This document shows positions 1 to 64,000 of a stretch of DNA of 64,000 nt, piece after piece. Made by a program: the position numbers and the translations under genes. Each line of letters opens with the position of its first letter. The first letter of the stretch is position 1. Below the pieces are notes generated by a model. That model was not told the origin of the DNA. It saw nothing but the letters and a program-made list of their open reading frames with translations, and ran no database searches. Source of the DNA: an uncultured Verrucomicrobiae bacterium (lineage in GTDB: Bacteria > Verrucomicrobiota > Verrucomicrobiia > Limisphaerales > Palsa-1400); contig OY969763.1 of NCBI GenBank assembly GCA_963702845.1, positions 3,808,001-3,872,000 of the forward strand, given 5' to 3'.

Positions 1-1550
1 GCGGCACGCGGGCTTTCTCGCAATCCGTGCGCAGGAGGGACCGGAGCCACCGTGGTCTCCGGAAGAAATAATGTAAAGGTGCTTCCCTTGCCGGCTTCAC
101 TTTGCAAACGAATTTCGCCGCCAAGCAGCGCAGCGAGTTCGCGACTGATCGTCAGACCAAGACCGGTGCCGCCGTATTCACGGCTCGTGCTTCCATCGGC
201 CTGCTGGAACGCCTCAAAAATCAGTTTTTGTTTTTCATGCGGTATCCCAATGCCAGTGTCGGTTACCGAAAATGCGATCACACCGGGCGCGGCGTTCAGC
301 ACGGTATTCTCAGCACCCCAGCCCGATCCGACTTGTTCCGCCCGCAACGTCACCCCGCCTTGTTTGGTAAACTTTAGCGCGTTCGACAACAGGTTCTTCA
401 AAATCTGCTCGAGACGGCGTGCATCCGTCTGCATGACCCGCGGGAGGTTTGGCGCGGGTTCAACTTTCAAATCCAGATTCTTCGATTGCGCCAACAACTG
501 AAAATTACGGTCCAGGAATTCCGGCAAATCAGCCGTCAAGTAATCGCCGATTTCGATCGAAATTTTCCCGGCCTCAATTTTCGCGAGATCCAGAATGTCG
601 TTGACCAGGTGCAACAACTCCTGACCGGCGGCATGAATTACTTTTGAAAACTCCAGTTGCTTTGGTGTTAAAGTCTTCTCGCGGTTGTCCATCAATTGTC
701 GCGCCAACAGCAGCATGCTGTTCAAGGGCGTACGCAACTCGTGCGACATGTTCGCCAGGAATTCAGATTTGTATTTGGATGTCAGCGCCAATTGTTGGGC
801 TTGCTCCTGTAACGCCAACCGCGCTTGCTCGATATCCCGGTTGCGCGTCTCCATTTCAATCTTCTGCACCGCCAGCATCCGCGCCTTTTCTTCCAGTTCG
901 TCGTTGGTGTGTTTCAACCACACTTGCTGATTCTGCAGCTCACGCGTGAGGGATTCAGATTGGCGCAACAACCGCTGAGTGCGAACGTCCAGCTCCATCG
1001 ACTGCAGCACCGCCGGGAATCGCCTCGCTGCATGGTCGAGCAACCGTCGCTGGTCGTCGGAAAATGCACGTGGGGCTGTCAATGCCATCACACCTGTGAC
1101 CACGCCCGTTTGCACAATCGGCAGAATAATCCGTTGCTCGCAACCATCGTGTTTACTTACGACATTTGAAGGGGCTGCGCTACTGATGCAATGACGAAAA
1201 CGCTGTTCATCCGGTTTACTGATCTCGTCGGCATAAGCACCATGCGAGGCGGCCACGCGAAACTTTCCATTTGCCGATTCGCCTTCCGCCATAATCAACT
1301 GGGCTGCGGAAGCTTGAACGGCCAACGCCAATTCGGAAAAAATATACTGACCGAACACTTCATTGGCCTCTTTCGCCGCAAACATTCTGTCGAACCGCAC
1401 GAGATTTTCTTGGAGCCATCCGTTGCCCAGACCGTCCTTGCGACGCAACGGTTCTGTGCGGCCGTTCGAATGATTGGCGGTGGCAGAACGCGACATTCCA
1501 CCCGGCGTTTTGGCGGGTAACTTGGAATGTTTCTTAACGGTAGTTTTCAA
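1..1550 (-). CDS. GAF-HisKA-HATPase sensor histidine kinase (partial, 3' end runs off window)
   Basis: Manually translated minus frame from TTG at 1550 is open to the window edge. It contains H-box FLANMSHELRTPLN, N-box NLLSNALKFT, G1 DTGIGI and G2 YGGTGLGL. Absent from the ORF track, probably because it has no stop in the window. Confidence 0.88.
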   Translation of the reverse strand, partial: MKTTVKKHSKLPAKTPGGMSRSATANHSNGRTEPLRRKDGLGNGWLQENLVRFDRMFAAKEANEVFGQYIFSELALAVQASAAQLIMAEGESANGKFRVAASHGAYADEISKPDEQRFRHCISSAAPSNVVSKHDGCEQRIILPIVQTGVVTGVMALTAPRAFSDDQRRLLDHAARRFPAVLQSMELDVRTQRLLRQSESLTRELQNQQVWLKHTNDELEEKARMLAVQKIEMETRNRDIEQARLALQEQAQQLALTSKYKSEFLANMSHELRTPLNSMLLLARQLMDNREKTLTPKQLEFSKVIHAAGQELLHLVNDILDLAKIEAGKISIEIGDYLTADLPEFLDRNFQLLAQSKNLDLKVEPAPNLPRVMQTDARRLEQILKNLLSNALKFTKQGGVTLRAEQVGSGWGAENTVLNAAPGVIAFSVTDTGIGIPHEKQKLIFEAFQQADGSTSREYGGTGLGLTISRELAALLGGEIRLQSEAGKGSTFTLFLPETTVAPVPPAHGLRESPRA

Positions 1551-1743
1551 CGCCAGTTGCGACAGGGCTAGGATTGTACGCGCCAATTCTACAATCAGGC
1601 ACCCCTGTTTGTCGCTAAGCAACTGCCCGTGCGTGTCCCTCAGCTATTCCCCGAAGGCGTTGCGAGTGAAAGCATTTGAACCAACAGGCTTGGAAAGGAC
1701 TTGCGCAAACTGCCGTTGGTCTATACGTTTTCTCGCTCTGGGT

Positions 1744-1820
1744 GCACCCATAGCTCAATTGGATAGAGCATCTGACTACGGATCAGAAGGTTAATGGTTC
1801 AACTCCATTTGGGTGCACCA
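1744..1820 (+). tRNA. tRNA-Arg (ACG)
   Basis: GCACCCA acceptor stem, D-arm TAGCTCAATTGGATAGAGC, anticodon arm TCTGA-CTACGGA-TCAGA, T-loop TTCAACT, encoded CCA. Confidence 0.96.
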
Positions 1821-1821
1821 T

Positions 1822-3081
1822 TTATTTTGTCACGGGCTCTTTAAGTTCACCTTCCCACCGCGCCATCACCGCTGATGCCAGGCAGTTACCGACTAAATTG
1901 GTGCTCGTGCGCGCCATGTCCATGACGGTGTCGACTCCCAGAATTACTGCTACACCTTCCAATGGCAGCCCGAACGTCACGAGGGTGCCGGACAGGATCA
2001 CCAAAGATGCCCGCGGGACAGCGGCAACGCCTTTGCTCGTCAGCATTAATGTCAGCATCATTGCCAGTTGGTTCGGGATAGTCAGCGCCACTCCAGCGGC
2101 TTGAGCGACGAAGATAGATGCGACGGCTAGATACAGCGTGCTTCCGTCAAGGTTGAAGGAATAGCCAGTCGGCAAAACGAAGGAAACAATTCGCCGCGGC
2201 ACCCCAAATTCGATCATCCGTTCGAGAGCTAGTGGCAAGGCGGCGTCCGATGAGGTTGTCGAAAAGGCAATCAGCGCGGGGTCTTTGACTGTTCGGCAAA
2301 ATCGCAGGATTGGAATCCTCGCAATCAACGCCACTGGGACCAATACGATAATGACGAATACGAACAATGCTCCGTAGAGTGTCAGGACAAGTTTGAGCAA
2401 CGGTTTCAGGACATCGATACCCGATCTGCTTACCGTGATGGCCATAGCGGCGGCGATGCCGAACGGTGCGAACTTCATCACGAGGTCGGTGAATTTGAAC
2501 ATCACCTCCGAGACCGCTTCGAAAAAGCCGACGACCGTTTGTTTCGACTTGGCGTTTACCCGCGTCAGAGCGACTGCGAAAAGAATCGCGAAAACGACTA
2601 CCTGCAATACGTCGTTGGCGGCCGCGCTTTCGAACAAGCTGCGAGGAAACGCGTGTTCGAGAATGGCCGATGCCGTCATCTTTTGCTGACTGGCATCAAC
2701 CGTATCAGCGCCTCCTTTTAAGACGATACCGACTCCGGGCTTCGCCCAATTCACAGCAACGAGCCCGATTACCAGCGCTATCGTGGTGACGATTTCAAAA
2801 TAGATGATCGATTTCAGCGCGAGCCGGCCCACTGCTTTTAAATCGCTGGTGTGTCCCGCGATACCGACAATCAACGTGCTAAAGAGCAACGGCACGATAA
2901 TGCATTTGATCAACCGCAGGAAAATATTCGAGACAACCTGAAGCTGCTGCGCTTGATGCGGAAATCGCCAGCCGAACCAAATGCCGACGACAACCGAAAT
3001 CAGCATCCATTGCGTCAAGCTGATGCGCCGCCACCAGGATTGTGCAGAGGTTGTGTTCGATGCGGCCATTGTTGCATTCAT
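1822..3081 (-). CDS. Dicarboxylate/amino acid:cation symporter (DAACS; GltP/DctA family)
   Basis: Motifs AFSTTSSDAALP, LPTGYSFNLDGS, TSKGVAAVP, DMARTSTN; multiple TM segments. Start is uncertain (3081 or 3069). Confidence 0.92.
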   Translation of the reverse strand: MNATMAASNTTSAQSWWRRISLTQWMLISVVVGIWFGWRFPHQAQQLQVVSNIFLRLIKCIIVPLLFSTLIVGIAGHTSDLKAVGRLALKSIIYFEIVTTIALVIGLVAVNWAKPGVGIVLKGGADTVDASQQKMTASAILEHAFPRSLFESAAANDVLQVVVFAILFAVALTRVNAKSKQTVVGFFEAVSEVMFKFTDLVMKFAPFGIAAAMAITVSRSGIDVLKPLLKLVLTLYGALFVFVIIVLVPVALIARIPILRFCRTVKDPALIAFSTTSSDAALPLALERMIEFGVPRRIVSFVLPTGYSFNLDGSTLYLAVASIFVAQAAGVALTIPNQLAMMLTLMLTSKGVAAVPRASLVILSGTLVTFGLPLEGVAVILGVDTVMDMARTSTNLVGNCLASAVMARWEGELKEPVTK

Positions 3082-3173
3082 CGGGTTCGGGATGCGATGG
3101 CCCAATACTAAACAGCGCACTCGCTGGTCGTAAATCCATTAACGCAGCGAATTGTTGCACGGTCGAAGACGAC

Positions 3174-3692
3174 CTATTTCTTACCCTGCTTGAGCGATGC
3201 CGTGAGCTTCTTGCCTCGCCCGCGCGATTCGGCGGCGAGCTCGTCCATAAATTTTTTCATCTGCTTCAGGAGCTTCGCGTCCGATGTCGCTAAAATCCGC
3301 ACTGCCAGTAACCCCGCATTGCGGCCACCGCCGATGGCAGTCGTCGCCACCGGAACTCCACCAGGCATTTGGGCAATCGATAATAACGAGTCCAGCCCCT
3401 TTAAACTTTTGCTCTCCACCGGCACGCCGATCACCGGCAATGGCGTCAGACTTGCGACCATCCCGGGCAAATGCGCCGCGCCGCCGGCTCCGGCAATGAT
3501 CACACGCAAACCACGCGCCTCGGCCGTTTTGGCGTATTGCACCATGTCTTCGGGCGTGCGATGAGCCGAGACGACACACGCTTCAAACGGAACTCCGAAA
3601 TCGCGGCAAACATTCGCGGCAGCTTCCAACGTGGGCCAGTCGGAATCGCTGCCCATGATAATTCCAACAACAGGTTTGGTTTCAGATTTCAT
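3174..3692 (-). CDS. purE: N5-carboxyaminoimidazole ribonucleotide mutase
   Basis: [40 protein letters not shown] motifs; overlaps the purK stop by 4 nt. Confidence 0.97.
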
Positions 3693-4888
3693 GTCGTCGA
3701 TCCGAAAAAGATTTTGCTGGCCGCGCTCTGCGCAGTCGCTTCCGCTTGCGCGACGTCAGAACCAAGCGCCGTGACATGCCCCATCTTGCGTCCGCGCGCG
3801 CTCATCGCTTTACCGTAAATGTGAATGTGAGCTCCGGTGACTTGCAAAGCATTTTCCATCCCAAGAGGCGCACCCGAACCCTGGCTCGCGCCGAGCAAAT
3901 TCACCATCACCGCCGCCGGCGTGACCATTTCCGTCGTGCCCAAGGGCCAACCGAACAAAGCGCGCACATGATTTTCAAATTGCGAGCACACGCATCCTTC
4001 AATGGTGTAATGGCCGGAGTTGTGAACGCGGGGTGCAAGTTCGTTGATCATGACGTCGTCGTCCTCGGTGACAAACAGTTCAATACCGAAACTGCCGACG
4101 CCCTGAATCGCTTCGATGGCCGCTCGCGCCATGTGATGCGCTTTTTCCTCCGCTTTGGGCGACACAGCCGCGGGCGCGCGCACGATGTGACAAATATGAT
4201 CGCGCTGTACCGTTTCAACGACTGGATAAACCACCATTGCCCCATCGTGCGCACGGGTAATGATCACCGCGAGTTCCGCGCGATAATTGCAGAACGCTTC
4301 GGCATAAAGTCCATTGTGATCACCGTTGAGCGCCTTCCACGCTTCGGCAATGTCTGCCTCTGATTTAACAGTGAAATTACCTTTGCCATCGTAGCCGTTG
4401 CGCCGCGCTTTCAACACGAGGGGTAAACCAAATTCACGACTTACCTCAGCAAGGTGTTGCTGATTTTCGACAGCAATAAACCGCGTCGTCGCCAACCCGG
4501 CGTCCTGTAGGCATTGCTTCTGGATCAATTTATCCTGAACAAGGCGTAACGTGGCCGTGCTCGGGAAAAGTTGGTGTCCGGATTTCTCGATCGCCGAAAG
4601 CGAATCGGTGTTGATGAATTCGTTCTCGATGGAAACAACGTCCACTTGCGAGGCCAGTTTCAGTAACGCGTCCGGATTATTCCAATCACCTACCAGACAA
4701 CGCGTAGCCACCTGGGCTGCCGGGCTGTGATCGTTGCGTTCAAGCACAATCACATCGCAACCAAGGCGCAACGCCGCCACGGCTGTCATTCTAGCCAATT
4801 GACCACCGCCGATAATTCCAAGACGCGGCGCGACGCGCGCGCTGGAGACCGGTTTAACTTGGCTCTTTTGAGTCTTTAACGCTTCCAT
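3689..4888 (-). CDS. purK: N5-carboxyaminoimidazole ribonucleotide synthase
   Basis: [35 protein letters not shown] motifs (ATP-grasp); adjacent to purE. Start taken at ATG 4888. Confidence 0.95.
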
Positions 4889-5083
4889 CGACAATTGAAT
4901 TTTAAAATCAATGATGTCGCGCTGCATGTCACGCCACAAAAGCGTCGCCCATAAATCGCGTCATCGGAATCCTGACTCGAAGGAGTCAGTAACGGCTATC
5001 ATTTGCAGACCTGCAACAAAGTGCAAACACAGAGTTGCTGAAGTGTAGATGGTTGGCTCGGTCGTCGGCTCGCGCCGAAACCA

Positions 5084-5755
5084 TTAGCGCCTGCCACCAA
5101 AATGTCCGCCGTGGCCGTAGCCCCGGTAGTAACCACCGTCTCCAAAACCAACGCCGACACCCACCCCAACCGAAATGGCCGAGTGCCCGAAGTGGCCGGC
5201 TTCCGAGTTGTCGAAGGTCTCGTAATAATTTGGGTAAGCTGAATAGTCGGGATACACGATTGATGTCGTAGCTTTAGTCTCTTCAACCGCCGCCGCACGT
5301 TCCTGAACTATCGGGCGCGGAGTAACGACAAGCTGAGCAATGGTGGCCGATGCCGGAGTTGCTGCGAGTGCCGTGAAACGGTCGTCCTCATTTCTGACCG
5401 CCATAGCTTTTTGTCGCTCCGCATCCGTTTCCATCATTTCGGTAATCACGTTCGCAGAGATACCGATTTGTTTGAGATAAACGATGTCCTCTGCGCTTAA
5501 TTTGTAATCCAACTCCGAATACTTCACGTAAAAGTGAAGAACGCTGTCCTTCTTACCGGTGCGAAACAGTTTAACGACATCACTCGCGCCCTTGGAAAGA
5601 TCGGCTGGCGCGACAGGTTCAGCGGGGGTTGTTTGAGCCGGCGCAGGAGCATTAGCAACCGCAGTGTTGGTTTGTGCCTGGACGGAAGTCTCAGTGCCAA
5701 GCAGCAATGTAAAACCGGCACTCATCAGTAAGGCGAAAGGACTGGCAATTCTCAT
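5084..5755 (-). CDS. Hypothetical secreted protein with Gly/Tyr-rich C-terminus
   Basis: Signal peptide ending VQA, Pro/Ala linker, small helical domain, low-complexity tail GVGVGVGFGDGGYYRGYGHGGH. Confidence 0.7.
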   Translation of the reverse strand: MRIASPFALLMSAGFTLLLGTETSVQAQTNTAVANAPAPAQTTPAEPVAPADLSKGASDVVKLFRTGKKDSVLHFYVKYSELDYKLSAEDIVYLKQIGISANVITEMMETDAERQKAMAVRNEDDRFTALAATPASATIAQLVVTPRPIVQERAAAVEETKATTSIVYPDYSAYPNYYETFDNSEAGHFGHSAISVGVGVGVGFGDGGYYRGYGHGGHFGGRR

Positions 5756-5844
5756 ACGCTAACGCTGTTTTAGATCGCCCCTGCTGCCTGTTTCGATCTT
5801 CAACTACTTTACACGACACAGGCTCAGCTATCAACTATGCAGAA

Positions 5845-6675
5845 CTACTGCGGCACCGGCGCATGATCCTCATCCGTCCCGCGAAACCAACTTCGCATGA
5901 AATCCCGCCGCGTCACCCACGTGGCATGCCCATCGCAAAACGCCACATTCGACCCATCTGCGCCGTGATTATCGCCATCATCCGGATAATCGTTATTGGG
6001 CCGGCTCGGGTCCAAAATCCCCGGTTCATCCGCATCATAAACAATCCACATATCAGCAGCGCCGCCGGCTTGCCCGTGAAAGTCATATTGCGGAAACACA
6101 TTGTTCGTCAGTTGATATGCATAGCCGGCGATCGTCGTCGAAGTCTTGCGTGTATTGTTCAAGCCCTTCGCCCAAGCACCATTCAACCATCCGGCCACTT
6201 CATAGCTGGTCCCGCCTGACATCCCATTGCGCCCGCCCGGCGCGACCTGCTGCAAATCCGAAACGTAAGTAGAGCTTCCATGCAGCCGTTCACTATAAGT
6301 CAGCCCCGTCCAATTCTCGGCTGCACTGACCGGATCGCCCCCCAATGGCAAACGCTTTTCGTCGATGTGATTTAGTGTCGACGGGCAGATGGAACTTTTC
6401 AGGTTCGGGATATAAACAGGAAACATCCAATTCAAATCGTCCTCTTTGAAATTCGCGACACCCGAACACGCATGCTTCACGTCCTCATCCGCGTAATTCT
6501 GGCTGCCGATCGCCATCTGCTTTTCGTTATTAAGACACGAAGTGCGTAGCGCCTTTTGCTTGGCCCTGCCGAGCGTCGGCAACAGCAACGACGCCAGAAT
6601 CGCGATTATTGCAATCACCACCAACAATTCGATCAACGTAAATGCTCCTGCGCGACGCGTTTTTGTAGAACCCAT
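5845..6675 (-). CDS. Prepilin-type N-terminal methylation domain protein (DUF1559 / H-X9-DG-like C-terminus)
   Basis: [25 protein letters not shown], then C-x-NN-x-KQ, and C-terminal [15 protein letters not shown]. Start re-set to ATG 6675, just after the upstream gene's stop. Confidence 0.9.
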
Positions 6676-6676
6676 A

Positions 6677-7048
6677 TCAGTATTGCGTTTTATAAATGTA
6701 AATGCCTTCAAACGCGGTCTTCTCGACCCAAACACCTTGAGTCGACGGCTTGCGGTCGGCGTCACGATAAATGTGATACCCAACCGAATATCTTCCCTGT
6801 TCATGTGCCAGGAGAATCTTAATATTGTCCAATTCCTTCATAACCGAGATTGGTTTCAGCGCCTTGATCGAAGCTGGCCATTGCGATTTCGGCACATCGC
6901 CAACCGGAACGGCGTCCTCCAGCATCTTCACAGCATCGGAACGCAATTTCGCGGGATCTTTCAATGGCGCCACCGCTTCTTTGTGACAAGCCGACAAGAA
7001 AAATGCACAGAGCAAAACTACGATAGCAAACGGTCCACTCCTCCTCAT
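6677..7048 (-). CDS. Putative lipoprotein
   Basis: [21 protein letters not shown] lipobox (LSAC); stop lies 1 nt before the prepilin-like ATG. Confidence 0.7.
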
Positions 7049-7366
7049 TTTTTTGGTTCTTAAATTATCCACCGGCCCACCTTTCAAGCGTAATGCTGAG
7101 ATGAACCTTCACGTCTGTCAACAATCCAACACCAGCATCGCCTGATGGTTGCTCAGATTCTCCGACGTTAGGCATTCAATTAAATACATGTCCGCCGAAA
7201 TGAAAATCGTACATTAATTTTTCAAAACGGCTCGCCACGAAAACAGCCCCAGACCGAACCCTGCCCGAAAAACTCCGCAATCAACAACCATCACAATTAG
7301 ACTCCCGACCGACAGTTTTCCTTTGAAAAAAGTTTCCGCCGTGTAAACCTCGCCCCTTACGACCTG

Positions 7367-9486
7367 ATGAGCACTCGAATCCACATCCTGTTCACCTTCG
7401 TGCTCCTTGCTGTTCAACTCCAAGCGCAAACGCTCCGCCCGCCGTCCGTCCCGCTCGTCGCATGCGATCCTTATTTCAGCATCTGGTCGCCGGCCGGACA
7501 AATTGACCGATGCCGACACCGTCCACTGGACTGGCAAACCACATCGCCTCACCAGCCTCGTTCGCATCGATGGCAAACCTTTCCGTATTGATGGGCAAAG
7601 AACCATCCGACCGTTTCGGCGTTGCTGCAAACCGGCTGGAAGTCTTGCCTACGCGCACGATTTACACATTCGAAAGCGAAGGCTTGAGCTATGACGCTCA
7701 CGTTCATGACGGCTGCACTGCCAGATGATCTGATGATCTACTCGCGTCCGGTCACTTACGTGACATGGACAGCCCAATCGATCGATAACAAAGAACACAA
7801 GGTCGCTCCATACCTCGATGCGTCCGCCGAAATCACCGGCAACACTGGCAAAGAAATAGTCGCATTGTCGACCAGAGCCAATGCCGATGGCCTTACTGTT
7901 TTAAAGGTCGGCACAAAAGAACAACCGATGCTGGCGAAAAAGGAGACAATATCCGCATCGATTGGGGGCATCTTTACGTTGCCGCCCCGCAGTCGGAAGT
8001 GTAATTTCGCGAATCATGGCGACGACAAGCTCAATACGGTCGCGAAGTTTCGGGCGGCCGCATGCAATTCGAATGCCGACACTGGCTGAAGGCCCCGCCG
8101 ACACCCTCGCTCGCCACCATCGACTTCCCGCCCTTCAAAGTCGGGTGCTAAACCCGTCTCCCGCTGGCTCATGCTCGCCTACGATGACGAATACTCGATC
8201 CAATATTTCAAAAAAATCTCCGCCCCTACTGGCGACGGAATGGCGATGACGCGAACGCACTCCTCCGCAAATCCGCCGCCGATTACGGACTCACTCTAAA
8301 GCGTTGCACGAAATTCGATAACGATTTAATGGCCGCACTCACCAAAGCCGGCGGTGCGCAATATGCCAAAATTTGCGCGCTCGCCTATCGCCAATGTTAC
8401 GCCGCCAACAAAGTTGTCGCCGACGAAAATGGCCAACCGCTCATGTTCCCCAAAGAAAATTTCTCCAACGGCTGCATCGGCACCGTCGACGTTATCTATC
8501 CAATGGCCCCGCAATTCCTTTTCTTCAGCCCCTCGCTCACCAAGGCCATGCTCGTGCCTATCCTCGACTACGCCGCGTCACCGCGCTGGCGTTGGCCCTT
8601 CGCTCCGCACGACCTCGGCACCTACCCGCTCGCCAATGGTCAAGTTTACGGCGGCGGCGAGCGTACTGAAGAAAACCAAATGCCCGTCGAAGAAACGGGC
8701 AACATGCTCATCATGCTCGCCGCGCTCGCCCAAGTCGAAGGCAACGCCGATTTCTGTGGCAAATACTGGCCCATGCTGGACAAATGGGCTGATTATCTGA
8801 AGGCAAAAGGGTTTGATCCCGAAAACCAACTTTGCACTGATGACTTCGCCGGTCACCTCGCGCACAACGTCAACCTGTCCGCCAAAGCCATCTGCGGCCT
8901 CGGCGCGTACGCTCGCCTCTGCGAAATGCGTGGCCAAAAAGAAAAAGCGCGCGACCTCATGCAACTGGCGCACGAATTCGCCGATCGCTGGACCAAAGAG
9001 GCTGACGATGGCGACCACTTCCGCCTCGCTTTCGACAAACCCGGCACGTGGAGTCAAAAATACAACTTGGTCTGGGACAAAATCCTCAACCTCCACCTCT
9101 TCCCAGCCGAGACCTTGCGCAAAGAAATGGACTTTTACAAAACCAAATTAAACACCTACGGCCTCCCGCTCGACATCCGCAAAGATTACACAAAAACCGA
9201 CTGGACCCTCTGGACCGCAACGCTGACGCAAGGCCGTTCCGACTTCGACACCCTAGTCAATCCCGTCTACAAATTCCTGAACGAAAGCCCGAGTCGCGTC
9301 CCATTGACCGACTGGTATAACACGAAGACCGGCAAAATGGTTGGATTCCAGGCCCGCTCCGTCGTCGGCGGCGTCTACCTCCAAATGCTCTACGACCAAC
9401 CCACCTGGAAAAAATGGTCACATCACGATAAAACCAAACTCCACCAATACGCTCCCCTACCCAGCGCACAAAAGATCGCCAATTAG
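7367..9486 (+). pseudogene. GtaA/glutaminase-A-like (DUF5127/DUF4965) six-hairpin glycosidase-like protein, frameshifted in its 5' half
   Basis: Signal peptide and RPPSVPLVACDPYFSIWS start; homologous-looking segments hop frames between about 7495 and 8215. The intact C-terminal part has KENFSNGCIGTVDV, APHDLGTYP, MPVEETGNM, CTDDFAG, WSQKYNLVWD, FQARSVVGG. Confidence 0.8.
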
Positions 9487-10550
9487 TTTTGGACGGAACG
9501 CAAATTTTGCGCGACGAATTTCTCGATCGCATCAGTCGCGAGTTGATGGGCGTATTCGTTTGGATGCGCGTCGAAGCGGTTTACGGTTAATTTCGTGGGC
9601 GCTTCGTTGCTGTAGACGGAGAGCAAATCCAGATGCTGCACGTTCTCAGCTTTCCAAAACTCATCCAACTGTTTGTGGACCGCCCCGTACGGATAGTTTG
9701 GTCCGACCGCATTCACAAATGGGAACGTAACAACCGTCAATTTACCTCCATGCGACTGGATCAGGTCGCGCAATTCGCGCAATAGTTTAGTTTCTTTGTC
9801 CCAAACTTCTCCGCGAAATCCGTCGCCAATAAAGCCGTAATAATTCTTCGTGTACGGATTCCGCATGATCTGCCAGTGCGAATAGAGGAAATTGACGAAA
9901 TAACTGTTTTGGATCAGCCAGCCACTGTGGCGAATGTCCTCTTCAGCACTTCTCACCGAATCCATCCAGTGCGGCATCAAATCGGAAACATCGTTGAGAC
10001 AAAAGACCAGGACTACATTGTCGAACTGATAGTTTTGGGCAACCTCGTATTTGAGGAAATCCAATTCCGAGTCGGTGTCCCAGCCGAGGTCGGCTAGCAT
10101 GTGAATTTCCCAGTCGGGCCGACGAGAACGAATCCGGTTCACGAACCTGTCCTCGATGTTTTTGATGCCCTGTCCGGCGGTAAACGAATCGCCTAAAAAA
10201 CTAACGCGCCGTTTTCCCGGTCCGACCGGCTGGTAATAATTGACATTGTCCCTGCAACCGAGCCCGTTCCTGGTGTTCCAATAGCGTGAAAACCAACGCC
10301 GGCTCACTCGCGAAAAGTTGATGGAATCGGTCGTGTCCTGAAAGAAGCGGAAGTATACTTCTCCTGACAACAAACCCAACGACAGTAAAAAAACCAAGAC
10401 GGCGGAATTCCCGAGAACAAGCGAAGCCCAACTGGTTTTTCTTTTTTTCTTCGACACGCGCTTTTGATTGCGGCGTGTCAGCACGAACAATAGAAACCCC
10501 ATCAATACCGGTGTGGTCGCGAATAAAACGAGCACGGTATTCTCGCCCAT
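9483..10550 (-). CDS. Membrane-anchored SGNH/GDSL-family protein
   Basis: Two N-terminal TM segments; block I GDSFTAG, block II LG, block III CLND, block V DAHPN. Confidence 0.85.
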   Translation of the reverse strand: MGENTVLVLFATTPVLMGFLLFVLTRRNQKRVSKKKRKTSWASLVLGNSAVLVFLLSLGLLSGEVYFRFFQDTTDSINFSRVSRRWFSRYWNTRNGLGCRDNVNYYQPVGPGKRRVSFLGDSFTAGQGIKNIEDRFVNRIRSRRPDWEIHMLADLGWDTDSELDFLKYEVAQNYQFDNVVLVFCLNDVSDLMPHWMDSVRSAEEDIRHSGWLIQNSYFVNFLYSHWQIMRNPYTKNYYGFIGDGFRGEVWDKETKLLRELRDLIQSHGGKLTVVTFPFVNAVGPNYPYGAVHKQLDEFWKAENVQHLDLLSVYSNEAPTKLTVNRFDAHPNEYAHQLATDAIEKFVAQNLRSVQN

Positions 10551-10553
10551 AAA

Positions 10554-10754
10554 TTAAAAGAGCGAGTAAACAAACGGCGCAAACCCAGTTCCGGAAAGAA
10601 ACACCAGCAAACCCAAAATCAGCAGGCAGATCACGACGGGCAACAGCCACCACTTCTTATTCGCGCTTAAAAACCCAAAGAACTCCCTCACGATTCCGTG
10701 CTTGTCGACTTCCTGCGCTGCTTTCTCAAATTCGTTCAGTTCGGGGGCTTTCAT
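10554..10754 (-). CDS. DUF5989/SxtK-like small single-TM protein
   Basis: 66 aa: REFFGFL..NKKWWLLPVV, hydrophobic helix, C-terminal APFVYSLF; packed between the sxtJ-like and SGNH genes. Confidence 0.85.
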   Translation of the reverse strand: MKAPELNEFEKAAQEVDKHGIVREFFGFLSANKKWWLLPVVICLLILGLLVFLSGTGFAPFVYSLF

Positions 10755-10766
10755 ACATTTCAACTT

Positions 10767-11195
10767 TCAATATTGACGGAAATACCGCCGGACATCGGTC
10801 GGCATTTCTTTTGCGATCCAATAAGACGTTGCGTTCGCCGGTTTGAATCGGCGCAACCGGTCCCGGCCGGACATGCGAAATATCAAGGCTACGGGGGTGA
10901 TAATACAATAGAACATCAATGCCAATGCAACCTGAGAAATGACCCATCCGACCGGAAATGCAGCCACCATCCAGACGACAAAAATCCAACGGAAAACGAC
11001 TGGCACCAGCCAATTAAACGCGACACCAACGACTGCCGTAACCCCAAGCCACATCGCCGGCTTCGTATGATGCTGAATCGCAAATTTACAAATCGCCAAT
11101 GCGCCGAAGAAAATCACCCAACCCCACGCAAATTGCCGTAAGGTTTTGGAATCAGGTTTCAGGAGATGACGTGGAAATTCCATAAACGTGATCAA
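10767..11195 (-). CDS. SxtJ-family membrane protein
   Basis: LRQFA TM segments, W..AFPVGWVIS...FYCIITPVALIFR..GRDRL, SYW, terminal YFRQY. TTG start overlaps the upstream TGA; ATG 11183 is an alternative. Confidence 0.82.
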   Translation of the reverse strand: MITFMEFPRHLLKPDSKTLRQFAWGWVIFFGALAICKFAIQHHTKPAMWLGVTAVVGVAFNWLVPVVFRWIFVVWMVAAFPVGWVISQVALALMFYCIITPVALIFRMSGRDRLRRFKPANATSYWIAKEMPTDVRRYFRQY

Positions 11196-13111
11196 TCGAG
11201 TTCAAACTGCGCCATATATTTAGCGCGCTCTTCGACGCTGAGAGAATTGTTAATTTGCGACTTCTGCAAAACGAAATCTTCCAGGACCAGCACGTCAATG
11301 TGGGTCGCCAAAAAACAGCGATACGCCTCTTCCGGCGTGCAAACGATCGGCTCGCCGCGAACGTTGTAGCTGGTGTTCACAAGCACCGGACAACCCGTCC
11401 TCTGTTCAAATGCTTTGAGCAATCGATAGAACCTTCCGTGTCGCTCCTCATCCACCGTCTGCACACGCGCACTGTAATCAACGTGCGTCACCGCCGGAAT
11501 CGTCGAACGCACAAACCCAACGCGCTTGCGCAAATCGGGATCGTTCGTCATCGCCAACGCCTCATCGGGGTTGAGCGCCTTGCGGTGTTTTTCCAAGACT
11601 GGCGCAACATGAAGCATGTATGGATTCTCCTGGCCCAAACGCATGCAAAAATATTCGTGCGCCTTCTCCCGCAAGACCACCGGCGCGAACGGACGAAAGC
11701 TTTCGCGGAATTTGATCTTCAAATTCATGTCCGCCTGCATCTTCGGATTCCGAGGATCGCCGAGAATCGAACGACAACCCAGCGCGCGCGGACCGAATTC
11801 CATGCGACCCTGAAACCATCCGATAATTTTTCCCCGTTCCAACTGCGAGACGATCGCTTCAATCAACTCCGACTCGCGTTTAAACTGCTCGTGAGGCGCG
11901 TTAACTTTTACAAGAAAATCGCCAATCGCTTCGTTTGAATATCGCGGCCCCAGTAAACTACCCTTTTGCTTATCTATCCCGGTGCCTCGTCGCGGTTTGT
12001 TCAGCAGCTGATGCCAGACAAACAGCGCCGCGCCCAAAGCGCCGCCGGCATCACCAGCCGCCGGCTGTATCCAAATATTCTCAAATGGGCCTTCGCGCGA
12101 AAGTCGTCCGTTCGCCACGCAGTTCAACGCGACGCCTCCCGCGAGAACCAGATTCTTTTCGCCAGTGCGACGATGAATCTCTTCGCCCATCCGCAGCATC
12201 GCTTCTTCGGCGACGCATTGAATGCTCGCGGCCAGGTCCATGTGTCGCTGTTCGAGATTGGCTTCTGGCGGGCGCGGCGGTCCACCAAAAAGGCGATCGA
12301 ACCGCTCGTTCGTCATCGTCAGTCCCTGGCAGTAATTGAAATACTCCATGTTCATCCAAAGACTGCCGTCCGGTTTCAAATCAATCAGGTGCTCGAAAAT
12401 CAGATCGCGATAAATCGGTTTCCCGTATGGCGCCAACCCCATCAACTTGTATTCGCCACTGTTGACTTTGAACCCGCAGTAATAAGTAAACGCGGAATAC
12501 AACAACCCAAGCGAATGGGGAAATTCAAATTGCGCATCGAGCCGAATCCGGTTTCCTTCACCGACACCGAAGGTGCACGAGCACCACTCCCCTACCCCAT
12601 CGACCGTTAGGATTGCCGCCTTTTCAAACGGGCTGGGAAAAAACGCGCTTGCCGCATGACTTTCGTGGTGCTCGACAAAGACAAGCTTTGCTCGTTCGGC
12701 GGCCGGAAGATTGCTTCGAATCGTCCGCTTCAAAAACAATTTTTCCTTCAACCAAACCGGAAGCGCTTCGCGGAAACTTCGAAATCCCTTGGGCGCAAAA
12801 CCTAAATAGGTTTCCAGGAGACGATCGAATTTCAACAGCGGCTTTTCGTAATAGGCGATGTAGTCGAGATCCTTGTCAGAGATTCGATTTCCATGGTTCG
12901 CGCTTTCCTCGAGACAATACCGCGCCGCAAGCGCCGGAAATCCAGAATCATGTTTCTTTCGGCTGAACCGTTCTTCCTGCGCAGCCGCAACAATGTCTCC
13001 ATCCACCACCAGCGCCGCTGCGCTGTCGTGGTAGAAAGCCGAAATGCCAAGGATTGCGGTCGATGACGTGCCTGTCATCGGACCAGCAGATACTGGTGAC
13101 GAATTGTTCAC
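11192..13111 (-). CDS. O-carbamoyltransferase, NodU/CmcH (SxtI-like) family
   Basis: ILGISAFYHDSAAAL, EERFSRKKHD, HHESHAASAF, DGVGE, GEYKLMGLAPYG, AGGVALNC, GDAGGALGA, GRMEFGPRALG, KFRESFRPFAP, NTSYNVRGEPIV. Confidence 0.95.
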   Translation of the reverse strand: MNNSSPVSAGPMTGTSSTAILGISAFYHDSAAALVVDGDIVAAAQEERFSRKKHDSGFPALAARYCLEESANHGNRISDKDLDYIAYYEKPLLKFDRLLETYLGFAPKGFRSFREALPVWLKEKLFLKRTIRSNLPAAERAKLVFVEHHESHAASAFFPSPFEKAAILTVDGVGEWCSCTFGVGEGNRIRLDAQFEFPHSLGLLYSAFTYYCGFKVNSGEYKLMGLAPYGKPIYRDLIFEHLIDLKPDGSLWMNMEYFNYCQGLTMTNERFDRLFGGPPRPPEANLEQRHMDLAASIQCVAEEAMLRMGEEIHRRTGEKNLVLAGGVALNCVANGRLSREGPFENIWIQPAAGDAGGALGAALFVWHQLLNKPRRGTGIDKQKGSLLGPRYSNEAIGDFLVKVNAPHEQFKRESELIEAIVSQLERGKIIGWFQGRMEFGPRALGCRSILGDPRNPKMQADMNLKIKFRESFRPFAPVVLREKAHEYFCMRLGQENPYMLHVAPVLEKHRKALNPDEALAMTNDPDLRKRVGFVRSTIPAVTHVDYSARVQTVDEERHGRFYRLLKAFEQRTGCPVLVNTSYNVRGEPIVCTPEEAYRCFLATHIDVLVLEDFVLQKSQINNSLSVEERAKYMAQFELD

Positions 13112-13237
13112 TTGGGAGTTTCGATCACGATTCTAAACAAACCCCCGGCAAAATCAACGATTCGTCCACGTTGATTTGGGAAACTGCACGACGAAGCAAT
13201 TCCCCTTTACCAACTCACCAACGAAGGGCAACTTTCC

Positions 13238-14404
13238 ATGCTTATGATGACTCGTTCACGTCGCCGACAAATACTCATAATCTCTTGGTGTGCGGTTACC
13301 GCATTAGTGGCAGCGATGACAAGTCATTTGCAGCTCGCTAACGCTACGGCGCCCACAACTGACGAAATCATCGTCTGCGGCGAACGATTCCACACCGGCG
13401 TGCCCATTGTCCTCTGGACCGATCAAGGCGGTTACAATTTTCACTACACCAAAGCTCCCGTCGGCACACCCGCGGAGCGCATACCCAGTCGCGTCCGCCA
13501 GGCTCCGTTGACCGACGAGCAAATCGCCGAGGTTCGCCGCGATGGTTGGACGCCTGAATTGCTGCGCCAAAACGTGGACCAGTTCGTCATCCACTACTCG
13601 GTAGATCCGACCAGTCGAGACACTTTCAACACGCTCGTTAAACGCCATCTGTCCGTCCAATTCATGCTCGATCTCGACGGCACCCTCTATCAAACAATGG
13701 ATGCACAGGAAGAAGCGCCGCACGCCACCAAAGCCAACGGCAGATCAGTCGGTATCGAAATCGCTAATCTTGGCGCTCGCATCGGTAGCACTGCGGACCT
13801 GGACGAGTGGTATAAAAAAGATGCCGCTGGTCAAACCGTGATCAAGGTTCCGACCCAACTGGTCGACAAAGACGGTCACGCGACCCCATACACCAGCGGA
13901 ATCCGCACCAAAGATTTTCATGGCCACCCCGCGCGCTCGCAAATCATCAAAGGCATCGTCCAAGGCAAAGAATATCAGCAATACGATCTCACCCCACAGC
14001 AATACAACTCACTCATCCACCTCACCGCAGCGTTGTGCACCGCCTTCCCAAAAATAACCTGTGAATATCCACGACAAAAACCGGCGTTCGGTCCACCCAC
14101 GCCGCAAATAATCAAAACAGGGCCCGCCGCACATCCAAATGCCCTCGCCACGTTGAACGAACCAGGCGTCTTAATCCCGCACGTACTCACCGCGGATCAA
14201 TACGAAGTTTATCAAGGCATTCTCGGCCACTACCACGTCCAACTCGACAAACAAGACCCCGGCCCGGCGTTCCAATGGGATTACGTCATCAACAGCGCGC
14301 GAAAACTCCTGACATCGCAAGCCCTCGCCGCCAACGTCGCGGCCCGTGGCAAACCGGCGCGTTTTATCCCCAGCGTTCCGGCGCCAAAAACTACCGGGAA
14401 GTAA
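13238..14404 (+). CDS. N-acetylmuramoyl-L-alanine amidase (Amidase_2-like), exported
   Basis: FVIHYS, LSVQFMLDLDGTLYQ, HA..ANGRSVGIEIAN, ILGHYHV...KQDPGPAFQW; N-terminal signal or anchor. Confidence 0.82.
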   Translation: MLMMTRSRRRQILIISWCAVTALVAAMTSHLQLANATAPTTDEIIVCGERFHTGVPIVLWTDQGGYNFHYTKAPVGTPAERIPSRVRQAPLTDEQIAEVRRDGWTPELLRQNVDQFVIHYSVDPTSRDTFNTLVKRHLSVQFMLDLDGTLYQTMDAQEEAPHATKANGRSVGIEIANLGARIGSTADLDEWYKKDAAGQTVIKVPTQLVDKDGHATPYTSGIRTKDFHGHPARSQIIKGIVQGKEYQQYDLTPQQYNSLIHLTAALCTAFPKITCEYPRQKPAFGPPTPQIIKTGPAAHPNALATLNEPGVLIPHVLTADQYEVYQGILGHYHVQLDKQDPGPAFQWDYVINSARKLLTSQALAANVAARGKPARFIPSVPAPKTTGK

Positions 14405-14473
14405 AATAGTCAGGCCGACTCGTTGAACGGCGTCATCCATGAACACCTTCAGCAAGTCGAAATAACAGTCCCG

Positions 14474-15052
14474 ATGAATCCCAAGGTTGATAAATTTCTA
14501 ACGACAGCCAAAAAGTGGCAGCCTGAAATGGCGAAACTGAGAAACATACTGCTCAGCTCTGGCCTAACTGAAGAACTGAAGTGGGGTAAGCCTTGTTACA
14601 CGTTTCAGGACAGTAACGTAGTTATCATACAGGGTTTTAAAGAATACTGTGCTCTTCTCTTTTGCAAAGGCACCTTATTGAAAGACGCCAAAGGCATCCT
14701 AATCCAACAAACCGAAAACGTGCAGGCGGCGCGTCAGATTCGGTTCACCGATATTCGAGAAATAGCTGACATGGAACCAATGGTGAAGGCCTACGTTTAT
14801 GAAGCGATTGAAGTGGAAAAAGCTGGTTTGGAAATAATTTACAAGAAGCCTTCAGAATTTTCGATTCCTGAAGAACTTCAAAATAAATTCCATAAAAAGC
14901 CTGCCCTCAAAGCTGCTTTCAACGCCCTAACGCCCGGACGGCAACGAGGATACCTTCTTTATTTTTCTGGGGCCAAACAATCCAAAACCCGTGAGACGAG
15001 AATTGATAAATGCATGCCCCAAATTCTAAAGGGAAAGGGATTAAATGATTAG
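14474..15052 (+). CDS. YdeI/OmpD-associated family protein (DUF1801)
   Basis: EELKWGKPCY, FKEYCALLFCKG, QQTENVQAARQIRF, ALTPGRQRGY, AKQSKTR. Confidence 0.9.
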   Translation: MNPKVDKFLTTAKKWQPEMAKLRNILLSSGLTEELKWGKPCYTFQDSNVVIIQGFKEYCALLFCKGTLLKDAKGILIQQTENVQAARQIRFTDIREIADMEPMVKAYVYEAIEVEKAGLEIIYKKPSEFSIPEELQNKFHKKPALKAAFNALTPGRQRGYLLYFSGAKQSKTRETRIDKCMPQILKGKGLND

Positions 15053-15248
15053 CGACACCACCAAACGTTCGATTCTTCGCTGGATCCACTTTGTCTTCAG
15101 CATTCCGATCATCGGCTATATTTATAGCCCGTTCAAAGAACTTCCAAACTACGCCCCAATTGTTCGGTTCGTTGCGGTTCCTGTCATAGTCCTTACGGGA
15201 TTGTGGATGTGGAAAGGCCATGTCGTTCGACGACTTATTTCGAAATGA
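15045..15248 (+). CDS. Small two-TM membrane protein
   Basis: RWIH..SIPIIGYIYSP and TGLWMWKG; overlaps the ydeI-like stop by 8 nt. Confidence 0.7.
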   Translation: MISDTTKRSILRWIHFVFSIPIIGYIYSPFKELPNYAPIVRFVAVPVIVLTGLWMWKGHVVRRLISK

Positions 15249-15400
15249 TGGACTACGTCCGACTGAATTAAACGGCACATTATACTTGCCGCCCAGATCA
15301 CCTTTTCGGGCCGCTATCCAACATTTGACACGCGCTCTTTTCAGTTGCCTATCTGTTCTAGAAGCTTAGAATGGGCCTAGCAACCCGGACAACACGTACC

Positions 15401-17515
15401 ATGTATTTTGGAACTGACTATCATCCGGAACACTGGGTCCATCCTTACGCGGGAACTCCCGACGATCCCGAAGCACGCTGGAGGCGCGACCTCGAACTCA
15501 TGGTCTCCGCCGGCATCAACGTCGTCCGCATCGGCGAATTTGTCTGGGGCCTCTGCGAACCCAAAGAAGGCGAATACGATTTCAAATGGCTCAAGCGCGT
15601 GATGGACCTGATGGCCGAAGCAGACATCAAAGTCGTCCTCAGCACACCCACGGCCGTTCCTCCAATCTGGTTGACCAAAAAACATCCTGAGATTTTGCCC
15701 GTCAACGAACACGGCATCGCGTTGAACCCAGGAACTCGGCATACCTGCTGTCTCAATTCAGATATTTATTGGGATTACTCCAAAAAAATCGTCCGCGCCA
15801 TGGCCGAAGAACTCGGCAAACATCAACAACTGATCGCATGGCAAATCGACAACAACATCGGCGCGCACTCGATGGTCCCCTGTTTCAACAAAGAAACCCA
15901 ACGCGACTGGCACGCCTGGCTGAAGGCCAAATACCAAACCGTCGAGAAACTCAACGACATGCTCGGCCTCCGTTTCTGGAGCCAGACAGTCGGCGATTTC
16001 AGCGAACTACCGATGCCGATGATCGCGCCGGATGTCCACAACTCCGCGCTCTTGCTCGACTGGCGCCGCTTCACCAGCGACACGATTGTCGCGTTCGTCC
16101 GCATGCAAGCCGATCTGCTGCACGAACTGACGCCAAACGCTCCGGTCACTTCAAATATTCGAACCTTTGGCCAACGCCTTGATTTGTTCGATGTCGCGGA
16201 CGCGCTCGATTTCGTCTCGCTCAACAGCAACGCGACCGTCAAAACCAAATCCGCCGAAAACGCCTGCGAAGTCGATTTCCTGCGGTCGCTCAAAAAAACC
16301 GGCATCAAAATGCCCGACGACGACCAGGGATTTTGGGTCATCGAACAAAAAGCCGGCCACGTCAATTGGCAAGACATCAACGCCCTCGTCCGGCCCGAAG
16401 TCGTTCGCCTCTTTACCTATCAACTGATCTCACGCGGTGCTGATGGCATCCTCTTCTTTTATTGGCGTCAGCCTCGCATCGGTCCCGAGAAATTTTACGG
16501 CGGCGTGCTCAGCCACGATGGCCGTGGCGAAAATCGCGTCTATAAAGAAATCAGCCACATCGGCGAAGAAATTCGTAGACTCGGTCCCGCTTTGAAGGGG
16601 ACAAAAGTGAAGGCCGACGTCTGCATTTTGTATTCGCACGAAAACGATTGGACGCTTTTGATGCCGCGCCAACCCAATCGTCATTTCAACCTGCGCCATC
16701 ACGTGCAGATGTTCCACACCGCTTTGCACGATCGCAATATCCCGGTCGATTTCGCGCGCCCGACCGAAGATCTGTCCCAATACAAAATCGTCATCGCACC
16801 ATCGTTACACATGCTGGCCGGTGGCGAGGCCGATGCGTTGAAACTTTACGTTCACAACGGCGGCACACTCGTCGCCACCTGCAACACAGGCCTGATCGAC
16901 GAACACCATATCGCGACCGATAGCGGTTTTCCTCACGACATGACCGATCTGTTCGGGCTCGAGATCGAAGAGTTCGACCAATTGGCGCCGGATGAAGATA
17001 ACCATCTCGCATTCCGCGGCACATTCCACACCAGCCATCTCCATTCGGCAAAGCTGTGGTGTGATTTGATCGAGCCAAAGGGCTGCCAAATCCTCGCCAC
17101 CTACACGAAGGATTTTTACGCGGGCAAACCGGCCATGACGATGAACAACTTCGGCGCCGGCAAAGCCATCTATATCGGCACGACGTCACAGCAGAATTTC
17201 TACTTCGACCTCGTCGCCTGGTTGCGCCAGCTTTGCAACCTCCATCCGTTGCTCAAAGTGCCCGACACAATTGAAGTTAGCCTGCGCCAGAACGCAGAGA
17301 CCAAAGTATATTTCTTGCTGAATCACCAGAACACTTCGATTAGAATCACCTTCTTTAAACCGATGCACGATTTTCTGACCGGCCGCACCTTCGAAGGCAA
17401 TTTTGATCTTCCGCCCCATGGCGTGCTCGTGCTCGACGAACGCCTCGCCGAAAAACCGGCCGAACGGTCAGCCACCACCGGCGAAGCTGCTGCACCCGAA
17501 GCCGTGCCTGCATAA
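15401..17515 (+). CDS. Beta-galactosidase-like protein, GH42 family
   Basis: FGTDYHPEHW, VRIGEFVWGLCEP.EG.YDF.WL, WQIDNN, WVIEQ, FYWRQ...GPEKF, trimerisation domain (YVHNGGTLV). The usual acid/base motif NE reads NN here. Confidence 0.88.
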   Translation: MYFGTDYHPEHWVHPYAGTPDDPEARWRRDLELMVSAGINVVRIGEFVWGLCEPKEGEYDFKWLKRVMDLMAEADIKVVLSTPTAVPPIWLTKKHPEILPVNEHGIALNPGTRHTCCLNSDIYWDYSKKIVRAMAEELGKHQQLIAWQIDNNIGAHSMVPCFNKETQRDWHAWLKAKYQTVEKLNDMLGLRFWSQTVGDFSELPMPMIAPDVHNSALLLDWRRFTSDTIVAFVRMQADLLHELTPNAPVTSNIRTFGQRLDLFDVADALDFVSLNSNATVKTKSAENACEVDFLRSLKKTGIKMPDDDQGFWVIEQKAGHVNWQDINALVRPEVVRLFTYQLISRGADGILFFYWRQPRIGPEKFYGGVLSHDGRGENRVYKEISHIGEEIRRLGPALKGTKVKADVCILYSHENDWTLLMPRQPNRHFNLRHHVQMFHTALHDRNIPVDFARPTEDLSQYKIVIAPSLHMLAGGEADALKLYVHNGGTLVATCNTGLIDEHHIATDSGFPHDMTDLFGLEIEEFDQLAPDEDNHLAFRGTFHTSHLHSAKLWCDLIEPKGCQILATYTKDFYAGKPAMTMNNFGAGKAIYIGTTSQQNFYFDLVAWLRQLCNLHPLLKVPDTIEVSLRQNAETKVYFLLNHQNTSIRITFFKPMHDFLTGRTFEGNFDLPPHGVLVLDERLAEKPAERSATTGEAAAPEAVPA

Positions 17516-17520
17516 GAGTA

Positions 17521-17949
17521 ATGTCCCTCTCCTTCCCATATCGCGCCGAAGAAAGTCTCGGCAAAAAAAGATTTCGTGCCGCGCAATCCTCCGCCCGCGA
17601 CCGAACCCTCGCCGCATGGCGCGGTTGGTCGTGGAAAATCGCGGAAGACGACCGCAAAAAAACCAGCACAACCGCCGGAGACGCGCTCAAGGGCGTGTTG
17701 AAGAGCCTCAAAATCGATCAACGCCTCGCCGAGACCGAAGTGCTCAAAGTCTGGACCAGCCAGATGGACCCGAACGTCGCTGCACACGCCCATCCCGTCG
17801 GTCTGCGCAACGGCACGCTCATGGTCGTCGTCGACAGCCCCGTCTGGCTCTCCGAAATCGTCCGCTATCGCCGCCGCGAAATCCTCGAGCGCCTGCAAAA
17901 CAGCTTCGGTCGCGACGTCATCGCCCGAATTTCCTTCCGCATTGGTTAG
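17521..17949 (+). CDS. DciA/DUF721 family protein (putative replicative helicase loader)
   Basis: W..QMDPNVAAHAHPVGLRNGTLMVVVDSPVWLSEI...ILERL...ISFRIG pattern of DUF721. Confidence 0.75.
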   Translation: MSLSFPYRAEESLGKKRFRAAQSSARDRTLAAWRGWSWKIAEDDRKKTSTTAGDALKGVLKSLKIDQRLAETEVLKVWTSQMDPNVAAHAHPVGLRNGTLMVVVDSPVWLSEIVRYRRREILERLQNSFGRDVIARISFRIG

Positions 17950-18039
17950 ATTATTCTGAGGAGAGGGCTGAGGAATTTTCACATGATTCCCCAAATCAGG
18001 TTGTCGGCTCTTTGCGAAACCTGATAAAGTGGCGCCGAC

Positions 18040-18270
18040 ATGAACGTCGACTCAGTCTCGCTCGCCCTGCAAAACATCACCGAGACAAAGCACCTGTTGC
18101 AGACGCTCATCACCTCCTCCGAATCCTTCGACTACATCAAAGCCAAAGCCACCCTCGACCTCCTCGACAAAAAAGTTAAGCACTTGGCCAAAGTTCAGAG
18201 ACAGCTCCAGGCCACAAATCGTGTCTCTGCTGCGAACGTCCGCGTCGTAGATTTCTCCGCAGGAGCTTAA
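18040..18270 (+). CDS. Hypothetical small coiled-coil protein
   Basis: 76-aa helical ORF with genome-typical codon usage; TTGTCG-N18-TAAAGT promoter-like motif shortly upstream. Confidence 0.6.
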   Translation: MNVDSVSLALQNITETKHLLQTLITSSESFDYIKAKATLDLLDKKVKHLAKVQRQLQATNRVSAANVRVVDFSAGA

Positions 18271-18412
18271 TTCCGCGCGACAGCGTCTTGGACTGCGGCA
18301 GCCCTCTGCCGCTTTCTCATTTCGGTGAAAACACGCCATCGACAGATAATCTTTGTTCGGCCCATCAAAAGCTCTTGCGACTCCGCCTCTCCACCGGCAT
18401 AACACCACACAC

Positions 18413-19387
18413 ATGACCGCAAGAATCCTGGCATTCATTTTTGCCACAACCGTTCTCACCACCATGGCAGACGATTTACGCATCGGCATGATCGGCCTCG
18501 ACACCTCCCACTGCGTCGAGTTCACCCGCCGCATCAACGACCCGAAAAACAAAAACCACGTCGAAGGCGGTAAAATCGTCGCCGCATTCAAAGGCGGCAG
18601 CGAAGACATGCCCACCGACAGCATGAAACGCATCCCGCCTTACGCCAAGGAACTCGAAGAAAAATGGGGCGTGAAAATGTACGACTCCGTCGACGCCCTC
18701 GTCAAAGATGTCGACGTGGTAATGATTGAAAGCATCGACGGCCGCAAACATCTCGAACAAGCCATCCCTGCGATGAAAGCCGGCAAACGCATATTCATCG
18801 ACAAACCCGTCGCCGGCTCCTTGCGCGAAGCGCTCGAAATCTACGCCGCCGCAAAACAATATAACGTCCCCGTCTTCAGCGGTTCATCGCTGCGCTACTA
18901 TCCGAATCTCCAGACGATGAAACACACCGACGTCGGCGAGTTGAGAGGCGCGTATTCGACCGGCCCCGCTCACCTGGAAAAACACCATCCCGACCTCTAC
19001 TGGTATGGCATCCACCCCACCGAAGCCCTCTACACCATCATGGGCACCGGCTGCGAAACCGTCGTCTGCACCGCCACACCCGACACTCACGTCGTCACCG
19101 GCGTCTGGAAAGATGGTAAAGTCGCAACCTTGCGCGGCATGCGCAGTGGCGTCGAACCTTATCGCGTAAGCGTCTACGGAAGCAAAAAAGTTTTAGACGA
19201 ACAACTCGCCGGCGACTACACACCGTTTCTGCGGGAAGTTATAAAATTCCTGCAAACCGGCATCGCCCCCGTCCCTGCCGACGAAACCATCGAAATCTAC
19301 GCCTTCATGGAAGCAGCCGACGAAAGCAAACGTGAAGGCGGCAAACCGGTGCGCCTTGCTGACGTAATCGAGAAGAACAAACCCTAA
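18413..19387 (+). CDS. Gfo/Idh/MocA family oxidoreductase, with signal peptide
   Basis: LRIGMIGLDTSH, IESIDGRKH, FIDKPVA, SSLRY, WYGIH motifs. Confidence 0.88.
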   Translation: MTARILAFIFATTVLTTMADDLRIGMIGLDTSHCVEFTRRINDPKNKNHVEGGKIVAAFKGGSEDMPTDSMKRIPPYAKELEEKWGVKMYDSVDALVKDVDVVMIESIDGRKHLEQAIPAMKAGKRIFIDKPVAGSLREALEIYAAAKQYNVPVFSGSSLRYYPNLQTMKHTDVGELRGAYSTGPAHLEKHHPDLYWYGIHPTEALYTIMGTGCETVVCTATPDTHVVTGVWKDGKVATLRGMRSGVEPYRVSVYGSKKVLDEQLAGDYTPFLREVIKFLQTGIAPVPADETIEIYAFMEAADESKREGGKPVRLADVIEKNKP

Positions 19388-20322
19388 AAGCTGAAAACCA
19401 TCGTTCGTTTGGTCGTTGGATCGATCGGTATCTCTGCCATGTAAGCCGGCACTAAATCGCTCCATCCCTTCGGCGACGACTTGTGTTCCAATTCAAACGC
19501 GCGCATCGCCAACCGCACTCGCAAGGCATCGACGATCACAATCACCGAATCGTATTTCCCTTTGGCCCGCGCAATCACCAGGTCTTCCGGATGCAAAATC
19601 TTGGCCTTGATCATTTCAGCCAGGCGCATCATTTCCATTCGGAAAACTCCAACTTGTAGCCGGCCGTAAGCATCGGCCCATTTTTTCTCTTGTTGCAACG
19701 TCAGCTCAAAAGGCTGCCGGTTCGTTTTCCACGTTTCTAAATCAGCTAAAACAAATCGGCAGTCGTTCACGTCCAATTTTGGCGCGACGGAATTCAGTGC
19801 CGTTAGAGCAATCCGCTCGTCCGCCAATGAAACCAGCGAGTCGATAAGCAGCCCCCCGTGCGCCACCGCAGAACCAAATTTCAATCCATCCAAGTACAAT
19901 TTCAGGGCATCAAGATTGCGACCTTCTTGCTCCGCCACATAACCTGCGCACGAAATCAAATGTGCAATCTGCTTCGCTTTTGGCAAATCACGATTGTAGT
20001 GCTCCGTCAGCCAGTTGTCGGAGAATTGAAATGGCACCGCCCACTGGCTTGTCAGTGCACCTCGGATAATCGGAATTATGGCTTCGTTGTTGGTGGCGTA
20101 GTGCTTGGCTCGGGCCAACGAAAAATCTTTATCTCCTCGCGCGGGCGGCTCGTCCGAGTTCATCACAAACGCCGGACTCACAGCAATGCTGTCATATCCG
20201 TTCGGTACCGGCAGGGCAACGACAACAGCAGGCGGTGGAGACCGCAACATATAGAACACTGCGCCAACCACAATCACTGACGCAACTAAGCCAAAACAAA
20301 TCCTCCGCTTCAAAACAGTCAT
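19384..20322 (-). CDS. Hypothetical membrane-anchored protein
   Basis: N-terminal TM, PVPNGYD motif, helical core, C-terminal A.RAF.....P..W.DLVPAY..IPIDP. Confidence 0.7.
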   Translation of the reverse strand: MTVLKRRICFGLVASVIVVGAVFYMLRSPPPAVVVALPVPNGYDSIAVSPAFVMNSDEPPARGDKDFSLARAKHYATNNEAIIPIIRGALTSQWAVPFQFSDNWLTEHYNRDLPKAKQIAHLISCAGYVAEQEGRNLDALKLYLDGLKFGSAVAHGGLLIDSLVSLADERIALTALNSVAPKLDVNDCRFVLADLETWKTNRQPFELTLQQEKKWADAYGRLQVGVFRMEMMRLAEMIKAKILHPEDLVIARAKGKYDSVIVIVDALRVRLAMRAFELEHKSSPKGWSDLVPAYMAEIPIDPTTKRTMVFSF

Positions 20323-20572
20323 CGTTAATCATCGCCGCTTCTGTGTCGTGATTGCATGCAACTGTTTCGTTGCTTCACCCACTCAAGTAGCTCGTCGACT
20401 TGCCTGAAGTTAACGTCGTTCCCCCGCGGAACACCAGCCTTGATCGCCGCCGCCAGCCCCAGCCAACTTTCGCGATCTTCAAACGCGGACGTTCAAAATT
20501 GTGTTTTCAAGTACACAGTGGCGGTTTATATCTCGCGCGGCGAATGGTTCACCATCGCTCATCCGAACAACT

Positions 20573-21430
20573 ATGAAAACATCCTGCTTCTTTTGCATGT
20601 TGGCAGTCAGTGCTCATGTTTCACTCGCTCAGTCACAAAAACCTGAAGTATTCGCGTCAGCCGGTGACATCACTGACAATCGCTCTTCCGGCACATTTTC
20701 GGGCGATTGTACCGTTGAGATCAAGTTCACCGGAGATACTGCGGCCACTGCGTCGAGCGTCCGCGAAGTGCGCATCACCAAAGCAATCGATGAAACAGGA
20801 CGTGACCTGAAGTCGGACGAAAAAAAGCATTTCAGCGGATTCGCCGATAATAACCGAAGCGGTCAAACGGTCCTTAAGAAAGAAGTAACGCTAAAAAACC
20901 CCTCGCGAAACGCGCATGTAATCAAACTCATTGAAGGCGAAGCCTCATTCTTTTCGCCAACCGAGTCAAACGGCGGCAAAACAATTATCAAGGACGCCTT
21001 GGCGCATCCCGGGGAACCATTTGATAACCCGACGCCGAAGCAGCTCAAAATCCAGATTACGTATCACACAAAAGAAAGCGTCGAAGCGGCAAAACAGAAA
21101 AAGAAAGCCAGCGCAACGGCGGGTGACAAAATCGGTGAGGGTCTAGCCGACGCTTTTGGAAGCATGTTCTCCAGTTTCGGTAACTCATCCCGCGAAAAAG
21201 GTTCCGTCGATCTGCAAATCAATGATCCCGACAAACGCTTTGTCAAAGTTGAATTCCTGGACACCAACGGCAAACCTCTCGAATCGCAAGGTCAAATGAG
21301 TTACGGCGACTTCCATCACTACGGTTTGAAAACCGCACCACCGACAGGATTACAAATGGTCCTCTACCTGGCGACTTCCGATGCCTCCGTGAACGTGCCG
21401 TTTAAACTGGAGAACATCCCGATCCCATAA
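20573..21430 (+). CDS. Hypothetical secreted protein
   Basis: Signal peptide MKTSCFFCMLAVSAHVSLA; beta-rich; ends PFKLENIPIP. Confidence 0.7.
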   Translation: MKTSCFFCMLAVSAHVSLAQSQKPEVFASAGDITDNRSSGTFSGDCTVEIKFTGDTAATASSVREVRITKAIDETGRDLKSDEKKHFSGFADNNRSGQTVLKKEVTLKNPSRNAHVIKLIEGEASFFSPTESNGGKTIIKDALAHPGEPFDNPTPKQLKIQITYHTKESVEAAKQKKKASATAGDKIGEGLADAFGSMFSSFGNSSREKGSVDLQINDPDKRFVKVEFLDTNGKPLESQGQMSYGDFHHYGLKTAPPTGLQMVLYLATSDASVNVPFKLENIPIP

Positions 21431-21468
21431 ATCGCGAGTGTAACTCGTGCTTCTGACGCGCGTTGAAG

Positions 21469-22041
21469 TTACAAACAAGCGCTCACAAACTGCGCTATAG
21501 CCAGAATTCCTACCGACATGGCGATAAACCAAAGAGGCTTCTTCTTCGTCACAGTACAAAGCGACGCCATCGCTATAGAAACGGAAAACAGCGATATCAC
21601 CGACGCCATTTTCGCTCCTCGCCCCCGGGCAACATCGCGCGTCTTTTCAAAACCTTCCGCCTTGGCCTTTATATCGGCCTTTTCCTTGTCATAGCGAGCC
21701 GCTCTTTCAGCCAATTGCTTTTGAAGCTGCTCGCTTTTCTCGTTACCCGGCTGAGTTGCTGCCAGATTTTGGACTGATTGATCCAGATGCTGCTTAATCG
21801 ATTTTGCCTGGTAAAATGCCCATTGATCCGAAGCCCACGCCTGATTCATAACGACAGCGCTCGAAAACTTCCCGGCCCATTGCGCTGCGGTTGCCGCCGC
21901 GACCGCAAGCACCACAATCGTCAACGACACATACTTGATCCATGCTTCCCGTTTCTCCTTTTCCTTGGTGGCACCGCGATCTGCCTTCAGATCGACAATA
22001 AACTGCTTCAATTCACTAATTTCTTTTTGAAGATCATCCAT
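21469..22041 (-). CDS. DUF4337-family membrane protein
   Basis: ASDQWAFYQAKSIKQH motif with three TM segments. Confidence 0.8.
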   Translation of the reverse strand: MDDLQKEISELKQFIVDLKADRGATKEKEKREAWIKYVSLTIVVLAVAAATAAQWAGKFSSAVVMNQAWASDQWAFYQAKSIKQHLDQSVQNLAATQPGNEKSEQLQKQLAERAARYDKEKADIKAKAEGFEKTRDVARGRGAKMASVISLFSVSIAMASLCTVTKKKPLWFIAMSVGILAIAQFVSACL

Positions 22042-22268
22042 AAAATAACTACCTCGCTCTAAACGAGCCCGTTCCAGTAACCAAATGCCGCGTGCAACTC
22101 AATAAAAAACAAACTCAGGGGCCCTTCTCTCATTTTTGGCTAACAGAAACGGCAAATTTATTTTAAGCGGCTGCCCTACATCAAATCCCTTCGGGCGATC
22201 GATCCCATCACTAGCCTACAAATTCTTACCTTTGGTCTCCACGACTCCACGATTCGCTGTCCGAACCT

Positions 22269-22311
22269 AAAAAAACAAAAAAGCCGAAACGAAAAGTTCG
22301 TTTCGGCTTTT
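22269..22311 (-). terminator. Intrinsic terminator of the rRNA operon
   Basis: AAAAGCCGAAACGAA-aag-TTCGTTTCGGCTTTT hairpin followed on the minus strand by U-runs, just downstream of 5S. Confidence 0.85.
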
Positions 22312-22321
22312 AATGAAAGAT

Positions 22322-22436
22322 CTGGCGCCAACCTACTCTCGCAGAACCTATAGAACTACTACCATCGGCAAGACTGTGTTTGACGGCCGTGTTCGGGATG
22401 GGAACGGGTCGGACCACAGCTTTATGGGCACCAAAA
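22322..22436 (-). rRNA. rrf: 5S rRNA
   Basis: Reverse complement contains CCCATCCCGAACAC, GCCGATGGTAGT, GAGAGTAGG and closing TGGTGCC/GGCGCCA stem. Confidence 0.93.
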
Positions 22437-22726
22437 AATCGTTTGGTCAGTAGCAATCGATTTTGCAATTGCTACGCGCGGGCTCTGCCGCGTTGACCGA
22501 GATTTAAATACTTTTGGCCAGTGCTTTCAATTCATCAGTTAACCAGCGGAGTAACGAGAAAACAGTCTCATCACCCACCCTGCTGAACCGATCGCACGGA
22601 CCGAGATTTTAAAGATCATACCTGGCAAAGCTCAGGAAAACTTCTCTGAAAACTATACGTAGACTTGGGAGCATATTACAACTCGCGAGTTTAAATTACG
22701 CTTTTTTCCTTTGTGGGAAAAAAAAG

Positions 22727-25597
<2,871 letters not shown>

Positions 25598-25768
25598 ACA
25601 AAGTTAGACCTCGTTCTCCTCATTGCTGAAGAAAACAAGATTACTCAGCGAATTGTAATTATTTATGCCCTTTATTATCTACGTATAGTTGTCAAAGAAC
25701 TTTCCCGGCTTTAATCGCTCGAGGGTTTTAAACCCCGAACAATCTCTTCCAGGCAAAATTTTATCAAG

Positions 25769-25845
25769 TGGTGGGCGTGACTGGATTCGAACCAGTGACC
25801 CTGCGCTTATCAAGCGCATGCTCTAACCAACTGAGCTACACGCCC
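25769..25845 (-). tRNA. tRNA-Ile (GAT)
   Basis: GGGCGTGTAGCTCAGTTGGTTAGAGCATGCGCTTGATAAGCGC...GGTTCGAATCC...CACGCCCACCA. Confidence 0.97.
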
Positions 25846-25855
25846 ATTAAAGTGT

Positions 25856-25931
25856 TGGTGGAGCTGAGGAGAGTCGAACTCCTGACCTATAGCTTGCAAA
25901 GCTACCGCTCTACCAACTGAGCTACAGCCCC
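25856..25931 (-). tRNA. tRNA-Ala (TGC)
   Basis: GGGGCTGTAGCTCAGTTGGTAGAGCGGTAGCTTTGCAAGCTA...GTTCGACTC...AGCTCCACCA. Confidence 0.97.
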
Positions 25932-26246
25932 AACACTTACGATTACTTTTGAGATTCCGATTTGAACCCGCGCCTTGCGACGCGTCAATCGTAAATCGTC
26001 AAACGCAAATCGTAAATTTACGAGTTCGATCTCTTCCACTTGTTAAAGAACAAAAGTCCGCTCCGCAATGTTTAACGTTGCTGATCGAACCGAACGCATC
26101 CATTTGCGTTCCGGCTATTGAAAGCCCATTGAAATCTGAATTGTGCGAATAGATTGAGCCAAAATCTGTGATTTCAAATTTAACTCTGAAATCTCAGACC
26201 GACCTAGGAACGATGGTTAGAAACCGAAGTTTCACCCATCTCCATG

Positions 26247-27828
<1,582 letters not shown>

Positions 27829-28152
27829 AAACGTTAGCTTGAATCTTGTCCGATTGGTTAAACCGGACTGATTTTGCAATTAAAACTCTCCAAACACTCA
27901 CCAACTAACAGGTGAGCTTTGAAGGGGCTCTCACTATTCGCACAATTCAATTTTCAATGAGCAGTCGAGTTTCAGTCTTTGTTACGTTTTTACCGCAACA
28001 ACCACCTTCCACCCAAAATTATCCTTGTTGTTCCAACGCAACTTATTGCGTTTTCCCAACTTTGTTTTTGTCGTGACGACAAAAACGCCCGAGCTGCCGA
28101 TTCTCGCTCTTAACTACTCGGCATCTCAGACACCTTCGTTAACTGTCCGATT

Positions 28153-28182
28153 ACTTTATCTTCATCGGCCACCGGTTGTCAA
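28153..28182 (-). promoter_or_regulatory. Sigma70-type promoter of the rRNA operon
   Basis: TTGACA-N18-TAAAGT on the minus strand about 325 nt upstream of 16S, with A/T-rich sequence upstream. Confidence 0.7.
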
Positions 28183-28255
28183 CGGGTTTTGTTAAACCAA
28201 CCGCTTTTTCTTTTTCTTCGCTGTTCTTAAGAACGTTTCGAAGAACGTGACCAAA

Positions 28256-28954
28256 CTAGATGCACTCACTTATTCCTGCAAGAACTTTTTTAACTTTTTT
28301 TTGTCCCCTCGTAATTCCCCCGTAAGTTCCCGCGCATTTGCCTAGATAAGGCAGCTCAAATAGCCTTAAGCGTTTCACACCATTGCCCCACTTTCCGATT
28401 GCGTCAAGGTTTGTAGCAGCAGAAAAATCAGCTTTTTTGCCATTTATTAACACAACCGCAGACACCTGCGCATCAACAGCTTGCAATGCCTTCAGGCTAA
28501 GCAACGTATGATTGATCGTTCCTAATTGATTTTTTCCCACCAGTAAAACCTGACAATTCAGCGCCTCGATCAAATCGAGCACCGAATAATTTGTCCCGAG
28601 CGGCACCAACAGTCCGCCCGACCCTTCTATCAACAACACATCACACCGTTTTTTTAGATCGGCAATCTTTTTCAAAACAGCTTTCAGGGGCACCTGCTCC
28701 CGTGATTTTTCCCATTTCACCGCCACCCAGGGCGCCAGTGGCGCCGAGAAATAGAAGGGATTCACCTCGTCTAAAGTCACTTCATCTGACTGGAGTGAAT
28801 GCAAAAGCTCTGCATCGTCGCGTCCGCCCGAACAGAACGGCTTCATCGCCAGTGCGTTTACTCCCTGGGAACGAAAATGATGCAGCAGCAGTGCCGTGAG
28901 CACCGTTTTGCCGACCCCAGTATCCGTTCCGGTGACAAATACAACTTTGCTCAT
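28256..28954 (-). CDS. bioD: Dethiobiotin synthase
   Basis: FVTGTDTGVGKT, KPFCSG, IEGSGGLLVP, LGTINHTLL. Confidence 0.95.
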   Translation of the reverse strand: MSKVVFVTGTDTGVGKTVLTALLLHHFRSQGVNALAMKPFCSGGRDDAELLHSLQSDEVTLDEVNPFYFSAPLAPWVAVKWEKSREQVPLKAVLKKIADLKKRCDVLLIEGSGGLLVPLGTNYSVLDLIEALNCQVLLVGKNQLGTINHTLLSLKALQAVDAQVSAVVLINGKKADFSAATNLDAIGKWGNGVKRLRLFELPYLGKCAGTYGGITRGQKKVKKVLAGISECI

Positions 28955-29103
28955 AACACCTTCTTACCAAAAACCGGCTTAAAGCAAAATTTGTTCTTTT
29001 CCACAAGTTAACGGGCGTGAAAACCGTGCCAGCAGGAATCCACCTTCGACGTAAATCGAAAATCTTCTTTCGTTTACGCCCTACTTTCATAGGATTCGCG
29101 GGG

Positions 29104-31413
29104 ATGAACGACCAAGCTGCGGCGTCACAACCGATATGCGCTCGATTTTGCGACCTGTGGTTTTCTCCCAAACGTTTTTCCATTTTTCTGGCGTTGCTTG
29201 TCCTCATTGCTTTTCACGACGTTTTATTGGGCGGGCGCTCTTTTGTTATCAGGGATTTCGGCCTGTTCTCCTACCCCGTTGCATCGTTTGTTAAAGGCAG
29301 TTACGCGCATGGAGAAATTCCATTTTGGAATCCACTGGACACGTGCGGAATTCCGTTCCTTGCACAGTTCAACACTCTGGCGCTTTACCCCGGGTCGCTC
29401 ATCTACCTCGCCCTGCCGCTCACATGGGCGCTACCGTTTTTCTGCATACTGCATTTGTACCTCGGTGGACTGGGGACATACTTTCTGGCTCGGCGATGGA
29501 CTGGCTCCGCGCTGGGCGGCGCGGTAGCGGGACTGGTTTTTGCGTTCAATGGCCTCTCACTGAACCTTCTCATGTGGCCTAGCCACATTGCGGCATTCAG
29601 CCTTATACCATGGACAGTATTGGCAGTCGAAACAGGCTGGCAGAAAGGGGGACGGCACTTGATTGTCGGCGGAATCGTTGGCTCACTCCTCGTGCTCGCG
29701 GGTGGCCCGGAGGAGATTGTGTTTTCGTGGTTAATTCTGTTCGGCCTGCTGCTCGCGCAAATGAAATTTAGCGGTCTCGCTACACTCACTCTGACGCGGC
29801 GATTCATCACAATCGTCGTGCTAACCGCTGCCTTTTCCGCGCCGCTGTGGTTGCCGTTCGTCGATCTAGCTATGCATTCCAATCGTGACAGTCAATTTGG
29901 GGGCAGCGCCTGGTCCATGCCTGTTTCCGGCTTTGCCAATTTTCTTGTCCCAATGTTTCACACGACCCAATGGGAAACGATCGTGTATCAAGAATCACAA
30001 AAGTGGACCAGCTCTTACTACCCCGGCGTCGCAACAGTTTTTCTCGTCATCATAGCGTTGCTGCGCAGGCGAGAATGGCGTGTTGGACTACTCGGAACGT
30101 TCCTGGTGATAAGCCTTGTGGTCGCGTTGGGAGACAGTGGTTATCTGTTCGCGTGGCTGCGACACGCATTTCCGTTCCTCGGAAAATTTCGTTATCCAGT
30201 AAAATTTCTTTTGCTGAGTCTTTTCCTCATTCCCCTGCTGGCTGCATATGGCATCAGCTATTACGAAGAACAGCGGCGACAATGGAAGTTCGACGCCGCT
30301 TGCGCTGGTGTTCTTATTGCCTTAATCGGGCTCGTGACCTGGGCCGGCCGAAAATACGTTTCTGAAGAGATTCCGTGGCCAACGATTTTAAACAATGGAC
30401 TGTGGCGAATGGCATTCCTGATCTTTTTCGTTGCGGTGACATTTTTATTTTGGCGCGTTCCAAAACGGCAGCCTTGGATGGCGGCCTCGATGTTATTACT
30501 GATTTGGGCCGATCTCCTCATGCACGAGCCATGGCAAAATCCAACTGTGGACTCCTCTTATTACGAGCCCGGGCTCGCCCGCCAGAAAGTGAAGCTCGCC
30601 CCAGAGCCAGCGCCCGAAGAATCGCGTTTGATGATGTCGCCGTTTTCAGCTCAAAACCTTTATTACCGCCCCGCTGCGGATCCGGCATCGACCCTCTTGC
30701 TGCACCGCGTCGTTTTCCTGGCCGATCTCAACCTCCTCGAGGGCCTACCAAAGGTTGACGGATTCTTTTCGCTAAACCTTAAACAAACTGACCGGGTGCT
30801 ACGTCAATTCGATGACCCGTCGCCGCAAAAGCTCGAACATCTCGAAGACTTGCTCGGAGTCTCACAAACGATCGAACAAGGAAAAGTCTTCGACTGGGTT
30901 CGGCGCGATTCCTATTTGCCGGTAATCACAGTGGGACATGAGCCGGTGTTCGGGTCGGAAGAAGCAAACTTCACGGCAGTAACTGATGCAGCATCGGACA
31001 TTCGGCACACCGTTTATCTACCTCTCGAAGCCAAATCGGAAGTAAAAGCCCATCGCGAAGATCGAGCGCGAATCATCGCAAAAAAAGTACTTTCAAACCG
31101 TGTTGCCATTCAGGTGGATACACCACATCCAGCAATGGCATTAATCAACCAGAGCTATTATCACAACTGGAAGGCCTACATTGACGGTAAACCGGCGAAA
31201 TTGTGGCGAGCGGACTACGCCTTTCAAGCGGTGGAAATGCCAGCCGGCGAACACGAACTGAAAATAATTTACCGAGACACCGCGTTCTACATCGGAGTCG
31301 GAGTATTCGCCTGCGCCTTTGGTTTATGCGTTGTCCCGTGGATCAGGGGCTCAAGGCGCAAACAAAACGCGTCTGCCCATTTACCGCATCCTGTTGCACA
31401 AACGATGACGTAA
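29104..31413 (+). CDS. YfhO-family multi-TM membrane protein (GT-C-like)
   Basis: PFWNP...GIPFLA, YP, FRYP.KF, and C-terminal SYY.NWKAYIDGK...RADYAFQAVE.PAGEH...YR followed by a TM. Confidence 0.85.
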   Translation: MNDQAAASQPICARFCDLWFSPKRFSIFLALLVLIAFHDVLLGGRSFVIRDFGLFSYPVASFVKGSYAHGEIPFWNPLDTCGIPFLAQFNTLALYPGSLIYLALPLTWALPFFCILHLYLGGLGTYFLARRWTGSALGGAVAGLVFAFNGLSLNLLMWPSHIAAFSLIPWTVLAVETGWQKGGRHLIVGGIVGSLLVLAGGPEEIVFSWLILFGLLLAQMKFSGLATLTLTRRFITIVVLTAAFSAPLWLPFVDLAMHSNRDSQFGGSAWSMPVSGFANFLVPMFHTTQWETIVYQESQKWTSSYYPGVATVFLVIIALLRRREWRVGLLGTFLVISLVVALGDSGYLFAWLRHAFPFLGKFRYPVKFLLLSLFLIPLLAAYGISYYEEQRRQWKFDAACAGVLIALIGLVTWAGRKYVSEEIPWPTILNNGLWRMAFLIFFVAVTFLFWRVPKRQPWMAASMLLLIWADLLMHEPWQNPTVDSSYYEPGLARQKVKLAPEPAPEESRLMMSPFSAQNLYYRPAADPASTLLLHRVVFLADLNLLEGLPKVDGFFSLNLKQTDRVLRQFDDPSPQKLEHLEDLLGVSQTIEQGKVFDWVRRDSYLPVITVGHEPVFGSEEANFTAVTDAASDIRHTVYLPLEAKSEVKAHREDRARIIAKKVLSNRVAIQVDTPHPAMALINQSYYHNWKAYIDGKPAKLWRADYAFQAVEMPAGEHELKIIYRDTAFYIGVGVFACAFGLCVVPWIRGSRRKQNASAHLPHPVAQTMT

Positions 31414-31428
31414 TAAACTGGCCAGAGC

Positions 31429-32166
31429 CTAGAGACCGGAAGGAAGACCCGCTGGGTTCGTCCGCCACATCGTCTCATTTTCCCAGAAATTGACGGGGGT
31501 GAACACCTTGCCGGCACGATAGAAACGCGTGCTGCCGTCGATCATAGCGTAATTAGCACCGCCAGCCGTCGCGTCGTTCGGATTGCCGTCGTGCTTCGAT
31601 TCATCCACCTGTCTATCGTCATCCAAGTCGTCCCAATCCATGTAGTAATGCATCGAGGTATTCAACTTCTCGCCCAGGATAATTGTGTCGCTGGGGATCA
31701 GAATATCGTTCTCCTTCAAATACGGCGAGGTCGCCGCAGTCTGCCAATCCTCCCCGTATTTGGCTGCATACGAACGGTTAAAGCCGTTGATGATGTAGCT
31801 GCGCGGTGCGCCATCCGGGAAATAATTTGTGTTGGCGGGCGTGCCTGTCGCCGGAGTTTTCAACTCGCTGGGGCACAGGAGCATCGAAACTTTGTAATAG
31901 AACGGAAAATAGCGCGTTGGCCAACGTGGCGCGGTGGTCCGGGACGGGAACGCTCCGCCGTTATCCATCGCGTACATTTTCGTCGCCAAGCCGAGTTGGT
32001 GCAGATTATTCGCGCACGAAATCTTCTGCGCCTGCTGTTTGGCCCGAGCCAGCGCGGGCAGCAGCATACTGGCCAAAATGCCGATGATCGCGATGACCAC
32101 CAACAACTCGATCAGTGTAAAAGCGGCCGTCTTCGTCAACCACCTGTTCACTTTTGTTGTTTTCAT
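31429..32166 (-). CDS. Prepilin-type N-terminal methylation domain protein (DUF1559-like)
   Basis: [41 protein letters not shown]...[11 protein letters not shown]. Confidence 0.9.
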
Positions 32167-32413
32167 TCGCTCAATTTCAGACGTTCTTCACAGCGCTAAC
32201 GTTACGGCAAAACATCAACGTATCGGCGCGAGGCGGATATCCCGCTCGCCACGTTTGACGTGACAGCCGGGGCCAAAGATTCAACAAAACTTGCCCTATT
32301 GCGGCAGTATCTTGACCTCAGCATCAGCACCATGATCTGCGCCGACCCGTAGATTCTGAACACTTTAGCATTTAGCGATGTGCAGTTCCCCTTTAGGCTG
32401 CCCCCTTTCCTCA

Positions 32414-32773
32414 ATGAGATTGCCGACCAAACTTCGCCTTGCCCTCGTCGTCATCGTGGTCCTGCTGATTGCCCACGCGTGCTGGTTCGATCGCGCCACG
32501 TGGTACGGTGAATCATGGCGCGGCAAGCCCATGGCCAACGGCAAACCTTACAATCCCGACGCTCTGACCTGCGCCAGTTGGCACTACCCGCTCGGCACTA
32601 AACTCCGTATTTCCCACGAAAAACGATCCGTCACCGTCCAGGTCACCGACCGCGGCGGCAAAAACCAGTGGTATCAATTCGGCAAAACCGTCGACCTCAG
32701 CCCAGCCGCATTTAGCAGGCTCGGTTCGCTCAAGGCTGGCACGCTCCAAATCAACATCCGCCGCACCGATTAG
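32414..32773 (+). CDS. RlpA-like double-psi beta-barrel protein (septal lytic transglycosylase family, no SPOR domain)
   Basis: ATWYG....GKPMANG..Y....LTCA....PLGT.LRI....SV.V.VTDRG....DLS.AAF..LG. Confidence 0.85.
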   Translation: MRLPTKLRLALVVIVVLLIAHACWFDRATWYGESWRGKPMANGKPYNPDALTCASWHYPLGTKLRISHEKRSVTVQVTDRGGKNQWYQFGKTVDLSPAAFSRLGSLKAGTLQINIRRTD

Positions 32774-32800
32774 TGCGTTGCGAAAAAATTCATCGAAATG

Positions 32801-32850
32801 TTGCAACTTCCTGCAACCTCCGCCTCCTTCCTGCAATTAGTTGCAAAGTG
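32801..32850. repeat. 10-bp-period micro-array (YTGCAA core)
   Basis: ttgcaacttc/ctgcaacctc/cgcctccttc/ctgcaattag/ttgcaaagtg. Confidence 0.6.
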
Positions 32851-33028
32851 GAGCGGTTTTTTAGAGGGAAATGCTGCAACTTTATCAACAATCATATCCG
32901 GGTTGCACTTCCCCGAATGCCGATAAGAACCGGCGGCCGAAGGGATTATAATGTGCAGTTACGGCTTGTCAATTATTGTAGGATAGACGCGGAGCACATA
33001 TCCAGCCGCCCAAAAAACACGGTTTTCA

Positions 33029-33976
33029 TTAGTGATTCAAAAGACTACTACTCACGCACTCATCGCGATAAGGGCTGTCCTCGAGAGCATGACGGTCCCA
33101 ATGGCCCAGATCAGCAGCAGCTTCATAGGTGCTTTGGGCAAAATCTACTATCGCTTCAGCCGAATCCGACGATTCTCGCACTTCATCATAAGGCATTAAA
33201 AACTCCCGAAGCTTTGGTTGAAAAAACGCACCCGGCCCTTTGATTTTCGCGGACGAAAAACCTTCCGGCGCAGGATAAGCGTAACTGTAAAACGCCGCCT
33301 GCGGATACGCCGCATTGCCCGGCCAGAATCCAAAACTGCTCACCTCGTGCGAATAAGCCTCGCGCGCCACGCGGTTCGCAAGATGCGGCACACCACCGGG
33401 ATGCGGAGGAGCCGTGCGTCCCGAAAATCGCGTAACAGCCAGATCAAAACTCCCCCAAAAGAAATGGACGGGGCTGCACTTGCCGATGAACCGCGAACGA
33501 AACACTTTCAGGACATTATTTATCGGCACTAGCGCCCGCCAAAACGTATTGGCCTGATCACGGTCATAGATCTTGTGGCGAGTGTCATCGAAGAACGGCG
33601 TCCCATCCTCCATCTCATTCGGGATAGGACTAAAATGAGTTTCAATCTCGAGGTCGGTCAGCACGTTCATCACACGCCGATAAAACGAAGCGACATCTTC
33701 GGCCTGAAGCGCAAAATCAAGACCGCGCCCGTCGCTGACCTGAAAAATCAAACGATGACTGATGAAATCGAATTCGATCGAAAAATTTTTGTCACCGTCA
33801 GAAATCGCCGACGTGCCCAAGCCGCGAGGGGTGACATACAGCGTAGAGAACCACGAATGATTGGCCCAGGGTTCTTTCGAGAGACGAATCTTGCCGACGA
33901 TTTGGGTCCAGAGGTGAATAGTTTCATAGGTATCTTTCCACACCTCGTAATCCAACTGCGGCCACGTCTCCCTCAT
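33029..33976 (-). CDS. DUF5996-family protein
   Basis: WP.L....W.DT..T.HLWTQIVGKIRL, NHSW, F.GKCSPVHFFWGSFDLAVTRFSGR, EAYSHEVSS.GFWPG. Confidence 0.88.
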   Translation of the reverse strand: MRETWPQLDYEVWKDTYETIHLWTQIVGKIRLSKEPWANHSWFSTLYVTPRGLGTSAISDGDKNFSIEFDFISHRLIFQVSDGRGLDFALQAEDVASFYRRVMNVLTDLEIETHFSPIPNEMEDGTPFFDDTRHKIYDRDQANTFWRALVPINNVLKVFRSRFIGKCSPVHFFWGSFDLAVTRFSGRTAPPHPGGVPHLANRVAREAYSHEVSSFGFWPGNAAYPQAAFYSYAYPAPEGFSSAKIKGPGAFFQPKLREFLMPYDEVRESSDSAEAIVDFAQSTYEAAADLGHWDRHALEDSPYRDECVSSSLLNH

Positions 33977-34285
33977 TCGCGACGTTCACCCCAAACGCAG
34001 ACGAAATCAAGAGGACAATTTCCGTCGCTTGTCCCCATCTGGCTGCTCTTCCTCAGAGACGGAAGAACCCGTTCGCTTTCATTATTAAGCGCAACCTGCG
34101 CCGGGCCTGCATGGATGCAATGAGGGAATTGCTCTATTCTGCCTACCGAAATCGGGCCGGTTCAAAAAACGCTTTTGGTGAAACCCGATTTGCAGACGAA
34201 CCCTCGGATTGAATTACGACACCCCGCCTGATGTTGGTATGTGTCATCTCACGTTAGCATGTAGTCGTAGCAAAATGTTGATCCT

Positions 34286-34525
34286 ATGCAACCGCATCAA
34301 ACCCAACCAACCCGCGCGCAGAAAGGCGGCCCGCGCCTGCCAGCACTTGCCCGCCAACCAGCCGCGCAACAATCCCGTCGAGCCGCAGCAAAGGCCGCGG
34401 CCCTCGCTGCACGCGCCAAGCCATTTGTCGCGACCGCCAGGCGCGTGCCGTGGCGACGGCTGCAAATAAATGATGTGGATGGTCCAATCCAAGTCTGGTC
34501 CGAACCGGGTTACAAAGGAGTTTGA
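34286..34525 (+). CDS. Hypothetical small basic protein
   Basis: 79-aa Ala/Arg-rich ORF; stop lies 2 nt from the convergent gene's stop. Confidence 0.4.
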   Translation: MQPHQTQPTRAQKGGPRLPALARQPAAQQSRRAAAKAAALAARAKPFVATARRVPWRRLQINDVDGPIQVWSEPGYKGV

Positions 34526-34527
34526 GT

Positions 34528-36900
34528 TCAGCGATGTACCACGAGCCGGAAAAATCTCACGCCGATCGCATTCACCAATGCTGAATCTTTGACGGTGACA
34601 TTGACGAATTGATTTGGTGCCGTTCCAATGGCGCTCGACTCCGAAACGGTCGCACCGGCAATGTTCACGATCCATCCGCTCCCAGCCGTGTAAGTCACGA
34701 GCGGATTCCACACCTTCAAATCGCTGCTCACCTGCAAAGCGTAAGTGAGCTCGAGCGCGCCGGTATTTCGGCGCAGCGTCAGGTTCAGGCGACTGGTGAG
34801 GATCGTTGCCGAAAGACTTCCTTCTTTGCCAAAAACATTCGGGTCACCGGCGACCGCATATTCCAAAAGATTCGGCATGCCATCGCCATCGCCATCCACC
34901 AGGTCACCTGCGATCGCGTTGTTCGTCGCATTATTACCAAAATGCGCCGTCTTCCAGGCGTCATACGGAGTGTTCGTGATCGTCAAAACGGCGGTGGATG
35001 GCGAGATGACATAAGCACCGGCCGAGTTGCTCAAGACAAGATTCACCGTGACCGTTGGCCCAGCCGGATTGTTCGAAGTGAAAACTGAAAACGCCTTTGC
35101 CGCCGAATCACCCGCCGCCCAAATCAACGTCCCCGACGCGCCGGCATAATCCACACCGGCGCTCGCAGTGCCACCGCTCGTAGTCGCGTACGAAACCGAC
35201 ACTGAGCCGTTTGTTCCGCCGGTCCGATTAACGGCGATGGTCGCCGTTGCCCCTGCCCGGACTGAAATGGCATTGGTGTTGAACGCCAAATTTCCACCGA
35301 GCAATCCGAAGCCGTAGACCGAAAATTGACTGCCGACATACACCTTCCCATTAACCACAGTGGGCACGGCAAATTTCACGCCATTCGTCATGCCGTCTCG
35401 AGTGCTGTTCTGTCCGCTGTGATAAATCTCCGAAAGATTCGTCGCGTTATACGCACTCAAAATTCCCGGAGACGCCAACTGTAACGCCCACACAATCCCG
35501 TTGCTCGTACCGTTCGCGCTGATGCTCGGTGTGCAACCTGGGATCGCGTAACTGCGCGAACCGGTCGCTGTTGCGCTGGGCGGTAGAAGGCCATTGTTGA
35601 GTTTGAAGCCGGTGAGCCCGTGGGTCCACCCGCCGTAATAAACCCAACCATTGAAATAAGCCGGCGTGCCCGTTGATCGACCGGTGGCGTCGGCGATTAC
35701 TTGCAACACGGCATCATTGGTTGCACCGGCGTTGAAGTGATTGTTGTTCGTCGTGAACTGGTCGCGATTGATGTTATACATTTTGCCTTCTTTGCCGTTG
35801 CCGACCAGCAAGTGCGTCACGTTCCCCGGTTGATCAGGCAGAAGGATCAAACCGCCGGAGCCGAGATCCGTATCGCCCAACGCCAACGCTGCCTGGTTGT
35901 AAGGCGTGAAATAATCAGCCACAGCCAGCTTGTTGTTGGACGTCGAGAGCTTGATAATGCTGTCGCCGTATTCGGTGCCGCCTGTGCCGTTGGTGGCGGT
36001 GAAAACTCCATTGCCCACTTCGAAATATAGATTCGTATTCGCGTCGACCGACAGCGCGCAGCCAGCCATCCAAATTCCACCCTCACCGGCGTCGCTGCCA
36101 AAATTGGCGATGGTCGAATTCGGCGTTGTGACAAAAATATTATTCGTTTTCAACTGCAACGTGGCCGCGTCAAAGCCGATGATCCAGCCGTGATACGGAT
36201 TCGTATCGGCATAGCCGGCATAACACACATAAACGATCCCGCCCGCCAACGTCAGCGCCGTGCGTTGCAGTTGTTGTTGCGGATTAAAAGTCAATTGCGT
36301 GCCGTTGCCGCCAACACCCGTTCCCGGATACGTGGGAGCAATCGTGGTCGGCGTCATTCGCTCCGTGCCATTGGTAATATTGATCGCGTGCAGCCGATGA
36401 AAATACGAACTCCCCTCGTGCGTGAAGGTATCCACATAAAGAGTGCCCGACGCGAGGTCGATCACCGGCGTTCCCGTGATGCCCACTTCATTAGTGATGT
36501 CGGTGTATATCCCGTTGTGATAACGCGTGCCGAAATCCGGGCTCGGTGTCACCGCTGAAATTCCCAGGTTCGTTTTCCACAACTGCCCGCCGCCATCCGC
36601 ATCAAAGGCATAAACCGAATCATGCTCGGTGGCGATGAACAGCACGTTGCGAATCCCCTGCCCTTGCACGTTGAGCTGCGAAACGTAAAGAGGCTGCGCA
36701 TACACAAATCCGTCCACCGTGTATTTGAATAATTTCCCGAACGCGTTCGAATTGACGTTCGCCAAGGTCAACAGCTTTTCACTTAAATTATCGCCCGACC
36801 GAGAGGTATTGTTGTGATACGTGAGGACATTGACTTGGGCCAAACCCGACGCGGCCACAGCCCAAATACAAACGGCAAAAACCCTGCCCAGCGCCTTCAT
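34528..36900 (-). CDS. Secreted PQQ-like beta-propeller protein with Calx-beta domain and DGDG-type C-terminal module
   Basis: VLTYHNN..RSG, VDG.VYAQPL, ATEHDSVYAFDAD, GITGTPVID, YHGWI, DLGSGG, KFAVPTV; Calx-beta VNRTGG..GSVSVSYAT..GTA.AGVDY; DGDGDGMPNLLEYA. Confidence 0.8.
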   Translation of the reverse strand: MKALGRVFAVCIWAVAASGLAQVNVLTYHNNTSRSGDNLSEKLLTLANVNSNAFGKLFKYTVDGFVYAQPLYVSQLNVQGQGIRNVLFIATEHDSVYAFDADGGGQLWKTNLGISAVTPSPDFGTRYHNGIYTDITNEVGITGTPVIDLASGTLYVDTFTHEGSSYFHRLHAINITNGTERMTPTTIAPTYPGTGVGGNGTQLTFNPQQQLQRTALTLAGGIVYVCYAGYADTNPYHGWIIGFDAATLQLKTNNIFVTTPNSTIANFGSDAGEGGIWMAGCALSVDANTNLYFEVGNGVFTATNGTGGTEYGDSIIKLSTSNNKLAVADYFTPYNQAALALGDTDLGSGGLILLPDQPGNVTHLLVGNGKEGKMYNINRDQFTTNNNHFNAGATNDAVLQVIADATGRSTGTPAYFNGWVYYGGWTHGLTGFKLNNGLLPPSATATGSRSYAIPGCTPSISANGTSNGIVWALQLASPGILSAYNATNLSEIYHSGQNSTRDGMTNGVKFAVPTVVNGKVYVGSQFSVYGFGLLGGNLAFNTNAISVRAGATATIAVNRTGGTNGSVSVSYATTSGGTASAGVDYAGASGTLIWAAGDSAAKAFSVFTSNNPAGPTVTVNLVLSNSAGAYVISPSTAVLTITNTPYDAWKTAHFGNNATNNAIAGDLVDGDGDGMPNLLEYAVAGDPNVFGKEGSLSATILTSRLNLTLRRNTGALELTYALQVSSDLKVWNPLVTYTAGSGWIVNIAGATVSESSAIGTAPNQFVNVTVKDSALVNAIGVRFFRLVVHR

Positions 36901-36967
36901 CAGGGTGCCAAAACTAACACCGCGCTATGTGCAATCAAATAGGCGACAGCCTTACAAATCGATGCAG

Positions 36968-38289
36968 TTAAACCGCGTAATGTTTTGCGACTTTCCTCAC
37001 TGCCCGGGCGACGCCTTGAATATAATTCTCATCCATCGCTTCATTGAGTCGGAACAGCATGCAGGTTTTCAGAATATCTTCCGTTACCGAACATTTCACT
37101 TTGGTGTAATCCATCGTGGTCAGGCCAAATTCTTTGATCGGCCAGCGACCGGCGAAAAACGAATGATTCTGGAACATCGGCAAGCCATAAACCGGCACGG
37201 GAATATAACCAGCACCGAACGTGACGCCTTCCGCCGCGAGCGCCTTCACGAATTGCGCTCTGTTACACTTCAATTTCTCCGGAACGACGCGCGTCATGTA
37301 AAACCAGTAAACACAACGGTCCTGCGGATCAACGTGGTGCGGGGTGATTCCTGGAATTCCCGCCAGTTCCTGCGTGAGCAACGCACCGAGTTGACTGCGC
37401 CGTGACGCAATGCCTTCCAAGCGCTCCAACTGCGCGGCCACGAACGCCGCTTGCAGTTCGCTGATGCGGTAATTAGTGCCCAAAGCAGTGGCCGTGTCTT
37501 TCGGGTTGTAACGGTTAGTGCCTTTGTCGCCGAACTTCGTCAACAGCGGACCGAACTTTGGATCACTGGTAACAGCCACGCCGCCGTCGCCGCAGGTAAT
37601 GTGTTTGGAATCCTGCAACGAAAAACAACTGATCGGCCAACCGAGCTGATCGGTTTACCGCGATACAACGCGCCCCACGCCTGCGCGCAATCTTCGATGA
37701 GAATTAATTTGTGCCGATCCGCAACCTCCTTCAGCTCAGCCAGCCTGCAAGGATTTCCGGCAAGGTGAACCGCGATGATCGCTTTCGTCTTCGGCGTTAT
37801 CTTGCGTTCAACATCCGCGACGTCAAGGCAGCCGGTGTTCGGTTCAAGATCAGCGAAGACCGGCACGCCCTGCTGGAACAACACGCCAACGACAGTGCCG
37901 ATGTCCGTGACACCCGAAGTAATCACTTCATCACCCGGCCCGATACCTGCGGCAGCCGCGGCGATATGCAACGAAGCGGTGCCTGACGAACAGGGTTGCA
38001 CATATTTGTGCCCGTAAATTTTTTGATGCCGATCGATGAGCAGTGCGGTCTGGTGATTCTTCCAGTAATAAAGCGAGTCCTGCTGCACCGCGGCGGCGAG
38101 TTGGTCCAATTCCGGCTTGCCCCAGCGCACCGGCTTGGGCATCGGAACAGTGACCGCTTTCGCTCCACCTTCCAGCGCGAGTTTCTCGGTTTCATTCTCC
38201 GCGCCTTTCACTCCGAATTGGCTCGCTGCCAGCAATACAGAAGTCGACGCAATAAATTTACGACGGGAAACTTGCGAGTTGGTTTTCAT
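36968..38289 (-). pseudogene. DegT/DnrJ/EryC1/StrS PLP aminotransferase with Tat-like signal; single frameshift near 37635
   Basis: SRRKF signal, SSGTASLH, GIGPGDEVI, VHLAG, IEDCAQAWGA in one frame; SLQDSKHITCGDGG (catalytic Lys), GTNYRISELQAA in the next. One added base restores G-x-I-S-C-F-S-L-Q. Confidence 0.85.
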
Positions 38290-38472
38290 GGCTTGGCCAA
38301 GCTTAGACCGACGATCGCAAGACACGCAACAAAGGTTTGGCATGAAAGAGCCGGAATGGAAAAAGCATCATGGCAGTCAAACAAATCCGATTGCATCAAA
38401 CCCGGTTTTGTTTCACTCTCCCGCTCATCCCGCCATCTCAAATGGCAAAACAACCAAAGGAAAGGATCTGGC

Positions 38473-39396
38473 ATGAACAAGTTTCAGCGCAGTTGGCAGT
38501 TGTTCCGGAGTTCACTCACCGTTATGCAGCAAAACAAAAAGCTGCTCATTTTCCCGATCATCATCAGCGGACTGATGCTCCTCATCGCGCTCTTTTTCTT
38601 CGGGGCATTCGCCTTCCAGCCTACCGGCTACAGCTACACCTCGTCCGCCCATTGGAAGACCGTCGCCAACAGCGCCTGGGTTTCCGCTCCGGCGCAACAA
38701 GGCTCACGTCATTCCGAGGGCGCTCTCAAACCTCTCGCCGTCGTTTACCTCGCGATCATGTATTTTGTTTCCATGTTTCTCGCCACGTTCTGCAACGTTG
38801 CGTTCTATAACGAAATTCTCAAAGCGCTCAACGGCCAGGCTGTCTCGATTCGTGCCGGATTTCAATTCGCCTGCACGCGCTGGAAATCCATTCTCCTCTG
38901 GGCTGCCTTTGCCGGCGTCATCGGCTACATCATTAAATCGCTCGAAGAACGCTTCGGCCTGTTCGGTAAAATCGTACTGCGCCTCGTCGGCACTGCCTGG
39001 AGCGTCGCGTGCGTGTTCGTCATTCCCATCATCATCACCGACCCGGAATCCAATCCGTTCACGATCCTGAAAAAATCTGCGCTAACTCTGAAAAACACTT
39101 GGGGCGAATCATTGATTGGCTACGCCGGAGTTGCCTTCGGCAGCCTGATTGTCATGGTCGGCTCAGTCATTTACCTCGGCGCGGCGTTTGCTGGTTCGAT
39201 GGCCTTGAACAATTTTTGGCTGTTCGGCTTCGCTTTCGTGGCTTGGCTGATCGGCATCTTCGCCTTCAGTTACGTGGTCAGCGTCGCCAGTCAGATTTTC
39301 CGTTGCGCACTATATCTCTACGCGACCACCGGCAACGTGCCCCCGCCCTACAACGCCGACATGATGACGATGGCGTGGAAGACGAAGAAAGCTTAA
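38473..39396 (+). CDS. DUF6159-like membrane protein
   Basis: RSWQL...SL.V....KKLLIFP, LKKSA.TLK.TWGE, ALYLYATTG; multi-TM. Start re-set to ATG 38473. Confidence 0.75.
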   Translation: MNKFQRSWQLFRSSLTVMQQNKKLLIFPIIISGLMLLIALFFFGAFAFQPTGYSYTSSAHWKTVANSAWVSAPAQQGSRHSEGALKPLAVVYLAIMYFVSMFLATFCNVAFYNEILKALNGQAVSIRAGFQFACTRWKSILLWAAFAGVIGYIIKSLEERFGLFGKIVLRLVGTAWSVACVFVIPIIITDPESNPFTILKKSALTLKNTWGESLIGYAGVAFGSLIVMVGSVIYLGAAFAGSMALNNFWLFGFAFVAWLIGIFAFSYVVSVASQIFRCALYLYATTGNVPPPYNADMMTMAWKTKKA

Positions 39397-39417
39397 GCCG
39401 CGCTAGACGTTAGTCGT

Positions 39418-39726
39418 GTGAAGGCAAAACCAAATAAGTGGCCTGAATTTTTATTCGCGCTCGCAGTCCGATTCGTGTGCGGATTTATTCTTGGCTGCCT
39501 CGCGTGCGCGGTGTTCTTTTTCAAAGGCATCTTGCGTTCCTTTTCTCACAACAACACGCACCTGCCATTCATTCTGATGCTCCTGTGCGGCGCTGTCGGC
39601 AGCATCGTGGCGATGTGTAATATCCCGCACTGGCAACGGCCGTGGTACAAGCGACAGAGCAGTGCATTAGACGCGCTCGCCGCTGACGAAGCTCTAAGTG
39701 TTTACCAGTCAACTTCTGAAGATTAA
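39418..39726 (+). CDS. Hypothetical two-TM protein
   Basis: Two hydrophobic segments; follows the upstream gene by 21 nt. Confidence 0.55.
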   Translation: MKAKPNKWPEFLFALAVRFVCGFILGCLACAVFFFKGILRSFSHNNTHLPFILMLLCGAVGSIVAMCNIPHWQRPWYKRQSSALDALAADEALSVYQSTSED

Positions 39727-39785
39727 ATCAACCGGTTCACACAATAAACAGCTCCGTAAAGTCTGTCATGATTGTGCTCAACCCT

Positions 39786-40199
39786 TCACTGATCCGACAC
39801 TTCGCCAATTTCCGTTTGCGGCGATACCACCATAAACGTCCCCTTCAGGCAAAACCACGCGCCCGCAATTCCCACCACCACCGCCATCGCCATCAACTTC
39901 ACGTCGATGTAGCCCACCTGCGCCAGAATCAGCCACAAAATCACCGGCACAAACATCAGCACCACGCCGATGCAGATCTTGCGCACGCCGCGCGCACGGA
40001 TCACTTTCTCCCGCTCCGTGAACATGGCATCAACCATCACGCACGCTTCGTCGTAACCGATGCCTTGCATCTGCAAGAACTTAACCACGTCCTCCGGCAC
40101 ATCGCCCCAGAACACCTTCGCGCGCGCTTCGTGCTGGGCCTGTTCAGGCGTTTTTTGAAATGAACTGAGGTAAGGGTCCTGCGGGTTTTCGATCGCCAT
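39786..40199 (-). CDS. Hypothetical membrane protein
   Basis: Helical N-domain followed by two TM segments. Confidence 0.65.
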   Translation of the reverse strand: MAIENPQDPYLSSFQKTPEQAQHEARAKVFWGDVPEDVVKFLQMQGIGYDEACVMVDAMFTEREKVIRARGVRKICIGVVLMFVPVILWLILAQVGYIDVKLMAMAVVVGIAGAWFCLKGTFMVVSPQTEIGEVSDQ

Positions 40200-40402
40200 A
40201 ACTGTAATCCTTCCACATGGGGTTTCCGTTGCCGTCTGGGTTGATTAGCCGGATCCTGAACTTTTCCGATAAAAACGGAAGTGAAAAATGCGCGTTTGCT
40301 TGACGAACTTGCGCCCAATCCGTAAACCAGAGTTATTCAATCCCCACACGGACGTGGGGACGGGCAACGAACAGCGGAAAACGAACAACAACCAATCGGG
40401 AT

Positions 40403-41458
40403 ATGGCTGAATTCACCTTCTCTTGCGCAAGCTGCGGCAACGGCATTATTTGTGACTCACAATGGAGCGGGCACCAGATCGCCTGTCCCTCCTGTCAAGT
40501 TTCCGTCCTCGTTCCGGCGCCCACACCATTGGCAACACCCGCGCCAGTTCCGGCAGCAAACGCCGCAGCTGCCGCTGCCCGCGTACGCATGGCCGCGCGC
40601 ACCGGAGGCGGCAAAAAATCCACCGGCAAAATCGTTGCCTATGTCCTGATAGGAATCGTCGTCGTAGCTGGATTTTTCTATGTCATGAAACGCGGCGCAG
40701 CCGTTGATTCCAACATCGCGGAAAAAACCACCGCAGCCGCCAAAGAAAGTGGCGGCGGCGACCTCGGCCACATCGGCGAACTCTACGATGTCATCGACGC
40801 GACAGACCCCGACAAAATGCGCCATCCGCGCCTATCCAAAGCCGAGCAAGAAGAATTGAAAGCTTCACAAGCAAAATTGGCCGCGCGGTTCGACGCCATC
40901 AAAGCAGATCGCGACAAGCAAGCGGAAGAAGCCGCCAAACTCGCCCCCGCCGAGTGGACCATGGACATCGACTCCGCCCAGCTCCCAACCGGCCGCGCCA
41001 ACGGCATGCTCTCCGGCACCAACTTCGTCGTCGACACCTCGCGCATCGACCGCGCCGGCTACGCGCAAGTCCTCACCTTGCGCCAGGGCGAAGGCACCGC
41101 CGCCAACGCCGAAATGTTCGTCTACCTCAGCATCAGTCCGGGCGAAGTCGTGACCAACCGCACCTGGACCATCACCAAAGACATGAAAGGCAAAGGCGTT
41201 CCCCAGATCATCAAACGTTGGAAAACCAACCCGCGCTACGCCCTCTCCCAAAAAAGTTTCAACACCGGCTACGCCATGAAACTGGAAATCGGCGCTCCCA
41301 CCGACGGCGCGATCCCCGGCAAAATCACTCTATCCTTACCCGACACCGAAAAAAGCTACGTCGCCGGCGAATTCCACGCTGAATCAGCGCTGTACCAAAC
41401 CGCCGCCTCCGGCTATCGTTCCGCGTCGGGTTTAGATCCGCGCTATCGCTCTCCTTAA
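40403..41458 (+). CDS. Hypothetical single-pass protein with N-terminal zinc ribbon
   Basis: CASC...CPSC, Pro/Ala linker, one TM, coiled coil, beta-rich C-terminal domain. Confidence 0.75.
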   Translation: MAEFTFSCASCGNGIICDSQWSGHQIACPSCQVSVLVPAPTPLATPAPVPAANAAAAAARVRMAARTGGGKKSTGKIVAYVLIGIVVVAGFFYVMKRGAAVDSNIAEKTTAAAKESGGGDLGHIGELYDVIDATDPDKMRHPRLSKAEQEELKASQAKLAARFDAIKADRDKQAEEAAKLAPAEWTMDIDSAQLPTGRANGMLSGTNFVVDTSRIDRAGYAQVLTLRQGEGTAANAEMFVYLSISPGEVVTNRTWTITKDMKGKGVPQIIKRWKTNPRYALSQKSFNTGYAMKLEIGAPTDGAIPGKITLSLPDTEKSYVAGEFHAESALYQTAASGYRSASGLDPRYRSP

Positions 41459-41617
41459 TTGGCGCGCAGTGATAAAGGCCAGCTTCCCCGGCGCTGAAAA
41501 TGATAGAACTGTCATTCAAAATTCGTTGTTGCGATTCGACGTTGAGCTATCGTTTGCGAATCTCCCTGACCCCACGTTTGGGATTATTTGACGAAACCAA
41601 AAATTTAAAAGCTGAAC

Positions 41618-43177
41618 ATGAATGCGAAATCTTTTCTCGTAACAACATCCAGCGCGATGCTCTTCGCCGCCACTCTCTGCTTTAACAGCCACGCAGGCGA
41701 GACGGTGAAATGGGACCAAATTCCGAAAGCCGTCCAGGACACCATCTTGGCCAACGGCGGCAAAATTGATCAATCGGTCGATAAAGAGAGCGGCGCTGAC
41801 ACCGTCGGCAACCAAGCGACTTTCGAAGCTCCAGTGCAAAAAAACGGCAAATCCGTCGACCTTGTTATCACCGGCGATGGCAAACTGGTTCAAATCAAAG
41901 GCGACGATTCAACCGATGCGTCGGCCGAAAAAGTCGACATCGCCAAAAAACTTCTCGCAGACGTGAAATTCAGTCATCCGCGCGATATTACCAACCCTTA
42001 CCTGCCGATTTCCAAGTTGAAGCAGGACATCATTGAAGGCACCGAGGAAGGCAAAAAAATCCGCGTCGAACGCACCTTGCTCCCGGACAAGCACAAGACG
42101 TTCACCATAAATGGCCAGCAAGTCGACAGTCTGGTTTACGAAGATCGCGCCTTTATGAACGGCAAACTCGAGGAACTCGCCATCGACTATTTCGCCCAGG
42201 ACGACAACGGCACCGTGTATTACCTCGGCGAAGAAGTCACTGATTACGACGAAAGCGGCAAAGAACTTCCCTCAGGCAAAGCTGAATCGTGGATGACTGG
42301 CATCGACACCCCGATCCCCGGTGTCGTGATGCCGGCCAACCCAAAAATCGGCATGAAATTTAAATGTGAAGACGTTTCCAAAGACATCAGTGAAGCAGAT
42401 GAAATCATGGGCGAAGGCGAGACCGTCACCGTTCCCGCCGGGACCTTCACCGACTGCATTCGGGTCAAAGAAAAGCTCGCCGATGGCACCATCGAGTACA
42501 AATGGTACGCCAAAGACATCGGGGCCGTCCGCGAAATGCCCGACACGGGCGACGAGTTGTTGATTTCGCACAACGGCAAACCAAAAACGAAACTCAACAA
42601 ACCAGGCGCGAAGAATAGCGCGAACCGATCACCCACCAGCACTCCCACCGCGGCACAAGTCGCCACTTGGATCGCCGAATACAAAACCGCGCACCCGGGT
42701 CGCGGTGGAAAAGATTGGGACATCAACGAAAAAAGTCGTTCGAAAACTGAAGCCGATCCAAACCTGAAACGTTTCTTTGACCTCTGCGGCCCCGACCAGC
42801 GTCCGGTGATTCCTGCGCTTGCGTGGGAATACGGTGGCAAGGATCATCAATGGATTCATCCCGAAGGCTCCGCTTTGGTCTATTGCGTCTACACGCCCGC
42901 CAAACCGAACACCGACCATTGGAAATACGACAAATCGACCGATCACGTCACCACCGACGTTTACGTAAAATTCCCTGACCAAAACCCGTGCAAAAACGAA
43001 ACGGGCCCGGCCCAAGTGATGTCCTGTCTCGGCGACCACAGCAACATCGAAATTCTCGTCGACACTGCCAGCCTGAACGATGGCAAAGCCGCCGGCCTAA
43101 ATCTCGCCGAAGCTTCCACCGACCTCTACCTTCTCCAACCCAACGGCGCCCGCGTCCTGCTTTACCAAGGCAAGTAG
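41618..43177 (+). CDS. Hypothetical secreted multidomain protein (PepSY-like N-domain plus two unknown domains)
   Basis: Signal peptide; V.W.Q.PKAVQ.TI PepSY/BLIP-like start; FSHPRDITNPYLP...DYFAQD..G.VYYLGE...V.VPAGTF..C...KWYA..IG.V; Cys-containing C-domain. Confidence 0.7.
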   Translation: MNAKSFLVTTSSAMLFAATLCFNSHAGETVKWDQIPKAVQDTILANGGKIDQSVDKESGADTVGNQATFEAPVQKNGKSVDLVITGDGKLVQIKGDDSTDASAEKVDIAKKLLADVKFSHPRDITNPYLPISKLKQDIIEGTEEGKKIRVERTLLPDKHKTFTINGQQVDSLVYEDRAFMNGKLEELAIDYFAQDDNGTVYYLGEEVTDYDESGKELPSGKAESWMTGIDTPIPGVVMPANPKIGMKFKCEDVSKDISEADEIMGEGETVTVPAGTFTDCIRVKEKLADGTIEYKWYAKDIGAVREMPDTGDELLISHNGKPKTKLNKPGAKNSANRSPTSTPTAAQVATWIAEYKTAHPGRGGKDWDINEKSRSKTEADPNLKRFFDLCGPDQRPVIPALAWEYGGKDHQWIHPEGSALVYCVYTPAKPNTDHWKYDKSTDHVTTDVYVKFPDQNPCKNETGPAQVMSCLGDHSNIEILVDTASLNDGKAAGLNLAEASTDLYLLQPNGARVLLYQGK

Positions 43178-43317
43178 CCCATTTTGTATGCGGGGTGCCG
43201 CCCGCTCGATCGATCGGCAAATTCACACTAACACTCCGGAAACCCCCTCCTTCCCTTTGGTGCCTTGGAGGCTTGGTGGCTAAGTTAAATGTTTCAGCCC
43301 TCTGCTAATCACCGCCG

Positions 43318-43710
43318 CTACTTCCTCGACCTCTTCCCGAACAATTTCCCCAACCCGGTCCACGCCAACAACCCAAATCCAACCGATGTCCCGGTAATCG
43401 GAGTCGGAATCGCCGCCAATACAGCAAGTACACTAGCGAACGCCAAAGCACGCCCGTTCCCGTCATGCTTCAGGTGTTTTTGAATCAAAAAAGTCGGAAA
43501 GAAAACCGCCACAAAACAAAACGGAATCGCCACAATCCAAATCGGCGGCGCGAAATCAAACACCACCCACAAACTATCCACCGCCGTCAAAATCAAAGCC
43601 GACAACGCATGAATCGGCGCTCCTTCGGCAGTTGACGTTGCGGGCCTTTCGGGCGGCAAAACCTCTATCGGCACGGCCTTCGCCTGCACCTCGCTTATTT
43701 TCGGCGGCAT
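43318..43710 (-). CDS. Hypothetical membrane protein
   Basis: Three to four hydrophobic segments; LAAIPTPITGT. Confidence 0.65.
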   Translation of the reverse strand: MPPKISEVQAKAVPIEVLPPERPATSTAEGAPIHALSALILTAVDSLWVVFDFAPPIWIVAIPFCFVAVFFPTFLIQKHLKHDGNGRALAFASVLAVLAAIPTPITGTSVGFGLLAWTGLGKLFGKRSRK

Positions 43711-43835
43711 TTCCACAAGCACCGCGAATATTACCTCCAATCCCCCGCCCTCGCAAGAAACGCCCGATGTCGCTCACCCGTCCAGCGTGCGAGTGTACGC
43801 GGCATCTCGCCGCCGTTCCGACTCACCAGAAAGAC

Positions 43836-44126
43836 CTATTCATCGCTCGCTGCCAATGAATCCATATCGCCCAACTCACGGACGAAAGTCATCTGCGCTG
43901 GCACGATCACTAAGGCATTGGCCGCAGTATGCACACCTCCGCAGGGCGCTGTGAACGGCAGAGTCACAACAAAGGCCACGCTGCCCAGAATCATCGTTGC
44001 GAAACAAACCGGTCGCACCACCACGGCATCAGCCGCAACTTCTGTGGGAGTCCCGGCACGTGCCAACCCACCGGCCAGCAACACAATTACCACGGCACAA
44101 CCAACCGCTATCACCCTCTTTTTCAT
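43836..44126 (-). CDS. Hypothetical exported/membrane protein
   Basis: MKKR signal peptide; D.VVVRP.......G...FVV.LPF.....LV..PA..TF.R.LG pattern. Confidence 0.7.
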   Translation of the reverse strand: MKKRVIAVGCAVVIVLLAGGLARAGTPTEVAADAVVVRPVCFATMILGSVAFVVTLPFTAPCGGVHTAANALVIVPAQMTFVRELGDMDSLAASDE

Positions 44127-44570
44127 GCCGGAATTTATGGCACGTCGTCTGTCCGCTTGGTATCCGGCATTTCTGTATTCTGAAACCATCGACGTTCCCA
44201 TTTCCTGTGTCGCCCAAACCCTTTTCGCAAACGGCGAAGCCACCTCAACAATTTAACCATTAGATCCGCACCACGTCGTTAGTATTTGCGAGATGAGAAC
44301 CATCCTAAAACCGGTCGCCGCGGAATGTGTCTAACACCGCAGGACAAACTTTTAGGATCATGTTGTGGCTTAGCTGAATTAATATGAAGCCCCTGATGGC
44401 AAGTGTGCCTTGGATATGGAAATTGGATATGGAAATTGGTAGGAAAGGAGAAACCTTTTCAAACGGGCCGAGTTTTACGACGCTGACTGCGAATCAGGAA
44501 CACAAATTCCCGAAGCCGCCGAGCGGAAAATGGAAAAACCAGCCAACTCTAAAGCGCTAGGAAGATCACT

Positions 44571-45791
44571 ATGGGATTCGTCGAAGCCTTACGGCACCAC
44601 GCCTCGACCTTGCCGCTGCTGGCGAAGTTCGCCATCGTCATGGCGATCATTGCCAGCGTCCCGCGGCTCTGCCGCCGGGTCCGGGTCCCGGTCGTCGTCG
44701 GGATGCTCCTCTGTGGGATCGTCGTCGGCCCCTACGGCGTAGACATCTTCGCGAAAGAGGCCCCCATCACCGATTTCCTGGGCGAACTCGGGAAGCTCCT
44801 CCTCATGTTCTTCTCCGGCCTCGAGATCGACCTGGAGCTCTTCAAGAAAGCACGCAACCGGACCATCACCTTCGGCATCGTTACCACGAGCGTCCCGTTG
44901 GTGTTCGGCACCTGCGTGGCCCTCGCGTTCGGCTACCACACGATCCCTGCCATCGTTATTGGGTCGCTCCTCGCCTCCCACACCTTGCTCGCCCTTTCGG
45001 CCGTCACTAAAATCGGCGCCATCCGACTGGAGCCGGTCATCATCACCATCGGCGCGACCGTCATGTCCGACACCCTTTCCCTGATCGTCTTCGCACTCTG
45101 CGTTTCGATGTTCGAACGCGGCTTCTCTGCCAGCGGCCTGATCTGGCAACTGGCTGAGATCGGAATCTTCCTTGCGGTCCTCTTCCTCGTCATCGGGCCA
45201 ATCGGAAAATGGCTCCTGCGCAAGTACGAACACGACGAGGACGTCTACTTCATTTTGATGCTTTTGATCGTCGGAGTCGCAGCTTTACTGGCCGACATCG
45301 TCACCCTCCCGGGGATCGTCGGGGCCTTCCTGGTCGGCCTGGCGGTGAACTCCGCAGCCCACAAAAACCCGGCCCGGGAGAAGCTCGAGTTCCTCGGCAA
45401 CAACTTGTTCATCCCGATCTTCTTCCTGACCATCGGGTTCATCATCAACCCCGTTGCCTTCGCCCACACCATCGCCGACCGGCTCCCCCTTTCGGGCGCC
45501 ATAATCGGCGCGTTGCTGGCCGGCAAGTGGGTGGCTGCCCAAACCGTTGGGCGCTGCTTCCGCTACTCCACGATTGCCCGCCGCACGATGTGGGCCCTCA
45601 CACTTCCGCAGGTCGCGGCCACCCTCGCCGCCGCCCTCGTCGCCTACCAAACCTTCAACTCGGCCAAAGAACGCCTGCTCGACCGTGGGACACTTAACGT
45701 CGTTCTCGTCCTGGTCCTCGTCACGTCCATTCTCGGCCCCGTCCTCGTCGACGTGTTTGCCCCGCGCCTTGTTGCCGAGTCAAAGCGGTGA
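44571..45791 (+). CDS. Cation:proton antiporter (CPA2, Na+/H+ exchanger family)
   Basis: G..LLMFFSGLEID, ASHTL, GATVMSDTLSL, GIVGAFL.GL, FIPIFF..IG, PQVAATLAA. Confidence 0.9.
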   Translation: MGFVEALRHHASTLPLLAKFAIVMAIIASVPRLCRRVRVPVVVGMLLCGIVVGPYGVDIFAKEAPITDFLGELGKLLLMFFSGLEIDLELFKKARNRTITFGIVTTSVPLVFGTCVALAFGYHTIPAIVIGSLLASHTLLALSAVTKIGAIRLEPVIITIGATVMSDTLSLIVFALCVSMFERGFSASGLIWQLAEIGIFLAVLFLVIGPIGKWLLRKYEHDEDVYFILMLLIVGVAALLADIVTLPGIVGAFLVGLAVNSAAHKNPAREKLEFLGNNLFIPIFFLTIGFIINPVAFAHTIADRLPLSGAIIGALLAGKWVAAQTVGRCFRYSTIARRTMWALTLPQVAATLAAALVAYQTFNSAKERLLDRGTLNVVLVLVLVTSILGPVLVDVFAPRLVAESKR

Positions 45792-45857
45792 CGGTTGCGT
45801 CAGCTTTTTGGGTCGGTTGTGGACCCGACGGTTTCTACCTTTCCGAAATTTAAAAAA

Positions 45858-46137
45858 TGTCGCTCATTGTCGCTCATTCCTTCTCATTGTGGCTCTTTTG
45901 AGAAACATGGAGACACTTGGGAGAAACAAATGAGAAACATTGGAGAAGAATATGTTTCTCATTTATCGCTCCAAGTTTTCGTCTCTGATCCAAGATGCGA
46001 GATGCTGGATTTTTTTAGGTCCGGTTAACTCCGGTTGGCTTCGGATTGACGATAAAGGGCACGATCGTTGTGCGAAGCTCCGGAAAAAACTTTTTTTGGT
46101 GCCGTTTACTGCCGGATGGTGCCGTTTGCTGCCGACC
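45858..46137. repeat. Cluster of four different 10-11-bp-period micro-arrays
   Basis: tgtcgctcat x4 degenerate (45858), gagaaaca x5 (45900), ccggtt x3 (46018), ggtgccgttt/actgccggat x4 (46098). Confidence 0.7.
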
Positions 46138-46562
46138 ACCGAGGAAGTCGGGACACTGCGGCTACGAACGCAAGGCAAACAATTTTATTTTGGTGTTCTT
46201 AGGGTTCCTTATCGGTATTTTTGGAACACCTTCGGGACCTCTAATTTTGCCGCATGGCACGCTTAAGAACACTTAGCAGATCCGCGAGGGACAGTTAAGA
46301 GCATCTGACGGTTGTCCATTGCCCTAAATTTCAAAGAACGATTCCCCGAGCCAATGCAGAGTTCAAAATGCAGAATGCAGGATGACACAAAGCAATCCTC
46401 GACAGGATGCCGGTAGCGACCGGCTGTTGCATAGTGTGTCGTGAAGCAGCTGCACCGTCAAGCATTACTGCTTCGGCTTCGCCCCGCCAAAAACCAAAAC
46501 CCCTCCCGCCATTCCGGAAATTAATTTTGGCAATCGCTCTAGGAGTTTCCCCTCCTTTTAAA

Positions 46563-48296
46563 ATGGCGCGATTGATGCAACGTTGCCCCATGAGGTTGGG
46601 GGTCAGAGTCATCCTGCTAACCGTGGGGCTTTTTGCGACGACCGCGCATTTGATTGCCGCGACTAATGCAGTAGAAGCAGGCGGCGTCCCTGTTACTTTA
46701 TCGCCGCAGGAGCGCGAGTGGATCGCCGGGCATCCGGCGATGCGCGTCGGCGTTTTGACTAATTGGGCTCCTTTCACCTATATCGGGCCAGACGGAAACC
46801 CGAGCGGAATAGATATCGATATTCTGGATCTCATCTCGCAACGCACGGGTTTGAGGTTTGAACTCAAACCGTACAAAAGCTGGGAAGACTTGTTGGCGAA
46901 CTCGAACCAAATCGATATGGTATGCAGTACCGTTCAATCGCCGGTTCGGGCCCAAGTGGTCGACTTTACCATACCTTATACCACGTCTCCGTTGGTTATC
47001 GTGCAACGCGAAGGAGAGGAGGCATTCGGCCCCACAGCGGTCCTGGCAAACAAGAGGATTGCGTTGCCTCGAAGCCATCTCACGACGCAAGTAGTGACCA
47101 TTCGCCTGCCTTTGGCGCTGGTGATTTTCGCAGCGACGCAGGAAGACTGCTTCAAATCGGTGGAAAAGAAAAAGGCCGATGCGACCATAGCAAACCTGTA
47201 CATCGCCAGCCAATATCTGAACAGCCATCCGGAAATCAAATTGTCGATCACCGGTGTGATTTCCAGATCCATCATGTCCCAGAGAATGGCGGTCCGTCGC
47301 GATCTTGATCATGGATTGCCAGTGGCCATTTTGGACAAGGGATTGACCTCAGTCACCCACGAAGAACTGGATGAAATCGTGAGCAGACATCTTTTGTTCG
47401 GGTTGGAATCGCGGCAGCGTGTTGGCATAGTGGAGAAACGGGCGAAGCAGGTCTTGATAGCTGCAGCTATTGCCGGACTGCTCGTGGTGTCGTGGAATTA
47501 CTTCATACGGAAAGAGATTGGCGTCCGGCGCAAGGCCGAAGCCGAATTATTGGAGGCCAATAAATCGATGCAGGTCTTTTCTCATTCGCTCTCCCACGAC
47601 CTGCGTGCACCGTTGCGTGGCATCACCGGCTTTGCCCAGGTGCTTAAGGAAGACTGCTACGAAAAGCTGAATCGCGAGGAGCAAGGTTACCTGGAGCGCA
47701 TCATTACCAGTGGTTCTCGTATGGACAATATGATCGCCGACGTCCTCGCTTACAGTCGCGCCACAAGCTCGGACTGGCCGATGGACACAGTCGAGCTCGA
47801 TCCGTTAGTTCATCAATTGATCGACGGAGTTCCACCGGAGCAGCGTCAATATTTTCAAATCGATTCAACACTCCCAGCGGTGCGGGGTAATCCCACACTG
47901 TTGACGCAAATCCTGGAAAACCTCCTTTCGAATGCTGTAAGGTTTGTTCCCAAGGAACGAACGCCACAGGTGGTCATTCGCGCCACACAGGAGGATTCGG
48001 AGGTTACGGTGTTCGTGGAGGACAATGGCATTGGTGTTGAGCCAAAGGATCAGAAACGGATTTTTCAGATTTTCGAGCGCGCGGCGCCTGCAGATTACAA
48101 GGGCACAGGAATTGGATTGGCAGTGGTGGCGAAGGCGGCGGAACGGATGGACGGTAGCGTGGGGGTGGAGTCAGAGGTCGGGAAAGGCAGTCGATTTTGG
48201 ATTCGGTTGCCCGGTGCGAGCGCGGAAAAGGCGGCGCGGGAGCCCAGCCGGACGCAGCCGTTTTGGCATAGGTTTGTACTGCGGAGAGGGACTTAA
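46563..48296 (+). CDS. Sensor histidine kinase with periplasmic solute-binding (PBP/SBP_bac_3) domain
   Basis: LSPQEREWI..HP.MRVG, WAPF, FTIPY; TM; SHDLRAPLR, NLLSNAVRF, DNGIG, GTGIGLA. Start uncertain. Confidence 0.9.
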   Translation: MARLMQRCPMRLGVRVILLTVGLFATTAHLIAATNAVEAGGVPVTLSPQEREWIAGHPAMRVGVLTNWAPFTYIGPDGNPSGIDIDILDLISQRTGLRFELKPYKSWEDLLANSNQIDMVCSTVQSPVRAQVVDFTIPYTTSPLVIVQREGEEAFGPTAVLANKRIALPRSHLTTQVVTIRLPLALVIFAATQEDCFKSVEKKKADATIANLYIASQYLNSHPEIKLSITGVISRSIMSQRMAVRRDLDHGLPVAILDKGLTSVTHEELDEIVSRHLLFGLESRQRVGIVEKRAKQVLIAAAIAGLLVVSWNYFIRKEIGVRRKAEAELLEANKSMQVFSHSLSHDLRAPLRGITGFAQVLKEDCYEKLNREEQGYLERIITSGSRMDNMIADVLAYSRATSSDWPMDTVELDPLVHQLIDGVPPEQRQYFQIDSTLPAVRGNPTLLTQILENLLSNAVRFVPKERTPQVVIRATQEDSEVTVFVEDNGIGVEPKDQKRIFQIFERAAPADYKGTGIGLAVVAKAAERMDGSVGVESEVGKGSRFWIRLPGASAEKAAREPSRTQPFWHRFVLRRGT

Positions 48297-48539
48297 GTGA
48301 CGAGTGCGCCAGGAGAGCCAGAGGCCGATTTACTTTAGTTTCATCAATGCTCCGATGTAAATTGTCAGCGGCATCACTCACGCGTCCGTGCGCCTTTCTC
48401 TCAACCCAAAAACCTGTTCTCTGAGTCCATCGGAGGCGCGTTTAAATTTCAGCAGCGACTCAACCAAAACCCTGTGCGCCATTACGTGAAAAATCTCTGT
48501 AGGAAAAAGTATTCCTGAACGGAAGTTACCTCGAGTTTC

Positions 48540-49994
48540 ATGAAGACAGATGCCAATGCTTCATCCAAGACGTCGGTCTTCGCTGCGCTTGACGAAGCGC
48601 CGATGACGCCCGTGCGGTATCTCTACTGGCTGCTGGCTAGCGGCGGCACTTTGCTCGACGGCTTTTCGGTCGTCAGCCTCGGCATCGCCGTTCCCCTGCT
48701 CAAGCGGGACATGACTATCAGCCCGTTTGTGGTCGGGCTGATTGGTTCGGCTCTGGTCCTTGGGGCCGTGCTTGGCGCTGTGCTCGGTGGCGTTGCGGCG
48801 GATAGGCTCGGTCGTAAACGTGTTTTTATTATCGATATGGCGATCCTGACAGTGGGATTTGGCCTGTGCGTGATCGCGCATGATCCGGGGATCATTCTGG
48901 TTGGTCAGTTCGTGATCGGGATCGGCGTTGGGATCGATTTTCCTACAAGCAGCTCTTACGTCTCCGAGATAATGCCGCGAGCCGTCCGCAGCCGGATGAC
49001 GATCGCGACGATTGCGATGCAATCAGTCGGTATGATCGCGGCGGCTCTTACGGCCCTTGCGATTTTTCGGGCGCACCCGTCGCTGACGGATTGGCGGATA
49101 TTACTCGGAGCGGGCGGTTTGATCGGGTTGGCTTTCGTGGTCACGCGCCTGCGCCTTCCCGAAAGCCCGCGTTGGCTGGCGGAAAAGCACCGACTGCGCG
49201 AGGCTGCCGCGGTGTTGTCGCATCTGACCGGAATTCCAGCATCGCTCGCGGGCATGGAGACGGTCGCGAAGGAGGCACCGACCCAACAAGGATCGCCCAA
49301 AGCCCAGGGCATTTCTGCCCTGTTCGCCCCACACTACAGGGCGCGCACGTTGCTCATTTCCCTCCCCTGGCTGATGATGGATGTCGCTACTTACGGCGTC
49401 GGCCTGTTCACACCGGTCATTTTAGGCGCGATGCACTTCGGTTCGCCAGGCAGCGGCACACTGGCGTCCGTCTATGCGGATGCGAAAGGGAGCGGCATCG
49501 TCGACCTGTTCCTGCTATTCGGTTTCATCGCCGGTATGTGGGCAGTTCCACGCTTCCGCCGAATTCCGATGCAGATCGGGGGCTTCGCTGGCATGACCGT
49601 GGGAATGCTTCTTCTGATGTTCGCCGCGAGGGCGGGCAATGGCGCTGGCATGCATGTCGGGATGGTGATCGCCGGTTTCATCATCTTTAACTTCGCGATG
49701 AATGTGGGCCCGAATTCTACGACATTCACCTTGGCGCCGGTTCTCTTCCCGACGGCTATCCGGGCGTCGGCGAGCGGCTTTGCGGCAGCATGCGCAAAGA
49801 TTGGAGCGACCGTTGGGACGTTTGTTGTTCCGCAGTTGCAAGCCGCCTGGGGATTGACCGGTGTCCTTGCGCTCATGGCCTTTGTCAGCATCGGCGGTCT
49901 TGTGGCCACCGCCATTTTCGCGCACGAGGTACATGATGAAGATAAGATGGAAGAGACGCCGGACGAGCACTCGCCCCAGGGAACTGCCGCGTAA
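48540..49994 (+). CDS. MFS transporter (sugar porter / metabolite:H+ symporter-like)
   Basis: G..ADRLGRK, G.D.P.SS.YVSE..P...[21 protein letters not shown]. Confidence 0.9.
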   Translation: MKTDANASSKTSVFAALDEAPMTPVRYLYWLLASGGTLLDGFSVVSLGIAVPLLKRDMTISPFVVGLIGSALVLGAVLGAVLGGVAADRLGRKRVFIIDMAILTVGFGLCVIAHDPGIILVGQFVIGIGVGIDFPTSSSYVSEIMPRAVRSRMTIATIAMQSVGMIAAALTALAIFRAHPSLTDWRILLGAGGLIGLAFVVTRLRLPESPRWLAEKHRLREAAAVLSHLTGIPASLAGMETVAKEAPTQQGSPKAQGISALFAPHYRARTLLISLPWLMMDVATYGVGLFTPVILGAMHFGSPGSGTLASVYADAKGSGIVDLFLLFGFIAGMWAVPRFRRIPMQIGGFAGMTVGMLLLMFAARAGNGAGMHVGMVIAGFIIFNFAMNVGPNSTTFTLAPVLFPTAIRASASGFAAACAKIGATVGTFVVPQLQAAWGLTGVLALMAFVSIGGLVATAIFAHEVHDEDKMEETPDEHSPQGTAA

Positions 49995-50354
49995 TAATTG
50001 AATGGGCTTAAGCAGTGCATTGATTCCCCTTCTGACCGCCGTAAATGCGTTTGAGGTCGGCGAGGGCCTGATCGTGACTGGCATCGTCCGGGACAGCGGG
50101 TTCACCGCAGGCGAGATGACCGAACTCCGTACCGATTTCGATAAGGCGCGCGACGCGGCTTAGCGATGGCAGAGCAGACGACGGGCGTAATTGAGCGGTG
50201 AACTTTACCGAAATAATTGGCGATTGGATTCGAACTTGTCGGAGGATGGGAGTCGCGAACAACTAGAGTAAAATAAACGACCGCGTGGGCGCGGAAATTA
50301 TTAGGTTTTCCCTGATGATAAAGTAAAAAGTGACCCGTCAACCTAGGGCTCCAC

Positions 50355-51314
50355 TCAACGAACCAGGGATGGATCACGATAGACTTTATGGCAGGCGGCG
50401 CAGGACTTGCCGACGGCATCGGTGCTTTTGTCCAGTTCGCCACGCACGGCGGAAGAGTTGTCGGTCTGGAAGCGCCGGAGCAGTTGTTCGAGAGTTTTCG
50501 CGCGGGTTTCGGCGAGTTTTAGTTTTTCAAGGAAGGCATCGCCACGATCGGCGGCGGCTTTGAGACGTTGCGCCTCGCGAAAATGCTCCGAAAGGATGAC
50601 CGCTTCATTGGGCGGGTCCAGATCCGGCTGCTCGCTGGGCGCGCGGTAGCTGGCCTTGCGTATTGCCTTGAGATGATCCCATTGGCCGTCGACGGCGACC
50701 ATGGTGTCCACCAATCCGGGAAGTTTTGCCACTTCCGGAAAATTGGCGGGAAGCTTTTCCAGCAACTCGGGAGGAGGGGTGTGGAAGTCGCGCACGGTCT
50801 TGAATAATCCGGTATAGTTCGTGGCAGTGCCGGCGGTATTGAGCCACTCTTCGGCTCGCGCGTTGCTCCAGCCCGCGGTCGCCATGCAGATAACGGCGGC
50901 GGCGGTTGGCCCGCGGTGTTGGCCATGATGGCAGTGAACGAAGATGGGGCCGGGAAGAATTTTGGACGCTTTGATCAACTCAGCCTGGGTATCGGTGTTG
51001 ATTCCGTTGTAACCGTGCGGCAAATGCGCGTAATGCATGCCGTGTTTGTGGGCCAGATCGATGTCGGGTTTTGAGCCATCGACCGTAATTACACTTTTGA
51101 TGCCTAACCGCTGGAGGGAAGCAAATCCGGCGTCGCCTTCCGGAGCGGAGCCGGAATAGATGCGTCCTGAAAGTTGAAAAAAGTTTTTTATTCCGTCTGC
51201 CTGAAGCGGAATGGGGAATTTTATGACCAGCTTCTGGGGATCAGCTTCGGTGGATTGAACGAAGGTGCAAAGAAGCAGAACTGCGAGGCAACTTGAACAA
51301 AAACTCCGTATCAC
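50355..51314 (-). CDS. Exported fusion: CX5R phosphatase/DUF442-like domain plus cytochrome c'-like C-terminal heme domain
   Basis: Signal peptide; YSGSAP, LGIKSVITVD, VHCHHGQHRG; helical C-domain ending CAACHKVYRD. Confidence 0.8.
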   Translation of the reverse strand: MIRSFCSSCLAVLLLCTFVQSTEADPQKLVIKFPIPLQADGIKNFFQLSGRIYSGSAPEGDAGFASLQRLGIKSVITVDGSKPDIDLAHKHGMHYAHLPHGYNGINTDTQAELIKASKILPGPIFVHCHHGQHRGPTAAAVICMATAGWSNARAEEWLNTAGTATNYTGLFKTVRDFHTPPPELLEKLPANFPEVAKLPGLVDTMVAVDGQWDHLKAIRKASYRAPSEQPDLDPPNEAVILSEHFREAQRLKAAADRGDAFLEKLKLAETRAKTLEQLLRRFQTDNSSAVRGELDKSTDAVGKSCAACHKVYRDPSLVR

Positions 51315-51320
51315 GTTGCG

Positions 51321-51348
51321 TTTTTATCGAGACTACTCTCGATGTCAA
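51321..51348 (-). promoter_or_regulatory. Promoter with a palindromic operator filling the spacer
   Basis: TTGACA-N16-TAAAAA; ATCGAGA-N4-TCTCGAT perfect inverted repeat at 51326-51343; GTG start 6 nt after the -10. Confidence 0.6.
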
Positions 51349-51382
51349 GAAAGTCTGACTTGTCAGGGTCAAACCACCATCT

Positions 51383-52472
51383 CTAAAGATCCTTAACTAC
51401 ACCGCGATAGCGCAAAAAATACTTGTCGCTTGGCCAGAGAAAAAACTCAGGATGCGTATTGCAGACTTCCGGGTCTTTGCGGGTCAAGTCCACTGGGCAG
51501 GCATATTGCAAATAGTCTTGAAAACTTTCCTCGGCAATTTTTATCGGGTCTTCAATCATTCTTTTTTTGAATCCGTAAGAAACGGATGTGGTTTGTTTAT
51601 CAACAACCATCACCCTGAATTCTATCGGGAGATCCGGGTTTTCGCTTCGCACCAGGGATTGGAAAATCGAGGCGACGCCAAAGTCATCAAAACTTGGAAA
51701 CATTGATCGCGTGCCGTCCGAAGGATGATTATGAAACAAGATCATCGGTTTGCCCGCCTTGATTATCTTGGAAAGTTTTTCGGGATCGTGCCCCACGCTG
51801 TTCATCGCGGAATTGGTGGAGATATCATGAATTTCGCCATTATAAACGAGCAAGTGTTCTTGGCCGTCTGCGATTTTCTTGAAACGTGACCGCTGCCAGT
51901 TTGTCGGCTTCGTCAATTTCGCTCGGCATGCGAAGGAGTTCGACTGACTTCACGGTTTTTAGAAATTGGTCGCACCTTGAATTCGACCAATGTCTGTATT
52001 CGGCATAGGCCCTGAGATATTCCTCATAACGAGATTCTCCCACGAGGTTAAGAACAACGCGTTCCTCGGCTAGCTCGATATTAGCGCCGTTGCGATGATA
52101 ACCCTCGAGGTCATCGTTCATGATATGTGCAACTTCATGAATGGCTGAATGCTCAAACAGGATCTCCGGCTCATTCGCTAAAAAATCGGCGGTAACACTG
52201 ATGATGAACGATTCATTTCTCATGTCCGCATCTCGAACAACATCAGTAAAAACTGGCCCCACGTCGCCGGAATAGGGTGCAAACATGAGACTGCCTATGG
52301 CTCGAAGGCGGATTTTATAGCTCGCCCCTAGCCTTCTCTGCGCTTCGGCGATCTTATGTTCGAAGGTGGCTACTTTCTCTTTGAGACCCAACTCGACAAT
52401 GCAGTCTTGAGAGAGTTCGAAAGCGAGTTTGCAAGGCTCAGATTGTCCAAACAATGATGCAGACGTATTCAA
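51383..52472 (-). pseudogene. Split gene: HEXXH metallopeptidase-like N-part plus JAB/MPN-like C-part
   Basis: ORF 51840-52472 has AIHEVAH...E. Overlapping ORF 51383-51916 has E...FHNHPS...PSFDD. They join by a 1-nt shift near 51870-51890. Confidence 0.5.
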
Positions 52473-52655
52473 CCATGCGACGCATATGCCCAGAACAAGG
52501 ATAATATTTTTTCAGCGAGCTCGCCCCTTTACTGGCAGCGGATTCAGAATTCATTACTTAGAACGGCGCAATAGTAATGAGGGCGCAGGCGATTCGAAAG
52601 AAAGATTTATCCCTTCGATTTACCGGCTGAACAAATCATCGATTATATTATTGCG

Positions 52656-52949
52656 ATGACTCCGATTCGTGAACTTCTCAGTCGAATCCGGTGGGATCCC
52701 GAATTCGGCCGGGCAAATTTTGAAATCGGCTACTTCGACCGGGTGCTGGGCGTGGTCATCCTTGTGGCTTTTCGAGAGGTTGAATTCACGCCCCACGAAC
52801 AAGCGTTCAAGTTAACCGATGCCGAGGGACAGACGCATCAGGTTCCGTTTCATCGCGTGCGCGAGGTGTATCAAAACGGACACTGCATCTGGCGACGGCC
52901 AGCGAAGGATGCTGACGCCCTGGACGTGAGCACCAAACATAACGCATAG
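52656..52949 (+). CDS. DUF504 / MJ1316-like protein
   Basis: IRELLSRIRWD, IGYFDR, VPFHRVREV, IWRR motifs. Confidence 0.85.
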   Translation: MTPIRELLSRIRWDPEFGRANFEIGYFDRVLGVVILVAFREVEFTPHEQAFKLTDAEGQTHQVPFHRVREVYQNGHCIWRRPAKDADALDVSTKHNA

Positions 52950-53057
52950 AGCAACTGCCGAAATTAATTTCGGGAATGGCGGAAGGATTTCATTTTTTGG
53001 AAGGCGGAGGTCGAAGTCGATAGCACTCGTGGATCTGTGACGAGACGGATAACGAGT

Positions 53058-53086
53058 CGCGGGCCGCCCGTCCAGGGCGGCCCGCG
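53058..53086. terminator. GC-rich hairpin between convergent genes (probable terminator)
   Basis: CGCGGGCCGCCC-gtcca-GGGCGGCCCGCG, perfect 12-bp stem; the U-tail is weak. Confidence 0.55.
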
Positions 53087-53180
53087 TGTTTCACAATCGA
53101 AGGAATCGGGTTCATTTGGCTGAACCAAGGTGGCGGCTCTTGCGAGCCGCTCACCAGCTATTCATTTGCACCGCTCCAGC

Positions 53181-54917
53181 TTATTCGCTGGGATGTCCCG
53201 ACTCCTGCACCTTCTTCAAGATCCCGTCCAGGTTATAGGTCTCAGGAGCCTGGAGCGCCGGGAATTCTTTGTAGGACATGAGTTCCTTCTGCCACAGCAA
53301 CTGGCCGATCGGCAGAATGTTCCAGTCATACAAATACGCTGTAACGGGGCCAGCCAGAGAGCCGCCCAAGCCAAGCGCTGTCTTTTGATCCGGTCCGACC
53401 GCCTGCTCGAACGGGTCGCGCAGGATGTTCTGGACCAAGGTGAAGTGGTAGGGAATCAGTGGCTGGATCCAGCCCTGCGCCCCGCCCTGCGCCATGGTGT
53501 AATACATCTTCCAATTCTTGTAGCGCACTGCCGAGGGGGTTGCGCCCGAGTAGAAGAAGAAGGTGTCGCGCGCGGACTTCTCCGACTTGCCGCTGAGGTA
53601 ATCAATCTGGTTGAAGCCATCGAGCGTGGTCTTGACGATGCCTTTGTACGCACCCTTTTCGATCTGGGCCTTCAAGTCGTTGCCCTTGGCCCCGCCGCCA
53701 ATTTCCACCAACGTCGGCAACCAGTCGAGGGACGCGAACATTTCCTTGTAGATAGTGCCGGGCTTGATATGCCCAGGCCAGCGAACGACGCAGGGAGCAC
53801 GGAAGCCGCCTTCCCATGCCTCGCCTTTCTGCCCCTTGAACGGCGTAACGCCGCCGTCCGGGAAAGAAATTGCCTCAGCACCGTTGTCGGTGGTGAAGAC
53901 GATGAGGGTGTTGTCGAGTTCACCCATGTCCTCGAGTTTTTTGAGCACGAGGCCAATGTTGTCATCCATCTGTTTCATCCCGGCTTCGTTGACGCCCCAG
54001 TCTTTGCCGCCCTTGGTGCCGACCATGTCCATATACTTCTGCGACAGCACCGTCGTGACGTGCATGCGGGCCGGGTTGTACCAACAAAAGAACGGTTTGC
54101 CCGTCTGCTTCGGATTGTTGCGGTCGAGGAAGTCAATCACGTGGGAGGAGATTTCCTCGTCCACCGTTTTCGAACGCTCCAGAGTGAGCGGACCTTCATC
54201 CTTGCCCGTCTGATTCTTCGCCGTGCCGTCGGGGGACTTCATCCAAAGGACCGGGCGGGGCGGAGTCATGCAAGTGCCGGTTTTAGGATCAATCGCGCCC
54301 GGGGTTTGCGGAATACCGGGAATCGGCTCCTGCTGGCATGGCGGACAGATGGCCTGCTCGGTCGGGCTCTTGTTGATGTCCGGGAAACTCACCTGCTGCA
54401 TGGCGTCCAGATGATAGAGGTAGCCCCAGAACTCCTGAAAGCCGTGGGCCGTCGGCAGGGCATCAGGATGATCGCCCAGGTGGTTCTTGCCGAACTCACC
54501 GGTGGTGTAGCCCTGATCGAGCAGGAACTTGGCAACCGCCGGCGTGCCCGGTCGCAAATACGACGGACTGCCCGGCAATTGCGGCGGGACCATCCCTGTG
54601 CGCAGCGGATGCATGCCGGTGAAGAAGGCATTGCGTCCGGACGTGCAGCTCGCTTCGGCATAATAGTGCATGAACATGCCGCCTTCCTTCGCGATCCGAT
54701 CAATGTTCGGCGTTTCCCCAACCATCAAGCCCCGATGATAACAACTGGGCTGCATCCACCCGATATCATCGCCCATGATGAACAAGATGTTCGGCTTTTT
54801 ACCTGAAGCCGCGCCTCCGCCGGCTTCGTCCTGCCGCGCCATCGCGCCCGCGCTCCCAAAAATCGCCGCCGCTGTAGTCAGCAGCAACAACCCACGTTTA
54901 ATTACGTTGCTGTTCAT
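53181..54917 (-). CDS. Arylsulfatase (formylglycine-type sulfatase), exported
   Basis: KPNILFIMGDDIG, TPNIDRIA.EG, SCTSGR, GKNHLG, FTTDNG, WEGGFRAP, DWLPTL. Confidence 0.93.
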   Translation of the reverse strand: MNSNVIKRGLLLLTTAAAIFGSAGAMARQDEAGGGAASGKKPNILFIMGDDIGWMQPSCYHRGLMVGETPNIDRIAKEGGMFMHYYAEASCTSGRNAFFTGMHPLRTGMVPPQLPGSPSYLRPGTPAVAKFLLDQGYTTGEFGKNHLGDHPDALPTAHGFQEFWGYLYHLDAMQQVSFPDINKSPTEQAICPPCQQEPIPGIPQTPGAIDPKTGTCMTPPRPVLWMKSPDGTAKNQTGKDEGPLTLERSKTVDEEISSHVIDFLDRNNPKQTGKPFFCWYNPARMHVTTVLSQKYMDMVGTKGGKDWGVNEAGMKQMDDNIGLVLKKLEDMGELDNTLIVFTTDNGAEAISFPDGGVTPFKGQKGEAWEGGFRAPCVVRWPGHIKPGTIYKEMFASLDWLPTLVEIGGGAKGNDLKAQIEKGAYKGIVKTTLDGFNQIDYLSGKSEKSARDTFFFYSGATPSAVRYKNWKMYYTMAQGGAQGWIQPLIPYHFTLVQNILRDPFEQAVGPDQKTALGLGGSLAGPVTAYLYDWNILPIGQLLWQKELMSYKEFPALQAPETYNLDGILKKVQESGHPSE

Positions 54918-55299
54918 TTTTCTCCCTTTCTGGATTTTGTCCTTTGTTTGTTGCCGACCACCCGGAAATCCCCGCCTCGGCTCCGCGGTTCACCGCACCA
55001 GCGAACAATTATGCTCTCGTTTCGCCGCGAGGTTGCACCACGACATCCTGTAATCGCGGCCTTTGTGCGTCGCAATGCGCCAAACCCTGTAACGCGCACT
55101 CAAACAAAGCTGCATGTCGACATCCGATGCGCTAGGCCATCGGCCACAGAAAACCATTAGTCAAAAAAACGAATGGCATCGCAACTTTCCGTCGTCATCC
55201 GGCCCACCTCAACTTCCATGCCAAGCCACCTCGCGTGGAAACTTTTTGTCCTTAAATCTGCCGTTTCTTTCCCTGGCTTCCCTCCTTTCCCTACATTTT

Positions 55300-55327
55300 T
55301 TGACAGATTAGCTACTTCCGGTACAAT
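55300..55327 (+). promoter_or_regulatory. Near-consensus sigma70 promoter
   Basis: TTGACA (55300-55305), 16-nt spacer, TACAAT (55322-55327). Confidence 0.6.
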
Positions 55328-55427
55328 GCCGACGTGAAAGGAACAGATTGCGACGCCAACCGGGAGCCAGGGATGAATCTGACGCCAGCCGTGTGCCCAG
55401 GGATTATGGGCAAGCTTGGCGGAAGCG

Positions 55428-55649
55428 AATATCACCAGATACCAGTAAATATCACCAAATATCACCAAACTAAAATTCCCTGCTCAATCCGCGCTTATCC
55501 GCACCTATCCGCGGTGATCCGCAGCAAAATTGAAATACCCACATCCACCCTGTCCATTAGCGCCCAACTCGCCGACCAGAGGTTGTCCACTTTCACCCAA
55601 TTATGCCCAGACAAGACCAATTACGCCCACTACAGCTCATTAACTGCCC
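55428..55649. repeat. Cluster of three different 10-bp-period micro-arrays
   Basis: aatatcacca x4 (55428), atccgcNNNN x4 (55487), aattaYgccc-type x5 (55599); each is followed by an A-rich tract. Confidence 0.7.
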
Positions 55650-55816
55650 AAAAAAACTTTTGCTCAAAAACACGATTTCTGCCCTTTCCCACACCGAAGC
55701 TCCTTTGCGCCAACTGCCCCCCGGTGCGTCAGTGTTTGTGCTTGCGAACTTATCCTACGAAGGTGGGTATGCGCTTGACGGGTTTTGCGGGTGGACTCAG
55801 AGTTTGCCTACCTTCT

Positions 55817-57124
55817 ATGGAAACAACAGGTCTGAATTCGCAAACTTTTCGTCAACACAACTACTCACGCGTCGTCCGGTTTATCACCGGGATGGTCGCG
55901 ACAGCCGGCGTAGTCCTGACAACGCACGTTGGTCGCGCGGGCACGTTTTTTAATTCGATTCATGACGAGAGCGGATATGCATTCTCGTCGAACGGCGAAC
56001 AGAAGTTTGCGTTCACGGAACGCACGGGAAAATTTTTAATGTGGCCATCGGCATACAGTTCGGATGAGGAATTGATGAAAAATTATGTGCGGCATGAAAG
56101 CCAGGAGTTTCGGTCCTTCGAGGAAGGCCTTTGTTGCACAGAGGTCGGCGGCAAATGGGGATTTGTGCACGATAATGGGAAGCTGGAGATCGCGCCGCAG
56201 TTTGAGGATGTGTGGCCGTTTCACGAGGGGTATGCGTGGGTGAAAAAGGACGGCAAGTGGGGATCGATCGGGCACAACGGCAAATTTGAGATCCAGCCGC
56301 GCTATGAGGAAGGCTCGGTATTCCGTTCGGGTTACGCGCGCATCAAAAGCGGTGGTAAATGGGGTTTTGTGAACAAAAGCGGCAAAGAGTTCGTGGCGCC
56401 GATTTATGATGATGTGTCGAATTTTCGCGATGGTTTTGCGGCGGTGAAGTTTCACGGCAGGTGGGGTTTTATACAATCAAGCAACGGCAAGTCAGTGATT
56501 GTCGCGGATTATGAAGATGCGTTGCCGTTCCGTGATCGGGTGGCAGCGGTAAAAAAGGAGGGTAAGTGGGGCTATGTCGATTCGTCCGGGAAGCTGACGA
56601 TTCAGCCGCAGTTTGAAGAGGCACTCGGATTTTGCGACGGTTTGGCGGCAGTGAAGAAGGATGGGAAATGGGGGTTTATCAACAAGTCAGGTGCATTCTC
56701 TGTACAGCCGCAATTTGAAGATGCGTGGTCGTTTCGCGATGGTTTTGCCGCCGTGAAAAGCCACGGCAAATGGGGCTACTTGACTGGCGAAGGAAAAATG
56801 TCGATTGAGCCGAAGTTTGATGAGGCATGGAATTTCCAAAACAATTACGCGGCGGTGAAGGTGAACGGCAAATGGGGTTATGTCGGGCGATATAGTAAAA
56901 CGAAGTTGGCGATTGCACCGCAGTTCGAGGAAGCTTGGCCCTTCAATCAAGGTTTTGCGCCAGTAAAAAAGGATGGCAAATGGGGTTATATCCGGACGGA
57001 TGGAAAATTCCGAATCCCGCCAGTTTATGACCACGCGTGGAGATTTGAAGGATTAGCGCCTGTGAAATTTCAGGGCAAATGGGGATTGCTGCGTGATAAT
57101 GGAGAAATGGTCTACGGGTGGTAG
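55817..57124 (+). CDS. WG (KWG) repeat-containing exported protein
   Basis: About nine ~35-aa repeats of GKWG(F/Y)...G...I.PQFE.A..F..G.A.VK. Start re-set to ATG 55817, downstream of TTGACG-N17-CAGAGT. Confidence 0.9.
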   Translation: METTGLNSQTFRQHNYSRVVRFITGMVATAGVVLTTHVGRAGTFFNSIHDESGYAFSSNGEQKFAFTERTGKFLMWPSAYSSDEELMKNYVRHESQEFRSFEEGLCCTEVGGKWGFVHDNGKLEIAPQFEDVWPFHEGYAWVKKDGKWGSIGHNGKFEIQPRYEEGSVFRSGYARIKSGGKWGFVNKSGKEFVAPIYDDVSNFRDGFAAVKFHGRWGFIQSSNGKSVIVADYEDALPFRDRVAAVKKEGKWGYVDSSGKLTIQPQFEEALGFCDGLAAVKKDGKWGFINKSGAFSVQPQFEDAWSFRDGFAAVKSHGKWGYLTGEGKMSIEPKFDEAWNFQNNYAAVKVNGKWGYVGRYSKTKLAIAPQFEEAWPFNQGFAPVKKDGKWGYIRTDGKFRIPPVYDHAWRFEGLAPVKFQGKWGLLRDNGEMVYGW

Positions 57125-57208
57125 CAGGAACAAAGGCTAAAGGATGAAAAGCCGAACATCCACCACGATCATCCAACGGAAATACGCTGCAAGGCGGCGC
57201 AATGCTAT

Positions 57209-58576
57209 CTAGTTTAGGGCGACGCCGCGGCGGATGTAGGTGGGCATGTCCAAATCTTCGCCGCCTCTGATCGTTGGCTCGCTTTTATCGAAGCGGCCTT
57301 TGCTCACAATCTCCAGCGGCAATTCTTTTTGTAGGCGTGAGATTTTTTTCCGGCTGCGCTTGCCTCCGGCGGCGAGGATTTGGTCGCGGGCTTCGGTCGT
57401 GAGTTCAGGGACGGGAGCAACGACGCGTGAGATTGGGCGTTCGGTTTTTGCTGGATCGAGAAATTGCGGGCGATCCAGGCCGAGTGGAGTTGCGCCGGTT
57501 TGGACGCGATCGCTGGTTAAGCCGGGTTCCGGTTTAAGGTCGAGTTTCGGGTTGCGGCTGGCGATAAGGGTGAGGCCGATTTTGTCGGTGTAGGTTTCGT
57601 TGATGCTTGCGCCGAATACCAAATTTGCTTTCTCACAATGACGGTTGATCTGGGTCATCAAACGTTGGACCTGGCCCATGGAAAGATCAGGGCCACCAAC
57701 GAGGCTGACGAGCACGGCGTCGGATTGGGCGAGGACTTCGCCGGCATCCAGGAGCGGGTGCGCGAGAAGTTTTTCGATGACCTGATCGACGCGGCTGTCG
57801 CCAATGCCTTCGACGATTGCAAAGGCACTTTCGGCGTGGCGCGCACGGGTAACGCTGCAAAGGTCGGCGAAATCGACGGGCTTGAGCGCGCTATCGGTGA
57901 GCAGTCGCCAGACACCGCGGACGGCATCGGCGAGCATTTCGTTGCTGGTGTTGAACAGCTCAACGAAGCTCGTATTTTCGTCGAGAATTTTGAAAAGTTT
58001 TTGATTCGGCAGGCAGATGACGGCGTCGGCTGCGGCTGTAAGCGATTGCAGACCGGCTTGAGCCTGTGCCTGACGGCGCATGCCTTCGAAATCGAACGGC
58101 GTGGTGACGATGGCGAGGACGAGTGCGCCGTTTTCTTTAGCGGCCTGGGCAAGGACAGAAGCTGCGCCGGTGCCAGTCCCGCCGCCAAGTCCGCACAGGA
58201 TGAAGACGAGGTCAGCGTCAGTGCAAAGCGACCTGAGATTTTGCAGATCGTCTTGAGCGACGGCACGGCCGAGATCGGGATCGCCACCCGTCCCCATACC
58301 GCGAGTACGACGAGTGCCTAAAGTGATTTTGTTTTGAACGGTCGATTTGTCGAGCGCCTGGGAATCCGTGTTCAGGGCGTAGAAGGTGCCGTTGAAATTG
58401 GAACGCGCGAGGTGGTCGGCAGCGTTGCAGCCGGCGCCGCCGATGCCGAAAATTTTGGCGGTCAAGACACGCGGGCCGGGTGCGGGTGCGGGAGCTGCGG
58501 GAGCCGGTGCGCTTGGCGTTTGATCGAACGACGTTGTCGATTCGGGTGCCGTGATTTCGGGAGATTGGTCGATCAT
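57209..58576 (-). CDS. ftsZ: Cell division protein FtsZ
   Basis: GIGGAGCNA, NTD.QAL, G.GG.P..GR, GLGGGTGTG, PF.FEG..R, C-terminal DLDMPTYIRR. Confidence 0.95.
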   Translation of the reverse strand: MIDQSPEITAPESTTSFDQTPSAPAPAAPAPAPGPRVLTAKIFGIGGAGCNAADHLARSNFNGTFYALNTDSQALDKSTVQNKITLGTRRTRGMGTGGDPDLGRAVAQDDLQNLRSLCTDADLVFILCGLGGGTGTGAASVLAQAAKENGALVLAIVTTPFDFEGMRRQAQAQAGLQSLTAAADAVICLPNQKLFKILDENTSFVELFNTSNEMLADAVRGVWRLLTDSALKPVDFADLCSVTRARHAESAFAIVEGIGDSRVDQVIEKLLAHPLLDAGEVLAQSDAVLVSLVGGPDLSMGQVQRLMTQINRHCEKANLVFGASINETYTDKIGLTLIASRNPKLDLKPEPGLTSDRVQTGATPLGLDRPQFLDPAKTERPISRVVAPVPELTTEARDQILAAGGKRSRKKISRLQKELPLEIVSKGRFDKSEPTIRGGEDLDMPTYIRRGVALN

Positions 58577-58591
58577 AGTGTGGTCTCCTCT

Positions 58592-59812
58592 TTATTTACG
58601 GAAAATTTCGTCCCAGGCGGTTTTTATGCCGTCGACGACGCCGCCGGGTTTGCGTTTGCGTTTTTGTTGGAACGAACCGAAACGGACCAAACCAATGGCC
58701 GTGGCGAATTCGGGCTGATCGAGAGCTGACTTGAGACCGCTGATTGAATTGCTGCTGCCGCGCGAAACCGGCATATCGAAAACGCTCTCAGCAAGGGTCT
58801 GAATGTGCGAAATGCGCGCACCGCCGCCAGCGAGAAAGACGCCGGCACGAACGTAATTTAGCAGGCCAAGTTCGGAAAGTTCTTGTTCGATGAGTTCAAA
58901 AATTTCTTCGAGGCGCAAGGACATGATGCGGCGCAGGTGCTCGACGTTGATCGTCTTGGAAGGCAGGCCGAGTTCGTTCGGCAGCGAAATTTTTTGGCCT
59001 CTGTCGGCGTCGCACAGAACCGCGGCGCCATGTTCGATTTTGAGTTGCTCAGCGCGACCGAGCGGAAGTTTGAGGCCGTAAGCGAGGTCATTGCTGACGT
59101 GGTCGCCGCCGACGGCGAGGACGCCGGTGTGCTTGATGACGCCATCGCAATAGACAACGTATTCGGTCGTGCCCGCGCCAATGTCGATGACGAGCGCGCC
59201 GAGTTCTTTTTGTTCGGTAGTCAGAAGCGCCAGTGACGAAGCGAGACCGGTGAAGACGATTTCGTCGACGTCGAGCTGGAGGCTTTTGACGGCGCGGATC
59301 GGATTTTTCAAACGATTAACATGGCCGTGGACGACGTGGACATCAACTTCGACGCGTGCGCCGAACATGCCAACTGGATTGGTGATGCCGGTTTGGCCGT
59401 CGATTTGGAACAATTGGCGGACGGCATGGATGACGCTATGGTCGGCGGGAAGGTTGATGGCCTTGGCATTCTTGATGACGTCCTGGACATCTTCTTCAGT
59501 GATTTCGCGATCGGCGCTGACGACGGGATGAACGCCGTGATTGTTAAAGCCGCGAATGTGATTGCCGGTGACGCCGAGGAAAACGCTACGGATTTCGACG
59601 TTGGCCATTTGCTCTGCTTCAACGATGGCGTTGCGAATGTCTTCTTCGGCTTTGACGGGGTCGCAGATTTCGCCTTTGCGCACGCCGTTGGAACGGGCCT
59701 GGCCAATACCGATGATGTTGAGCGCGCCGGCGGAATTGATTTCACCGACGACGGCGCAAATTTTCGAGGTGCCGATTTCCAGGCCAACTATGACGTTAGA
59801 TGGTTCAAACAT
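58592..59812 (-). CDS. ftsA: Cell division protein FtsA
   Basis: GLEIGTSKI, GVRKG.I, IDIGAGTT, GG..V.NDLA, AE.LKI.HG, P.FATAIGL. Start re-set to ATG 59812, overlapping the ftsQ stop. Confidence 0.95.
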   Translation of the reverse strand: MFEPSNVIVGLEIGTSKICAVVGEINSAGALNIIGIGQARSNGVRKGEICDPVKAEEDIRNAIVEAEQMANVEIRSVFLGVTGNHIRGFNNHGVHPVVSADREITEEDVQDVIKNAKAINLPADHSVIHAVRQLFQIDGQTGITNPVGMFGARVEVDVHVVHGHVNRLKNPIRAVKSLQLDVDEIVFTGLASSLALLTTEQKELGALVIDIGAGTTEYVVYCDGVIKHTGVLAVGGDHVSNDLAYGLKLPLGRAEQLKIEHGAAVLCDADRGQKISLPNELGLPSKTINVEHLRRIMSLRLEEIFELIEQELSELGLLNYVRAGVFLAGGGARISHIQTLAESVFDMPVSRGSSNSISGLKSALDQPEFATAIGLVRFGSFQQKRKRKPGGVVDGIKTAWDEIFRK

Positions 59813-60761
59813 GTTTTTTCCTGGCTCGGGTGGACTTGATGGTTTTGGGCGCAAGCGGCTGCACAGAGTTTGCAGCCACGGCACGCACCGGCAAATTGTT
59901 GGCGATGGAGAGGTCGATCGAAGCGATGGCCTTGCCCCACTTTTGGTATTGGTCGCAAATGAGACGCCAGCGACGGAATTGGGTTTCGAAGCGGTCGACG
60001 GAAAAGGTGATTTCGGCGTTTTGACTGGTGGTGACCTGCAGGATTTCCGGGCTGGTGATGTTGACGCGTTGGAGTTCAACGAGGCCGACCATCGGTGAGC
60101 GTTCGAATTCGGCGAGCAGTTTCAGGCCGGCGCGCCCCTGGACGTTATCGATTTGGTGGCCGGGTTGGAGTTCGCTGGCGGTCAGGCCGACGATGATGGG
60201 CAGGCGCTCAGGGCCAGCGAGAGGGACGGCGCGCCAACGCGGGTCGATCGGTTGGACGACGTAGCCTTCGGAATCGAGATAGTAGGTGACCTCGAGGAAT
60301 GAGCCGTTAGCGCCGGGTTGCGTGACGACGGTTTGGGCGACAGGTTCGCGTTCGCTCACGCGGATTTTTAAGGTGCGTGGCAGGACGCGCTCGACGGCGA
60401 CGAATTGAATCGGCGGAAGAATTTCGAGGTCGCGCTTTACCTTTAGAATGTCGAGGGCAAGGAGGTTTTGGCCGGCACGAACTTTGGCCCAGTAACGGAT
60501 GACATTCGTCGAGAGGACGCCGTCGGTTTGGACTTCGACCTGTTGAATGGCAAAGGCTTCGTTTTTGTAAATGAGTTTGTCGAGCAGCCACGAACCGCCC
60601 CGCCAGACGACGAGCGCGGCGAGCGTGAGCGAAAAAGCGACAGCGATGCCGACGCCCAGCAAACGTATGCGGTGCGCGCGCGTTTGACTGGTACGCAGCT
60701 TAACGTCGAGCAGCTCCGCGCGCTCAACCATTCGCCGATTTCGTCGTTTTTTGCCGAACAT
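59805..60761 (-). CDS. ftsQ: Cell division protein FtsQ/DivIB
   Basis: Basic N-tail, one TM, POTRA (VERVLPRTLKIRVSEREPVA); position between ddl and ftsA. Confidence 0.9.
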   Translation of the reverse strand: MFGKKRRNRRMVERAELLDVKLRTSQTRAHRIRLLGVGIAVAFSLTLAALVVWRGGSWLLDKLIYKNEAFAIQQVEVQTDGVLSTNVIRYWAKVRAGQNLLALDILKVKRDLEILPPIQFVAVERVLPRTLKIRVSEREPVAQTVVTQPGANGSFLEVTYYLDSEGYVVQPIDPRWRAVPLAGPERLPIIVGLTASELQPGHQIDNVQGRAGLKLLAEFERSPMVGLVELQRVNITSPEILQVTTSQNAEITFSVDRFETQFRRWRLICDQYQKWGKAIASIDLSIANNLPVRAVAANSVQPLAPKTIKSTRARKKHV

Positions 60762-61720
60762 TATTTTTTACGTTTCATGGCCAGTTCGACCATGCGCTGG
60801 CAGACTTGCGGGTAATTCATGCCCGCAGCGGCTGCGATTTCTGGAAAAAGACTAACTTCGGTCATGCCGGGCAGTGTGTTCACTTCGAGCACGATGGGGT
60901 TGCCTTGCGCGGTGACCATGACATCGACACGCGAGTAGTCCCGAGCGCCGACGGCTTTGAACGCAGCGAGCGCGGCAGCCTGGATTTTTTTGGTTGTTTC
61001 GGCATCGAAGTCCGCAGGACAAAAATGATCGCTTGCGCCGGGAGTGTATTTATTTTTGTAATCGTTGGGCCCTTGTTTGACGCGGACTTCGGCGACGGGC
61101 AACGCTTCATCGCCAAGGATGCCGACAGTAGTTTCGCGGCCGATGATTTTTTCTTCCATCAACACCTGGGTGTCGTAACGGAAGGCCTCGGCGAGCTTGG
61201 TGGCGAATTCTTCAACCCGATCGACCATCTGCAGACCGACGCTGGAACCTTGACGAACCGGCTTGAGGACGACGGGCGGATTCCAGCCGCGCGGCCAGGT
61301 GGTTTTTGGTGAATCGAACACTTCGAAGCGAGCGGTCGGCACGCCATGGGCGACGCAGGCTTTTTTGGTCAGCACTTTATCGAAGGCGATGCGACTGGCT
61401 TCAGCATCGCAACCGGTATAGGCGATGCCGATTTTTTCCAATTCGGTTTGGACGGTGCCATCTTCACCGTAGGTGCCGTGAAGCGCGAGGAAAACGACAT
61501 CGGTGCCGGGAAGGAGGGACCAACCGGGTACGGATTTTGCGCTGCGTTTGGATTTGGAAGCGGGCGCGGGAGATTCGACTTTCGCGCCGGGATCGACTTC
61601 GTAAACGTCGTGCCCGAGCGAGCGCAATGCTTTCGCGACGGCTGCGCCTGAACGCAATGACACTTCGCGTTCGGCTGAAGGACCGCCCAACATCACTGCA
61701 ATTTTTAAAGGCTTAATCAT
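60761..61720 (-). CDS. ddl: D-alanine--D-alanine ligase
   Basis: GGPSAEREVSLRSG, ALHG.YGEDG, KP...GSSVG, DY..KY, LEVNTLPGMT..S. Confidence 0.96.
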   Translation of the reverse strand: MIKPLKIAVMLGGPSAEREVSLRSGAAVAKALRSLGHDVYEVDPGAKVESPAPASKSKRSAKSVPGWSLLPGTDVVFLALHGTYGEDGTVQTELEKIGIAYTGCDAEASRIAFDKVLTKKACVAHGVPTARFEVFDSPKTTWPRGWNPPVVLKPVRQGSSVGLQMVDRVEEFATKLAEAFRYDTQVLMEEKIIGRETTVGILGDEALPVAEVRVKQGPNDYKNKYTPGASDHFCPADFDAETTKKIQAAALAAFKAVGARDYSRVDVMVTAQGNPIVLEVNTLPGMTEVSLFPEIAAAAGMNYPQVCQRMVELAMKRKK

Positions 61721-61723
61721 TAT

Positions 61724-62656
61724 TTATTCCGGATCTTCGCCCAAAATTTCTACTTCAGTTTCGAGTTCGATGCTGTGCTCGGCTTTCACTTTTTCGCGGA
61801 TGAACTCAATCAGTTGCAATACGTCGGCAGCGGTGGCGTTTTTTTCGTTCACGATAAAATTGCCGTGAACGGGTGAAATCATCGCGCCGCCAACCCGCTT
61901 GCCTTTCAAACCGAGTTCCTGGATCAGCTTGCCGGCAGCAGTTTTTTCCGGGTTTTTGAAAATACAACCGGCGCTGGGGTTTCTGGGCTGCGAACACCAG
62001 CGACGTTCGTTAAAATTATTTGTCCGCGCGACGATGGCTTCTTTGCTATCAGGGTCGCCACGAAAAATCGCGCTCAACGCAATGTGCGTGCGGAGCATCG
62101 GGCAGGAGCGGTATACGACTTCGATTTGGTTGACGAAGACGTCGTGAACCTCCCCTTCCCTATCCATGTAGCTGATTTGTTCGATACGTTCGAAAGTCGC
62201 GCTGCCCATAGCTCCGGCGTTCATGCGCATCGCGCCTCCAACACTGCCGGGGATACCGCCGAGAAATTCGAGGCCGGCGAGACCGTTTTGGCGAGCGGTA
62301 TTACAAACTTCCTTGAGACTGGCGCCTGCGCCGCACTTCAGGTACGGGCCGGAGACTTTGATTTCCGAAAAAGCTTGGTGCCAGAGGCGGACGACAACGC
62401 CGCGAATCCCGCCGTCGCGGATCAGGAGATTTGAACCGCGACCGAGGACGGTGAGCGGGATGTCGGCTTGCGTGCAGAAACGGAACAGGCGCGCGAGATC
62501 AAATACGCTGCACGGTTCGACATAGACGTCCGCAGGGCCGCCGACACGAAGAGTAGTTTTTTTCGCGAGCGATTCGTTCAGCCGGAGAACGGATTCCGGT
62601 GCGAGCACGTGCTTCAGATCGGCAAAAATTTGCTCCTTGTTCATCACATCAAGCAT
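61724..62656 (-). CDS. murB: UDP-N-acetylenolpyruvoylglucosamine reductase
   Basis: TTLRVGGPAD, LGRGSNLL, GLEFLGGIPGSVGG..MNAGA, SAGCIFKNP, HGNFIVN, LETEV. Start re-set to ATG 62656 (62644 alternative). Confidence 0.95.
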   Translation of the reverse strand: MLDVMNKEQIFADLKHVLAPESVLRLNESLAKKTTLRVGGPADVYVEPCSVFDLARLFRFCTQADIPLTVLGRGSNLLIRDGGIRGVVVRLWHQAFSEIKVSGPYLKCGAGASLKEVCNTARQNGLAGLEFLGGIPGSVGGAMRMNAGAMGSATFERIEQISYMDREGEVHDVFVNQIEVVYRSCPMLRTHIALSAIFRGDPDSKEAIVARTNNFNERRWCSQPRNPSAGCIFKNPEKTAAGKLIQELGLKGKRVGGAMISPVHGNFIVNEKNATAADVLQLIEFIREKVKAEHSIELETEVEILGEDPE

Positions 62657-63842
62657 GCAGCGCCTCCGCGGGTTTCGAGGTCGCCGGTTGCGGCGGCTGC
62701 ACTGTGCGAATCTCGCCGGTTTGCGGTGGCAAATCAATGTGGGTCGGGCGACCCAAAATTCTGTCAGCAATTTCGGCGGCGGAAGTCGGACGGTCCCAAC
62801 GCTCGAGCGCTTGTTGCATGCTGGCGCGGCGTTGGGGATTGTTGATGATCTCGATGAGTTCGGCTGCGAGCGTGTGCGGCTCGACACTCGATTGCTCAAA
62901 CATGCGCGCGGCGCCGGATTGGACAAAGGCGCGCGCATTGTGAAATTGGTGATTGTCGGCGGCAGTCGGATACGGAATAAGGACTGCCGGCAAACGAGTC
63001 GCGGCAAATTCAGCGAGCGAGGATGCGCCGGCACGGCTGATGGCGACATCCGACGCGGTCAGCGCGAGGTCCATTTCGTTGAGAAACTCGCGGACAACGG
63101 CGCGGCAGTTTTGCGCAGCGTAAGCTTTTTGGACGATGTCGAAATCTTGTTTGCCGGTGAGGTGCAGGATTTGAAGATTGGGAATCGCTTCACGAAGCAA
63201 CGGCGCGCAGTTGAGTGCGAGGTCGTTGATGCCGGTCGCGCCCTGGCTCCCGCCCATAATTAACAAAACGGGATCTTGTTCTTCCAAACCAAGCAGGCGA
63301 CGGGCGACGGCTGCACGCATTGGTTTGGAAAATTGGGCACGGACAGGCATACCAAGCGCTTCGATTTTCTTCGCGCGCATTGTCGTGCTCGGGAAATAGA
63401 CGAAGGCGAGATCAACAAGGCGCGCGAGCCAGCGATTGGCGCGGCCGGCGATGCTGTTGGATTCGTGCAAATAGGTTTTGGCTTCGAGCAGTTTTCCGGC
63501 GAGGACGGGAGCGACACTGGTGAAACCGCCCATCGCAACGACAACATCCGGACGGTTTTTGCGAAAGTGACGCAGCGCGAGCGCGACAGACTTGGTGAGT
63601 CCGAGGCCAAAGCCGAGGTAATTTTTTCCGCTCAAACCGACGGCCGGAAGGCTGATGATTTGGAATTTACCGGCAACGGATGCAACGGCTTGTTGGTCCA
63701 CTTCTTTTTGCGACACGATCAGGGTCACTTCGCACTCGCGACGGGCGAGTTCGTGTGCAATGGCGATGCCGGGGAACAAATGGCCACCCGTGCCGCCACA
63801 GGCGATCGCAATTTTTTTAGGTGTAGCAAATTCGTTACGCAT
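62649..63842 (-). CDS. murG: Undecaprenyl-PP-MurNAc-pentapeptide GlcNAc transferase
   Basis: [39 protein letters not shown]. Confidence 0.96.
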
Positions 63843-64000
63843 CGCTTAACTCCGCAGTGGGTATTTCGAACGGGTTATGGCGCTTGCGCACCGGCTCAAC
63901 AGCAAATCGTGAAATGCTCAGCAACAGTCCGGTCGCGACGAGCATCAGCATAAGATTGGAACCTCCGTAACTGATGAACGGCAGCGGCATACCTTTATTC
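63835..64000 (-). CDS. ftsW: FtsW (3' end only)
   Basis: Manual translation [16 protein letters not shown]...SDA-stop (SEDS signature); overlaps the murG start by 8 nt. Confidence 0.88.

Follow-up and report, generated by a model that had tools for sequence, protein, structure and literature searches.

Can a soluble carbamoyltransferase and a membrane-anchored SGNH-fold enzyme be connected through a small membrane peptide that ends in an acyl-shuttle motif? This question is raised by four genes in a 64,000-nucleotide stretch of DNA from an uncultured Verrucomicrobiae bacterium (the window; contig OY969763.1), for which an initial annotation had proposed a carbamoyl relay across the membrane that functions without an MBOAT protein. 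All four open reading frames (ORFs) are located on the minus strand, and encode a NodU-type carbamoyltransferase, SxtJ, a DUF5989 (SxtK family) peptide and an SGNH enzyme. The ORF coordinates agree exactly with the co-oriented arrangement described in that annotation, in which one pair of genes overlaps by 4 nt and the next two pairs are 12 and 3 nt apart, and the scanned window ORFs contained no MBOAT at the locus, as claimed. The neighbours among these ORFs are purine, transport, glycosidase, rRNA and cell-division genes. The scanned ORFs contained neither toxin nor NRPS genes; no saxitoxin core scaffold genes lay beside the module, and no polysaccharide cluster adjoined it.

The claim that no other saxitoxin genes are present needs correction in one respect, since it overlooked sxtL, which is listed after sxtK and encodes a GDSL/SGNH protein; therefore each of the four genes is matched by one in the saxitoxin cluster. 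Based on Pfam, family names and published gene tables, SxtI-, SxtJ-, SxtK- and SxtL-family genes stand together at the locus, and the same four families occur in the same order as sxtI-sxtJ-sxtK-sxtL in saxitoxin clusters and as bslR-sxtJ-sxtK-sxtL in the suomilide cluster (PMC2679770, PMC2684587, PMC10157211). In contrast to these clusters, the module stands alone in a non-cyanobacterial genome, and the orthology rests on family names. The published sxt descriptions list J and K as of unknown function and L as a putative decarbamoylase (PMC2679770, PMC2684587, PMC10157211). According to one proposal, the carbamoyl group is transferred by SxtI together with SxtJ and SxtK and removed by SxtL, a role for SxtL that needs confirmation (PMC2679770). 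In Lyngbya wollei, sxtL was lost together with an intact sxtI and no carbamoylated toxins are made (PMC3037375), and the suomilide cluster contains the transferase, sxtJ, sxtK and two SGNH genes, its product bearing a carbamoylated hexose (PMC10157211); both cases speak for the relay. The published proposal favours an alternative to the relay, in which the transferase, tethered to the membrane by SxtJ and the peptide, directly carbamoylates a substrate that is cytoplasmic or lipid-linked, while the SGNH enzyme edits the product after export, as a decarbamoylase or another kind of hydrolase. We consider this unlikely, and the evidence on it is weighed below.

The first gene (11192..13111) was assigned to the Class III (NodU/TobZ/GdmN-type) O-carbamoyltransferases, in an SxtI-like clade. 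Its product contains both the Kae1-like and the YrdC-like domain of this class, with PF02543 (E 8e-97) and PF16861 (E 4e-72) above cut-off, and it matched NovN, GdmN and TobZ at E 1e-104 or better in a profile search of the PDB. Translation may begin at a GTG (13111) or at an ATG (13078), and the protein has no transmembrane segment. His28, His148, His152, Asp171, Asp354 and the motif KFRESFRPF are all present, and across 100 members of the clade they vary little or not at all. A catalytic His and a 2-His 2-Asp iron site are spaced as in GdmN, which suggests that these residues correspond to the base and iron ligands of that enzyme (PMC9633730). NodU/NolO, TobZ, GdmN and NovN likewise consist of two domains and have the base, the iron ligands and the nucleotide motif conserved. 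Unlike those enzymes, the source protein belongs to a clade with a conserved C-terminal F/Y-x-L-D end that travels with SxtJ and the peptide. Identity is 52% or more within the clade and 42% or less to other carbamoyltransferases, and the score against the NodU equivalog NCBIfam NF041651 was 127 bits, the curated cut-off being 1000. Plasmid transferases of other clades (n=12) occurred without SxtJ, without the peptide and without a match to the SGNH profiles, which favours the relay. The complete four-gene module is present on pSymB of Sinorhizobium meliloti, a harmless model bacterium, with the transferase at NC_003078.1 484586-486409 and the gene order observed in strain ABS7. A locus-tag literature search for the S. 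meliloti genes yielded one passing mention, in which SM_b20472, the tag of a putative module gene, is called an ornithine carbamoyltransferase. Acceptors are modified directly by NodU, TobZ and GdmN, which speaks for direct action of the transferase here.

The third gene encodes the peptide. The DUF5989 ORF (10554-10763; PF19451, E 3e-18), read from the ATG at 10754, gives a 66-aa single-pass membrane microprotein (10554..10754) that ends PFVYSLF, in agreement with the initial annotation. The terminal hexapeptide FVYSLF (10557..10574) fits the FXYXXF acyl-shuttle motif defined for DltX and PatA (PMC12148441), the codon of Tyr63 being at 10566-10568, and as in the MBOAT-SGNH acyl shuttles the motif is C-terminal with an invariant Tyr: Tyr63 and Pro60 were invariant in 100 sequences. 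The Tyr was found four residues from the peptide end at 60 of 60 phylum loci and in 40 of 40 relatives, including those with the tails WALYPFM and PFMYSVK. That it is kept in these relatives even where both flanking Phe are lost favours the relay as first annotated. The family is large, with 5,819 clusters at 50% identity, and two of its members carry the UniRef name SxtK. No second DUF5989 peptide was found in the source genome. A tblastn search with the peptides returned no phages and three plasmid records, although it missed peptides later seen in annotated regions. A search for DUF5989 proteins of greater length listed 120 and yielded apparent SxtJ-peptide and transferase-peptide fusions; the 22 that were read had junk linkers of the sort produced by frameshift errors, and the fused forms were left out of the analysis.

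At least two Lys/Arg precede the helix in 100 of 100 peptides and no charge follows it in 99 of 100. The N-terminus is thus predicted to be inside and the tail outside, the positive-inside rule alone placing the tail outward in all 100 peptides and the SGNH domain outward in 31 of 42 proteins. The 12-residue tail is uncharged, and Tyr63 lies only about nine residues beyond the helix. When the peptide profile was compared with the 1,086 Tyr-bearing ORF ends of the source genome, the tail of its MBOAT ranked second (E 0.0057), which favours the relay. A profile comparison with one MBOAT C-terminus reached a probability of 37% and spanned just 20 columns, which counts against it.

DltB-DltX-DltD resembles the source module in that the FXYXXF motif ends a single-pass microprotein encoded on its own, whose SGNH partner is anchored in the membrane (PMC12148441). 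The source module differs from it in having no MBOAT, no carrier protein, a soluble Fe-type carbamoyltransferase as donor enzyme, an uncharged peptide tail and, by prediction, a carbamoyl group as cargo. PatA-PatB and AlgI-AlgJ/AlgX use the same terminal motif (PMC12148441), which sits on the MBOAT in those systems and on a free peptide here. A second alternative is that the SGNH enzyme is the transferring enzyme and that the aromatic tail of the peptide only docks on it and positions it, carbamoyl-AMP or a breakdown product reaching the Ser via the SxtJ-peptide assembly with no Tyr intermediate. The short, wholly uncharged tail and the lack of an evident membrane catalyst would fit this explanation. 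However, the Tyr rather than the flanking Phe is conserved, and no peptide compared has Phe at the Tyr position, therefore pointing to the hydroxyl; the same motif is also covalently loaded in two proven systems (PMC12148441). We thus regard a purely non-covalent role as quite improbable.

The fourth gene (9483..10550), in an SxtL-like position, encodes a membrane-anchored enzyme whose match to PF13472 (E 4e-6) is below cut-off. The SGNH fold was confirmed by a structure search with the AlphaFold model (pLDDT 86), the best match being CgnD (Z 18.6, rmsd 4.4, 233 aligned). The model displays two N-terminal hydrophobic helices, and the charge bias precedes the last of these, so the catalytic domain is predicted to be outside the inner membrane. 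The candidate catalytic residues are Ser122, Asn186 and Asp327-x-His329. Gly120, Ser122 and His329 are invariant across 44 partner SGNH proteins with a mean identity of only 14%, and D-x-H is present in 25 of the 44. By sequence and model, the SGNH partner is anchored in the membrane and retains both Ser and His, as in the known shuttles. An N-terminal hydrophobic helix was found in 73 of 77 bacterial partner matches versus 0 of 16 phage matches, the latter from peptide-less loci, a contrast in favour of the relay. The family profile matched AlgJ (E 1e-14) and AlgX (E 4e-12) over the C-terminal half, which supports the relay; generic esterases match it as well as AlgJ does, which counts against the relay. 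CgnD was the only full-length match.

Some features of this family point toward hydrolysis. The block II Gly (Gly156 here) is kept in 34 of 44 members and replaced by Ser in 4, unlike the PatB/OatA-type enzymes, and such a Gly is associated with hydrolases rather than transferases (PMC12148441). Compared with PatA-PatB and AlgI-AlgJ/AlgX, the source SGNH domain is in canonical order, and block II Gly is mostly kept in its family. CgnD, which occurs with CgnI in the crocagin cluster and is the closest solved structure, is soluble and acts in vitro as a slow leader protease, and its cluster also holds a carbamoyltransferase; the supplement rows covered name no SxtJ or SxtK homologue (PMC10070186). 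Both the block II Gly and the hydrolytic activity of CgnD favour an editing role for the SGNH enzyme behind a directly acting transferase. CgnD cleaves a ribosomal peptide, and a carbamoyltransferase is encoded in its cluster; this would also suit the idea that the module acts on the microprotein as its final substrate, either a membrane peptide that stays carbamoylated or a precursor whose tail is cut by the SGNH enzyme. Against this, the peptide is nearly uniform and its SGNH partners are only 14% identical, and the same module serves the unrelated carbamoylated products of the saxitoxin and suomilide clusters, leaving it the most improbable of the explanations considered.

There is no MBOAT with a catalytic His to load the Tyr at the source locus. 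PF01757 (Acyltransferase-3), the membrane domain of AT3-SGNH acyltransferases of the OatA type, is absent from all four proteins and was present once among 357 scanned neighbours. MBOAT proteins were found at 2 of 179 peptide loci using one query protein, which may miss distant MBOATs, and this scarcity agrees with the initial annotation. It also argues, with the same restriction, against an MBOAT or other membrane acyltransferase that loads the peptide in trans, with the transferase supplying a soluble donor, in which case the system would not be MBOAT-free. An MBOAT without tail motif directly follows the peptide at one locus (L094), as DltB accompanies DltX, the suomilide cluster contains a D-alanyl-type acyltransferase, and the source genome has a single MBOAT match. 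Yet the latter lies about 3.4 Mb from the module, carries the tail NPFIYFKF and is followed by an SGNH-like gene of its own. Loading in trans is therefore very unlikely in our estimate.

We analyzed the association of the SGNH genes with the peptide across genomes. All counts are from seed-only profiles, as iteration of the SGNH profile made it pick up phage proteins. The sets covered all but 9 of the 69 phylum matches and all but 5 of the 45 matches among the relatives, the exceptions lying mostly at contig ends, 1 of 80 loci in the motif-scan set had no peptide call, and two loci with identical gene lists (L225 and L228) may be one sequence. Of 179 peptide loci, 84 had an SGNH gene no more than 1.5 kb away, the enrichment predicted by the initial annotation, as compared to approximately 0.9% of loci expected from the match density of the source genome. 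SGNH genes were 26-fold denser within this distance than in the farther flanks, and the adjoining genes showed nine arrangements of side, strand and size. Thus, chance is excluded as the cause of the gene association. The remaining 95 loci, approximately half, have no adjoining SGNH gene, which counts against the relay and for direct action of the transferase. Full-length family members were found elsewhere in 20 of 20 peptide-bearing genomes of this kind (best E 2e-18 to 4e-68), whereas 8 of 20 peptide-less genomes had matches, all partial and none better than 1.3e-15; these contrasts overstate independence because the compared genomes are kin and the peptide-less controls all belong to one class.

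Up to 21 SGNH profile matches per genome track one donor core. An SGNH neighbour was present at 11 of 24 peptide loci that lack transferase and SxtJ, and in seven genomes of the source's family the core locus is accompanied by another peptide gene, located away from the transferase and immediately ahead of a multi-helix SGNH gene. The SGNH genes beside lone peptides and the satellite peptides before SGNH genes thus link the peptide to each half of the module separately. Direct carbamoylation leaves unexplained these peptide copies, the many SGNH matches around one donor core, and the invariant, predicted outward Tyr in a known shuttle motif, while the role of SxtL in print is itself a proposal in need of confirmation. 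The opposite combination, a transferase with a soluble SGNH protein and no peptide, counts against the relay. It was observed at a Ralstonia megaplasmid locus of the same transferase clade, at one Streptomyces locus with DUF6071, in the crocagin cluster, and at 12 of 41 phage loci, where the matches are weak and 1 of 6 tested was confirmed by Pfam. Such pairs suggest a possible direct hand-over, as a docking role of the peptide would require.

The second gene encodes SxtJ (10767..11195; PF19588, E 1e-7, above cut-off). No residue, and hence no His, was invariant in 100 sequences, Trp123 being nearly so. The AlphaFold model (pLDDT 92.7) has helices at 13-38, 41-60 and 62-105, the C-terminal tail is basic, and a fold search was uninformative, with a best Z of 7.0 on helical bundles. 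In 11 genomes whose peptide gene lies elsewhere, the Pfam SxtJ profile missed the gene in 10, and a custom profile recovered it next to the transferase in 10 of the 11. SxtJ is likely to be a membrane anchor or scaffold for transferase and peptide. The suggestion that it is a conduit found no support so far, with three helices, no invariant residue and no fold match. The lack in SxtJ of any invariant residue or evident pore that could account for the membrane crossing weighs against the relay, as does the short distance between the helix and Tyr63.

On balance, we somewhat favour a carbamoyl relay, from carbamoyl-AMP to the peptide Tyr, to the SGNH Ser and on to an acceptor predicted outside the inner membrane, probably a sugar. 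As established for its family, and with the residues present here, the transferase would make carbamoyl-AMP from carbamoyl phosphate and ATP. It would be held at the membrane by SxtJ, which may also bind the peptide. In the weakest step, the uncharged 12-residue tail would dip back into the membrane and reach the transferase, whose catalytic His, in place of the MBOAT His, would carbamoylate Tyr63. By analogy with the Dlt and Pat systems, the tail would then pass the group to Ser122 at the outer face, and the SGNH enzyme would in turn place it on a hydroxyl, most probably that of a sugar in an envelope glycan, a glycolipid or an exported metabolite. One conserved donor core could serve several divergent SGNH enzymes, each choosing the acceptor. 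Of the relay as first annotated, SGNH enrichment, MBOAT rarity and Tyr conservation held, while the SxtJ conduit and a surface glycan as acceptor did not gain support at the source locus, which has no adjoining polysaccharide cluster; by a hand count of same-strand neighbours, only about 9 of 80 loci had clear polysaccharide-biosynthesis genes next to them. Our literature searches found no paper on the relay mechanism, the gene set itself being in print as sxtI-J-K-L.

These results offer a testable function for SxtJ and SxtK/DUF5989, long unassigned and present in thousands of clusters and many phyla, and for a large SGNH family, so far an orphan, whose occurrence follows theirs. If the relay is true, the Tyr-shuttle logic would extend from acyl-CoA and carrier donors to carbamoyl-adenylate without a membrane enzyme, and the new question would be how a soluble enzyme gains access to a periplasmic residue. 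More tentatively, and with slightly less than even confidence, the module may represent a third class of bacterial tyrosine shuttle without MBOAT or AT3, in which a SxtJ-docked soluble iron carbamoyltransferase loads the microprotein Tyr across the bilayer and one donor core feeds a set of divergent SGNH carbamoyltransferases that face outward, up to about 20 per genome, some with a dedicated peptide. In that case, envelope O-carbamoylation would be a widespread, unrecognised modification, and the SxtK and SxtL-type proteins of natural-product clusters would be the actual transfer machinery.

The four minus-strand ORFs of the module were assigned by Pfam models to a carbamoyltransferase with Carbam_trans_N/C domains (11192-13111), SxtJ (10767-11195), a DUF5989 peptide (10554-10754, from its ATG) and, by a Lipase_GDSL_2 match below the cut-off, an SGNH protein (9483-10550). 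These coordinates bear out the initial annotation of four co-oriented genes, with a 4-nt overlap followed by gaps of 12 and 3 nt. The transferase retains His28, His148, His152, Asp171 and Asp354 as well as KFRESFRPF, which are invariant or nearly so across 100 clade members, and we infer from their spacing that the His and Asp residues may be the counterparts of the GdmN base and iron ligands, as given in the available text of PMC9633730. The SGNH protein has a confident predicted fold (pLDDT 86), and a structure search matched it to SGNH structures, with CgnD as the best match. The genome contains a single DUF5989 match and a single MBOAT match, the latter distant from the module, ending in NPFIYFKF and followed downstream by a partner of its own. 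A second, unrelated carbamoyltransferase of another clade is located in a small cluster (1885141-1894009 of contig G000:C1) with peptidase-, acetyltransferase- and radical-SAM-like ORFs, labelled by reading the translations. Among named contigs, the closest relative of the peptide comes from a Verrucomicrobiales genome, which makes a host of this phylum probable. A glutaminase A-like gene (7691-9486; DUF5127 at 7691-8089, GtaA hairpin domain to 9486), apparently split over several frames, converges on the module and overlaps it by 4 nt, and a divergent N-acetylmuramoyl-L-alanine amidase gene (Amidase_2, 13238-14404) is located 126 bp upstream. The minus strand also carries a complete rRNA operon, including two spacer tRNAs, at 22320-27827.

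The description of the third product as a tyrosine-motif peptide agrees with its tail, FVYSLF, and with the invariance of Tyr63, which together with Trp36, Pro39 and Pro60 makes up the only invariant positions in 100 aligned members. The FXYXXF acyl shuttle is defined at the C-terminus of DltX and MBOAT proteins, where the window peptide likewise carries it, and acetyl-Tyr has been shown on PatA (available portion of PMC12148441). At least two basic residues precede a 20-residue hydrophobic helix in 100 of 100 peptides and no charge follows it in 99, a pattern that predicts an N-in, tail-out topology. The 80 motif-scan loci were picked partly by their tails and are thus circular for tail conservation; this applies less to the peptides found by the Pfam model, in which the Tyr is four from the end at 60/60 phylum loci and 40/40 loci of relatives. 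Tails such as WALYPFM and PFMYSVK in the relatives have lost one or both Phe and kept the Tyr. The DUF5989 family comprises 5,819 clusters at 50% identity, and the peptide occurs in 68 of the 301 phylum-sample genomes and in 31 of 41 relatives.

Loci were fetched from the genome collection (80), for 60 of 69 phylum matches and for 40 of 45 relative matches, giving 179 with a peptide call. The transferase or SxtJ was found beside the peptide at 155 of these, and an SGNH gene within 1.5 kb at 84, compared to a chance expectation of about 0.9% based on eight profile matches in the window's own genome. SGNH matches were 26-fold enriched in the near flank (89 in 0.49 Mb) over the far flank (11 in 1.61 Mb), and near the peptide they made up nine arrangements that differed in side, strand and size. 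MBOAT genes were detected at only two of the 179 loci, in a single-query search that distant MBOATs may escape. Both the association of SGNH genes with DUF5989 and, within the reach of this search, the rarity of MBOAT agree with the initial expectation. At locus L094 (10166-11374), an MBOAT gene without the C-terminal motif directly follows the peptide gene, beside a carbamoyltransferase, in a DltB-DltX-like arrangement. In all 11 genomes with a lone peptide the transferase was found elsewhere, with SxtJ beside it in 10. In all 20 peptide-bearing genomes without an adjacent SGNH gene, the partner family was represented elsewhere by full-length proteins, with up to 21 matches per genome and best E-values from 2e-18 to 4e-68. 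Among 20 peptide-less genomes, which were the first listed non-matching genomes of one class only and therefore confounded by ancestry, at most partial matches were found, in 8, none better than 1.3e-15.

The most informative arrangement is a satellite pair: seven genomes of the window's family, with the core locus elsewhere, contain a second peptide (tails e.g. PFMYSVK) directly before a gene for a multi-helix SGNH protein of 500-550 aa (L218, L220, L222, L226, L247, L248 and L249, at about 6990-8800), with no transferase or SxtJ within the fetched flanks. These seven pairs probably represent one event. Further peptide-SGNH pairs without a transferase were found at L046, L085, L162 and L223. 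Thus, the peptide is tied separately to the donor side and to the SGNH side, as expected of a shuttle. The window's genome encodes a satellite-type SGNH protein with no peptide beside it (G000:C1, 765397-767043; E-values 1e-74 to 1e-102) and an orphan SGNH-TPR protein (4541202-4543361 of the same contig).

Plasmid transferases form two groups, a clade with at least 52% identity and others with at most 42%. In 13 loci of the latter group, sampled for spread, 12 showed no SxtJ, no peptide and no match to the SGNH profiles used, one of them encoding a DUF6071 protein that faintly matches GDSL. The thirteenth, on a Sphingobium plasmid (L204, 2848-6944), has no SGNH gene within 4 kb. It encodes a cupredoxin, a protein in which the C-terminal half of SxtJ is joined to a ferritin-like domain, a methyltransferase and a more distant carbamoyltransferase (42% identity), together with a divergent peptide that still ends in APFVYSIF. 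Plasmids of Methylosinus, Leisingera and the experimentally tractable S. meliloti carry all four genes with a clade transferase, and on S. meliloti pSymB (L200, 1825-17827) an operon that includes glycosyltransferase, GalE, GH26 and DUF995 genes lies about 6 kb away from the module. Three planctomycete plasmids carry the triad beside exopolysaccharide genes, with no SGNH gene nearby. A Ralstonia megaplasmid cluster (L203, 6889-17426), which looks like an unassigned metabolite cluster, encodes an iron-containing redox enzyme, a clade transferase and a 68-aa SxtJ remnant, which matches SxtJ over its C-terminal half only. The cluster further encodes a soluble SGNH protein, another, divergent carbamoyltransferase and an ATP-grasp protein, and the locus lacks a peptide. 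The phage contigs (IMG/VR; L002-L042) encode a short carbamoyltransferase of about 475 aa without SxtJ or peptide, and 12 of these 41 loci have at least one soluble SGNH-like ORF beside it, although the matches are weak and many are near-identical copies. For CgnD, whose cluster also encodes the carbamoyltransferase CgnI, slow cleavage of a leader peptide in vitro is described (PMC10070186, in the part available). These three cases show that a transferase and an SGNH protein can pair without a shuttle, which counts against a relay. The SGNH protein is membrane-anchored in 73 of 77 cases with a peptide, as compared to none of 16 phage matches without one, a pattern of anchored proteins with the peptide and soluble ones without it.

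In saxitoxin cluster listings the gene next after sxtK is sxtL, a GDSL lipase (PMC2684587 and PMC2679770, accessible sections), and two DUF5989 proteins carry the name SxtK in UniRef, which identifies the quartet as an sxtI-J-K-L-type module. The statement that no other saxitoxin genes are present had overlooked sxtL, the counterpart of the window's SGNH gene. SxtJ and SxtK are described as helpers of unknown role and SxtL as a proposed decarbamoylase in the available text of PMC2679770, PMC12300590 and 10.64898/2026.06.11.731795. The suomilide cluster contains the same block with two SGNH genes, and its product bears a carbamoylated hexose (PMC10157211, in part). In Lyngbya wollei, sxtI is truncated, sxtL is absent and no carbamoylated toxins are made, which the authors view as loss of an unneeded hydrolase (PMC3037375, available portion); it would be just as consistent with the loss of a single machine as a unit. 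The literature searched, mainly outside subscription journals, yielded no paper on DUF5989, PF19451, PF19588 or the SxtJ family. Among the papers listed, SxtK was not connected with DltX or the shuttle motif, and carbamoylation involving SGNH proteins was likewise not found; within this coverage the relay mechanism is undescribed, as initially stated. The gene set and the shuttle principle are already known, and their union was not found in print.

Carbamoyl-AMP formation is established for the transferase family, and would be the first step of a relay. The transferase's own base would then serve to load Tyr63, so that no MBOAT His would be needed, and the Tyr must meet this base. The tail carries no charge and places Tyr63 about nine residues past the helix, which in extended form is roughly the width of the bilayer core; it is thus conceivable from the sequence that the tail re-enters the membrane along SxtJ. 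SxtJ, which always stays with the transferase, has three helices, a basic tail and not one invariant residue. These features suit an anchor better than a catalyst or pore; of its proposed role as scaffold or conduit, the former is favoured. The SGNH Ser would take the carbamoyl group from the Tyr aryl carbamate, a competent donor to serine. Since hydrolysis of carbamoyl-serine enzymes is slow anyway, a block II Gly weighs less here than for acetyl. This Gly, a hydrolase-like trait according to the available text of PMC12148441, is retained in 34 of 44 partner proteins. The surface glycan proposed as acceptor finds no support at this locus: no polysaccharide-biosynthesis genes were seen among the scanned window ORFs, and clear ones occur at only about 9 of 80 loci (hand count, 357 same-strand neighbours). 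Of the other readings, direct transfer by the transferase, with the SGNH protein as a hydrolase, appears unlikely to us, and a peptide that acts as a non-covalent adaptor somewhat less likely still. For the module as a whole, we lean towards the full relay, in which the carbamoyl group would pass from carbamoyl-AMP to the peptide Tyr, the SGNH Ser and an acceptor.
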